Below, in pieces: positions 1 through 64,000 of a DNA stretch of 64,000 nucleotides. The DNA is from Chiloscyllium plagiosum (lineage: Eukaryota). The position numbers were made by a program, and so were the translations under genes. Below the pieces are notes generated by a model. The model searched no databases. It saw only the letters and a program-made list of their open reading frames with translations, and was not told where the DNA came from. The stretch is taken from positions 29,178,822 through 29,242,821 of the forward strand of contig NC_057719.1 of the NCBI RefSeq assembly GCF_004010195.1, written 5' to 3'. Positions within the stretch are counted from its first letter, which is position 1, and every line of letters begins with the position of its first letter.

Positions 1-3000
1 GCATTACAGCTGCAGAAAAGGAGGTTGTTGAGGAGGGTTTTCTCAACTAAATCAGTATGGGTGGAAGTCAGTAACAGGAAAGGTTCAGTCACTTTATTGG
101 GTGTTTTCTATTGACCCTCCAATAGTAGGACAGAGATGGAAGAACAGATTAGACAATAGATCTCTGAATGGTGCAGATGTAACAGAGTTGTTGTTATGGG
201 TGACTTCAACTTCCCTAATATTGATTGGGAGCTCCTTAATGCAGATGGCCTGGATGGAGCCGATTTTGTTAGGTGTGGCCAGGAAGGATACCTAACTCAA
301 TATGTAGATGGGCTGACTAGAGTGGAGGTGATATTGGATTTGGTGCTATGCAATGAGCCAGGCCAGGTGTCAGATCTCTCATGGGAGATCATTTTGGTGA
401 AAGTGACCACAACTGCCTCACCTTTACCATAGCTATAGAGAGGGATAGGAACAGTCAGTATGGGAAGGTACTTAACTGAGGGAGGGGATAGTATATTACT
501 ATTAGACAGGAGCTGTGGAGTATAAATTGGGAACAGTTATTCTACGAAAAATACACAACAGAGATGTGGAGGCTCTTTATGGAGCACTTGTTGCGAGTGT
601 TGGATAACTGTCCCACTGAGACAGGCAAGGAGTGGTAAGGTGAAGCAGCCTTGTATGACAAGAGAAGAGGAGCTTCTCATCAAGAGGAAGAAGGAAACTT
701 ACTTAAGGTTGTGGAAGCAAAGATCTGGCACAGCTTTAGAAGATTACAAGGTGGCTAGGAAAGATCTAAAAATGGACTGAGTAGAGCCAGGAGTGGTCAC
801 AAGAAAGCCTTGGCAGAAAGGATTAGGGAAAACCCAAAGATGTTCTACACTCAGGTGAGGAACAAGAGAATGATCAGAGCGAGGGTAGGACCAATCAGAG
901 ATAATGGAGGGAACTTGTGCCAGGAGTCTGAATAGGAGGTCCTAAATGTGTTTTTTGCTTCAGTATTCAATAGATAGTGCGAATACCATGAACCAGGTTC
1001 ATAGGCTTACACTTTATTAATATCAATCTGTTTATGTGCTGGAAATTCTGGGAAGCATCAAGATAGATAAGTCCCCACAACCAGACCAGATATAGAGCTG
1101 AAAATGTGTTGCTGGAAAAGCGCAGCAGGTCAGGCAGCATCCAGGGAACAGGAGAATTGACATTTCGGGCATAAGCCCTTCTTCAGGAATGAGGAAAGTT
1201 TGTCCAGCAGGCTAAGATAAAAGGTAGGGAGGAGGGACTTGGGGGAGGGGCGTCAGAAATGTGATAGGTGGAAAGAGGTCAAGGTGAGGGTGATAGGTCA
1301 GACTGGGGTGGGGGCGGAGAGGTCGGGAAGAAGATTGCAGGTTAGGAAGGCGGTGCTGAATTTGATGGATTTGACTGAGACAGGCTGGGGGGAGGGGAAA
1401 TGAGGAAGCTGGTGAAATCCGAGTTCATCCCTTGTGGTTGGAGGGTTCCTAGCTGGAAGATGAGGCGTTCTTCCTCCAACCGTCGTTTCGCTGTGGTCTG
1501 ACGATGGAGGAGTCCAAAGACCTGCATATCCTTGGTGGAGTGGGAGGGGGAATTGTAATGTTGAGCTACAGGGTGGTTGGGTTGGTTGGTCCGGGTGTCC
1601 CATAGGTGTTCTCTGAAACGCTCCGCAAGTAGGCGGTCTGTCTCCCCAATATAGAGGAGGCCACATCGGGTGCAGAGGATGCAATAGATGATGTGTGTGG
1701 AGGTGCAGGTGAATCTGTGGCGGATATGGAAGTTTCCTTTGGGGCCTTGGGGGGAGGTGAGGGGGGAGGTGTGGGCGCAAGTCTTGCACCTCCTGCGGTT
1801 GCAGGGGAAGGTGCCGGGAGTGGAGGTTGGGTTGGTGGGGGGTGTGGATCTGACGAGGGAGTCACGGAGGGAGTGGTCTTTACGGAAAGCTGATAGGGGA
1901 GGGGTGGGAAATATATCCTTGGTGGTGGGGTCCGTTTGGAGGTGCAAGACTTGTGCCCACACCTCCCCCCTCACCTCCCTCCAAGGCCCCAAAGGAAACT
2001 TCCATATCCGCCACAGATTCACCTGTACCTCCACACATATCATCTATTGCATCCTTTGCACCCGATGTGGCCTCCTCTATATTGGGGAGGCAGGCCGGCT
2101 ACTTGCGGAGCGTTTCAGAGAACACCTCTGGGACACCTGGACCAACCAACCCAACCACCCTGTAGCTCAACATTTCAATTCCCCCTATCACTCCACCAAG
2201 GATATGCAGGTCTTTGGATTCCTCCATCGTCAGACCACAGCGAAACGATGGTTGGAGGAAGAACGCCTCATCTTCCGGCTAGGATCCCTCCAACCACAAG
2301 GGATGAACTCGGGTTTCACCAGTTTCCTCATTTCCCCTCCCCCCACCTTGTCTCAGTCAAATCCATCGAATTCAGCACCGCCTTCCTAACCTGCAATCTT
2401 CTTCCCGACCTCTCCGCCCCCACCCCAGTCTGACCTATCACCCTCACCTTGACTTCTTTCCACCTATCACATTTCCGACGCCCCTCCCCCAAGTCCCTCC
2501 TCTCTACCTTTTATCTTAGCCTGCTGGACAAACTTTCCTCATTCCTGAAGAAGGGCTTATGCCCGAAACGTCAATTCTCCTGTTCCCTGGATGCTGCCTG
2601 ACCTGCTGCGCTTTTCCAGCAACACATTTTCAGCTCTGATCTCCAGCATCTGCAGACCTCACTTTCTCCAGACCAGATATATCCAAGGTTACTTTGGGAA
2701 GCGAGGAATGAGATTGCTGCACCTCTGGTGATGATCTTTGCATCCTCACTCTCCATGGGTGTAGTCCTGGATGATTGGAGGGAGGCGAATGTTTTTCCTC
2801 TGTTGAAGAAAGGGAATAGGGAAGTCCCTGGGAATTACAGGCCAATCAGTCTTACATCTGCAGCAAGCAAGTTACTGGAGAGGATTCCAAGAGATAGGAT
2901 TGATAGCTATTTGGAAAAACATAGTTTGATTAAAGATAGTTAACATGGCTTTGTGAGATGCAGGTCATGCCTCACAAGTCTTATTGAGTTCTTTAAGGAT

Positions 3001-4215
3001 GTGACGAGACAAGTTTACAAAGGTCGAGCAGTGGATGTGGTGTATATTGATTTCATTAAGGCATTTGATAAGGTTCCCCATGGTAGGGTCATTCAGAAAG
3101 TTAGGAGGTATGGGATACAGCTGTCTGGATGCAGAATTTAGCTGTCTGGATGCAGAATTGGCTGGCCGAAAGAAGACAGCAAGTGGTAGTGGATGGAAAG
3201 TATTCTACCTGGAGGTCAGAGTCCTGCAGGGATCTGTTCCTGGGCCTGTGTTGTTTGTAGTTTTTATAAATGATTTGGATGAAGAAGTGGAAGTGTGTGT
3301 TAGTAAGTTTGCCAATGACATAAAGGTCAGTGGTGTTGTAGATAGTGTTGAAGGCTGTTATAGGCTACAACAAGACAGTGACAGGATGCAGAGCTGGGCT
3401 GAGAAGTTGTAGATGGTGTTCAACCTGGATAAATACAGAGTGATTCATTTTGGAAGATCGAATTTGAATGCTAAATACTCGGTTAAAGACAGGATTCTTG
3501 GCAATGATGAGTAACAGCGGCATCTTTGGGTCCACGTACATAGATCCATCAAAGTTCTCACCAAAGTTGATCGGGTTGTTAAGAAGGTGTATGGTGCTTT
3601 GCTTTCATTAACGGGTGATTGAGTTTAAGAGCTGAGAAGTTTTGCTGCAGCTGTATAAAACCCTGGTTAGACTACACTTGGAATATTGGGTCCAGTTCTG
3701 GTCACCTCCTTATAGGAAGGATGTAGATGCTTTTAGAGAGGGAGCAGAGGAGATTTACCAGGATGTTTCCTGGATAGGAGAGCATGTCTTATGAAGAGAG
3801 ATTGAGTGAATTAGGGCTTTTCACACTGGAGAGACGAAGGAAGGGAGGTGACTTGATAGAGGTGCACAAGGTAATGAAATGGATAAATAGAGTAGATAGC
3901 CAGAGACTTTTCCTCATGGCAGAAATGGCTGTCATGAAGAGTCATATTTATAAGGTGGTTGGAGGAAGGTATGGGGAGATGTCAGAAGTAGGTTCTTTAT
4001 GCAGAGAGTGGTGGATGCGTGGAATGCACTGCTAGTGGTGGTCATAGAGTCAGAGACATTACAGACATTTAAGCAACTGCTGGACAAGCACATGGAGGCA
4101 GTAAATTGAGAGGTGTATAGGTAAGGTTGATCTTAGATTAAGAAAAATGCTCGGCACAACATTGTGGGCCAAATGGCCTGTACTGTGCTGCACTGTTTTA
4201 TGTTTTATGTTCTAA
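1..4215 (+). mobile_element. CR1-clade LINE, decayed ORF2 (APE endonuclease + RT) to 3' tail; split by a Penelope insertion at 1095-2667
   Basis: ORF fragments MGDFNFPNIDWE (APE), GNYRPISLTS, DVVYIDFIKAFDKVPH, QGSVPGPVLF..FINDL, KFANDIK (RT); 3' end with (tgttcta)-like tail near 4195-4215; many stops and frameshifts. Confidence 0.92.
1095..2667. mobile_element. Penelope-like element (family 1): GIY-YIG 3' part as inverted pair, 14-bp TSD
   Basis: IYCILCTRCGLLYIGET..RLLAERFREH (GIY-YIG) on both strands; TSD ccagaccagatata at 1081-1094 and 2668-2681. Confidence 0.92.
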
Positions 4216-4715
4216 ATCCGAGCTGACTATCATGATGAATTTGTGTCTCTGCAAGTGCAATTATATTCTACCCATATTTCTAATAACATCCTCACCACAG
4301 AAGTTAGACTGACTGGCCTATCATTCTCTGGTCCATGTCTTCCCATTTTTAATAACAGGACAATATTAGCAGTCCTCTGATTTGAAAATGACTGCCATAG
4401 CTCTTGCCTTCCTCAGCAGCCTGGCTTACATCATATCCAAGCCAGTATATTTTTCCACTTTTAAGGCTCATAAATATGCCTGTACCTCCCTTCCCTCTTT
4501 ATTAATTTATTCTGTTGTTTCACAATCTTTCACCTTGATACCTGTACCTGAGTCAACCTTTTCCATTGTGAAGACTGACACAAAGTATTCTTTAAGGACG
4601 GTGCCCACATCTTCTCGATTCACATGCAGATTACTTTTGTCCTAATTTCCCTAATTACTCTCTTGCTGTTTTTTTATTTCAAAAACTCTTTAAAGATTTT
4701 CCTTTATTGTACCTA

Positions 4716-4838
4716 GTTGAAACTTTATTGCTGAAACAGCACAGCAGGTCAGGCAGTCCCTGGATGCTGCCTGACCTGCTGTGCTGTTTCAGCAATAAAG
4801 TTTCAACTTTGATCTCCAGCATCTGCAGACTCACTTTC
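4716..4838. mobile_element. Minimal inverted Penelope 3'-end insertion (perfect 42-bp hairpin), 16-bp TSD
   Basis: 4715-4756 is the exact reverse complement of 4767-4808; TSD tcctttattgtaccta at 4700-4715 and 4839-4854. Confidence 0.9.
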
Positions 4839-5199
4839 TCCTTTATTGTACCTACCAAGGCTTTCTGATTCTCTCAGTTTTCCTGACTTATTTTCTAAGT
4901 TCCATCCTCCCCCAACCCGTGGCAGCTTTTATACTGCTCTGGGGACTCTGTGCCATGTTGAATCCTTGTTACCTACTATAAGTTTCTTTTTTCTTAATCC
5001 TGATTTATGTGTTCTGCAAATTTACCTCTTAGTTATATGCCATCCTGGGTTGAAACTGTATTACCATTCTAATGCTCTGTTCGTCCCAACACTCTAAGGA
5101 CAAAAGGGATTAAAGAAGGAAGGTCACCACCCCCAGCTCCAGGGCAAATGGGAATGGACAATAAATACGGGTTTTACTTCATCTAATTGGAAGTGAAAA

Positions 5200-5916
5200 A
5201 GTGCATCTAGATCTGGACAATATCTAGGCTTGGGCTGACAAGTGGCAAGTAACTTTCACAGAACACAAATGAAAAAGGCAGTTCCAGTCTCCAATACAAA
5301 CAATCTCACCACCATCACTGAGTCCCCCACTATCAACATTCTTGGGTTACCATTTAACAGAAATTCAATTGGACTCACCACATCAACACAATGGCTACAA
5401 GAGCAGGTCAGAGGCTAAGAATACTGCAGTGTATAACTCAGTTCCTGACTCCCCAAAACCTGCCCTTCATCTACAAGGCATAAGTCAGGAGTATGATGGA
5501 ATACCCCTCACTTGCCTGGATGGTTATAGCTCCAACAACACTCAAGGAGCTTGACACCATCCAGGTTAAAGCAGCCTGCTTGATAGGCACCACATCTACA
5601 AACACCCATTCCTTCCACCACTGTTGTCCAGTAGCAGCAGTGTATACTATCTACAAAATACAGTCAAAAATTCATCAAAGATCCTTAGAGAACATCTTCC
5701 AAACCCATAACCACTTCCATCTAGAAGGACAAGTCAGCAGATACATGGGAACACCTCCACCTGCAACTTTCTCCTACTGGCCATTCACCATTCTGATTTG
5801 GAAATCTATCATTGTTCTTTCATTGTTACTGTGTCAAAATTCTGGAATTGCCTATCTAAAGGGCATTGTGAATCAACCTACAACACATGGACTGCAGCAT
5901 TTCAAGAAGGCTACCT
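5200..5916 (+). mobile_element. LINE 3' fragment (second CR1/L2-group family)
   Basis: MEYPSLAWM..APTTLKELDTIQVKAACLIG; matches the 3' half of 40100-41720. Confidence 0.75.
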
Positions 5917-8267
5917 TCAAAGATTCAATAAGTCTTGTGAGGCATAACCTGCCCCTGTAAAAGCCATGCTGACTGTCTCTAATCAAACTATGCTTTTTCA
6001 AATAATTATAAATCCTGTCTCTCATTAACCTCTCCAATAGTTTGCCCACCACCGACGTAAGACTGCTCTATAATTCCCAGGGTTATTCCTATTCCTTTTC
6101 TTGAACGAGGGAATAACATATATCACCCTCCATCATCTGGTACTACTCCAGTGGACAGTGAGAATGCAAAGATCATCGCCAAAGGTGCAGCAAATCTTTC
6201 CTCGCTTCCCTTAGTAACCTTGGGCATATCCAATCTGGCCCAGGGGACTTATCTATTCTCATGTATTTCAAAATTTCCAGCACATCTGCCTTCTTAACAT
6301 CAATCTGTTCAAGCATATCAGCCTGTGTCACGCTGTCCTCATGAACGACAAGGTCCCTCTCACTTGTGAATACTAAAGCAAAATATTCATTATGGACCTC
6401 CCCTAATTCCTCTGACTCCAGGCACAAGTTTCCTCCACTATTCCTGATCAGCTGTACCCTCACTCTGGCCATCCTCTTGTGCTGTACATAGGTTTTCCTT
6501 GAACCTATCCATCAAAGCTTGTTTATTCCCTCTTCTAGCTCTCCTACGTCCCTTCTTCAGTTCCTTCCTGGTTACCTTGTAACCCTCTAGAGTCTTGTCT
6601 GATCCTAGCTTCCTCAACCTTAAGTAAGCTTCCTTCTTCCTCTTGACTAGATGTTCCATATTTCTTGTCATCCAAGGTTCCTTCACCTTATCGTCCTTTC
6701 CTTGCCTCAGTGGGACAAACCTATCCAGCACTCACAGCAAGTGCTCCCTAATCAACCTCCACATTTCTGTCATGCATTTCCCTGTGAATATCTGTTCCTA
6801 ATTTATGCTCCACAGTTCCTGCCTAATAGCATTGTAATCCCCCCCCCCCCCCCCATTACATACTTTCCCATACCATCAGCTCCTATCCCTCTCCATAAAG
6901 GTCAGGGAGTTGTGATCACTATCACCTGAAATGGTCTCCTACTGAGAGATCTGACACCTGACCTGGTTCATTGCCAAGCACCAAATCCAATATAGCATTC
7001 CCTGTAGTCGGCCTATGAAAAATGTGTTGCTGGAAAAGCGCAGCAGGTCAGGCAGCATCCAAGGAGCAGGAGAATCAACGTTTCGGGCATAAGCCCTTCT
7101 TCATTGAGTCAGGATACACTTGACAAAACCTCCATCCAAACTATATGCACTAAGGAGGTTCCAATCAATATTAGGGAAATTGAAGTCACCCATAACAACA
7201 ATGCTGTTACTTCTGCAAATTTTCAAAACCTACCTCCCAATCTGCTCCTCCATGTCTCTGTTGCTATTGGGAGGTCTATAGAAAACTCCCAATAAAGTGA
7301 CTGCACCTTCCTTGTTTCTGACTTCCACCCATAATGACTCAGTAGACAAACACTCTTTGATGACCTCCCTTTCTGCAGCTATTATACTATCCCTGATTAG
7401 CAATGTCACTCCCCCACCTCTTTTACCTTCTTCCCTATTCCTTTTGAAATATCTAAAGCCCAGAACATCTAACAACCATTCCTGCCCCTATGATATCCAA
7501 GCCTCCGTAATGGCCACAACATCGTAGCTCCAAGTACTGATCCATGCTCTAAGTTCATCACCCTTGTTCCTGACCCCTCTTGCATTAAAATAGACACACT
7601 TCAACCCATCATACTGACTGCAACTTTGCCCTATCAACTGTCTCTCCTTCATCACAGACTCTCTGCACACTGTATATGCCTGTTTACCAATCTGGTTCTC
7701 ATCCTCCAGCCAATCTCAGTTTAAACCCTCCCGAAGAGCTCTAGCAAATCTCCTACCCAGGATATTGGTACCCCTCCAGTTTATATGTCCCAGAAAGTAT
7801 TCTAATGAGCCACATATCTGAAACCCTCCCTCCTACACCAGTTCTGCAGCCACATGTTCAGCTGCAATCAGTCTCTGTTCCTAGCCTCACTAGCCATGGT
7901 AACGGTAGCAATCCTGAGATTTCTACTCTGCTCGTCCTGCCTTTTAGCTTCCAACCTAACTCCCTAATTCACTTTTCAGGTCCTCATCCCTTTTCTTAGC
8001 TATGCCATTGGTACTGATGTATCCCACAACTTCTGGCTACTCACCCTCCCCCTTAAGAATCCTGTGGACTCAATCCAAGACATCCCTGACCGTGGCACTC
8101 GGGAGGCAACATAACATCCAGGAATCTTGTTCGCGAACACACAATTTCCTGCCTGTTCCTCTAACCATTGAATCTCCTATCACTATCACTCTTCTATTCT
8201 CCCCCATTCCCTTCTGAGCCACAGAGCCAGGCTCAGTGCCAGAGACCTGGCCGCTGTGGCTTTCCCT
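5917..8267 (-). mobile_element. CR1 LINE, 5' half (ORF1 SGNH-esterase region, APE, start of RT), decayed
   Basis: Minus-strand CVYFNARGVRNK, AITEAW, RGGGVTLLI, GVFYRPPN, KSPGPD; near 7960-8200 an IGDSMVRG..CCLPSA.VRDV-type ORF1 segment; small Penelope fragment at about 7016-7103. Confidence 0.88.
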
Positions 8268-8843
8268 GTTATATTAGAAAGAATCTTGGTTGATGAAATT
8301 TGACTATGTTAGCAGTGGAAACTATGACTTGATTGGTGATTTTTCAGTTTCTGATTTCCTTTCTACTAATGCTCATGAAATGAGTTCAAATGCTTCTTCT
8401 CACTGTCACCTTTACTTGTTTACTTTTAAACATCTTGGCAATATTTTCCATGCTATTTTACATTGTTAGCGTAGTCCAAATTCATCCACTTTATCACAAC
8501 TCTCGGAATGTTTGTGTTAAACCAATTGGCATCCTCTGTCCCAAAGCTACCTCAAATGTTATGTGCTGTTATTTTTGATAATATGTTGTGCCAAGCCTTA
8601 GCCAGTGTTTTCTGAACAAAATTGGTAGACATTTTACTATTCCCCATGCTTGTGACCTCAAATGATTCAACAAAATTAGTCAGATATGACCTACCCTTCT
8701 TCATGAATCCATGTTGACACAAATTAACTGAAGCTGTCTAAATGCTCTGTTTCTGATGATGTCTCCCAAATAAGTCCCATATACAACACGTACCATGAAG
8801 GTCCTACCTTCGCAATCTTTCCCGTTGTCTGTGGCATGGTGGC

Positions 8844-9152
8844 TATAGTGAAGTCAGCCAGTAGACCTCATAGAGTATGAGTTTCCTGATTGGGACTGTT
8901 AATCTGGTCCAATCAACGAGCCCTGGCTGACAGATATAAAGAGAAGTGTTGCGGTAGTATGGGGGTAAAATAAAAGATGAGCAAGAGTGTCAGAAGTTCT
9001 GGTCACTTTGACAAATAACAAAAAAAAAAGAAGTGTTAGATATTCTGACATCCAGAGCTGGCTCTGCGAGAGCTGGACCAGTGTCAAGGCCTTTCCACAT
9101 GTAAATAAAGGTGATTTGGTGATGGGATACCAGCCTCTGTGGAGTTATTTTA
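8844..9152 (+). mobile_element. Solo LTR of the Gypsy element at 33442-38998, with short insertions beside its TATA box
   Basis: Similar to the reverse complement of 38763-38998 and 33442-33557; CCAAT, gatataaa and aataaa motifs; ends ggagttatttta. Confidence 0.8.
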
Positions 9153-9258
9153 CTGACCCTCAGGTTAATTCACCATGAGTTTCCTTTCTCTAATAAGATA
9201 ATGGTGACTTTACCTAGTAGTTAAGTCTAATGTAACTGCATACAAAATCTGTTTGCAG

Positions 9259-9407
9259 CAATGAACAGCATGAATACCAGATTATTATGAATACTGCACC
9301 GAGTACTGAACAAACACAGTCTCAGAGACATGGAATAGTTATTCAGAGATCAATACGAACTTTGAAACCATTCAAACTTGTAAGACAGCAGTCACAGACA
9401 GAAGCAG
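9259..9407 (+). CDS. SIX6OS1: Putative internal exon of SIX6OS1-like gene (NEQHEYQIIMNTAPSTEQTQSQRHGIVIQRSIRTLKPFKLVRQQSQTEA)
   Basis: Unique sequence; tttgcag| acceptor, CAG|gtatgc donor; only one open frame; phase 2 in, phase 1 out, compatible with the next exon. Confidence 0.62.
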
Positions 9408-10399
9408 GTATGCTTTTCACTTATGTGAAGTTATATTTAGTAAGTGTCTTCTGTGTTTTTTCTTTTTTATCAATTTTAGAATTTTATCTTTTGCTGTTTT
9501 AAGATTAGTTTTGAAAGCTAAGTTAGGCACTTATGTAGCAGATGGATCAATGTATTTGTTGAGAATAATTTCTGAGATGATAGTTAAGATGATGCTTTTC
9601 CACACTTAGGGAAGTACTAAACTTTTTCCTGAGTTATAATTGGTTTTTTTGATCTTTGTATCCAGCAACATCCTGTGACATTGCAAAAGAAATCAACATA
9701 ATATATTGCCTTCAGATGAAGGGGGTGAATTACTGGCATTAGGGGATCCATTAGACTAGGATACAGATCTGTATTTCAGGCCCATTGCAAAATTAAGCAC
9801 AAACTTCCACAGGAGACTTTTGGAATCCCAAAAGCAATGGTATATACAGCTAATAAATACTATTTTTGCAATCCTTTAAGTTTCCACTAATCTTTCATTT
9901 TTCCTTTGCATGACTTTTGTAGACCTTAATCTTTGCAGATTAAATGTTAGTCTTGGATATGTGGTTGCATTCTTGCCTATTGCATGTTCAGTTTTTCCTT
10001 CTGGCTTTAACACATAATCTCAGCTGACATTTAAGTGTTACATTGAGGGTATGTTCCGTTGTCAAAGGTATTATCTTTCACATAAGATCAATGGGAGTCA
10101 GGACACCTTTTCACTCCTGGAAGCCTCAGTCTCAATTCTGTATTTGCCATGTAAGTATTCCAGCTTCAATCACAGTAGATATGGAAGCAATCCCTAGAAC
10201 CCAGTTTGGATCAGAATCACACTGTTTTTGAGGTATTGAGTTTATTGGAGGATATTCGCCATGAAGCCTAGTAAGTTCTCTTGTCCAATCTTATACATCT
10301 TCATTTAGTGCTGACTCAGCAGATATCCCAAAATTCACCAGCATCCCTGTACCCACATCATCTTTAAAAGTCCATTGTGCACCTGGACAAAAAATCTGT

Positions 10400-10900
10400 T
10401 ATTTTGCCAGATGGGTGATGGAAATTTGCTGTGCTAGTGGTGCAGAGTGCCATCAGCTGCACACATATGGCTCTGCAAATTCCACAAATTAAAGCAGAGA
10501 AATACTCCAATTACAAGGGCTACCACTCCATGAATGTGCAGTTGAGATATGTCTGTGCCCAGAATATAGAAGCCTGTTTAGCAGCCACAATGCTTTTGTC
10601 CTATGTCAGTCAGTTTACTCAGCAATAATTTATCCACCATAGTGAACCAAAGGATTGCTACTTGCTAATGAGCTTACCTACTACAAACTTACCTGATGAC
10701 TCTTACCCACCACCCAAACATGCATGAATGATTTTCCACAATCAGCTCCATGCTACCAGCAGGAATGTCATGGCACAAATTATTAGCATACTGAAACACA
10801 GGGCTAATATCAAGATGATGGTGGGGGATTAGGAGAACTCACCAGTACTTAACTGGAATGTGTCTCAAATTTGTGATGATTTACTGCATGCTGCAGAATG
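10400..10900 (+). pseudogene. Decayed PIF/Harbinger (HARBI1-like DDE) transposase fragment
   Basis: VQSAISCTHMAL..NYKGYHSMNVQL resembles the GAIDCTH..NRKG.HS.NVQ motif; later VSQI..CML-type motif near 10860. Confidence 0.72.
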
Positions 10901-11144
10901 TTACCCCCATGAGGGGACACCCTTTGTTACCAGGCTTACAGAAAGCACTTCAAGGAAATATCCAGGATCCTTAAATCCAAAAAGGCTAATTGTAAATGAC
11001 TACTCAAACTCTGGTTCTTTTGAAATTGCAACCTCCAATCATTGTTTCACAATTTCCCACTTTTCAATCCTTCAGCTCCTGCATCTTCACATCTTCTTGG
11101 TCATACTCCTAAACTAAAAGACAATGAAAAGAGTAACATATACA

Positions 11145-13466
11145 GAAACGTCTGGATAGCAAACCTACAGCTCAGCGAGCAAACCTACACCCTAAACCTC
11201 AACCTGAGCTACAAACCTTCACAAATCTTGCAAAAACCTATGGGCACAATACGCTACAACTTGCCTGAAGATGGGAAAGGAATGCCATCCGAGAGAGTTC
11301 CACCCGCGAACAACTGTACTTCCTGCATGAATGTTTAAGAAAACAGGTATGCCAAAATGTTTCCAATATAAGCCGCCGATAAAAACACCTCAAGCCAGAA
11401 ATTTAACAGAACAAAACGGCCGCAGAATGCTCCGAGAACTAATCAATGATGCCCACCACAGACTCTGAAAATACAACCGGGAAATTGCGCGGCAAAAACT
11501 GTTATTCAAACAGGCAACAAATCAAGAATGGACAGATGCGGTAGAACGAGCCATAAACACCAAACCACGACAAACACAGCTAAAGAAAAATCGGGACCTG
11601 AAGACAAAACTTGACAAACTCACTAACAAAAACAAAACAGATAACACAGGGGCATGGATAAAGAATTTATCAGACCGGACCCTATCAGACACAGAAAAAG
11701 CAGTACTAGTAAAAGGATTAAATTTCAATTACCAAGATGCTGACAAGAAGGATTTCCTAGCGGCATTAGAAACCACATTGAAGGACAACAATCTCACGGA
11801 AGAAACATAACAAACTATCAGACAGACAGTTGCACCTACTCTGAGCCAAAAGAGGGAAGGAAACAAACTGAACACATAAGAAATGAAAGTCCTAGAAAAT
11901 CTCAAAAAAGACAAAAACATCATTATATTACCTGCAGACAAAGGTCGGCTCACAGTCATCCTGAACAGAAGGGACTACATAGAGAAAGCCAATGCACTAC
12001 TCGCAGATACCAACACCTACCAAAAGGTGGCTCTAGACCCGACCCCACAACTAGGAAACAAAATTACATATCTCCTAAGAAAATTACACAATTCTGGAAA
12101 ATTAAACAAGACAGAATTCCAGAAAATGAAACCCGACGGGACCAACACCCCACGATTCTACGGACTACCAAAAATCCATAAACCAGAAGCCCCCCTCAGA
12201 CCTATAGTCTCACTACCCGGAACACCAACTTATAGACTGGCCAAAGAACTACATGCAAGACTGAAATACCTAGTAGAAGAGTCACAGCACTCCATCCACT
12301 CCACCCAAGAATTCCTAAAAATCATCAAAAACACCAAAGTTGAGGAAGACGAAGCAATGATCTCATTCGACGTAACAGCACTGTTCACCTGCATCAACAT
12401 CGACCGAGCAAAGGAAACACTCATCACACTTTTAGAAGAGACCATCACACACACACCAACTACCATCAATCACATTACCAATGAAAACATCATGAAGCTA
12501 GTGGACCTGTGCCTCACCACCCACTTCACTTTCAACAACATAGTCTACAAACAAACCAACGGCACACCCATGGGATCTCCGCTATCAGGATTCATAGCAG
12601 AAGCGGTAATGCGAAGACTAGAACAAACAGCCCTACCAATCATCAAACCAAAAATCTGAGTTCGCTACGCAGATGACACCTTTGTCATCACAAAACGAAA
12701 CAAGATAGAAGAGACATTTAACATCATCAACAACATCCTCACAGGCATAAAGTTCACCAAGGATGAAGAAACCAACAACAAACTTGCATTTCTGGATGCC
12801 ACAGTAGAAAGAAAGGACAAGGGAGAATTACAAACCTGCGTATACAGAAAACCGACAAACACTGACCAAATACTCAACTACACCAGCAACCATCCCAACA
12901 CACACAAACGAAGCTGTATCAGAACACTACTCCAACGAGCCACCCACACTGCAGCACAGACAAACTTTGAAAAACAGAGGAGAACCACCTATACGACGTA
13001 TTCAAGAAGAACGGATACTCAAAAAACACAGTCCACAGATTCCTCAAGAACAAACCACGACAAGCAGACCAAACACAGCCAGAAACTTTAACCACCTTAC
13101 CATACATCAAAGAAGTTTCAGAAATGACAGCCAGACTACTAAGACCCCTCAGAATCCTAGTAGCACACAAACCCACCAACACTCCCAAACAAAAACTAAC
13201 AAACTTAAAAGACTCAGTACAACCCATGGACATAACCAACGTCATCTACAAAATTCCATGCAAGGACTGCCACAAACACTATGTAGGACAAACAGGAAGA
13301 AAGTTAGCTACCAGGATACACGAACACAGCTAGCCACAAAAAGACACAACCCTCTCTCCCTCGTAGCCCTACACACGGATGAAAAAAACCACCATTCCGA
13401 CTGGGACAACATATCTATCCTGGGACAGGCTAAACAAAGACATGCCAGAGAATTCCTAGAGGCCTG
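11145..13466 (+). mobile_element. Penelope-like element (family 2), near-complete RT + GIY-YIG ORF with stops
   Basis: ILPADKG, PRFYGLPKIHK..PLRPIVS, SFDVTALFT, GTPMGSPLS, RYADD; VIYKIPCKDCHKHYVGQTGR (GIY-YIG); 5' TSD copy agtaacatataca at 11132-11144. Confidence 0.95.
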
Positions 13467-13959
13467 CTCATATATTAGCACTGAATATCAGGGTTAAATG
13501 GTAATATAGATGCAACATCAGTTATGCTGAGTCACCAAGCATGAGTGAGTTGCAACTGGCTATGGGTAAAGAATGAAATCCACTGTAGATCTCTGATGGG
13601 AAATTCCAATTTCTCCATTGTGTGTAAACCTGTTCATCTCTCTCAGAGAGACAGCATTCATTTTCCAATCAGGAAACATGCTACATCCCTTCAACCAAAT
13701 AACCAAGATGATGTCACCAGTGCCACGATGGTTCAGCCTGAAGTAGAACTTCAAGCTCCAAATTGCTCGAGGGAATTTTACAAAGCCATTTGAAATCTCC
13801 CCCATGAAATACAGCCACCTTCCATCAGCTATACTAAACAAGTAGCACTGCATAAGTACACAGGGTCAGGCAAAAACATCTGCAAATAAGCACAGGGAAA
13901 ACTATGAAAATGAATAGGTCAGTTTTATATTAATTATGGAAATTGTTGTATATGTTACT

Positions 13960-14222
13960 TTAGGGTGTAGGTTTGCTCGCTGAGCTGTAGGTTTGATATC
14001 CAGACGTTTCATTACCTGGCTAGGTAACATCATCAGTGGTAACCTCCAAGTGAAGCGAAGCTGTTGTCTCCTGCTTTCTATTTATATCTTTCTCCTGGAT
14101 GGGGTTCCTGGGGTTTGTGGTGGTGTCATTTCCTGTTCGTTTTCTGAGGGGTTGATAGATGGCATCTAGATCTATGAGTTTGTTTATGGCGTTGTGGTTG
14201 GAGTGCCAGGCCTCTAGGAATT
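13960..14222 (-). mobile_element. Inverted 3' end/pLTR of the 11145-13466 Penelope element
   Basis: Continues FLEAWHS..AINK.ID; repeats the element's 5' sequence; TSD partner at 13947-13959 on the minus strand. Confidence 0.9.
13998..14040 (-). ncRNA. Hammerhead-ribozyme-like motif (minimal type I) in Penelope pLTR
   Basis: Minus strand reads CCA-CUGAUGA-U-GUUACCU-agcc-AGGUAAU-GAAA-CGUC-UGG. Confidence 0.7.
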
Positions 14223-14399
14223 TAGGTGTTAATAGCAAGTGATAAAGGATTAAAGGAAGCATCGGGATCTATACAATGAAAAGAAATTGCATTGAAAGCT
14301 ACCTAGAGGGTTCCTGCAAGATTGTCAGTGACAAACATAGAAGAATTATAAAAGCCAAGTTAATGAATTTTCAAGTATGGTAAATTGGGAATAGAAATG

Positions 14400-16200
14400 C
14401 ATGCTAGCATTAAGAAACAGACATCATCAAAGGGCGAGCACAGCTTTTGGGTTTAATAGAAATATGGGAGAGACCAGGTATTCAACCAGTAAAACAGAAT
14501 CAGTTCATATGAAAGTCTGATTGAAGAGTATGAGCATGAGTAAAAATTAAAGGGAGAAAAAATTAAGAGAAGAGCAGAGAAGCATAAGAAGTTACAAAGG
14601 ATTTTGGAAATGAAAAGGATGGAAGATGAAATATAAGAAGCTAGAAATAGAGATGAAAGAGAGAGAGAGAGAGAAGGAAAAAGAATTTAGGTCTGAAGTG
14701 TCAGTTAAAACAAGAGAACTCAGAATTGGAGGAGGCCTCTTTTGAATATAATCCTAGCCATAATCTAAAATCCAGTAAATTTGTATAGACTTTACCACAA
14801 TTTCAGAAAAGGACGAGGATATTTGTTTCATGCTTTGAGAAAAACTAATTGGCCAAAAGACCACTGGATGTTGTGCATGCAAGGCAAATCGATGAGTAGA
14901 AAATAGGAAATTTATGCTTCATTTTCAGAAGAAGCTTCGAGGGATTCTGATACTATAAAAAGAGCTATACCTGGTGCACATCAGCTATTGTCTGAGGCAT
15001 GGTTTCAGAATTTAAGGAAAGTATCTGGGCAAACCTATCTTGAATTTGCATTGATTGAGCAAAATAATTTTGATTGATGGATAAATGCATTGGAATTTAA
15101 AATTGCATATTTAGTCCTTTAGAAGAATTTAAAAACTCACTCCTTTCTTTTGTAAAGTCTCATGTTGAAGATTGAAGGTTTACTACTGCTAGACAAGGAA
15201 CAACAATGACTGATGATTGTAAGTTAATCCATAAAGCAAAACCTTTCTGCATTGTCCCCTTAAAGAAAGTGGGAGAATGAAAGGAAGGCAAGTGGACAGG
15301 TAAAGAGCAGATAGCTGGGAATGCCAAACTTGCTTTGGACGTCAAAAACAAAAGTATTAATGGTGGAGGTGAAAATTGTTGGCATCAGTGTTTCCATTGT
15401 AATAAAGTAGACACATTTATTCAGAATGCTGAAAGTTGCGATAGGAACCAATGGGACTTACCGGGTAAAAATTAGTCTGAAAAGGGAACTCAAAGAAAAT
15501 TCCGTGGATTAATCTACACCTATAAACTTGAATGTAAGTACTACTGTGAGTGCAGAAGAAGTCAATGGGATTGATGAGAAATACTACGTACTTTGTCTAA
15601 AGGGAAATAATGTTTTTTTCTACAAATAATGCATCCAAGGCAATTTTAAGGGACATAGGGGCTAATCAAGTTCTTTTGCCAAAAGAAATTTAGTTTTCCC
15701 TCCATAGAGTTCAGCGAAAACCAAAATGTTATTAAACAGAAGTAGCAAAAGTATCGCGGTTCCATTTTACAAAGTCCAATTGAGTGTTACTTGTTGGCTT
15801 GATCAGTGGTAGTCAGGGTAGTGAAGAAATTCCCATGGACAGAGTGATTTATTTCTCGGAAATAATTTAGCAGGAATGAAATTACAACTTTTTGTGTATA
15901 ATCACAGAAAATCTGACTGAGGCTGAAGAGACAAAATAGCTACAAGAAGAAGTTCCAGATATTTTTCCAGCATGTATTGTGACTACCTCAATGGCAAAAC
16001 AAAGACCATCTCCAGAGATCAATGAAATTCTACAAGCAGATGTTATGATAGCTCTCTTAAAAAATGGGAATAATTAATTAGAGAATTTTGGCATGACTTC
16101 TTTAATTGACGCGCAGAAAGCAGGATGAAAATCAAGTTGAGAACTAGCACAAGGCAGGAACATCAGATGTGATGGTTCCAGCCACTACTGGATCCATAAA
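14400..16200 (+). mobile_element. Highly decayed Gmr1-like Gypsy gag-protease remnant
   Basis: FEK..WPKDHW near 14830-14870, EEFK..L near 15120, CFHCNK zinc knuckle near 15388, ILRDIGA protease motif near 15643; boundaries approximate. Confidence 0.62.
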
Positions 16201-16532
16201 ATGGAGTACCTTTCTCTATAAATGGTTCAGAAAATACAGACATGTTTTGTCCAGACTGTTCACTGCTGTTTATGAGAATATGTATCACCTTGCTGCAAAA
16301 GTGAAAGAAGGGTGTCACTATGCTTAGCAAAATGTCTGGGTGATGTGCCCTTCATAGCTGAGTAGCTGGTTGGTATGTAGACAGTGTGAGAGCTGGAATT
16401 GAGTTGGCAGCATTCACAATTTAAGATGAAGTCCTTCAATGTTAGATCTGAATCCTGATTGCTGATGTGTGAGTGCTGGGAATCTTGTGAATTGAGTAAT
16501 GTGATAGTGTGGTAATTTAAGGTGAAGTGATT

Positions 16533-16800
16533 TATGAAGGGGAAATCATGCTTGACTAATCTTCTTGAATTTTTTGAGGATGTAACTATGAAGTTAGACG
16601 AGGGAAATCCAGTAGATGTAGTGTACCTGGACTTTCAGAAAGCTTTTGATAAAGTCCCACACAGGAGGTTAGTGAGTAAAATTAGGATGCATGGTATTGG
16701 GGGCAAAGTACTAGATTGGATTGAAAATTGGTTGGCTAATAGGAAGCAAAGGGTAGTCATAAACGGCTCCATTTCGGAATGGCAGGCAGTGACCAGTGGA
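16533..16800 (+). mobile_element. CR1 RT fragment
   Basis: KGKSCLTNLLEFFE, DVVYLDFQKAFDKVPH, RKQRVVING. Confidence 0.9.
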
Positions 16801-16839
16801 GGAGCAGAAGGGTCAACGTTTCGGGCATATGCTCTTCAT

Positions 16840-17400
16840 CACAAACTTTCAGAGTCTTGCTCCTTCTTCAGGTAGTTAGTGAGACAGGATACATTGGACA
16901 CAGAATTTATAAATAAAAGATCAAAGGGTCATACGCCTGATGCAAATGTATTGAACAAGCCTCGATGGCTATTGAGTCTTTAATCACTTCAAACGGGGAT
17001 GCAGGCTTTAGTTGATGCATATGTAGACCCCGGAATTCCTTTCAAGTGACTGCCCCAAGATAACTTAAGGTTTTATCCGTATAAAAGAGGTAACATCTCA
17101 GGTCAGACAACGCATTTTAGGTGTGAGACCTTGTTTAGAGTCTGTCTGTGTCTGAACCTGGAGTTAGACTGGTTTTATTTCCAATGTAGGAATTTATAGA
17201 ATGCCACATTGACTGACTGCCGACAGATTGTGGGCTTTTTGAACAAACTAGAATATATCTGGAAATACAAATTTGCAAATGCAAATTCACCCCATAGATT
17301 TGTGTGTGTGGGTCTGTGAGTGAGAGAGAGAGAGAGAGAGAGAGTATGAAATAGGGTCAGTGTGAGTGTGTGTTTGTGTGAGAGAATGTGTGTCTATGTG
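16840..17400 (-). mobile_element. Penelope-like family 3 3' region (non-coding, CA/TC-rich)
   Basis: Reverse complement of about 56330-56790, including the degenerate hammerhead core. Confidence 0.75.
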
Positions 17401-17402
17401 TC

Positions 17403-17668
17403 CGTGATGAGGAGAAACTTCTTCACCCAGAGAGTGGTGGCTATGTGGAATGCTCTGCCCCAGAGGGCAGTGGAGACCCACTCTCTGGATTCATTTAAGA
17501 AGGAGTTGGATAGAGCTCTCAAAGATAGTGGAATCAAGGGTTATGGAGATAAGGCAGGAACAGGATACTGATTAGGAATGATCAGCCATGATTATATTGA
17601 ATGGCGGTGCAGGCTCGAAGGGCTGAATGGCCTACTCCTGCACCTATTGTCTATTGTCTATTGTCTAA
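17403..17668 (+). mobile_element. CR1 3' end
   Basis: RRNFFTQRVVAMWNALP; (ctattgt)n tail. Confidence 0.9.
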
Positions 17669-17899
17669 TTAGGTGATAAGGGGTCAGTTAACTCAGTTGG
17701 CTGGTTTGCAATAAAGAGTGATGCCAACAGTGCGGTTTCACTTCCCTGACAGTAGAGGTTACCATAGAAGTCCCAGTTCTCAACCTTGCCTGCTCTGAGG
17801 TGACCTTCAGGTTAAACAATTGTCATCGCACTTCTGTCTTTATCGCACCAGTCATCACTCTCTCTGATAAGAGGTCCTCTGGCTCTATGGCAGTTTTAC

Positions 17900-18105
17900 T
17901 TTACTTCACTTAGTATGGGAGATGCTATTTGGAGACTCATTTCCTGACTTTGACCATCTGGGAGGTCACCAAACTTCCGAGATCTTTGAAGCCAAACTCC
18001 AGAATGTTTTCTTTCACCCAGCTGTGGAAACAGAGTACATCTTTTTAAACCCAAGGCCTCCACTGTTGCATCTGAAAACCCGGGACCCTTCTTCCTGATC
18101 ATTTT
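17900..18105 (-). pseudogene. Possible Myb/SANT-like ORF remnant of a Harbinger transposon
   Basis: KKGPGFSDATVEAL..KR..LFP resembles the PRFSD..LE.L N-terminus of Harbinger DNA-binding proteins; short and degraded. Confidence 0.35.
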
Positions 18106-18209
18106 TCTACTTTACCAGTCTTCTTTTGATCAAAACTTTCTGGAGAAGCTTTACCAACTGTTGAGCCTGTGTGCATCTCCTCTGTTACAAACTTGAATTG
18201 CTGCTGTAT

Positions 18210-18890
18210 AATTGAATTGAACTGAATTTATTGTCATGTGCACTGAGACACAGTGAAAAGCTTTGTCTTGTGAGCAATACAGGCAGATCACATAGTTAAA
18301 TTGCATAGATAAGTAAATGATAGGTAAACAGCGGCAAAAACTAGAACACAGGTACAGGCAAATGGTAAAAGCTTGTGAGTCCATTCAGTATTCTAACAAC
18401 AGTAGGGAAGAAACAGTTTCAAAACCGGCTGGTGCATGTGTTCAGGCTTCTGAATCTTCTCATTGATGGGAGAGGTTGTAGTAAAGCATTGCCAGGGTGG
18501 GATGAATCTTTGAGAATGCTGGTGGCTTTTCCTTGACAGCGGGCCTGGTAGATGGATTCTGTAGGTGGGAGGTTGGCCTTTGTGATTGTCCAGGCTGAGT
18601 TCACCACTCTCTATAACTGTCTCCGATCTTGAATGATACATTCAGACAGAATGCTCTTGATAGCGCACTTTTAAAAGTTGGCAAGGGTATTTGCCGTCAT
18701 GCCAAAATTTCTCAGCTGCCTGAGGAAGAAGAGACGTTGTTGGGCTTTTGTAACCAGTGTGTCCACATGAAGAATCCAAGAAAGCTTGTTGTTGATGACC
18801 ACTCCTAGGAGCTTGACACTCTCCAATTGTTCCACTTCTGTGTTGTTAATGTGTAGAGGGGGCATGAGTAACACTCTGCTACAAGCCACT
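18210..18890 (-). mobile_element. Rex1/Babar- or L2-like LINE 3' fragment
   Basis: VKLLGVVINNKLSW..H..KAQQRLFFLRQLRNFGM; DSSHPGNAL..LPS.RRFRSL..TSRF; (ttcaa)n tail. Confidence 0.8.
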
Positions 18891-18963
18891 ATATGCACTA
18901 TTTAACCATTAGATAATTCAAGCAGTAGATCATATTTGTATCAAATTGTGTTTTCACATGCAG

Positions 18964-18980
18964 TAATTTCTGAAGATGAG
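18964..18980 (+). CDS. SIX6OS1: Putative 17-nt micro-exon (V-ISEDE)
   Basis: tgtgttttcacatgcag|TAATTTCTGAAGATGAG|gtaagc; phase 1 in, phase 0 out, exactly bridging 9407 and 24162. Confidence 0.55.
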
Positions 18981-19200
18981 GTAAGCATTCAAACTTTAAC
19001 ATCTAAGAGAGTGGCAACAGCAAGCAGAAGCATGGTCAATATCCAGTCAGAGATTAACTTAGTAGAAACAACTTTGCCTCTCTTCCTTATTTTTGGTAAC
19101 CTATGACATCTCATGGGGCATTTCATTTTATTAACTTTGTGGAGATAAATACTATGATTTCTGGATTGGAAATGCAGACGTTCAAATTACAATAAAATAA

Positions 19201-19510
19201 TGGGCGGCACAGTGGCACAGTGGTCAGCACTACTGCCTCACAGCGCCAGAGACCTGGGTTCAATTCCCGACTCAGGCGACCGACTGTGTGGAGTTTGCAC
19301 GTTCTCCCTGTGTCTGCGTGGGTTTCCTCCGGGTGCTCCGGTTTCCTCCCACAGTCCAAAGATGTGCAGGTCAGGTGAATTGGCATGCAAAATTGCCCGT
19401 AGTGTTAGGTAAAGGGGTAAATGTAGGGGAATGGGTGGGTTACGCTTCGGTGGGTTGGTGTGGACTTGTTGGGCCGAAGGGCCTGTTTCCACACTGTAAG
19501 TAATCTAATG
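19201..19510 (+). mobile_element. HE1-type tRNA-derived SINE
   Basis: ggcggcacagtggcacagtggtcagcac (A box), ggttcaattccc (B box), tgtgtggagtttgcacgttctccc body, taatc tail. Confidence 0.88.
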
Positions 19511-19986
19511 AACCTGGGGACTATTGATTACTGAGAAAAATAACCTTAGTAAATAATTTCAAATAACTAATTGACTTTTAAACTACATTTTGTGTCTCAG
19601 AAAGTGAAAAGCACAAGAGTCTGCAAGCAAATAATATTTTGGTTACACAACTTAACTTGGTACAAAAAGAATGTGAGGTAATATTAAAAATATGTGAAAT
19701 TATTGCTTAAGTGGTATTGGCGGTGGATTAAGATAAGCTCACAGGTTCACTAGTTCTCTTCATTATAAGCTGTACTATGTACCATGAGTTTTATGTATTC
19801 CGAATTTGTCTTATAGTCATTCTGCAAATAAAACAAGCTACTTTAAACCTACAACCTTCAGATATAATTTTACAGAATTTTCAAAAATTTTACAGAGCAG
19901 ACAATGGTATCTTCAAGCAATATTTTTGCTGTTTGGATTGTTTTGAAGGAATCCTGTAGTACTCAACCGAGCAAGTCTCAGGATTT

Positions 19987-20825
19987 AGAGTCATAGAGTC
20001 ATAGAGATGTATAGCATGGAAACAGACCCTTCGGTCTAACTCATCCATGTGGACGAGGTATCCCAACCCAGTCTCGTCCCACCTGCCAGCACCCGGCCCA
20101 TATCCCTCCAAACCCTTCCTATTCATAGACCCATCAGATGCCTTTTAAATGTTGCAATTGTACTAGCCTCCACCACTTCCTCTGGCAGCTCATTCCATAC
20201 ACGTACCACCCTCTCAGTGAAAAAGTTGCACCTTGGGTCTCTTCTATATCTTTCCCCTCTCATCTTAAACCTTAAATCTTAAAAGACTTGGTCTGTTTAT
20301 CCTATCCATGCCCCTCATGATTTTATAAACCTCTATAAGGTTTATAAAATCAGAAACCTCAGTCTCTGATGCTCCAGGGAAAACAGCCCCAGCCTATTCT
20401 ACCTTTTCCTATAGCTCAAATCCTCCAACCCTGGCAACATCCTTGTAAATCTTTTCTGAACCCTTTCAAGTTTCACGACATCATTCTGATAGGAAGGAGA
20501 CCAGAATTGCATGCAATGTTCCAAACGTGGCCTAACCGATGTCCTGTACGCCGCAACATGACCATACAACTCCTGTACTCAATACTCTGTCCAATAAAGG
20601 AGAGCATACCAAACGCCTTTTCTCCACTTACAAGGAGCTATGAACCTACACTCCAAGAACTCTTTCTTCAGCAACACTCCCTAGGACCTTATCATTAAGT
20701 GTATAAGTCCTGCTCAGATTTACTTTCCCAAAATGCAGCACCTCGCATTTATCTAAATTAAACTCCATCTGCCACTTCTCAGCCCATTGACTCGTCTGAT
20801 CAAGATCCCGTTGTAATCTGCGGTA
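19987..20825 (-). mobile_element. CR1 3' fragment
   Basis: LQRDLDQ..WAEKWQMEFNLDKCEVLHFG; (gagtcata)n tail. Confidence 0.9.
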
Positions 20826-21037
20826 GTGCACAACCTTGTCATCATGAGGGAATGCATCATGAGGAAATAACCCTTGCCATCAAATGTCAGGATAGAGAAG
20901 CACGAGAGGAAGGCAGAAAAGGAAGGGAGGCGGGGCACAAAATCAGTTTTTCTTTTTAGAGGACCTAAGGATTTCTCAAGGGCTAGTTTTTAATTTTCAA
21001 TGGGCACTTTATTGTTTTAACTTTAATAAAGTATTGT

Positions 21038-21310
21038 AGTCATAGAATCCTTACAGTGTGGCAAGAACTTATTCAGTCCATTTGAGTCTGCACCGACCTT
21101 TCTGAAAAGCATTTCACCCAGGTCTATCCCCGATCCTATTCCTGTAAACCTGCACTTACCATGGCTGATCCACCTAAACTACACATCCCTGGATATTACC
21201 AGACAATTTATCATGGCCAATTATTGAACCTGTGCATCTTTGGACTGTGAGAGGAAACACACACAGGCATGGGGAGAACATGCAAACTTCACGCAGTCAC
21301 CCGAAGCTGG
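21038..21310 (-). mobile_element. Diverged HE1-like SINE
   Basis: Similar to the reverse complement of 19201-19510. Confidence 0.75.
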
Positions 21311-21855
21311 AATTGAGCACAGGCCCCGGTGCTGTGAGGTAGCAATGCTAACCACTGAGCCACCATGCCACCATCATGTCACAACACTTCAGCCTCCCTG
21401 TCACACCACCCCCTGCAACCATCCCTGTGGTCTTTCTGATGTCCCCCTCCCCACCCCCTTCAGACACCAAAGGCAAATAAGTGGATTTATCCCCTCCCAG
21501 CTTCAACGTGGCTGCAGTCTGTTGGTCCTGGGCTTTTGCCCTTCCACCTCTTTCTCTTGACCTCCCCCTCCCCAGTTCTTGACCTCCCTTTTCTGCTTTT
21601 GTTCCTGCCCCTGATCCCAGGCTGTGGTAAGATGTTTATCTTTAAAGGAATGTTGTTTCTCTGATTACCATTCCTGATGGAGGGCTTTTACCCAAAATGC
21701 CAATTCTCCTACTCCTTGGATGCTACCGGACCTGCTGTGCTTTTCCAGCACCACACTCTCGACTCTAATCACCAACATCTGCAGTCCTCACTTTTGCCTC
21801 TCTGATTACTTTCCCAGTGATTGACTTTTCCAGGAGATTTAGGCATTTTTTTTGT

Positions 21856-22163
21856 TAGATTAGATTAGATTAGATTACTTACAGTGTAGAAACAGGCCCT
21901 TCAGCCCAACAAGTCCACAATGACCCGCCGAAGCGCAACCCACCCACACCCATTCCCTTACATTTACCCCTTTGCCTAACACTACGGGCAATTTGGCATG
22001 GCCAATTCACCTAACCTGCACATTTTTGGACTGTGGGAGGAAACCAGAGCACCCGGAGGAAACCCACGCAAATACGGGGAGAATGTGCCGCCTGAGTCGG
22101 GAATTGAACCCAGGTCTCTGGCGCTGTGAGGCAGCAGTGCTAATCACTGTGCCACCGTGCCGC
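21856..22163 (-). mobile_element. HE1-type SINE
   Basis: Reverse complement of 19201-19510; (ttaga)n tail. Confidence 0.88.
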
Positions 22164-22959
22164 ATTTCAGGGGTGATTTCTCCCACTACAGCCATGAATT
22201 TCGAGCATCAAAGGGAGACAGTTTCTATGTGAAGAAATGGTGCTCGTAATCTCAACCCCAATTCATTAACAGTCCCAGAGTCCAAACTTGTCCTGTCACT
22301 GACCATCAAACATTTTCCACAATACCAAAGCAAATACAAATCTTATACTTTCCAGCTCAAATTTAGAACTTGTATCATGGCACAAAAAACCCCTAGTGAA
22401 TTTGCTTAGTCCCTGTGCCTGTCTTATTTCTCCCGAAGGTGCTCCCCTGTCGGCATCGGCATGGTTGGTGGAACACTGCTCACCTTGAGGTGTGTCCGAA
22501 AAGCCACCTGATTTGTAACTCTGAACTTAGCCTGGCAGCACCTAAAGCATCTCTGCCTTAATGTTCATTAGTTTGAACTGACTGTCAACATTCTGGTTAT
22601 TGGCTGAGTGATAGGATGGAAGCACAAAGGCTGTCAAACTGCAAGAAGACAGAAAGTTCTGACTCCATTAAGCAACTGCCTGATTCACAATGGGGTATTT
22701 CAGCATTTCAGGTGTTCTTTTGGAGAAAATATTAATGTAGTCTTAGTAAGGAGGAACAATTCTAAGAAAGAGACAACTATAGCTAACCAAAGAAGAATAT
22801 TAAGTTGAAAGAAAAAGCATAAGAGGCCAAAGTCAGTGATAGCCCCAAAGATAGGGATAAATTCAGAATTCAGCAAAGGTAGACTAAAAAGATAAAAAAA
22901 GACAGACAAACTAAACTACAAGGGCAAACTGGCAAGAAGTATGCTTTCTTTTATTAAAG

Positions 22960-23210
22960 GTAAAAACAATGACTGCAGATGCTGGAAACCAGATTCTGGA
23001 TTAGTGGTGCTGGAAGAGCACAGCAGTTCAGGCAGCATCCGAGGAGCAGTAAAATCGACATTTCGGTCTAAATCCCTTCATCAGGAATACAGGCAGAGAG
23101 CCTGAAGGGTGGAGAGATAAGCTAGAGGAGGGTGGGGATGGGGAGAAAGTAGCATAGAGTACGATAGGTGAGTGGGGAAGGGGATGAAGGTGATAGGTCA
23201 GGGAGGAGGG
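22960..23210 (-). mobile_element. Penelope family 1 3'-end fragment
   Basis: Near-identical to 25198-25460; contains hammerhead-like core. Confidence 0.82.
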
Positions 23211-24161
23211 TACGATTCAATCCCGTGTACCCAGAACATTATCTGGGTCACTGAATTACTAGTGCAGTGACAATACCACAATGGCATCACCCCCATTCTG
23301 ATATGGTGTATATCATTGTACTTTTAGTGCTGCTGGAACTCCCTTCTTAACAGCAGTATGGGGGTACCTAAACTTAAATGGACTGCAATGATTCAAGAAG
23401 AACCACCTCACCAATGCCTTTTCAAGGACATCTAAGGATTAAATGCTGGGATGGACAATGAATGTTGGATGCACAGATGTAAAATGGAGGTGTTCACCTG
23501 TTCCAAGGTGAAAAAAATTGGGCTTCAAGCTGGAAGTTGAAACCTGTGCCAAGTTTGTGCTCCATGTCTTTTGATGCTAATGTAGGCTTTCTAGTAGATT
23601 TCGTGGTACACCAAGCAATTGGACAGTGGAACACTCATCTGCCTTCTGTAGGTTGTCCTTTAAAAGTCCACATCTGACTTCTCTGCAGCAGAATGAGTAT
23701 CCAATCACATCATCTGCTGACTTTGCACTTACACTATCCTTTTTCCTAACTCTGGTGCCTGCATAATTGTGCTTCACATCTCAAATATGCAAATCCCGCT
23801 ACTAACCTATTCTATATATCACATGCAGTGTCATTATCTGAGCTGGCAGTTATTACTGTAAAATTAAGTGAAAGAATGAACAATAATGCCTTTCACCTTT
23901 TATTTTCATTAACTGTGTGCATTATGGAAATTATGATAAACTGGATCAGGATACTAACAAGGTCTTTATTAAGATGGGAAGAACAGAATAGATTTTTAAG
24001 GCAAATTACATTCTGCAAATTTATATTTATCTTAGGAAAAAATATGCTTTATTTTTGATTGTACAGATTTATCAAAAATGGTATTTTAATAGCAATTCTT
24101 TAATAGTCAGATGTAATTGTGTGATTTCTCATCACAAAATTAGGACTTTTGATTTTTTTAG

Positions 24162-24254
24162 GTAGCTGAAGATAATGTTCCAATGGAATTCTGTGCAAAC
24201 CAGGAGAAGTCTCTGTCAAAAATTGCTGCATCAACTTCAAAAGATGTTTCTATA
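24162..24254 (+). CDS. SIX6OS1: Putative exon (VAEDNVPMEFCANQEKSLSKIAASTSKDVSI)
   Basis: ttttttag| acceptor, ATA|gtaagg donor, 93 nt open, phase 0/0. Confidence 0.65.
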
Positions 24255-25192
24255 GTAAGGCAATAAACCATTATAACTTCCTGATTTAGTTTGTTTAAAA
24301 TCTTATTTTTGACTGAATTAACATTTCAATAATCTTTAGAGTATGAAGCTAATTTTTAACAGTCAGTGGGTCAAAAAGAGAAAAAGAATCTGCTGAGAGA
24401 TAATATAAAGATGATACCTAAATAAGACTTTGCTGTGATGCCTCAAGCCAATAGAGTGAAAAGAAGATTGGTGTTTTAAAGTTTCATGTGATTTAAGATT
24501 TAATTTTAAATCCTACACCAATGGAGGGTATTCATGTCACCATGTCTTTGCTGGTTCTTTCAATAGACCCACTGGCCCTCTCTTTCTCCACAACGCCATG
24601 ACCTTTTATTTTTGAAGTATTTATTTGTTCCCTTAGAAAATGCTGGGTCATAATAAATTGTATAAAAATATCTCATTTCCCCGATGGTTCTTTGTTAGTG
24701 GTCTTAAATCAGTTGTTTTTAGTTGCTGACCCTCTTTTCAGTGGATCTCATAAAACATTTTCCTATTAGATAGCCTGCAAATGAAATTATTTGCATATCC
24801 ATAAAAAATGCAAAAATTTCAAAATATTTCCATGTTCCTCAGATTATTACGAAGAACTTTCAACCAATGTTCCTGTTGAATTATGTGCGTACACAGCCAT
24901 GCGGTAATTTAAAAGATGCCATACATGCTTTGTTTTTTGAGAAATAGGATGTCTGCATGGGCATTTTTAAACAACCCCACACTGAATTAGAAGGATTTAG
25001 CACATCAAGGAAACATTGCTTTGAACTTGGAAATCTGGCATGAAAGCGACTTCACAAATTGTCTGTCTCAATTGTTTTCTAGTCCAGGCTAAACCTGTTA
25101 AAGTAATTCAAACATTTTTATATGAATATACAAATTACAAATAGAAGTGGCCATTTGGCCCCTTGACCCTTCTCTGGTATTTGATAAGATCA

Positions 25193-26504
25193 GGTAGGTA
25201 AAAACAATGACCGCAGATGCTGGAAACCAGAGTCTAGATTAGAGTGGTGCTGGAAAAGCACAGCAGTTCAGGCAGCATCCGAGGAGCAGTAAAATCGATG
25301 TTTCAGGCAAAAGCCCTTCATCAGGAATACAGGCAGAGAGCCTGAAGGGTGGAGAGATAGGTGAGGAGGGTGGGTGTGGGGAGAAAGTAGCATAGAGTAC
25401 AATAGGTGAGTGGGGGAGGGGATGAAGGTGATAGGTCGGGGGGAAGGGTGGAATGGATAGGTCCCCACGCACAACTTCCCACTACTGTCCTTGACTGGCC
25501 CTAATCTTATTCTAGTCATTTTTTTTATTCCTGACATACCTACGGAACGTTTTAGGGTTTTCCTTGATCTGACCTGCCAAAGACTTCTCTTGTCCCCTCC
25601 TCACTCTTCTTAGCTCTCTCTTAAGGTCTTTCTTGGTTAATTTGTAAGTTTCAAGTGCCCTAACTGAGTCTTCAGGTCTCATCTTTACATAAACTTCCTT
25701 CTTCCTCTTCATAAGAGATTCAACTTCATCAGTAAACCATGGCTCCCTTGTTTGACCACTTCTTCCTGTCTGACAGATACATACTCCAGGTGGTCACGGA
25801 GGGAACGGTCTTTGCGGAAGGCGGAGAGGGGTGGGGATGGAAATATATCCCTGGTGGTGGGGTCTGTTTGGAGGTGGCGGAAATGTCGGCGGATGATTTG
25901 GTTTATGCGAAGGTTGGTAGGGTGGAAGGTGTGCACCAGGGGCGTTCTGTCCTTGTTGCGGTTGGAGGGGTTGGGTCTGAGGGTGGAGGTGCGGGATGTG
26001 GACGAGATGCGTTGGAGGGCATCTTTGACCACGTGGGAAGGGAAATTGCGGTCTGTAAAGAAGGAGGCCATCTGGTGTGTTCTATGGTGGAACCGCTCCT
26101 CTTGGGAGCAGATACGGCGGAGGCGGAGGAATTGGGAATACGGGATGGCATTTTTGCAGGAGGTAGGGTGGGAAGAGGTGTAATCCAGGTAGCTGTGGGA
26201 GTCGGTGGGTTTGTAGAAGATGTCAGTGTCAAGTCGGTCGTCACTGATGGAGATGGAGAGGTCCAGGAAGGGGAGGTAGGTGTCAGAGATGGTCCAGGTA
26301 AATTTAAGGTCGGGGTAGAATGTGTTGGTGAAGTTGATGAATTGCTCAACCTCCTCGCGGGAGCACGAGGTGGCGCCAATGCAGTCATCAATGTAGCGGA
26401 GGAAGAGGTGGGGAGTGGTGCGGTGTAGTTACGGAAGATTGACTGTTCTACGTGGCCAACAAAGAGACAGGCATAGCTATGGCCCATACGGGTGTCCATG
26501 GCTA
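25193..26504 (-). mobile_element. Penelope family 1 (RT part + 3' end) with an internal CR1 fragment (about 25463-25786), 11-bp TSD
   Basis: MGHSYACLFVG, RYIDD-type motif, QTDPTTRDIFP; CR1 piece IKENPKTF.RYV; TSD tgataagatca at 25182-25192 and 26505-26515. Confidence 0.88.
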
Positions 26505-28304
26505 TGATAAGATCATAGTTGATCTGATTGAAGTCACTTTGGAGAGTGGAAGAAATGTTTGACCAAAGAAAAGTAACAAATACTGCAATTCAGCTATTTT
26601 CTTTTACTTGTAATGTTCTGCCTCCTTTCCTGTTTGTATCATCAGTCAATGGTCTCCACCTCTAGCCTGCTAAAATTTCTTCAGTACCTGGCTGTGTATG
26701 TTGACTTTGTTCTGAGGGTGCACTTGGAATTTATCCAGCAGCATTGCTTTATCTCTGGTCACTTGCACTAGGTCCATGTCAGGATAATCATCAGATGATT
26801 ATTCTGTAAGGTTCACTTCATTTGTAAGGTTGGAGCTTCTTATTTTTTTCAATGGGTCAAAGGCCTATTATTGGTGACAGTAGTTGATAACCTGCTTCTC
26901 ATTTTAGATGAAGCCATCGGGTGGATACTATTCCTCAAAGTGAGCTTGGAAGTGGAGGTTAGAGGATGCAGGTTATGGGCCTCACTTTCCACCCTCTGCC
27001 CCAATCAAGTCCAGAATGGGAAGGTGAATGCAAAGAGTTATAAATGGCCTTTCCATCCTGATGCCAATGTCTTAAGAAGCCAATTAATGCCTACTTAAAG
27101 GCCTCATCCAGCTGGTGCTGATAGTCAGGGGAATCACCATTCTGGAAATCTTGAAAAGCAAAATCTGGTCAAAATCTGCCTTAGCCTGCAAACAAATGAG
27201 TAGCCTCATCACTCCCTACCTGATTGAAGGACAGAACACTTGGGAGGAAGAAGGTGCACTTGAGAGCCACTGTTTATCCTTTTAATCTGACCTCCTTGTC
27301 CTTCCAATCAGTGGCTCCATCCTCATTACATGCATTCTGCCCTCACTCATCTGCAGCTTGGGTCCTTACTGATCTTGGTCCTCTGGTTGATGCAGTAGTC
27401 CTACCTCCAGAGGAGAAATGCTGGTCTCTCCTTGTTTGACAGCTTGAGGTTTCTGCCATCAAAGTCCTTGATCCAGGAAGATTCTGTCAGTGACCAATTT
27501 AGTGTCTGATTCGTCCAACAAATCAGTTGCCAATCTCAAAGAAGGCAATGCTGGCTTTTTGCAGCTCTAAAACAATGTTTGAGACACCTGTCATCTATAT
27601 TAAATTTCACACATTATTTTCCATTCCCCTCCAAACTCCATTTCCTTGCTACCAACTCTGTCCCTGTTCGTAGCATCTGTATGATAACTAAACCATCCAG
27701 TTCCCAATTTTGACATAATAATTAACCCCATAAGCTTCTGATCACAAATCGCCATTAATTTCTACTATCATAATATTACTTGACTTTGTTCACCTCAGCT
27801 CAGCTACTGTTGAATCCTCAGTTATGCCTTTGATACTTCTTGAGTTTACTATTCCACTTTACTCCTGACTGCTTTCCCACCTTGTAAACAATCCAAACCT
27901 CTACTCTCCACGTCCTTACTCAGTTACCACCCCTTAGTTGGTGTAGTACATTGGCTCCCAGCTAAACTGTTCTTCAACTTTCGAATTATTTATCTGTTTT
28001 CAATGGCCTTACCTTCTCTCTCTCTAATTTTCTGCAGGCTCAAAAAGTTTTAAAGTACATCCCTAACTTTCATTCTTGCATCTTTGATGGTTCTGCCTTC
28101 AGATGCTTAGCCCTACATTCTGAACTCCATCCCTAAACTGTTCACCTCTCTACCTTGCTTGCTTCCTTTAAGTTCCCCTTGAAACCCAGTCTACTGGACA
28201 AACTTCTTTTCATCAGCTGGCCAAATATCAGTCATATATCTCAGTATCTAACTTTGCTGTATAATCGTCCTGTGATGTGTTTCATTTCATAGAAGCACTA
28301 TGCT

Positions 28305-29125
28305 GTTCTGTAGGGACAGGAGTGGGGAGAGATCCTGTGATGGGAGGGAATGGTGTCCTCCCATTATACCTTACCATTCTCTCTGCGACTCTCTTGTCAG
28401 GTCCACACTCCCCCACCAACCCACTCTCTCATCCCAGCACCTTCCCCTGCCTCCGCAAGAATTGCAAAACCTGAGCCCAACCCTCCCCACTAACCTCTGT
28501 CCAAGGCCCCAAAGGAGCCTTCCGCATCCATCAGAGATTTACCTGCACTTCCACACACATCATTTACTGTATTCATTGCTCCTGATGCAGTCTCCTGTAT
28601 ACTGGGGAGACAGGACACCTACTTGTGGAATGCTTCAGAGAACATCTCCGGGACACATGCACAAAGCAACACCACTCTGCCAAGGACATACAGATCCTGG
28701 GCCTCATCCATCGCCAAACCCTTGCCACCCGCTGCCTGGAGGAAGAACACCTCATCTTCCACCTTGGGACCCTCCAACCACATGGGATCAATGTGGATTT
28801 CACCAATTTCCTCATTTTCCCTCCCCCACCTTATCCCACTGCCCTCTTGACCTGTCCTACCTGTCCATCTTCCTTCCCACTAATCCACTCCACCCTCCTC
28901 TCTGACATATCACCTTCATACCCGCCTTCATCTACCTATCGCATTCCCAGCTACGTACCCCCAGCCCCATCCCCCCTCCAATTTATCTCTCAGCCTCATA
29001 CATGATGAAAAGCTTATGCCCAAAACGTCGATTCCCCTGCTCCTCGGATGCTGCCTGACTGGCTATGCTTTTCCAGCATCACTCCTGACTCCAATCTCCA
29101 GCATCTGCTGTCCTCACTTCCTCCT
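28305..29125 (+). mobile_element. Penelope family 1 GIY-YIG/3' fragment, decayed
   Basis: CFREHLRD..LEEEHLIFHLGTLQPHGINVDF; family 3' tail. Confidence 0.85.
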
Positions 29126-29387
29126 ATTTGACATCCAGCAACTGTTTTTGGATATACATACATTGTTGCAGGACCCAATATAGAGATAGTCTGCTGTTTG
29201 TCATATTGATTGTTATAAAACTAGCATCAGGCTCATTGCTTATGCCCACCACCCACCTTAGATAGATCATAGGATCCCAACTGCACTCCAGCTGGCTGGA
29301 TTCACTCCCATCATCATTCTGACTGACCGCAGAAAATTATTACTTAAAATATAATCTGTTTCAATAATTAAAAAAATTATTTTGTAG

Positions 29388-29470
29388 AGAGATGAATCAA
29401 GTGGAATCCAACAACTGAAAAAGTTTCAGATGTCATTAACAACTAAGAACCCAGGACAACCTCAATATTG
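29388..29470 (+). CDS. SIX6OS1: Putative exon (RDESSGIQQLKKFQMSLTTKNPGQPQY-C)
   Basis: ttattttgtag| acceptor, TTG|gtaaca donor, phase 0 in, phase 2 out. Confidence 0.6.
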
Positions 29471-29579
29471 GTAACAAATGTTCAAGTTTCTACCTATTTT
29501 ATCCAAAGTTTTGCCAAACTGATTTTGAATATTTTACATCTTTGTATCATTTGTTTCTCATGTAGACACATATTAAACA

Positions 29580-30577
29580 AGAAAAGATGTTTTTCAGACT
29601 GGAGGCCTGTGACCAGTAATGTGCAGCAAGGATTGGTACTGGGTCCACTGCTTTTTGTAATTTACATAAATGAATTGGATGTAAACATAGAAGTAATGGT
29701 TAGTACGTTTGCAGATGACACCAAAATTGGTGGTGTAGTGGACAGTGAAGAAGGATATCTCAGACTACAACGGGACCCTGATCAAATGGAGTTTAGATAA
29801 ATGTAAGGTGTTACATTTTGGTAAGGCATATCAGGGCAGGACTTAATACACTTAATGTAGGTTCCTGGGGTATGTAGCTGAACAAAGAGACCTTGGGGTG
29901 CAGGTTCATTGCTCCTTGAAGGTTGTGTCACAGGTAGACAGGGTAGTGAAGAAGGCGTTTAGTAGTTAGCCTTAGTCATTGAGTATAGGAGTTGGGAGGT
30001 CATGTTGCAGCTGTACAAGACATTGGTTAGGCTACTTTTGGAATACTGCATTCAGTTCTGGTCTCCCTGCTAATAGGAAAGATGTTGAACTTGAAAGATT
30101 GCAGAAAAGATTTAGAAGGAATGTTGCTGGGAATGCAAGGTTTGAGTTATAGAGAGAGATTGAACAGACTGGGCTCTTTTCCCGGCAGTGTCAAAGGTTG
30201 AAGGGTGACCTTTTACAGGTTTATAAAATCATGAGGCGCATGGATAGTGTGAATATCCAAGATCCTTTTCCCAAGACAGGGGGAGTCCAAAACTAGAGGG
30301 AATGGGTTTAAGGTGAAAGGGGAAGGATTTCAAAGGGGCCTAAGGGGCACCTTTTTCTGGTAGAGCATGTATGGAATGAGCATCTAGAAGAAGTGGTGGA
30401 GGCTGGTACAATTACAACTTAAAAGGCATCTGGATGGATGCACAAATAGGAAAGGTTTAGAGGGATATGGGCCAAGTGTTGGCAAATGGGACTAGATTAA
30501 CTTGGGATATCTCGTCGGCATGGACAAGTTGGACTGAAGGGCTTGTTTCAGTTCTGTACAACTCTATGACTCTATGT
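29580..30577 (+). mobile_element. CR1 3' half
   Basis: QGLVLGPLLFVIYINEL..FADDTK; (ctatga)n tail. Confidence 0.9.
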
Positions 30578-30786
30578 ATCAATTATAGGTTACACAAATG
30601 AAAAGTGATAACTTTCAAAATATAGTACCAATATTCCAGATTATACTTGGGCATAACCCCATTTTTATTTGCACTTGGTCTTTTGTAATGAGTTAATGTC
30701 TGCATATTTTGTAACATATCTGCAGCGTAAGTGTTCTGCAAAACCTGGAATGTTTCTAATTGTTTTACCTTACATTATTACATTAG

Positions 30787-30851
30787 CCCATTTGTTTCCA
30801 ATGACCAGGAAGATGGTGTACAGTGGTTAGAGAATAATCACACTATTTCAG
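30787..30851 (+). CDS. SIX6OS1: Putative exon (PFVSNDQEDGVQWLENNHTIS-V)
   Basis: ttacattag| acceptor, CAG|gtaaat donor, phase 2 in, phase 1 out, bridging both neighbours. Confidence 0.6.
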
Positions 30852-30871
30852 GTAAATTTGTTTTATCAGTA

Positions 30872-31090
30872 TAGTCGATTCTGATATCCTACAATAGTTC
30901 CTATCTTGTGTGATCTTGCGTTACAAGAAAGTCATACAATACCCGCGCCCTTTAAACTAATGGGGCAGAAAACACCTTATAGCCAATACATGTAAGGAAA
31001 GTTCACATTCTAAAAATAACAGTCTAAATTCTTCAATCGTATTAAAGCCAATTGGCATTGAAGAAACACATGTTATAGCAGAACTGACTA
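30872..31090. mobile_element. Tc1/mariner-pogo-type MITE
   Basis: Imperfect TIRs (ta)tagtcgattctgatat ... atagcagaactgacta(ta). Confidence 0.62.
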
Positions 31091-31494
31091 TACTGAGTTA
31101 TGATTTAGTTAGGTAACTCTTTATATAATCCGTTGGCATTAAATTTAAATATGTGCAATTTTAAAATTTCTAATTGCAAACTTTGGTTCTGGTTTAGGCA
31201 TATTTGCCATTTTATTCTCAAATTGGCATTTGTATTGTTTCTACTCAATTCTTGTGCATGCTTGTGCTAAATGACATCGTAATGAGAACATTACTGTAGA
31301 TGATATGAATGTAAGGCAGAAGTATGCAGATCAGGCAAATTGACTCTCAGTCAGCATCCAACATTGACTTGATGCCAACACTGCCATGTTAGACCTTACC
31401 ACTCCAGTTAAGATCCTCTCTTAAATATATTCAGCTAAATATGCAACATGAAAGAGCGTCCATCAAAACCATTTAAAAAGATCATCAATAATCT

Positions 31495-32750
31495 ACATAA
31501 AAGTAAGGAGCAGGAATATGCCACTTGGCCTCACAAGGCTTTGAGTACTGTTTTGTAATTGATCTGATTACTCTGTATTTCCACCTACCCCCATAACGTT
31601 TCACTCCTTTGCTGACAAGAATCTGTTTATTTCAGTTTTGAAAATACTAAAAGACAACACTTTAACCCTTGAAGAATTTTCAAAAGACTCATGGCCCTCT
31701 GTGAGACAAACATTCTTACCTTTGTCTTAAATGCATGACTTCTGATCTATAACAGTGAACCAAATTTCTAGATTCTCCCACAAATGGAAACATCTTCTCA
31801 GTGTCTGACCTGCGAAGGCTCCTCTGACTGAACAATGCTTTCAGGCAGCAAGTTCCAGACTTTCACCACCCTCTGGGTTATAAAAAAAAACATAGCCTTC
31901 TAACTCATTTGGAATCTATCCTCCTGGGTTACTGACCTCTGTACTAGTGGAATAGGTGCCTTTCCATTCACTCTATCTATACCCTTCATATACACTTCTA
32001 TCCAGTTTCCTGTTAACCTTTTATGCTCCAAGGAATGCAATCGGAATCTATCCAATCTTTCGTCATAAATCAGACATTATAGCCCAGGCAGCATCTTCTA
32101 CACTTTCTCAAGTGCAATAATACCCTTCCTAAAAGATGGTGACCAAAACTATTTGCAATACTCCAGTTGTGGCCTAACCTGCATTTTATATGCTGTCAGC
32201 ATAACCATTCTGCTCAAATTCTATACCTCGATTTAATACAGGTAAGCATGTCAAGTGCCTCTAAACTAGTATATTCAAATGTCTTTATACTTTCACAAAT
32301 CTGTAGATATGCACACCAAGGTCCCTCTGATCTTCAGTAATTTCCAGGGTCATGAATGGTGGAGGACAATTAAACAACTCACTGGAAGACAAAGCTTCAC
32401 AGATCCCTCATCCTCAATGATGGGAGATCTAGAATATGTGTGTAAAATATAAGACTGCACATTAACAACAATGTGAAGTGATAAAAGCTGAATGGATTGT
32501 CCACATTGCCCTCCTCCAGAAGTCCTGAGTATCACAAATGCCAGTCTGCAGCCAATTTGTTTCACACCACCTGATATCAAAAGTCACTTGCTACTGTAAA
32601 GGCTATTGGGCCCTGACAGCATACTGCCAATTGTACTGAAGTGTGCTCCAGAACCTGCTGCGTTGCTGTTCAGCTATTTTAGTACAGCTGTATCGTTAGT
32701 ATGTACAACAATTTGGAAAATTGTCCAGGTATGTTCTGTGCACAAAAAAA
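31495..32750. mobile_element. Old LINE fragments (CR1 minus strand to about 32350, then second LINE family on plus strand)
   Basis: Degenerate matches to other CR1 3' ends and to 40200-40420. Confidence 0.6.
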
Positions 32751-33441
32751 GGAAGTTCCTGTAGCCACATGGACTTGGTGCAGATGTGTTTGCCATGGAT
32801 TATGCCAGCATCCAGAAGTTCCCACATTCTGCATTTGCAGCACAGCATCTGCCCTGCCATCGTTAATGTGTTATTTAGTAAATGTTAATTAGTTTGTAAT
32901 TCATACAGCCTGTAACATCCAAATACATTTTAGCACTATCAGTAAACTTTACAATACTTACTAACTAATATAATACATTTACACTTATAGTTTGTAACAA
33001 ATCTAGAGAGTACTCTCTTCTTTTGTAGTATAAATTGCTCATTTTGTGATTCTGTCTTAATGAGTGTTGACAAACTTTGACAATATCTCAGTTTTCACCA
33101 GTCTTCACATTTTGTACTACCACGCAACATGCGATTGTTAAGCCCTGTTGAGTACTTACATACTGATATGGCCGAAGTAAGGAACAGCAAGAAAAACAAG
33201 TCATGGGTGGGAGGCTATAGGCTCCCAATTTTTTACATTTGTGAAAAATGGAAGCAAGTAAACTGATGAGCATAGTCTATGTTGGGCCGAAAACAAAATA
33301 CTTTTGCTTGCAAAAATTCAAAACAAAACATTCATATCCAATATGAATAAGTGATTAGTTAGCAATTGCTAAATAATCTTGATTATGTTAATAGCCACAT
33401 TGACAACCATTTTAAGATAATCAATCAATCAACTCCATAAC

Positions 33442-36400
33442 TGAAATAACTCCATAGAGGCCGGTATCCTGTCACCAGGTCACCCTTTATTTACAAGTGC
33501 GTAGTACTCGATACTGGTCCAGCTACCTCTGTCAACTCTCAGTCCAACAGAACCTTTCATACTTCTGTTTATTTTTAAAAAAATTTTTTCCTTTACCCTC
33601 ACACTTCCGCCTAACTGTGGTAGTGCTTATTTTTCCCCGGTACCCATGTTGTGTGTGTGCAGGTGTGAGACACAGTGAAAGACACAAGTTGCACAAATCT
33701 TTATTCAATTTCCACGACTAGGAAGAAAAGAAAACACCCAAGTGGCCAGTGACAAGCAGTGCCCTTCACATCAAAGGGCAATGCTATGTGATCAAACAGT
33801 GAAGGGGAGGGCAAGGATTAAATCAAAATAGAGTTGGAGGGGGAAATAATGCACTCCACTCCCTGCGGCACCCACCTCTCCCTGAACAGCTCAAGGGATT
33901 TGGTGGACATAGCGTGCTCCCTCGCCAGGGACACCCGGGCTCCAACATAACTGTGGAAGAGGGGAAGACAATCAGCCCGAACGACCCACTCCATGGCCCA
34001 CTGCCTTGACCTGTCTATGGCCAGTTTGGCCAGGCCCAGGAACAGACCCATGAGGAGGTCCTCAGACCTGCTCTCCCTGCTCCGTGCAGGGTGCCCGAAA
34101 TTCAGGAACGTGGGACTGAAGTGCAACCAAAACCAGAGAAGGAGATTTTTAAGAAAATCAAAAAGGGAGTGCAAATGCCCACATCCAATATATACATGGT
34201 CCATGGACTCCACAGCACCGCAGAACAAGCAGTAGGGCTGGGAGTCCATGAACCACCGCAATCTGCGGTTGCAGGGGACCGCTGTGTGCAGCACCCTCCA
34301 CCCCAGATCCCAAGAGGAGGGGCAGGACTCCCGCGTAGAAAGCCCTCCACTGGGGATCCCCATGACCTGGTGGCAAATGGGCATGCCAAGGCGTGTCCAG
34401 ATGGTGGGTGAGGGAGAAGAGGTGGACGGTGTACAGCAGCAGTCGATACAGGGCCCTCCTTTTTCCATCCTTAAAAGGGACAAAACTAAAATTCCGGATG
34501 CGGCTCAGGTTGTGGGGCACAGGTTCCCGCGGTAAGTACGGGACCTTGGGCCCAATGTGAAATTCTGTCCGGGCAGGGGTAAGCACGGACGAAATTCCAA
34601 CACACAACTGAGCATCCTTCAACTGGTGCACTACGTCGGGTCCAGGCACCGCCATTTTAAGGCGTCGAATGGCAGTGGTCACGTACCGGATGTCTACCGC
34701 TGCCCTGCTCATACTCCTGTTTTTTTTTAATGCCCACACTACTGCCTAATTGCAGTAGTGCTTATTTTTCCCCAGCACCCATGTGTGTGTGCAGGTGTGA
34801 GACACAGTGAAAGACACAAAGTGCACCAATCTTTATTCAATTTCCACCACCAGGAAGATAGGAAAACACCCGAGTGGCCAGTGACAAGCAGTTCCCTTCA
34901 CATTGAAGGGCAATGCTGTGTGATCAAAACAGTGAAGGGGAGGGTAGGGACTAAATCAAAATAGAGTTGGAGGGGGAAATAATGCACTCCACTCCCCGCG
35001 GCGCCCACCTCTCCCTGAACAACTCCAGGGTGTTGGTGGACACCGCGTGCTCCTTCTCCAAGGACACCCGGGCCCTAACGTAACCGCGGAAGAGGGGCAG
35101 GCAGTCGGCCCTAACGACCCCCTCCACGGCCAGCTGCCAGGACCTGTTGATGGCCAGTTTGGCCAGGCCCAGGAGCAGACCCACGAGGAGGTCTTCAGAC
35201 CTGCCCTCCCTCCTCCGTACCAGGCATACTCCTGTTTATTTTAAAAAAAATTTTTTTTGTAGCACCAGGCAGCACAGTCAGTCTCCTAAATTGAGAACAT
35301 CTCTGAATTTCCTGGTTATAATATTTTATTAAACAAATTACAAAACATTTTACAAAAAACAGTTAATATTTACAGCTGTATACAACAGCAATTTTACAAG
35401 GGAGAGGAGCAGCAAAGCTAGGCCCCAAACCCTACCATTCAACCTGTTTACAGGGAGATGAGGACAAACCTCAAATCCCATACTCCTAGTTTTTTTTTCC
35501 TGTTTATATTTTATTAAACAAATTACAAAAACAGTTTACAACAAACAGTTACATTTACAGCTGCATACAAGAGACAGCAATTTTACAACGGAGTGGAGCA
35601 GCAAAGCCAGTCCCCAAACCCTACCATTCAAACAGTTTACAGGGACATGAGGACAAACCTCAAATTCCATATTCTTGTTTTTTTTTTCTTTTTTCTTTTT
35701 TTTTAAAACACCTGAGTGGCCAGTGACAAACACTGCCCTTCACATCAAAGGGCAATGCTGTGTGTAGGTATAAGTTTTACTCTTTTTTTTTAGCACCCAT
35801 GGTGTGTGTGTATATGTGTGAGACACAGTGAAAGACACAAAGTGCACGAATCTTTATTCAATTTCCACCACCAGGAAGATAGGAAAACACCCGAGTGGCC
35901 AGTGACAAGCACTGCCCTTCACATCAAAGGGCAATGCAACCATACCCCTTTTTTTTTTCTTTTTTTTTCTTTTTTTTCTCTTTCTTTTTCTTTCCTTTCC
36001 CCACACTACCACCTAAGTGCGGTAGTGCTTATTTTTTCCCCAGCACCCATGGTGTGTGTGTATACGTGTGAGACACAGTGAAAGACACAAAGTGCACGAA
36101 TCTTTATTCAATTTCCACCACCAGGAAGATAGGAAAACACCCGAGTGGCCAGTGACAANNNNNNNNNNNNNNNNNNNNNNNNNNNNNNNNNNNNNNNNNN
36201 NNNNNNNNNNNNNNNNNNNNNNNNNNNNNNNNNNNNNNNNNNNNNNNNNNNNNNNNNNNNNNNNNNNNNNNNNNNNNNNNNNNNNNNNNNNNNNNNNNNN
36301 NNNNNNNNNNNNNNNNNNNNNNNNNNNNNNNNNNNNNNNNNNNNNNNNNNNNNNNNNNNNNNNNNNNNNNNNNNNNNNNNNNNNNNNNNNNNNNNNNNNN

Positions 36401-38998
36401 NNNNNNNNNNNNNNNNNNNNNNNNNNNNNNNNNNNNNNNNNNNNNNNNNNNNNNNNNNNNNNNNNNNNNNNNNNNNNNNNNNNNNNNNNNNNNNNNNNNN
36501 NNNNNNNNNNNNNNNNNNNNNNNNNNNNNNNNNNNNNNNNNNNNNNNNNNNNNNNNNNNNNNNNNNNNNNNNNNNNNNNNNNNNNNNNNNNNNNNNNNNN
36601 NNNNNNNNNNNNNNNNNNNNNNNNNNNNNNNNNNNNNNNNNNNNNNNNNNNNNNNNNNNNNNNNNNNNNNNNNNNNNNNNNNNNNNNNNNNNNNNNNNNN
36701 NNNNNNNNNNNNNNNNNNNNNNNNNNNNNNNNNNNNNNNNNNNNNNNNNNNNNNNNNNNNNNNNNNNNNNNNNNNNNNNNNNNNNNNNNTTTGGTTGCAC
36801 TTCAGTCCCACGCTCCTGATCTTCTGGCACCCGGTACGGAGGAGGGAGGGCAGGTCTGAAGACCTCCTCGTGGGACTGCTCCTGGGCCTGGCCAAACTGG
36901 CCATAAACAGGTCCAGGCAGCTGGCCATGGAGGGGGTCAATCACTACAACCCTCCTCCTCGAAGTCATGGCATATAGGCCTTTTGCTGTTCTTGTAACCT
37001 CTCCGGGGTGGTTTTCGCACCAGGTCCACCTCCTCTGACTCAACCTTGGATAGGGGTGGGGTGCACTGGACTGTAGCCTGCAGCTTTGCACCTGGAGCAT
37101 CAAAGAAATTCAACCTCTACTTCAGGTGATAAGGGTCTCGAGGCTGTGACATCTGCCATCCATCTCAGACTCCAAGGTTTCTTCAGTGCTCAGCAGAGGG
37201 GGAAGAACCCATGGGTTCGGGCAGTCTTTCTGTGTGTTCTGAGGGGCCGACTATTTTGCTCCTGTCCCATTTGTGAGCTTGCAGCTTTCACGTGGCCCAT
37301 GTGCTTGTTCAGGACCTCCATGCCTAGCTGAACATTGTACGTCACAGGACCTGACCTTGAGTCAACCTTGTCTGTTACCCATGCAGGGTCATTTTTGTTG
37401 TTTTGACACCAAAGTTCAACTCTTGCAGTAAACCATGTGTTTCCCTTAGAGGAGCCTTGTGCCCTGCATTGGCATTAGTGATGTTGTTTCACCCTGCAAC
37501 CACCACCACCACCGCGCCCCTCCCCCCCCACCCCAGCCACCTCCACCAGTTCCTGGAAGGTCAGATTTAATCTGATGTGGAGTCTTGTCACCATTAGCAA
37601 CTCTGTTGAAGCTATCTCTGTAGTAGTAGAAGGTGTGGTCTTATAACCAAATAGGAACTGAGATAGCTTGGTATTGAGTGGAGCTGTAGGCTTTCTTTCA
37701 GCCTGCCTTGAAAGTTTAATCCACTCAACCTTAAGGGTTGGGTTCCAGAATTTTGTTCTGTTATCACTCGGTGTCCATTTAACTTGACATTTATTCTGAT
37801 TGGTTCTGATTTGGATTTGCTCAGCAATTTAACTGTTCCAAGTCAGATGTAGGTGAGTTTTCCATGGTGTGCACTCTCTGGGATACCACCCTATGAGTTC
37901 TCCTACTCAAATCAGGCCTCGTGGATCTCCTCTTGTCTAGACTCTGCATCCCAGCAGCAACTACAATGGCTTGCTGGCCGAAACCCTGAAGAAAATGTTA
38001 ACCATTTAGCTGAGGCTTGGCTTTGCTTTGTGGTTTTGCCATGGGATGACTTAGAGGCCCTCTGTCAGGATATGTCCTGATTGAGGCTGTGCAATTGCCT
38101 CCACTCAAGTGATGTCCACCAAGCTCAGTTAGCCTGGCCATGGTGTGAACTTCCATCAGCATGCCCTGTAACTCATTTTCCTCTTGTCGCATTTCCTAAT
38201 GGGAAAGCCAGTTGTAGTGCCTATTTGAAGTCTGGTTGGGTTTCAGCTGGCAGGTGCTTTTGCATATTTACATCATTAATCCCATTTACCAGTCTCTCAG
38301 CATCTCATAAAGAATTAAGCCAAAGTCACATGCCTCTGCCAATGATCTTAATCTCCTCAAAAACCACAACATGGATTTCTCTCGTTCTCGAATTGCCAAG
38401 TAAAACCAATTGTGTCTCAGAATTAGAGGAGGCTTGGGGTTGTAATATTCCTTAACTAAATTCATCAACTCTTGAAAGGTTTTATTACCTGGTTCCTCAG
38501 AAAACGTTAGATTCCTAATAACTGAAAAAGCTACAGGTCCACAAGCTGTTAGGAGAATAACTGTTTGCTTTTAATCTGCTCACTGTCATTTGCCTGGAAA
38601 ATAATAACATTTTTTCCATATACCATGGACCCAGTCTTCACGTGCAGGATTGATTGAGTCACACTACCCAAATAAAGGCAGGATGCCAGAAATGCTCACC
38701 CCAACTCAAAAAATACTGTTACAAGCAAATTTCTTCCGGAATTTTCTTTTCTTTCATTGCCAATAAATAACTCCACAAAGGCCAGTATTCTGTCACCAAA
38801 GCACCTTTTATTTACAAGTGCATTGTTCTCAATACTGGTCCGGCTTCCTCAGAGCCAACTCTCAGAATCAACAGGACTTCGGACACTCCTAATTATATCT
38901 GTCAGCCAGGGCTCCCTGATTGGGGCTGTTAACCAGGTCCAATCAGGGAACTCATATTCTATGAGGTCCACCTGGCTGACCTCGTTACATTCACTATA
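33442..38998 (-). mobile_element. Gypsy LTR retrotransposon, internally deleted; 3' LTR disrupted by Tx1 array; 5-bp TSD
   Basis: 5' LTR 38763-38998; gag YYNPKPPLIL..F..R..S..FLRRLRSLAEACDFG..EMLRD; protease PIRINVKLNG; integrase C-term GPVTYNV; polypurine tract 36950-36961; TSD ataac at 33437-33441 and 38999-39003. Confidence 0.88.
33569..36938 (-). mobile_element. Tandem array of 5'-truncated Tx1/L1-type LINE copies (plus a second poly(A) family); last piece 36790-36938 is on + strand; spans a gap
   Basis: DLGWRVLH.AVPCNR..CLFCG..ESMDH..GC (C-terminal CCHC), LAKLAI..SR; repeated 3' UTR with aataaa and poly(A). Confidence 0.88.
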
Positions 38999-39442
38999 AT
39001 AACATGGGTCAGTTATCTTTACCAGAACTGAAATAAATCCTTTATTGCAATCAAAGTTGACTGGTCAACCAATCAGCACCCTTTTTTCCTGTAGTAGAAT
39101 TTATTACGATTCTTTAAAACTTGTATCAGTATTTATAAAAAGGTCAGCTACTTTGAGGAAACAAGTCAGAAGTGAGAGCATTGCACATTAAATTTGGCAG
39201 AGTGGAGATGTTGAAAAAAACCTGGGATTCTTTTGAAAGATAATTCTGGTGCAGCTTTAGTCTAGTTTTTTAAAGGTAGTATGACTGCATCATGTCTACG
39301 ACATGTACTATTTCCAAACTACCAGAAAATGGGTGGTAATTCGAATGGAAATTCCAATGAATTACATTTTAATCTTGTGCAGTATATAATTTTACATAGC
39401 AAAACATTCATATACATTTTTTATGTTTATTAAATATTACAG

Positions 39443-39528
39443 TGAATTCAGATGATGTAACAGTGAGGAAAATAGATGCAAGTCCATCCAATGCATGTGT
39501 TTTCACTGATTCACTTTATAAATCTCAG
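39443..39528 (+). CDS. SIX6OS1: Putative exon (NSDDVTVRKIDASPSNACVFTDSLYKSQ)
   Basis: tattacag| acceptor, consensus CAG|gtaagt donor, phase 1 in, phase 0 out. Confidence 0.68.
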
Positions 39529-40099
39529 GTAAGTCAAACGGTTTGAAAATTAATATAATTCATATCAAAATGAGAGTTTATTGAGTACATCATTGAGTTG
39601 ATGCAACATCTCTCTATTAGTATTAAAAAGCAAATATCCTGCTCACGCATTTATTCATTCCCATATATAGATTCTTCATTCACCCAGATCATTTAATCTG
39701 GGAGAAGCTAAAGGTATAAAAACCCATGCCAATTACATAGAAAAAAAAACTGGAATACTCCCCTAGACTTATAAATGTTAAAATTAGTTAAGAAATCACA
39801 CTGAATTAAAAGATTGCATAACATCCAGTCTAAACATAACATTCTGTTGTTACTTCAAAGCATGACCCTGGTCATTGCTGTCCAGTCATTTGAAAGAATT
39901 TGACTAACTAAATACAATCCTGGTCACTTTGTTATTTTATAATTTCATTCAATTCAGCCTCCATTCTAAATTCCTTGCAAGTATGTAGATCTAGCTGTTT
40001 TCCTGTCTGAGTAACTATGATGTTTTAAATTAAAAATTTGCATTGGTTGAGCTGAACAGCTCTTCCTATGGACCACATTTGGTTGTCCAAATTTGGTTG

Positions 40100-41720
40100 C
40101 CATCTCGCTTCCCCACCCTCTCAATCACCAAAACCAAGCAGTGGACACTGAACAGTAATTCAGAGCCCAATGAGCAAAAAGCTTCCCAAACACAGTCCTT
40201 AGGCAGCAATCTTGGCTGTGGCCATGTGATATCAAGAAAGAGTTTGAGGCATTGGATACTGCAAAGGCTATGGGCTGTGACAACAATCTGGCAATAGTAC
40301 TGAAGATTCGTACTCCAGAACTTGCCAGTCCCCTGGCTAAGCTGTTCCAGTGCAGCTGCAACTTTGGCATCTACCCGACAATGTGGAAAATTGCCTGGGT
40401 TTGCCCTGTGTATAAAATGTACAACAAATCCAACCTGGTCAATTACTGAGTCTAATCTAGATCATCAGCAAAGTGATGGAAGGTGTTATCAACAATGCTA
40501 TCAAACAGCTAATACTCAGCAAAAACCTGCTTAGTAATGCCAGATTTGGGTTCCGCCAGGAGTACTCATTACAGCCTTTGTTCACACATGGACAAAAAGT
40601 GAATTCCAGAGATGAGGTGAGAGTGACAGCCCTTAACATCAAGGTTGCATTCAACAGAGTGCAGCATCAAGGATTCCTAGCAAAACTGGAATTAATAGAA
40701 ATCAGGGAGCAAACTGTCAGATTCATACATGGCACATAGAAAGGTGGTTGTGGTTATTGGAAGTCAGTTACCTGAGTTCCAGGATATCTCTGCAGGAGTT
40801 CCTTAGAGCCGTGTCCTAGGCCCAACCATTTTCAGCTGCTTCATCAATGACACTCCCTCCATCGTAAGGTCAGAAGTGGAGATGTATGATGATTGCACAA
40901 TGTTTGAACCATTTGTGACTCCTCAGACACAAGCAGTCCATGTTCAAATGCAGGAAGATCTGGTCAATATCCCAGCTTGGGCTGACAAGTAGTATATAAC
41001 ATTTGTGCCACACAAATGCCAGGTAATGAACATCTCCAATAAGAAACAATTTAACCACTGCCCCTTGACATTCAATGATATTAGTATCACTGAATCTCCC
41101 ACTATCATCATCCTTGGGGTGACCATTGACCAGAAACTCAAAGGGACTCACCACATGAACAGTGGTTACAAGAGCAGGTCAAAGGTGGGAATACTGCAGC
41201 GAGTAGCTCACCTTCTAAATCTACAAAGCCTGTGCACAATTGATAAGGTACAAGTCAGATGAGTGATGGAATACTCCCCACTTGCCTGGATGAGTGCAAC
41301 TCTAACTACACTTAAGGATCTTAATGTCATCAAAGTCAAAGCAGCCTGCTAGATTGGCACCAGATCCACAAACATCCACTCCCTCCACCACCAATGCACT
41401 GTAGAAATTCACCAAAAATCCTTAATCAACACCTTCCAAACCCACAACTGCTTCCAACTAGAAGGACAAGGGTAGCAAGTACATGAGAATCACCTACAAG
41501 TTTCCTTCCAGGCCACTCACCATCCTTATTTGGAAACATATTGCAATTACTTCACTGTCAATGGGTTAATTCCTGTAACTCCCTCCCTAAGAGCATTATG
41601 TGTGAACCTACAGCACATGGATTGCTGCAATTCAAGAAGGCAGCTCACCACGACCTTCTCAAGGGCATCCAAGGCAGACAATAAATGCTGGCCAGCCTGT
41701 GACACCTACATCGGCAAAAG
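40100..41720 (+). mobile_element. CR1/L2-group LINE (second family), RT to 3' end, decayed
   Basis: PELASPLAKLFQ..YPTMWKIA.VCPV, ARFGFRQ, VLGPTIFSCFIND. Confidence 0.85.
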
Positions 41721-41812
41721 AAATTTGAAGGGAAGTTTGAAAAATTAAAAAAAAACAAAAGAATCAATGTACTGGGTATTGAAGATGTGAGTTATAACCA
41801 AACTGTGACAAA

Positions 41813-43350
41813 ATCATAGAATCATACAACATGGATACAGGCTATCCAGACCAACTTGTCCATGCTAATCAGGTTGGCTGACTGAACCAGTCCATTTGCC
41901 TATGTTTGGCCCATATCCCTTTTAGAGCTTTCTTATCTATGTATTTTAGATGTTGCAATTGTACCCCCTTGTAACACTTCATCTGACAGCTCGTTCCACA
42001 TACGTACCACCCTCTATGTGGGAAAATTGCCCCTCAGGTCCCTTTTAAATCTTTTCACTCTCACCTTAAACCTGTGCTCTCTAGTTCTAGACTCTCCTAT
42101 CCTAGGGAAAAGACCTTGGTGATTCACCTTAACAATACTCCTTCTGATTTTATAAATCTCTATATGGTCACCCTTCATCCTCCTACATTCTATGAAAAAG
42201 AGTCCCAGTCTACCCAACTTCTCCTTATAACTCATACTTTCAAGTCTCTGCAACATCCTTGTAAATCTTTTTTGCATGCTTTCCTTCGTTTATCCTTCGT
42301 TTATCCTTCATTCAGCAGTGCAACCAGAATTGTATGCATTACATTAAATGTGGCCTTACCAATATCTTGTTCATAGGACATAGAACCGTACAGCACAGGA
42401 ATGGGTCCTTTGGCCCATGATGTTGTGATGAACATGATGCCAAATTAAACTAATCCCTTCTGCGTGCCCTTGGTATACCTCTATTCCTTGCATTTTCAAG
42501 TGCTTATTTAAAAGCCTCTTAAACATCCCTATCGTATCTGCCTTCACCACCAACCCTGGCAGTGTATTCCACACTGCTACCACTTTCTGTGTAGAGAAAC
42601 CTGCCCCTCACCTCTCCTTTGAACTCCCCCACCCCCTCATCTTAAATGTATGCCCCCTAGTTTTAGACATTTCAACTCTAGGAAAAAGATTCTGGCCATC
42701 AAACCTATCTATGCATCTCATAATTTTATAAACTTCATTCAAGTCTCCCCTCAGCCTCCCCAGCTCCAGAAAAACAACTTGAGTTTTTCCAGCCTCTCCT
42801 TATAGCTCATGCCCTCTAATCCAGGCAGCATCCTGGTAAACCTCTTCTACACCCGGTCCAAAGCCGTCACATCCTTCCTGTAATGTGGCGACCAGAATTG
42901 AATGCAGTATTTTAAGCGTGCCCTAACAAAAGTCTGATAAAGCTGCAACATGATATCCTGACTCGTGCAGTTCAAAAGTGTGGCACTGGAAAAGCACAGC
43001 AGGTCAGGCAGCATCCGAGGAGCAGGAGAATTGACGTTTTAGGCATAAACCCTTCATCAGGATTGACTCGTGTACTCAATTCCCTGATCAGTAAGGGCAA
43101 GCATGCCATATGCATTCATCACCACCCTATCTACTTGCTTGGCCATTTTCAGGGAGCTACAGACTTGAACTACAAGATCCCTCTGTACATCAATGCTGTT
43201 CAGGGTTCTGCCATTATCTGCATACTTTTCCTTCACATTTGGTCTCCCAAACTGCAGCACCTGACACAAACATGGATTAAAGTCTATCTGCAATTTCTCT
43301 GCCCATGTCTACAACTGATCTATATCCTTCTGTATCCTTTGACAACTTTC
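41813..43350 (-). mobile_element. Two nested CR1 3' fragments; Penelope fragment at about 42968-43063
   Basis: QKRFTRML..SYKEKL.RLGLF; VAVWNTLP; tgactcgtg duplicated around the Penelope piece. Confidence 0.85.
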
Positions 43351-43389
43351 TACACTAGCAGGTTTGATTAAAAAAAATGCAGAAATGAG

Positions 43390-44090
43390 CAGCAGAAATT
43401 AAATGGTTTATATGGATTTGGGTGAGGCATTTGGTAAAATTCCACATGGGAGGCTGCTCTGGAAGGTTAGATTGCATGGAATCCAGGGGGAGCTGACAAA
43501 TTGGATACATAATTGACTTGATGGTGGGAAGTAGAGCGTAATGGTGAAAGATGCTTGTCGGGTTAGAGGCCTGTGACTAGTGGCGTATCTAAAGGGTTGG
43601 TGCTGGGCCCATTGCTGTTTGTTATCTATATCAGTGATTTGGATGAGAATGTACAAGGCATGATTAGTAAGTTTGTCGGTGACACTGAAATAGGTGGTCT
43701 CATGGACAGTGTGGAAAGTAATCAGAAATTGCAGCAGAACCTTGAGCAGCTGGGGATGTGGGCTGAGAAATGACAAATGGATTTAATAATAGATAAGTAT
43801 GAGGTGTTGCATTTTATAAAATCAAGTCAAAGTAAGAGTTTCCTGGTGACTGGAGGGCCTTAAGGAGTGTAGTGGAACAGAGGGACTTGGAGTTCAGATG
43901 CACGGTTCTCTGAAAGTGGAGTCACAGGCAGACAGGGCAGTGAAGAAGGCTTTTGGCATACTGGCCTTTATCAGTCCAGGCATTGAGTATAGAAGTTGAT
44001 AAGTTATGTTTTAGTTGTAAGGACATTGGTGAGGCCACAATTGGAGTATTGTGTTCAGTTTTAGTTACCTTGCTACAGGAAAGATGTTAG
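43390..44090 (+). mobile_element. CR1 RT fragment
   Basis: TSGVSKGLVLGPLLFVIYISDLD..SKFVGDT. Confidence 0.88.
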
Positions 44091-44184
44091 AGTCATAGAG
44101 TCCTACAGCACAGAGACAGGCCCTTTGGCCCAAACTGGTCAATGCCAACTGAAATGTACATCTATGCTAACCCCATTTCCCTGC

Positions 44185-44828
44185 TGTGATGATTCTGCTC
44201 CTTTAACAATGGAATGTTGTCCTTGGTTTTCTTTCAGAGGGGTTGTAAATGTGTAGATTCCAATGTGTCTGATGTGGATGGGTTTTAGGGCCAATTTGAT
44301 TATCGCCAACCGATACCACCTCATGCACAAAAGTTTTCAAGTTTAAAAAAAAAACACTTGTACAATAAAAAGAGAGTGGCCAGTTCTCCGAGCTCAGTTT
44401 TACTCTGGTTTTGGTTTGGTTTTAGCAAGCAGCCAGTTTTTTTGAGGCTGCTGGTCAAAGAGACAGCTCCATGCTGAACCTCTCTCTCTCTTTGGCATCT
44501 CTCCTGTAAGAACCTGTGTTTGATTTTATATTTTTTTGCCAAGGGGGTGTTTATGGGGACGTTGCAAGTATTTTGAACAGCTTCATTGAGTTTTGACAGA
44601 GTTGATTGAGTTTTTAAATAGTTAAGTTATTCTATATTCTGTTCCCTTTTGTGTTTCATTCGGTAATCTTGCAAATAAATTCTGTTTTGTTTAAAACTAA
44701 GTGGTTGGGCCAGCTGTATTACTCCTGGAATATCTACTGTGCACCTGCTTAAAGAAAAACTAGAAAAGTTAGGGTCTGGGATACCTTCCTGAAATGTTTT
44801 GAAGGCGTTTGGCCTGGTCCATAAGACA
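44185..44828 (+). mobile_element. Probable solo LTR inserted in a CR1 3' tail
   Basis: Starts tgtgatga, ends ccataaga; aataaa near 44674; interrupted CR1 tail resumes on the other side (ctgc/cagc flanks). Confidence 0.6.
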
Positions 44829-44852
44829 GCACCTGCCCCATATCCTTTTATA

Positions 44853-47016
44853 TCAAAAAGTGTGATGCTGGAAAAGCAGAGCCATCCGAGGAGCAGGGGA
44901 GTTAACATTTTGAACATAAGCTCATCATCAGAGATGGGGTGGGTGGGGGATGGGACTGAGGGAAGGTAGCTAGGAATGTGAAAGGTAGATGAAGGTGGGG
45001 TGATGGTGATAGGTCAGAGGTCCATCCAACCGAAACAAGGATAGAACCTTCCTGGTTCTCACCTTCCACTCCACCAATCTCTGGATACAACACATCATCC
45101 TCTGCCATTTCTGCCACCTACAGTCATACCCCAACACCAGAGATATATTTCCCTCCCCAGCCCTTTCAGTACCCTCCAACTGCAACAAGGATAGAACCCC
45201 CATGGTCCTCACCTTCCAGCCCACCGATATCTAGATACAACGCATTATCCTCTGCCATTTCTGTCACCCACAGTCAGACCCTACCACCAGAGAAATATGC
45301 ATCTGGAGAATTCCCCTATGCTCTAAAGAATAAAAGGCCCTAACTTGTCCAATATCTCCTTATAACTTAGACCATTGAGTCCAGGCAACATCCTTGTAAA
45401 TTTCTTCTGCACTGGATGTAAGTTTGCTCGCTGAGTTGCAAGGTTCATTTTCACATGTTTCATCACCATACTAGGTAACATCAGTGAGCCCCACTGAAGC
45501 ACAGGTGTTATGACCTACTTTCTGTTGATGTGTTTAGGTTTCATTGGGCTGATAATGTCATTTTCGGCAGTGAAGTCATTTCCTGTACTTTTCCTCAAAG
45601 GGTGGTAAATTGGGTCCAAGTCGACATGTTTGTTGATAGAGTTCCAGTTGGAATGCCATGCTTCTAGGAATTCTCATGCATGTCTCTGTTTGGCTTGTCT
45701 AGGATACCCTCAACAACTTCTCTTTCTCTTTCGAATCCTCCCACTTTCTCCAGATGAAAGGGGTAGCCATGGGCACCTGCATGGGCCCCAGCTATGCCTG
45801 TCTCTTTGTTGGCTACGTAGAACAGTCCATCTTCTGTAGTTACACCGGTACCACTCTCCATCTTTTCCTCCACTACATTGATGACTGCATCGGCGCCACA
45901 TCGTGCTCCCACGAGGAGGTAGATCAGTTCTTCAATTTCACCAACACATTCCACCCCGACCTTAAATTCACATGGACCATCTCTGACACCTCCCTCCCCT
46001 TCCTGGACCTCTCCATTTCCATCAATGACAACTGACTCAACGCCAACATTTTCTACAAACCCACTGACTCCATAGCTACCTGGATTACACCTCATCCCAC
46101 CCTACCTCCTGCAAAAATGCTATCCCGTATTCCCAATTCCTCCGCTTCTACCGTATCTGCTCCCAGGAGGACCAGTTCCACCACAGAATACACCAGATGG
46201 CCTCCTTCTTTAAAGACTGTAATTTCCCCTCCCACGTGGTTGAAGATGCCTTCCAATGCATCTCATCCATGTCCCGCACCTCCGCCTCAAACTCCACCCC
46301 TCCAACCGCAACAAGGACAGAAGCCCCTGGTCCTCACCTTCCACCCCACCAACCTCCGTATAAACCGTATCATCTGCCAACATTTCTGCCACCTACAAAC
46401 GGACCCCATCACCAGGGATATTTTTCCCTCCCCACGCCTTCCGCGAAGACCATTCCCTCCTGACTACCTGCACAGGTTTCCCCCGCCCCACAACAACCTA
46501 CCCTTGCCTCCTGGCACCTTCCCCTGCCACCGCAGGAATTGCAAAGCCTGCACCCACACCTCTCCCCTCACTTCCATCCAAGGCCCCAAAGGAGCCTTCC
46601 ATAACCATCAAAGTTTCAGCTGCACTTCCGCAAATGTCATTTATTGCATCCATTGCTCCTGGATGCCTCCTCGCTGAGCGCTTCAGGAATGTTTCTGGGC
46701 CACCCGCACAATCAACCCCACTGCCCCGTGGCCGAACATTTCAACTCCCCCTCCGACTGTGCAGAGGACATGCAGGTCCTGTGCCTCTTCCACCGCCACT
46801 CCCTCACCACCTGACGCCTGGAGGAAGAATGTCTCATCATCAAGTCGGAACTGTTCAATCCTAGGGCATCAATGTGGACTTCACCAGTTTCCTCATTTCC
46901 CCTCCCCCCTCCTTGCCCCAGTTCCAAACTTCCAGCTCAGCACCATTCTCATGACGTGTCCCACCTGTCAATCTTCCTTCCCACTTACCTGCTCCACCCT
47001 CCTCTCTGACCTATCA
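44853..47016. mobile_element. Cluster of Penelope fragments; family 1 RT-GIY on + strand 45705-47016, family 2 3' end on - strand 45415-45705
   Basis: KGVAMGTCMGPSYACLFVG..HYIDD..LPFLD; about 150-bp tandem duplication at 45025-45298. Confidence 0.85.
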
Positions 47017-49013
47017 GAGTGTGGAGGCTGAAGAGATTGGGGAGACACTGAATGAATACTTTTCGTCAGTATTCAATCAGGAACAGGACATTGTTGTCAA
47101 TGTGAATACTGAGTCACAATTAAGTAGAATGGATGGCTTTGAGGTATGTAGAGAAGAGGTGTTGGAAATTCTGGAAAGGGTGAAAAGGGTGAACGTCCCC
47201 TGGGCCTGATGGCATTTATCCTAGGATTCTCTGGGAAGCAAGGGAGGAGATAGCAGAGCNNNNNNNNNNNNNNNNNNNNNNNNNNNNNNNNNNNNNNNNN
47301 NNNNNNNNNNNNNNNNNNNNNNNNNNNNNNNNNNNNNNNNNNNNNNNNNNNNNNNNNNNNNNNNNNNNNNNNNNNNNNNNNNNNNNNNNNNNNNNNNNNN
47401 NNNNNNNNNNNNNNNNNNNNNNNNNNNNNNNNNNNNNNNNNNNNNNNNNNNNNNNNNNNNNNNNNNNNNNNNNNNNNNNNNNNNNNNNNNNNNNNNNNNN
47501 NNNNNNNNNNNNNNNNNNNNNNCTTGTCAAAGGCAGTATTAAAGTCCATGTAGACAACGTCTGCCACTCTGCCCTCATCAATCTTTTTGATTACATACTC
47601 AAAACAACTCAATCAAGTTCATGAGACACAATTTCCCATCAACAAAGCCTCACTGACAATTCCAAATCAGTCCTTGTCTCTCCAAATGCACGTAAATCCT
47701 AACTCTTGGAATCCCCTCCAACAACTTACCCATCACTGACATCAGACTCACTGATTAATAGTTCCCAGGCTTCTCCTTAGAGCCTTTTAAAAATAAAGAC
47801 ACACCATTAGCCACCCTCCAGTCCTTCAGCCTCTCAAGTGTGGCTATAGCTGATGCAAATATATCTGCTAGGGGCCACACAGTTTCTTCCCCAACTTTCC
47901 ACAATGTCCTGGGATACACTTGATCAAGTCCCAGAGATTTATCCACCTTTATCTTTTTTAAGATCTCCAGTACCTCCTCTTCTGTGATGTTGTCTGTTTT
48001 CAAGATATCAATACTGATTTCCCTGAGTTGCCTAGCCTCCCTATCTTTCTCCACATTAAAAACTGATGTGAAATATTTATTTTGTATTTCTCCCATCTCT
48101 TGTAGTTCCACACATTGATGACCTCATTGATTTAAAGTGGCTCTATTCTCTTCCCAGTTGCTCTTTGCTCTTTTGGATTCTCCTTAATCTAATCTGCCAA
48201 GACCATCTCGAACTCCATTTTTTGCCCTCCTGATTTCCCACTTAAGAATGTCCTTACTCCCCTTATACACTGCAAGAGAATAATTTGATCTCAGTTGTTT
48301 ATACCTAACATACCTCCTTCCTATTTTTGGCCAGAGTCTCAATATTTTTATCCATTGTTCCTGACTCTTACTAGCCTTACCCTTTCCTCTAAGTCAGACA
48401 TATAAGGTAACGCCTCTGAACTCTTATTATCTCACTTTTGAAAGCCTCCCACTTACCAGCCATTCTTTTACCTGCGAAAGACTATTTGTGTCGTGCCTTC
48501 AAAATTTGCCTTAATCCAATTAAGAAATTTAATTTTTATATAAGGCCTATCCTTTTCCATAACTATTTTAAAACTAATAGAATTATGATTATTAGTCCCA
48601 AAGAGCTTCCCCAATAACACTCCAATCTGCCTTATTTCTCAAGAGGTCAGGTTTACTCCTTGCCTAGTATGACGTCTTCATCTTGATAAAGAAAACTTTC
48701 TTGAACACATTTAACAAGTTCCTCACGTATGGAGTCAGCTATTATGAGGGGGCATAGCTTTAAATTAAGGGGGGTGTAGGTATAGGACAGATGTTAGGGG
48801 TAGATTCTTTACTCAGCGTGTCGTGAGTTCATGGAATGCCCTGCCAGTAGCAGTGGTGGACTCTCCCTCATTATGGGCATTTAAGCGGGCATTGGATAGG
48901 CATATGGAGGATAGTGGGCTAGTGTAGGTTAGGTGGGCTTGGATCGGCGCAACATCGAGGGCCGAAGGGCCTGTACTGCGCTGTATTCTTCTATGTTCTA
49001 TGTTCTATGTTCT
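47017..49013. mobile_element. CR1 fragments on both strands, with assembly gap
   Basis: LNEYFSSVF; DVVYMDFNTAFDK (minus strand); 3' end with (tgttcta)n at 48990-49013. Confidence 0.85.
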
Positions 49014-49242
49014 ATCACCTTTACCCCTTCCTCCATTCGCCTACTGCACTCCCAGCTACCTTCTCCCCAGCCCCACCCCTCCCATTTGTCTATTCCCTAG
49101 GCTTCCAGTCTCATTCCTGATTGAAGGGCTTTTGCCCGAAACATCGATTTTCCTGCTCCTCAGATGCTGCCTGACCTACTGTGCATTTCCAGCACCACTC
49201 TAGTCTTGACTCTCATCTCCAGCATCTGCAGTCCTCACTTTT

Positions 49243-51812
49243 GCCTGGGATGGATGTGTTGTCCCAGTTGAAGTGCTGTCCTTCCTTATCTGTTTGTAAG
49301 GATACAAGTGATAGTGGGTCATGTCTTTTTGATGTTCATAAATCTTGGTGGTGGGTTTTCTGCCTATTTCTCCAATGTAGTGTTTGTTACAGTTATTGCA
49401 AGGTATTGACACTTGTTTTGCTTGTTGACCGTGTAGGGTCTTTTAAGTTCATTAGCTGCTGTTTAAGTGTGTTGGTGGGTTTGTGAGCTACCATGATACC
49501 AGGAGGTCCGAGTAGTCTGGCGGTCATTTTTGAGATGTCTTCGATGTAGGCGAGAGTGGCTAGGCATTTTGACTGTTTGTTTGGGTTTGTTGCTGAGAAA
49601 TTGGTGGACTGTTGTTCCTCTGTGCTGCAGTGTGTGGTGGCTCAGTGAAATAATGTTCTAAACCAGGTTCATTTGTGGGTATTGGGATGATTGCTTCTAT
49701 AGTTCAGTATTTGGTCCGTATATGTTGTTTACCTGTAGACACTGCCTTGAAGTTCCCCATTGGCTGTTTGCTCTACTGTGACATCTAAGAATGTCAGTTT
49801 GTTGTTGTTTTCCTCTTCTTTTGTGAATTTTATGCCACTAGGGATATTATTAGTGGTCCTGAAAGTTTCCTCTAATCTGTTTTGTTTAGTGGTGACAAAG
49901 GTGTCGTCCACATAGCGGACCCAAAGTTTGGGCTGGATGGTTGGCAGAGCTGTTTGTTCTAGTCTCTGCATTACTGTCTCTGCTAAGAACCCTGACCCAT
50001 GGATGTTCCATTCATTTGCCTGTAGATTTTGTTATTGAAAGTGAAGTGGGTGGTAAGGCATAGGTCCACTAGCTTGATGATGTTGTCTTTTCTGATGAAA
50101 TTGGTGGTGTTTGGTGTATGTATCTTTGGTTTTTCTAAAAGTGTTGTCAGTGTTTCTTTGGCCAGGTTGATGTTGATGGATGTGAAAAGTGTTGTTACCT
50201 CAAAGGAGACCATTATTTCATCCCCTTCGATCTTGGTGCCTTTGATGGTGTTCAGGAATTTTTGGGTGGAGTGAATGGAATGCCTTGAATCTTCTACTAA
50301 GTTTATTAGTCTTTGGTGTAGTTCCTTGGCTAACCTGTACGTTGGTGTTCCAGGTAACGAGACTATGGGTCTGAGGGGAGCTCCTGGTTTGTGAAGTTTG
50401 GGTAATCCGTAGAAGCGTGGTGTGTTGGATCTGTCTGGTTTCATTTTTTGGAAGTCTGTCTTATTTAATTCTCCAGATTTCTGAAAGTTTTTGAGCGGGA
50501 CTGTGATTCAGTTCTCTATTCGTGGTTTGAGTCTGTCGCCACCTGTTGCTAAGTGTTGGTATCTGCAAGCAGTGTGTTCATTTTCTCAATGTTGTCTATT
50601 TGATTTAAAATGGCTGTCAAGTGTCCTCTGTCTGCAGGTAGGATAACAATGTTTTTTTTGAGTCCTTCTAATGCTTTCCTTTCTTGTGTATTGAGTGTGT
50701 TTCCTTCCTTTTCCCTGATTAATGTTGGTGTGACTTTCTTATGGTTTGCTGAGTTTCTTCTGTGAGTTTGTTGTCCTTCAGTGTTGTTTCTAATGCTGCT
50801 AAGAAATCTTTCTTGTCTGCATCCTGGAAGTTGTAATTTAATTCTCTTATTAAGACAGCTTTTTCAGTATCTGTTAAGGGTTGGTCAGATAAGTTTTTTT
50901 TATCCATGGTTCTAGGTTGTCTGTGTTGTTATTTTGTGTGAGTTTGTCGAGATTTTTCTGCAGATCTAGTTTTGTTCATTTTCTGCATTTGTCATTGTCT
51001 AATGTCTATGGCTCTTTCTACTGTGTTTGTCCATTTATGGTCTGTCGCGTTAGTAGAGGCAGTAATGCAGTGAATCAAACAAACAGTTCTGCCAACCATC
51101 CAACCCAAACTTTAGATCTGCTACCTGAATGACACATTTGTCATAATTAAACAAAACAAATTAGAGGAAACCTTCAAGACCATCAATAATACCCTTACTA
51201 GCATAAAATTCACAAAAGAGGAGAAAACAACAACAAACTGGCATTCCTAGATGTCACAGTAGAGCGAACACTCAATGGAGAACTTCAAACCAGTGTCTAC
51301 AGGAAAACAACACACACGGACCAAATATTGAACTATAGAAGCAATTATCCCAACACCCACAAACAAAGCTGCATTAGAACATTATTTCAATGAGACAGCA
51401 CACACTACAGCACAGAGGAACTACACAAAGCAGAGGAAAATCACTTATACAGCGTATTCAAAAAGAACAGGTGCCCAATGAACAGAATCCACTGATTTGT
51501 CAGCAACAAACCCAAACAAACAGACAAAATGCATCTAGAAATCCTGGCCGCTCTCCCATACATCAAACGCCAGACTACTCAGACCTCTTGGCATCATGGT
51601 AGTCCACAAACCCACCAACACACTAAAACAGCAGCTAATGATCTTAAAAGACCCTATACAGACAACAAGAAAGATGAATGTCATTTTCAAAATACCTTGC
51701 AAGAACTGTAACAAACACTACATTAGACAAATAGGCAGAAAACTAGCCACCAAGAACATGAACATCAACTAGCCACAAAAACACATGACGCACTATCACT
51801 AGTATTCTGACA
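49243..51812. mobile_element. Penelope family 2: minus-strand copy (49243-51040) with inverted plus-strand arm (about 51065-51812)
   Basis: PRFYGLPKLHKPGAPLRPIVS, WVRYVDDTF; plus arm repeats the thumb-GIY region. Confidence 0.88.
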
Positions 51813-51899
51813 TAGAATTTCAAACTAAGTTTGAGAGAAAGCAACTCAGTTTAGAATTGCTCAAATCATCTTCCTCTTCTAAACAAAAATAAGGTTCTG

Positions 51900-54800
51900 T
51901 GTGCCGATTCAGTAAGGTTACTAGTTTTTTTCAATCATCTCTTTGGGAATTCAGAACTGGGGGAATGAATGTTACAGCAGTTGCATGCCCCTCTTGTAGG
52001 ATGTGGGAGGTAAGGGTCACCACTAGTGTCCCCACTGACCTCATCTGCAGGAAGTGCACCCAACTCCGGCTCCTTGGAAACTGTGTTAGGGAATTGGAGC
52101 TGGAGCTGGATGAACTTTGGGTCATTCGGGAGGCAGAGGGGTAATAGAGAGGAGTTACAGGGATGTAGCCTCATTTCAGGTAAAGATAGATGGATTACAA
52201 TCAGGGGACAGAAAGAGAACAGGCAGAGAGTACAGGAATCCCCTAGGGCCTTTCCTCTCAATAACAAATATACTATTTTGGATACTGTTAGGGGGCGACC
52301 TCCCAGGGGAAAGTCATAATGGCCAGGTTTCTGGCACTGAGCCTGGCTCTGTGGCTTAGAAAGGAAAAGGGAGAATAGAAAAGCGTTAGTTGTAGGAGAC
52401 TCAAGAGTTAGAGGAATGGACAGGTGATTCTGTGGTTGCGAATGGGACTCCCAGAAGTTGTGTTCCCTGCCAAGTGCCAGGGTCCGGGATGTCTCTGATC
52501 AAATCTACAGGATTCAAAAGGGGGAGGATGAGCAGCCAGAAGTTGTGGTGCACATTGGCACAAATGACATATCTAGGAAAAGGGATGAGGATCTAAGGGA
52601 GTTAGGTTGGAGAGCATTTCATTGGGGGAGGGGAAATTACACTGCTATTAGACAGGGGCCGTGGAGTATAAATTTGGAACAATTGTTCTACAGGACATAC
52701 GCAACAGAAATGTGGAGGCTGTTTATGGAGCACTTGTTATGAGTATTGAATAACTTTTTCCCACTGACGCTGGCAAGGAATGGTAAGGTGAAGGAGCCTT
52801 GTATGACGAGAGAAGAGGATGTTCTCGTTAAGAGGAAGAAGGAAGCTTACTTAAGCCTGCTTGGCACACCCTCCTCATTCCTGAAGAAGGGCTTATGCCC
52901 GAAACGTCGATTCTCCTCCTTTGATGCTGCCTGACCTGCTGCACTTTTCCAGCAACACATTTTTAAGCTTAACGTTGAGGAAGCAAGGATCTGGCATAGC
53001 TTTAGAAGATTACAAGGTAGCTAGGAAAGAACTCAAAAATGGACTGAGGAGAGTATAGAAAATAAAGAGCATGAAAGCAAGGGAAGGGTTAAAGCGTGGA
53101 GTCCACTGCCGATCTGTTGCAAGGGGTCTGTGGAATGCAGGATGGGATAAGAATAGTGGAATGCTTTTACACCAATTAGCAGAGTAAGGTTGAGGCTGAA
53201 AGGTCACTATGGTGAGATGAGATAACACAGTTAGTAAAGTTAGCCTCCCTGTTAAGTATCATTATGACAAGATTGAGACCATAAATATTTGGGACATGAC
53301 ATTAAATATCTAATTAATAGTTAAGTAGAGTCAACCTGCTTGAGACTATTGACAATAAATATCTAATCATGACATTAGGAAAATATTAAGTCGGGTCTGG
53401 AATGAAAGATCATTGTTGCAAAATCTGACACTAAATATCTAACATTAGAATGACATTAGGTAGAATGTACAGCTGAAAAAATAATGGGAATTAACATCAC
53501 TGGTTTATTGTGTAGCAAGAGTAAGGTACTTTGATTAATATAGTTGGACATGCTGATAGGCTAACAAAACATGATTAAAAAAATATAAAAAGCCATGGAC
53601 CCTGAGGTTCGTGGGCATTCGAGAATCTGCTTTCTCAGTGTCACAGTTTTTTGTTTGCAAATAAAAGATCTACTTCTTGAAGAACTCTCTGCATCTCCTG
53701 GTGATTCTCTACATTTTCTCCACGACAAGAGCAAGGAGATATCATGAGAAAGCCTTGGCAGAAAGGCAGAAAACCCAAATGCATTCTACACTTAATGTGA
53801 GGGATAAGAGAATGATCAGAGAGAGGGTAGGGCCAATCAGGGATAGTGGAGGGAACTTGTGCCTTGAGTCTGAAAAGGTAGGGGAGGCTATAAATGAGTT
53901 TTTTGCTTCAGTATTCAATAGAGAGAGGGACCTTGTTGATAGTGAGAACACCATGGACTAGTTAATAGGCTTGAACAGATTGATATTAATAAAATGGATG
54001 TGCTGGAAACTCTAGGAAGCAATAAGATAGCTAAGTCCCCGGGACCAGGCCAGATATATCCAAGATTACTACAGGAAGCGAGGAATGAGATTATTGTGGT
54101 GTATATGGATTTCAGTAAGCCATTTGATAAGGTTCCCCAATGTAGGCTCATTCAGAAAGGTAGGTGATATGGGATACAGGGAAATTTGACTGACAGGGTA
54201 CAGAATTGGCTGGCCAAAAGAAGATAGGAAGTGGTAATGGATGGAAAGTATTCCATCTGGAGGTCGGTGTCCCACAGGGATCTGTTCTTGGGCCTCTGCT
54301 CTTTTTAGTTTTTATAAATGAGTTGGATGAAGAAGTGGAAGTGTGGGTTAGTAAGTTTGCTGATGACACAAAAGTCAATGGTGTTGTAGATAGTGTTGAA
54401 GGCTGTTGCAGTCTACGACAAGACATTGATAGGATGCAGAGCTGGGCTGAGAAGTGGCAGATGGAGTTCAACCTGGATAAACATAGAATGATTCATTTTG
54501 GAAGGTTGAATTTCAATGCTGAATACAGGTTTAAAGGCAGGATTCTTGGCTGTGATGAGGAACAGTGGGATCTTGGGGTCCACGTACATTGATCCCTCAC
54601 AGTTGCCACCCAAATTGATAGGGTGGTTAAGAAGGCATATGGTGTTTTGACTTTGAGTTTAAGAGCCACAAGGTTTTGCTACAGCTCTATAAAACCGTGG
54701 TTAGACTACACTTGCAATATTGTATCCAGTCCTAGTAACCTTATTATAGGAAGGATGGATATGCTTTGGAGTGGGTGCAGAGGAGATTTACCAGGATGCT

Positions 54801-55250
54801 GCATGGATTGGAGGGCATGTCTTATGAAGAGAGGTTGAGTGAGCTAGGGCTTTTCACAGTAGAAAGAAGAAGGAAGAGAGGTGACTTGATAGAGGTATAC
54901 AAGGTAATGAGAGGCATAGATAGAGTAGATAGTAAGAGACCTTTCCTCAGGGTAGAAATGGCTGTTATGAGGGGTCATAATTTTAAGGTGATTGGAGGAA
55001 GGTATGGGGAGATGTCAGAGGTAGGTTCTTTATGCAGAAAGTAGTGGGTGTGTGGAATACACTGCCAGCGGTGGTATTGGAGTCAGAGGCATGACAGACA
55101 TTTAAGCACTGCTGGACAAGCACATGGACAACAGTAAATTGAGGGGTGTATAGGTTAGGTTGATCTTAGATTTAAGTTAAATGCTTGGCATAACATCGCG
55201 GACTGAAGGCCCTGTACTGTGCTGTACTGTTCTATGTTCTATATTCTAAT
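51900..55250 (+). mobile_element. CR1 LINE retaining ORF1 (zinc finger/leucine zipper + SGNH esterase) and deleted ORF2
   Basis: CPSCRMWE..CRKC..VRELELELDEL; VGDS.VRG; VVVHIGTNDI; PQGSVLGPLLF..FADDTK; (tgttcta) tail. Confidence 0.92.
53054..53727 (+). mobile_element. Solo LTR (ERV- or Gypsy-type), 4-bp TSD
   Basis: agag duplicated at 53050-53053 and 53728-53731; tataaaa near 53584, aataaa near 53660; ends ccacgaca. Confidence 0.75.
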
Positions 55251-55620
55251 ATCTTAACCATAAAAAGGCAGTTACAAAGAAAGGGAAATAGCTGTCTATT
55301 TCTGGGAATGTGGAAAGTCATGGATGAGCAGTGGATATTGAAACTCATATGATCTGAGGGAGCTTGACAAGGGATGTTGAGGAGTTGTTTCTGCTAATGG
55401 AGGAATGTCAAACTAGGGGACACATTTACAGAATACGGACACACACTTATAAAATTGAGATGCAAAAGAATGCCTTCTCCTAGAGGGTAGTAAATGACTG
55501 GAATTCTCTACCTCATAGAGTTGTGAAGACTGGATCACTGAAAGATTTAATGAAGTGCTAAGTGAAATTTTGAAATGTCAGGGAGTTGTGGGCTCTAATG
55601 AGCTGGCACAAAAGAGGAGC

Positions 55621-56879
55621 TTGTTAAAGTTAAAAATCACACAACACCAGGTTGATTTCGAAGTACAAGCTTTCAGAGCACTGCCTCTTCATCAGGTAGC
55701 TAATGGGGCAGGATATAGGGCACAGAATTTACAGTAAAAGATCAAAGTGTCATACCACTGATGCAATGTACTGACCAAGCAGACGCTACAACAATGTATG
55801 AATGGACACTGCGAAATAATCGCCAGACAGAGATGTTCCCTCCCAGTCAGGGAATACTTCAGCGGTTAAGGGCATTTGGCTTTGGATCTTCGGGTGACCA
55901 TCCTCAAGGCAGACTTTGGGATACGCAACAACACAGAGCAGAAGCTGATAGTCAAGTTCGGTACCCATGAGGATGGCCTCAACTAGGATCTTGGGTTCAT
56001 GTCACATTGCAGGTGACCCCACTACACTATACACTTCACAAATACACACACACAGGCATGCATACATACATACACGCACTCTTACACACACACAGTCCCA
56101 AAGACCCTCTCTCATAACACACGCTGTCTCAGTCATACACATAAGCATATTCACAGTTATGCGCATACCTTTTCACAGGCATATACTCTGTAACACTTGC
56201 GCACACATTCTATCAAGCACGCCCACGTAAGCACACACACATACACACACTCGCTCTGTCTTCCACATGCACATGCACACACATACACTCTCTCTCTCTC
56301 TCTCTTCCCCTTACCCACACACATACACGTGCACACTCATATAAGTCTATGGGGTGAATTTGCATTTGCAGATTTGTATTTGCAGATACATTATACTTTG
56401 TTCAAAAAGCACACAATCTGTAGGCAGTCAGTCCTTTTGACATTTTATCAATTCCTACTTTGGAAATAAAACCAGTCTGACGCAAGATTGGGATACAGAC
56501 AGACTCTAACCTCACACCTTTAATGCATTGTCTGAGCTGAGATGTCACTTTTTTAAATAAAATCTTAAGTTACCTTGGAAATATGACTTGAAAGAAGTTA
56601 TGGGATTTACATATTAATGAATCAAAACCTGCAACCCCAATCTAAGTGATTAAAGAATTAATAGTAATATAGGTTTTGTTCAATGCATTGTGTCATGTAT
56701 ATGACACTTTGATCTTTTGCTATAAATTCTGTGTTCTATGATTCTGCCCCACTAGCTACCAGAGGAAGGAGCAGTGCTCCGAAAGCTTGTACTTACAAAT
56801 AAACTTGTTGCACTATAACCTTGTGTTGCATGATATTTTTAACTTTATCCATCCCAGTCCAACACTGGCATCTTCACAT
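55621..56879. mobile_element. Penelope-like family 3: GIY-YIG C-terminus + 3' UTR with short inverted 5' arm, TSD
   Basis: MNGH..EQKLIVKFGT..GLN..GFMSH; cacaaaagag duplicated at 55607-55616 and 56880-56889. Confidence 0.82.
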
Positions 56880-58440
56880 CACAAAAGAGTAGTTAAGTTC
56901 TAAGTGCAAATGAGCCATGGTCTTGTTGAATGGCAGGACAGATTTAACAGGTTGCTTCAGTTTCCTATGTTTTTACTGAGGTTGCTGTAGCATTAGATAC
57001 ATTCATGCCTGTGCTGAAATGTAGTCTAGTGTTGTACATTGGGAACAGACACAAATCCATTTGCAGCGGACTCTGCAGGAATTGCCCAAGAAGTCAAAAG
57101 TTATGGAGCACAATTACTCAGCATCTGGAACCCCTCCTCCTGAGATTTAATCCCTGAGTAGTTCCCAAACTTTTTGAATGCCTAATGCTTCCAACCAATT
57201 CTCCCAACACCCCCAGCTACCCCACTAACCACATCAGAGACAGATATTCCTTGAATTACCTCTAAAGACTCAGTCAAACCTCAACACTGCCTTGCTGAGA
57301 TACGTGGTCTGGAACATTTGAAACTCAGTAAATCTGTAATAATACTAAACCTTGGGAAATACAATAAATTGTATCTTTTGAAATTGAAAAACCAAATGGC
57401 TTTTGTTTCTAATTCACACAAGCTATCTGGTTAATTAAAGAATCCAGGAACACCGGGAAGTTGTATTTTCTCAGTGTGAAAACAATTTAGGCTCCTTCAT
57501 CTTCAATTTTCCGCTTAAAGGGACTTCTGATCCATAATACCTAGAGCAGTGAAAGAAGTCAGTTCCTGAGTCCATCTCAGTTGGAACCGAGGTCACACCC
57601 CATAATGTTGGCACCAATCTGATCCAGACTAGCAGTCCAGCCAATTTTCCCCCAAAGAATTCCAAGTGGCTGTAGCAAGATACAAATTTACATGTAGTCC
57701 AAACCTCTGGATCGTGATGATAGTGACTTCAATTTTATTTCATCACATGACTGATCAGGAATTTCTCCTGCTCTTATCAGTTGCCATTCTAATATGTTGG
57801 ATGAATCTCTTTTTCCATGTTATGAATACACATTTCTTGGCCACCAAGTCATGGAGTGGGACTTGAACCCAGAACTTCTGGCTTAGAGACAAAGAGACTT
57901 CCTCCTGTGCAGCAGGCCCTTCCCATATTTAGGATACTTAGGTTATTAAGCTAGGGAGTATGGTGGTCCATTCTTCTGATTTTAATACGGAAGAGCGCTC
58001 TGGTCAACTGTCAAATCACTGTAGTAAAACATATCTAATTTACAATACTCTGTCTAACCACTGAAATTGAAACAAAAAACTTTTATTTGTATTTTGTTTT
58101 TATACAATGAATCAATTTCAGTAGCATTTCTTTTGTGATGTGTTGACTCCCATGTCTCACACCTCCTTTGAGAGATTGTCAAACCCATCTACTTACTAAA
58201 AGGGCCTGACTACCCTAAAACTTTGGAGAGGTTTAAACTGTCCAAATCATCAACGAAGTTGGAATGGCAAGAATGCTCCATGTGGACTGTCTATATGCCC
58301 ATTTACCCCCATGCAATGAAAATTGTTGATAAAGGGAATTGCGGGGGAGGAGTGGTGGAGGGTGGAATCATGGCATTCTAATAATTGTTAATTAACTGTT
58401 CCAATATAGTAACGTCCCATCAACACACTCTTGGCAAAAG

Positions 58441-58664
58441 GAGAAAGTGACGAATGGAGATGCTAGAGATCAGAGTTGAAAGGTGTGGCAATGGAAAAGC
58501 ATAGCTGGTCTGATAGCATCTGAGGAGCAAGAGAATTGATGCCTCGTGCATAAGCACTTCATCAGGAATGAGGGGATGAAAAGCCTGTGCCTGAAATGTC
58601 AATTCTCTTGCTCCTTGGATGCTGCCTGACCTGCTGTGCTTTTCCAGCGCCACACTTTTCAACC
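58441..58664. mobile_element. Short inverted Penelope family 1 3'-end insertion, 11-bp TSD
   Basis: cttggcaaaag at 58430-58440 and 58665-58675; diverged inverted arms. Confidence 0.82.
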
Positions 58665-59331
58665 CTTGGCAAAAGCCAAGTTCAAAAAACCAATTGTCTC
58701 ACATCCAACTCCAATAGCCCAGGAGGAAAAGAACATCAAGAGAAAATTCTGAGAGAGTGTAGCAGTTGGGGAAAGGTTTACCTCAGCTTCCAACCCTGCT
58801 GAGACCCCAACAATGACTGCTTCTACTGAACTAAAAATCCTGGTTCTGTGAGAGTGTGACCATGTATATTCAGGCTGCTTCTGTTGTTTCAACTTTAAAG
58901 ACCCAAAACCTCACATACTGTTTACTGTAGTGACTCTGGTAGATTGCATTGCACCTCAGCCTTAAAACCTTTCTTCAAAAAAATGCCAGGAGAATATCGA
59001 CCTCTTACTGCCACATTATTGTCACAGTCCCAACTCAGCAAAAATATTTGTTTAATGTCTGCCATTTCCTAATTCCTCATGATAATTTCTATTGTCTCTA
59101 CCTTTAGCGAAGCAATAATTATTTAAATTACTCTCCATTGCATATATTTTTAAAAGCTCTAATCCATGTTTGTATTTCTGTCCAGTTTAATTGCATACCT
59201 AGTCTTTTTCCACTTTTAGGGTTAGTGGCTCTTAGCTAGCTTCTGAAAGACATGCAATATTCTGGCTTATTACTTTTCTTCACCATATTAAAAACCTTTC
59301 TTAATCTAACATCTTCTTTATTCCCCACATA

Positions 59332-59505
59332 CAGAGGAACCTCGATTATCCAAAGGACACGTGTGGGCAATATTTTGTTCGGTTAATTGAATTCTGGATA
59401 ATCGAATGCCAGATAACATAGTTTAGCCGAGCATTAGGATCTTGCAATCTTGCCAGATAATCCGATATTCGAATAATCAAATGCTGGATAATTGAGGTTC
59501 CTCTG
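59332..59505. mobile_element. Tigger/pogo-type MITE with TA TSD
   Basis: TA-cagaggaacctcgattatcca ... tggataattgaggttcctctg-TA. Confidence 0.88.
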
Positions 59506-62205
59506 TATACCATGGATAAGTTTTATATGGTGCTTTCTCCTTTCTCATGGTATAAATTGTTTGTTAAAACAGTTTGAGTAGAATCTTATAAGACTCTGAA
59601 CAGTATGGGCTATGCCAAGATGAGTTCATCGAGACCATCTTTTTGTAACTTCCTCTCTTTACTCAAGTGGCATGGTGAGATTCTTGTCTGGGATCTGAGT
59701 TCCCAACTGGCACTCTTTATTGCTCATTAAATGGTTGGTTAACAGCCCATTTTGCTACCGATTGTGATCTTACTGACTACACCTGAAAATACAAGCTGTC
59801 AGAAAAATTTGACATGGAAACCAGAACACGTTTGTAGGCGGTTTAACTTGCTGCTTGTTCTAGGGGATTGATGTTGGCCAGGGACAAAATGGAATGCAGG
59901 GCAGGATCCACCAGCGTAAACCACATGAAACCTTCCGCCCACAGACATTGGCAGTCCACTTTCAAGAGGAATGCCACCACTTTGGCATTGGCTAAAACAC
60001 TGACACCATGCCTTGCAAGGGCAGACTGAGCTATGAAGGCACGCAGGCAATCAGCAGTATATGGCTGCATTGGGTACACATACTGCACAGGGTAAATATC
60101 TATTACATGGCTTTTAACAGTCTATCTGTTAGGGCTTAATCATTGCTGTCTCAGTATGCATTCACCTGTGCCTACTGGCATATCTTCAGCATCATAAGTT
60201 GCTTTTTGCTGATTTGTCCTGCTTTGCCTTTAACTGGTAACTGTCACGGTCAGGCAATCAGCCAGGTGGCCACTCTGTGCAACAGTCCTCAGTCAAAGAT
60301 CAAGAGGCATGTACAGCTTGTCATATGTCTGTGAGCCATGTCACTCCAGACCGTGCACAACGTGGCTTCCATGTTCGCACCGAATGACACCTGTCATTCA
60401 AAGGAGCCGAGCATGATCAGTCAGGGGCTGCCTCCCATGTCAGTCTGTGATTTAGACATAGATAAGTAGCTGGTTGTTGTGGCTTTGCACAGTGACCATA
60501 CCACTGTACTGTAAGAAGTGGGTCATGATCAGTTATTTTTCTGCACAAGGGCCTGTCCTGGGGAGAACTGTTACAGTCAGGGATAAATGTATACACCAGC
60601 AGTTGAGGGCAGTTCAGGTCGCTTGAAATTAAGGGGGTTGGGGGGAGGTGGGGTGCAAGGGCAATGGAGACTGGGGGAAGGACAAGCAGGTAGGCAGTTA
60701 TAACCACAGATATACAGCCTGGTTAGTGGCCTGGGGGAGCGTGAGCCTGTGGGGTTAACAGAATGGAAATCTGGAAGCAAGAGCCTGAGGTTGGGGGGTC
60801 TCAGTGGCACATTAACACTTAGGGAGAAAGCCTTACAGAAGCCGATTTGCTGTCATGCCAGTTGTGAAGCCCAAATAGTGTTCAATAGAATGACTGTGGA
60901 GAAACTCACAATTGGTGTGGAAACTGAGTCAATTTCTGAGGAAGTGGGCAGTATCTGCAACTATTTGTTGGGCATTTGCAGGGAACAGTATTGTCCTCCA
61001 ACACGTGATAGGTTGGCCATGCATGTCGCCTACCGTATGGCCAGCCTGTAGCATTGACTGTCTCAGTGGTTGTACCACCCCAGCATCTCAGCAAGGAGGG
61101 TCAGTGGGTCCTGAATACCTATCTACCACTGCTGCTCCTCCTTGCACACCTACATGGAGTCCTTCATGGCTGAGACCCCAGGGCCAACACTTGGCAGGGC
61201 TCAGAATGTGTCTGGTCTCCAGCAGTCCTCTGAATGCTAGTGGTCTGGGCCATTTCCCCCTCACCCAAGTGGGAGATACAGGTGTGTGTAATTTAGCAAT
61301 CTCATTGGTGATCTGGGAGAGACCGACAATATGTTGTCATTCATGCTTCTGGGAATCCAGGAGTCAGTGCAGACTATTATAACTCTAATGCTTTCATACA
61401 ATTATCTGGGAATGTCAAGGAACTCTCTTGTGTGGGAGATGGTCTGGTGTTTTGGAAGATGGGTCTTCTTGCAAGACGTAAGAGTCAAAGGCTTTACATT
61501 GTGGGTTAGTAGTTGAGAGTGTGGTGCTGGAAAAGCACAGCAGGTCAGGCAGCATCCAAGGGATGCTGGTCTTATGAAGGAGCCCTGATGAGAGGCAAGC
61601 TCCTTTGTGAACCTTTGTGAACCTTACACAGTAAAAAGGGGGTGAAATAAAGCATTATTCTTGCCATGTGGGGTCAAAGAAAGACTAAAGTGGTGAGTTT
61701 GGTAATATACGGTGAATAATTATCCAACTTCATAGCAAGAATCATTTCAGCAAACTGAATGTGACTGGTGCCAAAAACGGTAATTTTGTACCCTTTGAAT
61801 CACTTCCTTAAATGTTTTCCATTCTTTGCTTGCCATCAGACGTTTTGATCTAGTTGCACAATCAGCCTCAGAGTTCAATAGACTTAACAGTCAACCTCGC
61901 TTTCACCAAATTAATTTGCTTTGTTTAGTTTTAAGATTTTTGTTTTGGACTTTTGGCTAGCTCTCTACTTTTGGAATTTTGATTGTCATTAGCACAACAT
62001 ACATTTTCTTACCATGCCTTGCTTTTTTTTCTCTATTTTTGAAAGCAAAGTGATGAAAATTGTTCAGTGTGCTAATTGGATTATCACATAATGTGATTTT
62101 CAATTTATTACATTATGATAGATTTAACCATGCCACATACGTTCCAATGTCTTTGGACTGTTGAAAACAATAATCATTTTCATACACTTCTTCCCCCTTT
62201 TTTAG

Positions 62206-62318
62206 GCACTGATTGGACTAAAATCTATGAATAGCGACCTCGAAAAGACCATTAATGACACACCTGTTTTTCCACGAACACCTGAACAGGTTGAGCTAGG
62301 ACAAAAGGAATTTGGAAT
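62206..62318 (+). CDS. SIX6OS1: Putative exon (ALIGLKSMNSDLEKTINDTPVFPRTPEQVELGQKEFG-M); 3' boundary uncertain
   Basis: Strong ttcccccttttttag| acceptor; FPRTP recalls FPKTP of human C14orf39 (from memory); donor at 62318 keeps frame, donor at 62289 does not. Confidence 0.65.
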
Positions 62319-63061
62319 GTAAATATATGATTACTGAGACAAGTTGTTATGGATTAGAAATTATGTTTATCTTAGAAAAGAGTAAATTTAAAACATTTAA
62401 GTGTCTTTTTTAAAGTGGCAGACATTATTTGCCCAATTGTTCTGCATATTTGAAAACTAGGTGTAAACCTGCCCTGAAGAGAAACAGTCTCTGGACAAAT
62501 TTTCACTTTGAAAAGGTCCCCCAATGGACATGCTATTTCTTTAAGGAATAATAGTCCAGGAAAATTAATATTCCATGTATTGGCCTAATATGTATGTGGA
62601 TCGATATTTAATTTTGCTGAGTGATACTCCTGTGAAGAGTCTTGGGATTTTTTTTGCATGAAGTCAGTATATAAAGTTATTTTCTCCACAACTGTTGATT
62701 ATTGCCCTATTTTGAAGCAGATTTCAGCTCAGTTCTTTCAGATGCTGGCAGAATATCAATTCTATTCACTCTGACTCCTTTAGGATGGTTCATTGCATTA
62801 TTCTTTTGTTGTTATTCATCTTAAATTGGTGTGATGCAGCACAGCTGTTGGTCCTTGCTAAAATGATAGGCTTTCCCTCTACTATCTGACTAGTGGCTCT
62901 TACTTATGATTTCACAACTGAATTATCATCACAGTACTCAGCAGAATAAATTACAAGCTTCTATTCCCATTATCCATTTTGGCCAGGTTTGTAGCATCTT
63001 GTCATGCCTATGTTGTTTCTATGAAGGAAATGCTACAATTTAAATTTTATCTTTGCATTAG

Positions 63062-63197
63062 GAATTCTAACTTATCCATTGGGAAAACAGCATCAAAGTC
63101 ACCTGGGTTTTGTTTCTTGAATACTTCCACGCCCAAATCCACTGAATTTAATTTATTTGGAAAAACAGCATTCGACTTAAGCAACACCCCAGAGCAG
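63062..63197 (+). CDS. SIX6OS1: Putative exon (NSNLSIGKTASKSPGFCFLNTSTPKSTEFNLFGKTAFDLSNTPEQ)
   Basis: ctttgcattag| acceptor, CAG|gtaaaa donor; aligns gaplessly with recalled human C14orf39 segment ESPGLSFLMSYTSRSPGLNLFDSSVFDTEISSDQ. Confidence 0.72.
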
Positions 63198-63289
63198 GTA
63201 AAAGTTTATTTTTAACATTGTCATAGCACTTTGATATTTACCAATTTGGCAGAAGAGACTTTGGCATAATTTATGCTTTTTCATACTTA

Positions 63290-63990
63290 GGATGTGGCAT
63301 CACTGGTTAGGCCAGCATTTGTTCCCCATTCCTAATTGCCCTTGAGAAGGTGATGTTGAGCTGCTTTCGTGAACTGGTGTAGCCTACCTGATGATATAAA
63401 TGTTTTTGATAGAGTTCAAGCATGTACTTTTTACTCTGAGTTTTATTTCAACTATTCACTGACTGAAAGTTTTCCAACTTTCTGACTGACTAATTTTTAT
63501 ACACTTTTTAAAAGTTAACTAATTAGTTTACAATATCTGTTGCCTTATTACCTTTAACTCCGAGATATTTAGCATCCCATTAACAAATCAGATATGAACA
63601 ACAGGTGCATCCACAATGCTGTTAAGTAGAGAGTTCAAAGATGTTGACTCAGTGAAAGAGTAGTGATACAGTTCCAAGACAGGCTGATGTGTGGCTGGGA
63701 GGGGAACTTGCATCAGTGTTCCAATGTATATCCTGTCATTGTCCTATTAAGTAGTAGAAAGCACAGATTTAAAATGCAGTGCATCTTGCAGATGGTACAC
63801 ACTGCTGCCACTATGCATCAGTGGTAGAAGGACTGAATGTTAAAATAATAATTTGGGTGCTAATCAATTATGCTGTTTTGTGTCGAGCTTAGGGTGCTGT
63901 CAAACTTCTTGAATGTCATTTTAGCTCAACTCATACAGCAAGTGGAGAATATTCCAATACTTCCTGACTTGTGCTTCATAGATGATGGAG
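63290..63990 (-). mobile_element. Fragments of the second LINE family (3' end)
   Basis: Reverse-complement similarity to 41270-41700 and 5500-5900. Confidence 0.65.
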
Positions 63991-64000
63991 TAGTTTTGAG

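Follow-up and report, generated by a model that had tools for sequence, protein, structure and literature searches.

One LTR of a retrotransposon in Chiloscyllium plagiosum is split by a head-to-tail stack of poly(A)-tailed fragments, and the question raised by this locus is what brought one insertion after another to the same place. The stack lies in the window analysed here, a stretch of 64,000 nucleotides, and a preliminary description had proposed a Tx1 retrotransposon that inserts repeatedly beside the TATA box of a Gypsy LTR. In our analysis, the best explanation is that two families, a Tx1 LINE (family A) and a non-coding element (family C), favour sense insertion behind the TATA-like box of a Gypsy-type LTR, likely relying on the LTR promoter, a reading that the sequence comparisons below make reasonably probable.

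As Table 1 shows, the stack in the 3' LTR consists of seven tailed pieces, five from family A (units 1, 2, 5, 6 and 7) and two from family C (units 3 and 4). Six junctions (33558, 34710, 35225, 35479, 35668 and 35941) carry the LTR's private variant of the target word, each followed by a T-rich tail as had been described; four belong to A and two to C. The assignment of all six copies to one Tx1 family is therefore retained for the four A units, while the units at 35225 and 35479 are C, and the count of "at least six" copies holds for those with the motif, to which unit 6 adds a seventh tailed piece that is without it. Unit 1 is the most diverged A copy in the stack (median 87% to other copies); its ORF2 end is 41% identical to Xenopus TX1 over 158 aa, with zf-RVT below the curated cut-off. 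The youngest is unit 4 (median 97.5% to other copies), which occupies a mid-stack position. The A units of the window are mutually 88–96% alike except for units 6 and 7, which are 99% identical over 117 nt, and the tail of unit 5 is joined ~135 nt inside the 3' UTR. The junction of the LTR with unit 1 is bridged by a contig of DNA run X6 (33466-33630; 2 differences, 1 gap). On the far side of the assembly gap, an inverted A piece adjoins a 9-nt remnant of the start of the 3' LTR, with ~90 nt of U3 lost; read across the gap, it is likely a 5' inversion of unit 7 with a target deletion.

Table 1. The host LTR element, the units stacked in its 3' LTR, and a related solo LTR (positions within the window)
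Feature	Position	Strand	Remarks
Solo LTR, same family	8844..9152	+	two short tailed stubs at the TATA site
Host LTR element	33442-38998	-	flanked by ATAAC duplication, partner copies at 33437-33441 and 38999-39003
3' LTR, R/U5 side	33442..33570	-	ends in locally mutated target word
Unit 1	33558..34709	-	family A (Tx1) 3' fragment, ~1.1 kb, poly(A)
Unit 2	34710..35224	-	496-nt family A fragment with poly(A) and duplicated target
Unit 3	35225..35478	-	duplicated target, poly(A), ~60 nt of foreign TATA and C head (35260-35320), family C 3' end (35321-35478)
Unit 4	35479..35667	-	family C 3' end, separated from its poly(A) by 10 nt of target; duplicated target
Unit 5	35668..35764	-	duplicated target, poly(A), 60-nt A stub
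Unit 6	35782..35937	-	tailed A stub, no clear target word
Unit 7, forward part	35941..36158	-	family A 3' end with poly(A) and target word; continues into the gap
Assembly gap	36159..36789	.	631 N in the sequence
Inverted family A piece	36790..36938	+	matches unit 1 at 33983-34131
First 9 nt of 3' LTR and polypurine tract	36940..36959	-	~90 nt of U3 gone
Host internal region	36960..38762	-	degenerate pieces resembling gag, protease and the integrase end; RT region lost
PBS-like TGG start	38762	-	behind the 5' LTR
5' LTR, uninterrupted	38763..38998	-	TATA-like box 38892-38897, degenerate target word

The host element is old, since its 3' and 5' LTRs are only 84% alike over 109 nt. The features of a Gypsy-type element are present (LTRs, primer-binding site, polypurine tract and 5-nt duplication), and the ATAAC duplication noted earlier was found on both sides. 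The gag of a host relative matches Retrotrans_gag-like protein-atlas clusters at 0.97, a family label carried by 23% of their members; RVT_1 directly follows a protease-like stretch in one relative (L246; L numbers refer to loci), and Integrase_H2C2 is found in another (L245). The window's own host pieces gave no Pfam match, the gag pieces of relatives gave nothing meaningful in Pfam, and homologue searches with the host gag returned no match. A Gypsy-type host, as originally described, is supported by these features, with the gag/protease/RT/integrase order taken from the relatives and BEL/Pao formally also possible. Among 11 gag-bearing relatives (L238-L248), the adjacent 5' LTR is interrupted at or beside the site in about four and intact in about four.

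The identity of family A follows from longer copies elsewhere, which hold a frame at the ORF1 position, an endonuclease, an RT and a zinc knuckle; the ORF1-position frame is seen in L141 and L209, where its protein-atlas matches are unnamed or RRM-like. The domain pieces compared were drawn from different natural copies, all of them broken. Over 200 aa, the RT piece shares 67% identity with the Xenopus TX1 149 kDa protein (E 6e-80), as compared with E 1e-11 for human L1 ORF2p in a database of different size, and the endonuclease piece is 36% identical to TX1 (E 6e-17). RVT_1 is recognized at E 7e-23 and zf-RVT below its cut-off. The copies have poly(A) tails, 5' truncations and target-site duplications. 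Membership in the Tx1 clade, which had been proposed from the window, is supported by these data.

Family C is non-coding, with an A-rich end, a target-site duplication and GC-rich internal repeats, and reaches ~1.7–1.9 kb at full length where this is cleanly measurable. It contains no LINE-type ORF, and two loci (L220, L228) gave no Rfam match; a classical SINE head (tRNA, 7SL, 5S, snRNA) is lacking by this measure, and the head matches LTR R instead. The top copies are 96–98% identical to unit 4. No similarity was found between the 3' ends of C and A. Because C has no 3' tail in common with A, the assignment of the two as partners rests only on the shared target and the shared stacks; we consider that C is probably mobilised by A or a close relative. 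Ten nucleotides of target lie between C and the poly(A) in unit 4 and also in L063, L086 and L220, which would fit either read-through or a stub of pure poly(A) flanked by a short duplication.

The junction words reveal how the stack was built. The CATA variant of the window's LTR occurs at six junctions there and, among the matches listed, at 0 of 174 junctions elsewhere, which identifies the motif as a target-site duplication. Junction words are also more similar within loci than between them (0.50 vs 0.41, with 0 of 1000 permutations reaching this), a comparison made over 179 junctions at 70 loci by automatic and noisy parsing. The possibility that the motif is the element's own sequence is ruled out by these locus-specific words. 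With one mismatch allowed between its two copies, the duplication is 12–23 nt long, mostly 14–17, in 31 of 39 C copies among the best 40 listed, and includes the TATA-like word. Since a duplication of ~14–17 nt includes this word, each insertion rebuilds the target and stacks can grow. Copies of different age and different family share one stack, and the youngest unit, a C copy, lies in the middle of it, so inner duplications have been reused. The serial re-insertion into a regenerated duplication that had been suggested for this locus is thereby borne out.

The spacers of the stacks at L028, L030 and L020 are far from the common target word and have still been reused, which suggests that, once a stack exists, a tail plus a few bases may be enough. 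At L040, L049, L056, L059 and L043, the same LTR site holds older A-like and older C-like copies and at least two further tailed families; the LTR site is thus used by several lineages. Separately, in 73 of 196 tailed A pieces (L002-L310), the tail is joined 10–210 nt inside the 3' UTR rather than at its usual end.

The preference for this site extends through the genome. Each search sample comprises the best 40 of 389–1834 candidates and is no census; the queries were without flank sequence, and L083 and L121 overlap at one place. For A, 29 of the 39 other copies among the best 40 listed have an LTR half in matching orientation beside them, and for C, counted likewise, 23 of 39; the figure for background pieces of the window is 3 of 74. 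Kojima (2015, PMC4494074) describes a Tx1 family as target-specific when one sequence type occurs in >20% of its flanks, and both of these shares, within the same samples, are above that value. At the 3' flank, a target score of ≥6 directly behind the tail was obtained for 18 of 39 A and 10 of 39 C copies among the best 40 listed and for 0 of 56 background T-runs, with a score that is strict and built on one LTR subtype. Of 78 loci examined, 46 have an LTR match, with the insertion in the same orientation as the LTR in 44 and opposite in 2; this follows from priming and is not independent evidence. The genome-wide preference for the TATA-box site, anticipated in the preliminary description, is therefore found, as a preference and not as a strict specificity: among the best 40 listed, no LTR is nearby for 10 of 39 copies of A and 16 of 39 of C, and about one-third of the C copies sit at unrelated T-rich sites with clean duplications. 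In contigs of two other organisms (X9, X17), a target word of this kind likewise connects A pieces, a hint that relatives may share the system.

Viewed from the LTR, the site is frequently occupied. With LTR copies collected by their R/U5 half, so that the site was absent from the query, 14 of the 39 copies among the best 40 listed are interrupted at the site and 22 are intact; the script had classed 21 as intact, 13 as carrying a tailed insert and 5 as other, and reading moved L040 to the inserts and L138 to the intact copies. Many intact LTRs keep a perfect target. Escape by target decay was considered for the window's 5' LTR with its degenerate word and was set aside in view of these intact LTRs with a perfect word.

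The 5' ends of the longer copies bear on how the elements are transcribed, as in both families the full-length copies open with the stretch of LTR that immediately follows the TATA. Of 32 A loci found with an endonuclease query, 19 reach the 5' end. In three of these, the TATA is followed by ~60 nt of LTR R and then by the 5' UTR; in the other 16, four of them counted by reading, the ORF2 end and the first ~100 nt of the 3' UTR of the element itself are present as a second copy. This 5' repeat is joined to the R-like stretch with neither tail nor duplication. It is present at 30 of 30 loci found with a 5' UTR query, a query taken from a repeat-bearing copy and biased accordingly; four of these loci also belong to the endonuclease set. 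The repeat starts anywhere from ~160 to ~890 nt from the 3' end, with no common start, and always stops ~135–150 nt short of that end, before AATAAA. The R-like stretch scores 34–40 against subtype-1 LTR R, with shuffles at ≤26, and near-full-length A lies directly behind U3 and TATA in L209, L212, L254, L260, L261, L266 and L141. The repeat has its own variants at three columns, partly confounded by subfamily, and is clearly closest to its own 3' end in two of five testable copies (the own end ranks first in L195 and L203, high in L188 and midway in L210 and L213). Regeneration of the repeat from the element's own 3' end, as in TART, is not supported, as the own end is not consistently the closest and the repeat has variants of its own.

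In family C, a head starting at the TATA word is kept in 25 of 36 long copies, and 9 copies lie directly behind U3. This head matches subtype-2 LTR R over 41/50 to 52/63 nt (score 59–71, shuffles ≤29); as the motif used to collect subtype-2 LTRs overlaps the C head, LTR identity was defined by the downstream part. The remainder of the LTR is subtype 1 at seven loci, yet all seven have a subtype-2 head, which must therefore travel on the RNA from ~10 nt behind the TATA start. Where C copies lie in tandem, the head frequently shares variants private to the locus, a pattern suggestive of joining by homology. The C-to-C junction within unit 3 is of the type seen in L221 and L225, and its foreign TATA and head are likely a 3' transduction from a tandem C-C source. 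Read-through occurred at least once, in unit 3.

Intact LTRs contain, 29 nt behind the TATA, a word that we take to match the initiator consensus, and insertion falls between TATA and initiator as a result. As the element itself brings the C head from about TATA+10 onward, at least some C RNAs must start upstream of the local initiator, and simple initiation at the adjacent TATA is consequently not the whole story; such an upstream start may sometimes reflect read-through from an outer TATA, or an internal promoter. In a poly(A)-primed single-cell RNA run, about 2% of which was read with 2098 reads placed, depth over the A 3' end peaks at 777 vs 15 by mate direction, which fits sense RNA; run X22 contributed 0 reads. 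A tails are found in the RNA at 919 and 969-975 of L220, and depth on C reaches 37. Internal RNA tails at two places may account for some of the internally joined A tails. The same RNA picture could come from priming on genomic tails inside introns, and no transcription start clusters were listed for this poly(A)-primed library.

Several other accounts of the locus have to be weighed against these data. It is very improbable that the stack arose by tandem duplication after insertion or by mis-assembly: a gap does lie within it, units 6 and 7 are nearly identical, and among the contigs listed bridging is seen for the first junction only, but the stack contains two families with different truncation points, the other A units differ in sequence to the extent given above, the spacer is private to the locus, and the same architecture recurs at dozens of loci. 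Tandem duplication of the whole stack is ruled out by the differing families and truncations, with units 6 and 7 as a possible exception. Alternatively, the insertion machinery might be tethered to factors that occupy the promoter (TBP, the pre-initiation complex) or to the open chromatin of active LTR promoters, the cut at the TATA being made by an L1-like endonuclease of relaxed specificity. The exact coincidence of the site with the TATA-like box would fit such tethering, as would the repeated hits in the degenerate target variants of L028, L030 and L020 and the off-target C copies, which need only a T-rich end. We nevertheless regard it as improbable, as the youngest unit of the stack sits at an inner duplication, far from the U3 that the 3' LTR has lost, the off-target copies are not at recognisable TATA promoters, and target choice in non-LTR elements is described as set mainly by the endonuclease (Kojima 2015, PMC4494074). 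Recognition of the target word by the endonuclease is, in our judgement, highly probable.

The same sequence-directed targeting would also be compatible with internal promoters in A and C, the main rival to a use of the LTR promoter; the LTR-like heads would then be relics of one old capture that aid 5' joining only, and the net effect would be LTR disruption, a view near that of the preliminary description. The element-borne C head upstream of the local initiator fits this equally well, many full-length copies lie deep in stacks and far from a U3, the A 5' repeat has its three variant columns as a fixed master structure would, and the window's 3' LTR is without its U3. We consider internal promoters unlikely given that two unrelated elements took their heads from the same position of two LTR subtypes, that unit 3 reads through across a TATA junction, and that the A repeat ends before the poly(A) signal. 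The earlier suggestion that insertion disables the host LTR is retained as a plausible side effect, in line with the lost U3 of the 3' LTR; however, the host itself already lacks its RT region, and the heads point more to promoter use. Dependence of A and C on the LTR promoter has, as we see it, somewhat better than an even chance.

Under our favoured explanation, sense insertion behind the TATA-like box with use of the LTR promoter, the LINE endonuclease would nick the T-rich strand of the LTR word, and the nicked T-rich end would prime reverse transcription on the A-rich tail of the RNA (target-primed reverse transcription), with family C borrowing the proteins of A. RNAs would begin at an upstream LTR promoter and then run through stubs and tandem copies, and their target-like 5' ends would pair with the target, rebuilding TATA and head ahead of the new copy. 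The 5' repeat of A, minus the last ~135 nt with AATAAA, would let transcription continue into the ORFs and would itself be an expendable leader. A bolder version, which we offer tentatively and would not yet call probable, is that a promoter-less Tx1 LINE and its 1.8-kb non-coding passenger, by cutting between TATA and initiator and carrying LTR-derived heads, rebuild a working polymerase II promoter with each full-length insertion; C would then represent a kind of LTR-headed non-autonomous retroposon, and the stacks would be HeT-A-like arrays inside LTRs.

Known elements provide parallels for this system. Tx1L of Xenopus laevis (TX1 149 kDa protein, P0029) resembles A in its domain order of endonuclease, RT and zf-RVT and in having a transposon as target, which is the piggyBac-type DNA transposon Tx1D as opposed to an LTR promoter. 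The crocodilian Tx1 families Tx1-8_Crp and Tx1-4_AMi prefer LTR retrotransposons (Kojima 2015, PMC4494074) and are like A in this respect as compared by description, the position within the LTR element aside; the head of Tx1-4_AMi is described there as U1-derived, whereas that of A is LTR-derived. A target-choosing Tx1 family in LTR elements is therefore a kind already known, contrary to the earlier impression that such a target was undescribed. The literature searched, with Repbase, subscription papers and the supplements of Kojima 2015 outside its scope, contained no report of a Tx1 family that inserts at the TATA box of an LTR. The box is a new target here for a site-choosing LINE of a kind already known, whose non-coding partner has an LTR-derived head. 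For that partner, the nearest parallel is SINEU-3, a non-coding passenger on the target of a Tx1 family, Tx1-Mar in Mariner-N4_AMi, and for SINEU and Tx1-Mar transcription from the flanking target has been proposed (Kojima 2015, PMC4494074). The SINEU heads described there derive from U1/U2 snRNA, in contrast to C, which is ~1.8 kb long, has no Rfam match and takes its head from the target LTR's own downstream sequence.

Two further comparisons concern transcription and arrays. The endonuclease of R2 is restriction-like. In 28S rDNA, R2 is co-transcribed with its target, and target sequence on the RNA aids integration (as cited in PMC4494074); the R2 target is rRNA with co-transcription, which for A and C we only infer. 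Drosophila HeT-A and TART form one-direction head-to-tail stacks in which the upstream neighbour can supply a promoter, and TART has non-terminal repeats (PMC5537684). This is an analogy only: those arrays are telomeric, unlike the A/C stacks, and the A 5' repeat, as noted, is not consistently nearest its own 3' end and has its own variants.

For an APE endonuclease from a vertebrate that is close to that of Xenopus Tx1, the system defines a target word of ~15 nt and provides many natural insertions for mapping the nick site; it could be used to study how L1-type endonucleases become site-choosing. With about one-third of the sampled LTR copies split at the core promoter, insertion would shape the expression of the LTR family. 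If the promoter borrowing is true, the transcription of promoter-less target-specific elements, a question open for SINEU and Tx1-Mar, becomes testable on young, 98%-identical copies.

Finally, other parts of the window contain related or neighbouring elements. The solo LTR listed in Table 1 has no clean flanking duplication, and of its two stubs one is a 26-nt A 3' end and the other, terminated by poly(A), comes from the downstream sequence of the LTR itself. Degenerate, putatively Penelope-like elements whose frames resemble RT and GIY-YIG are found at 1298-2433, 11744-13497, 25668-26589 and 45664-46864, and the stretch 1342-2389 comprises two near-identical copies in opposite orientation.
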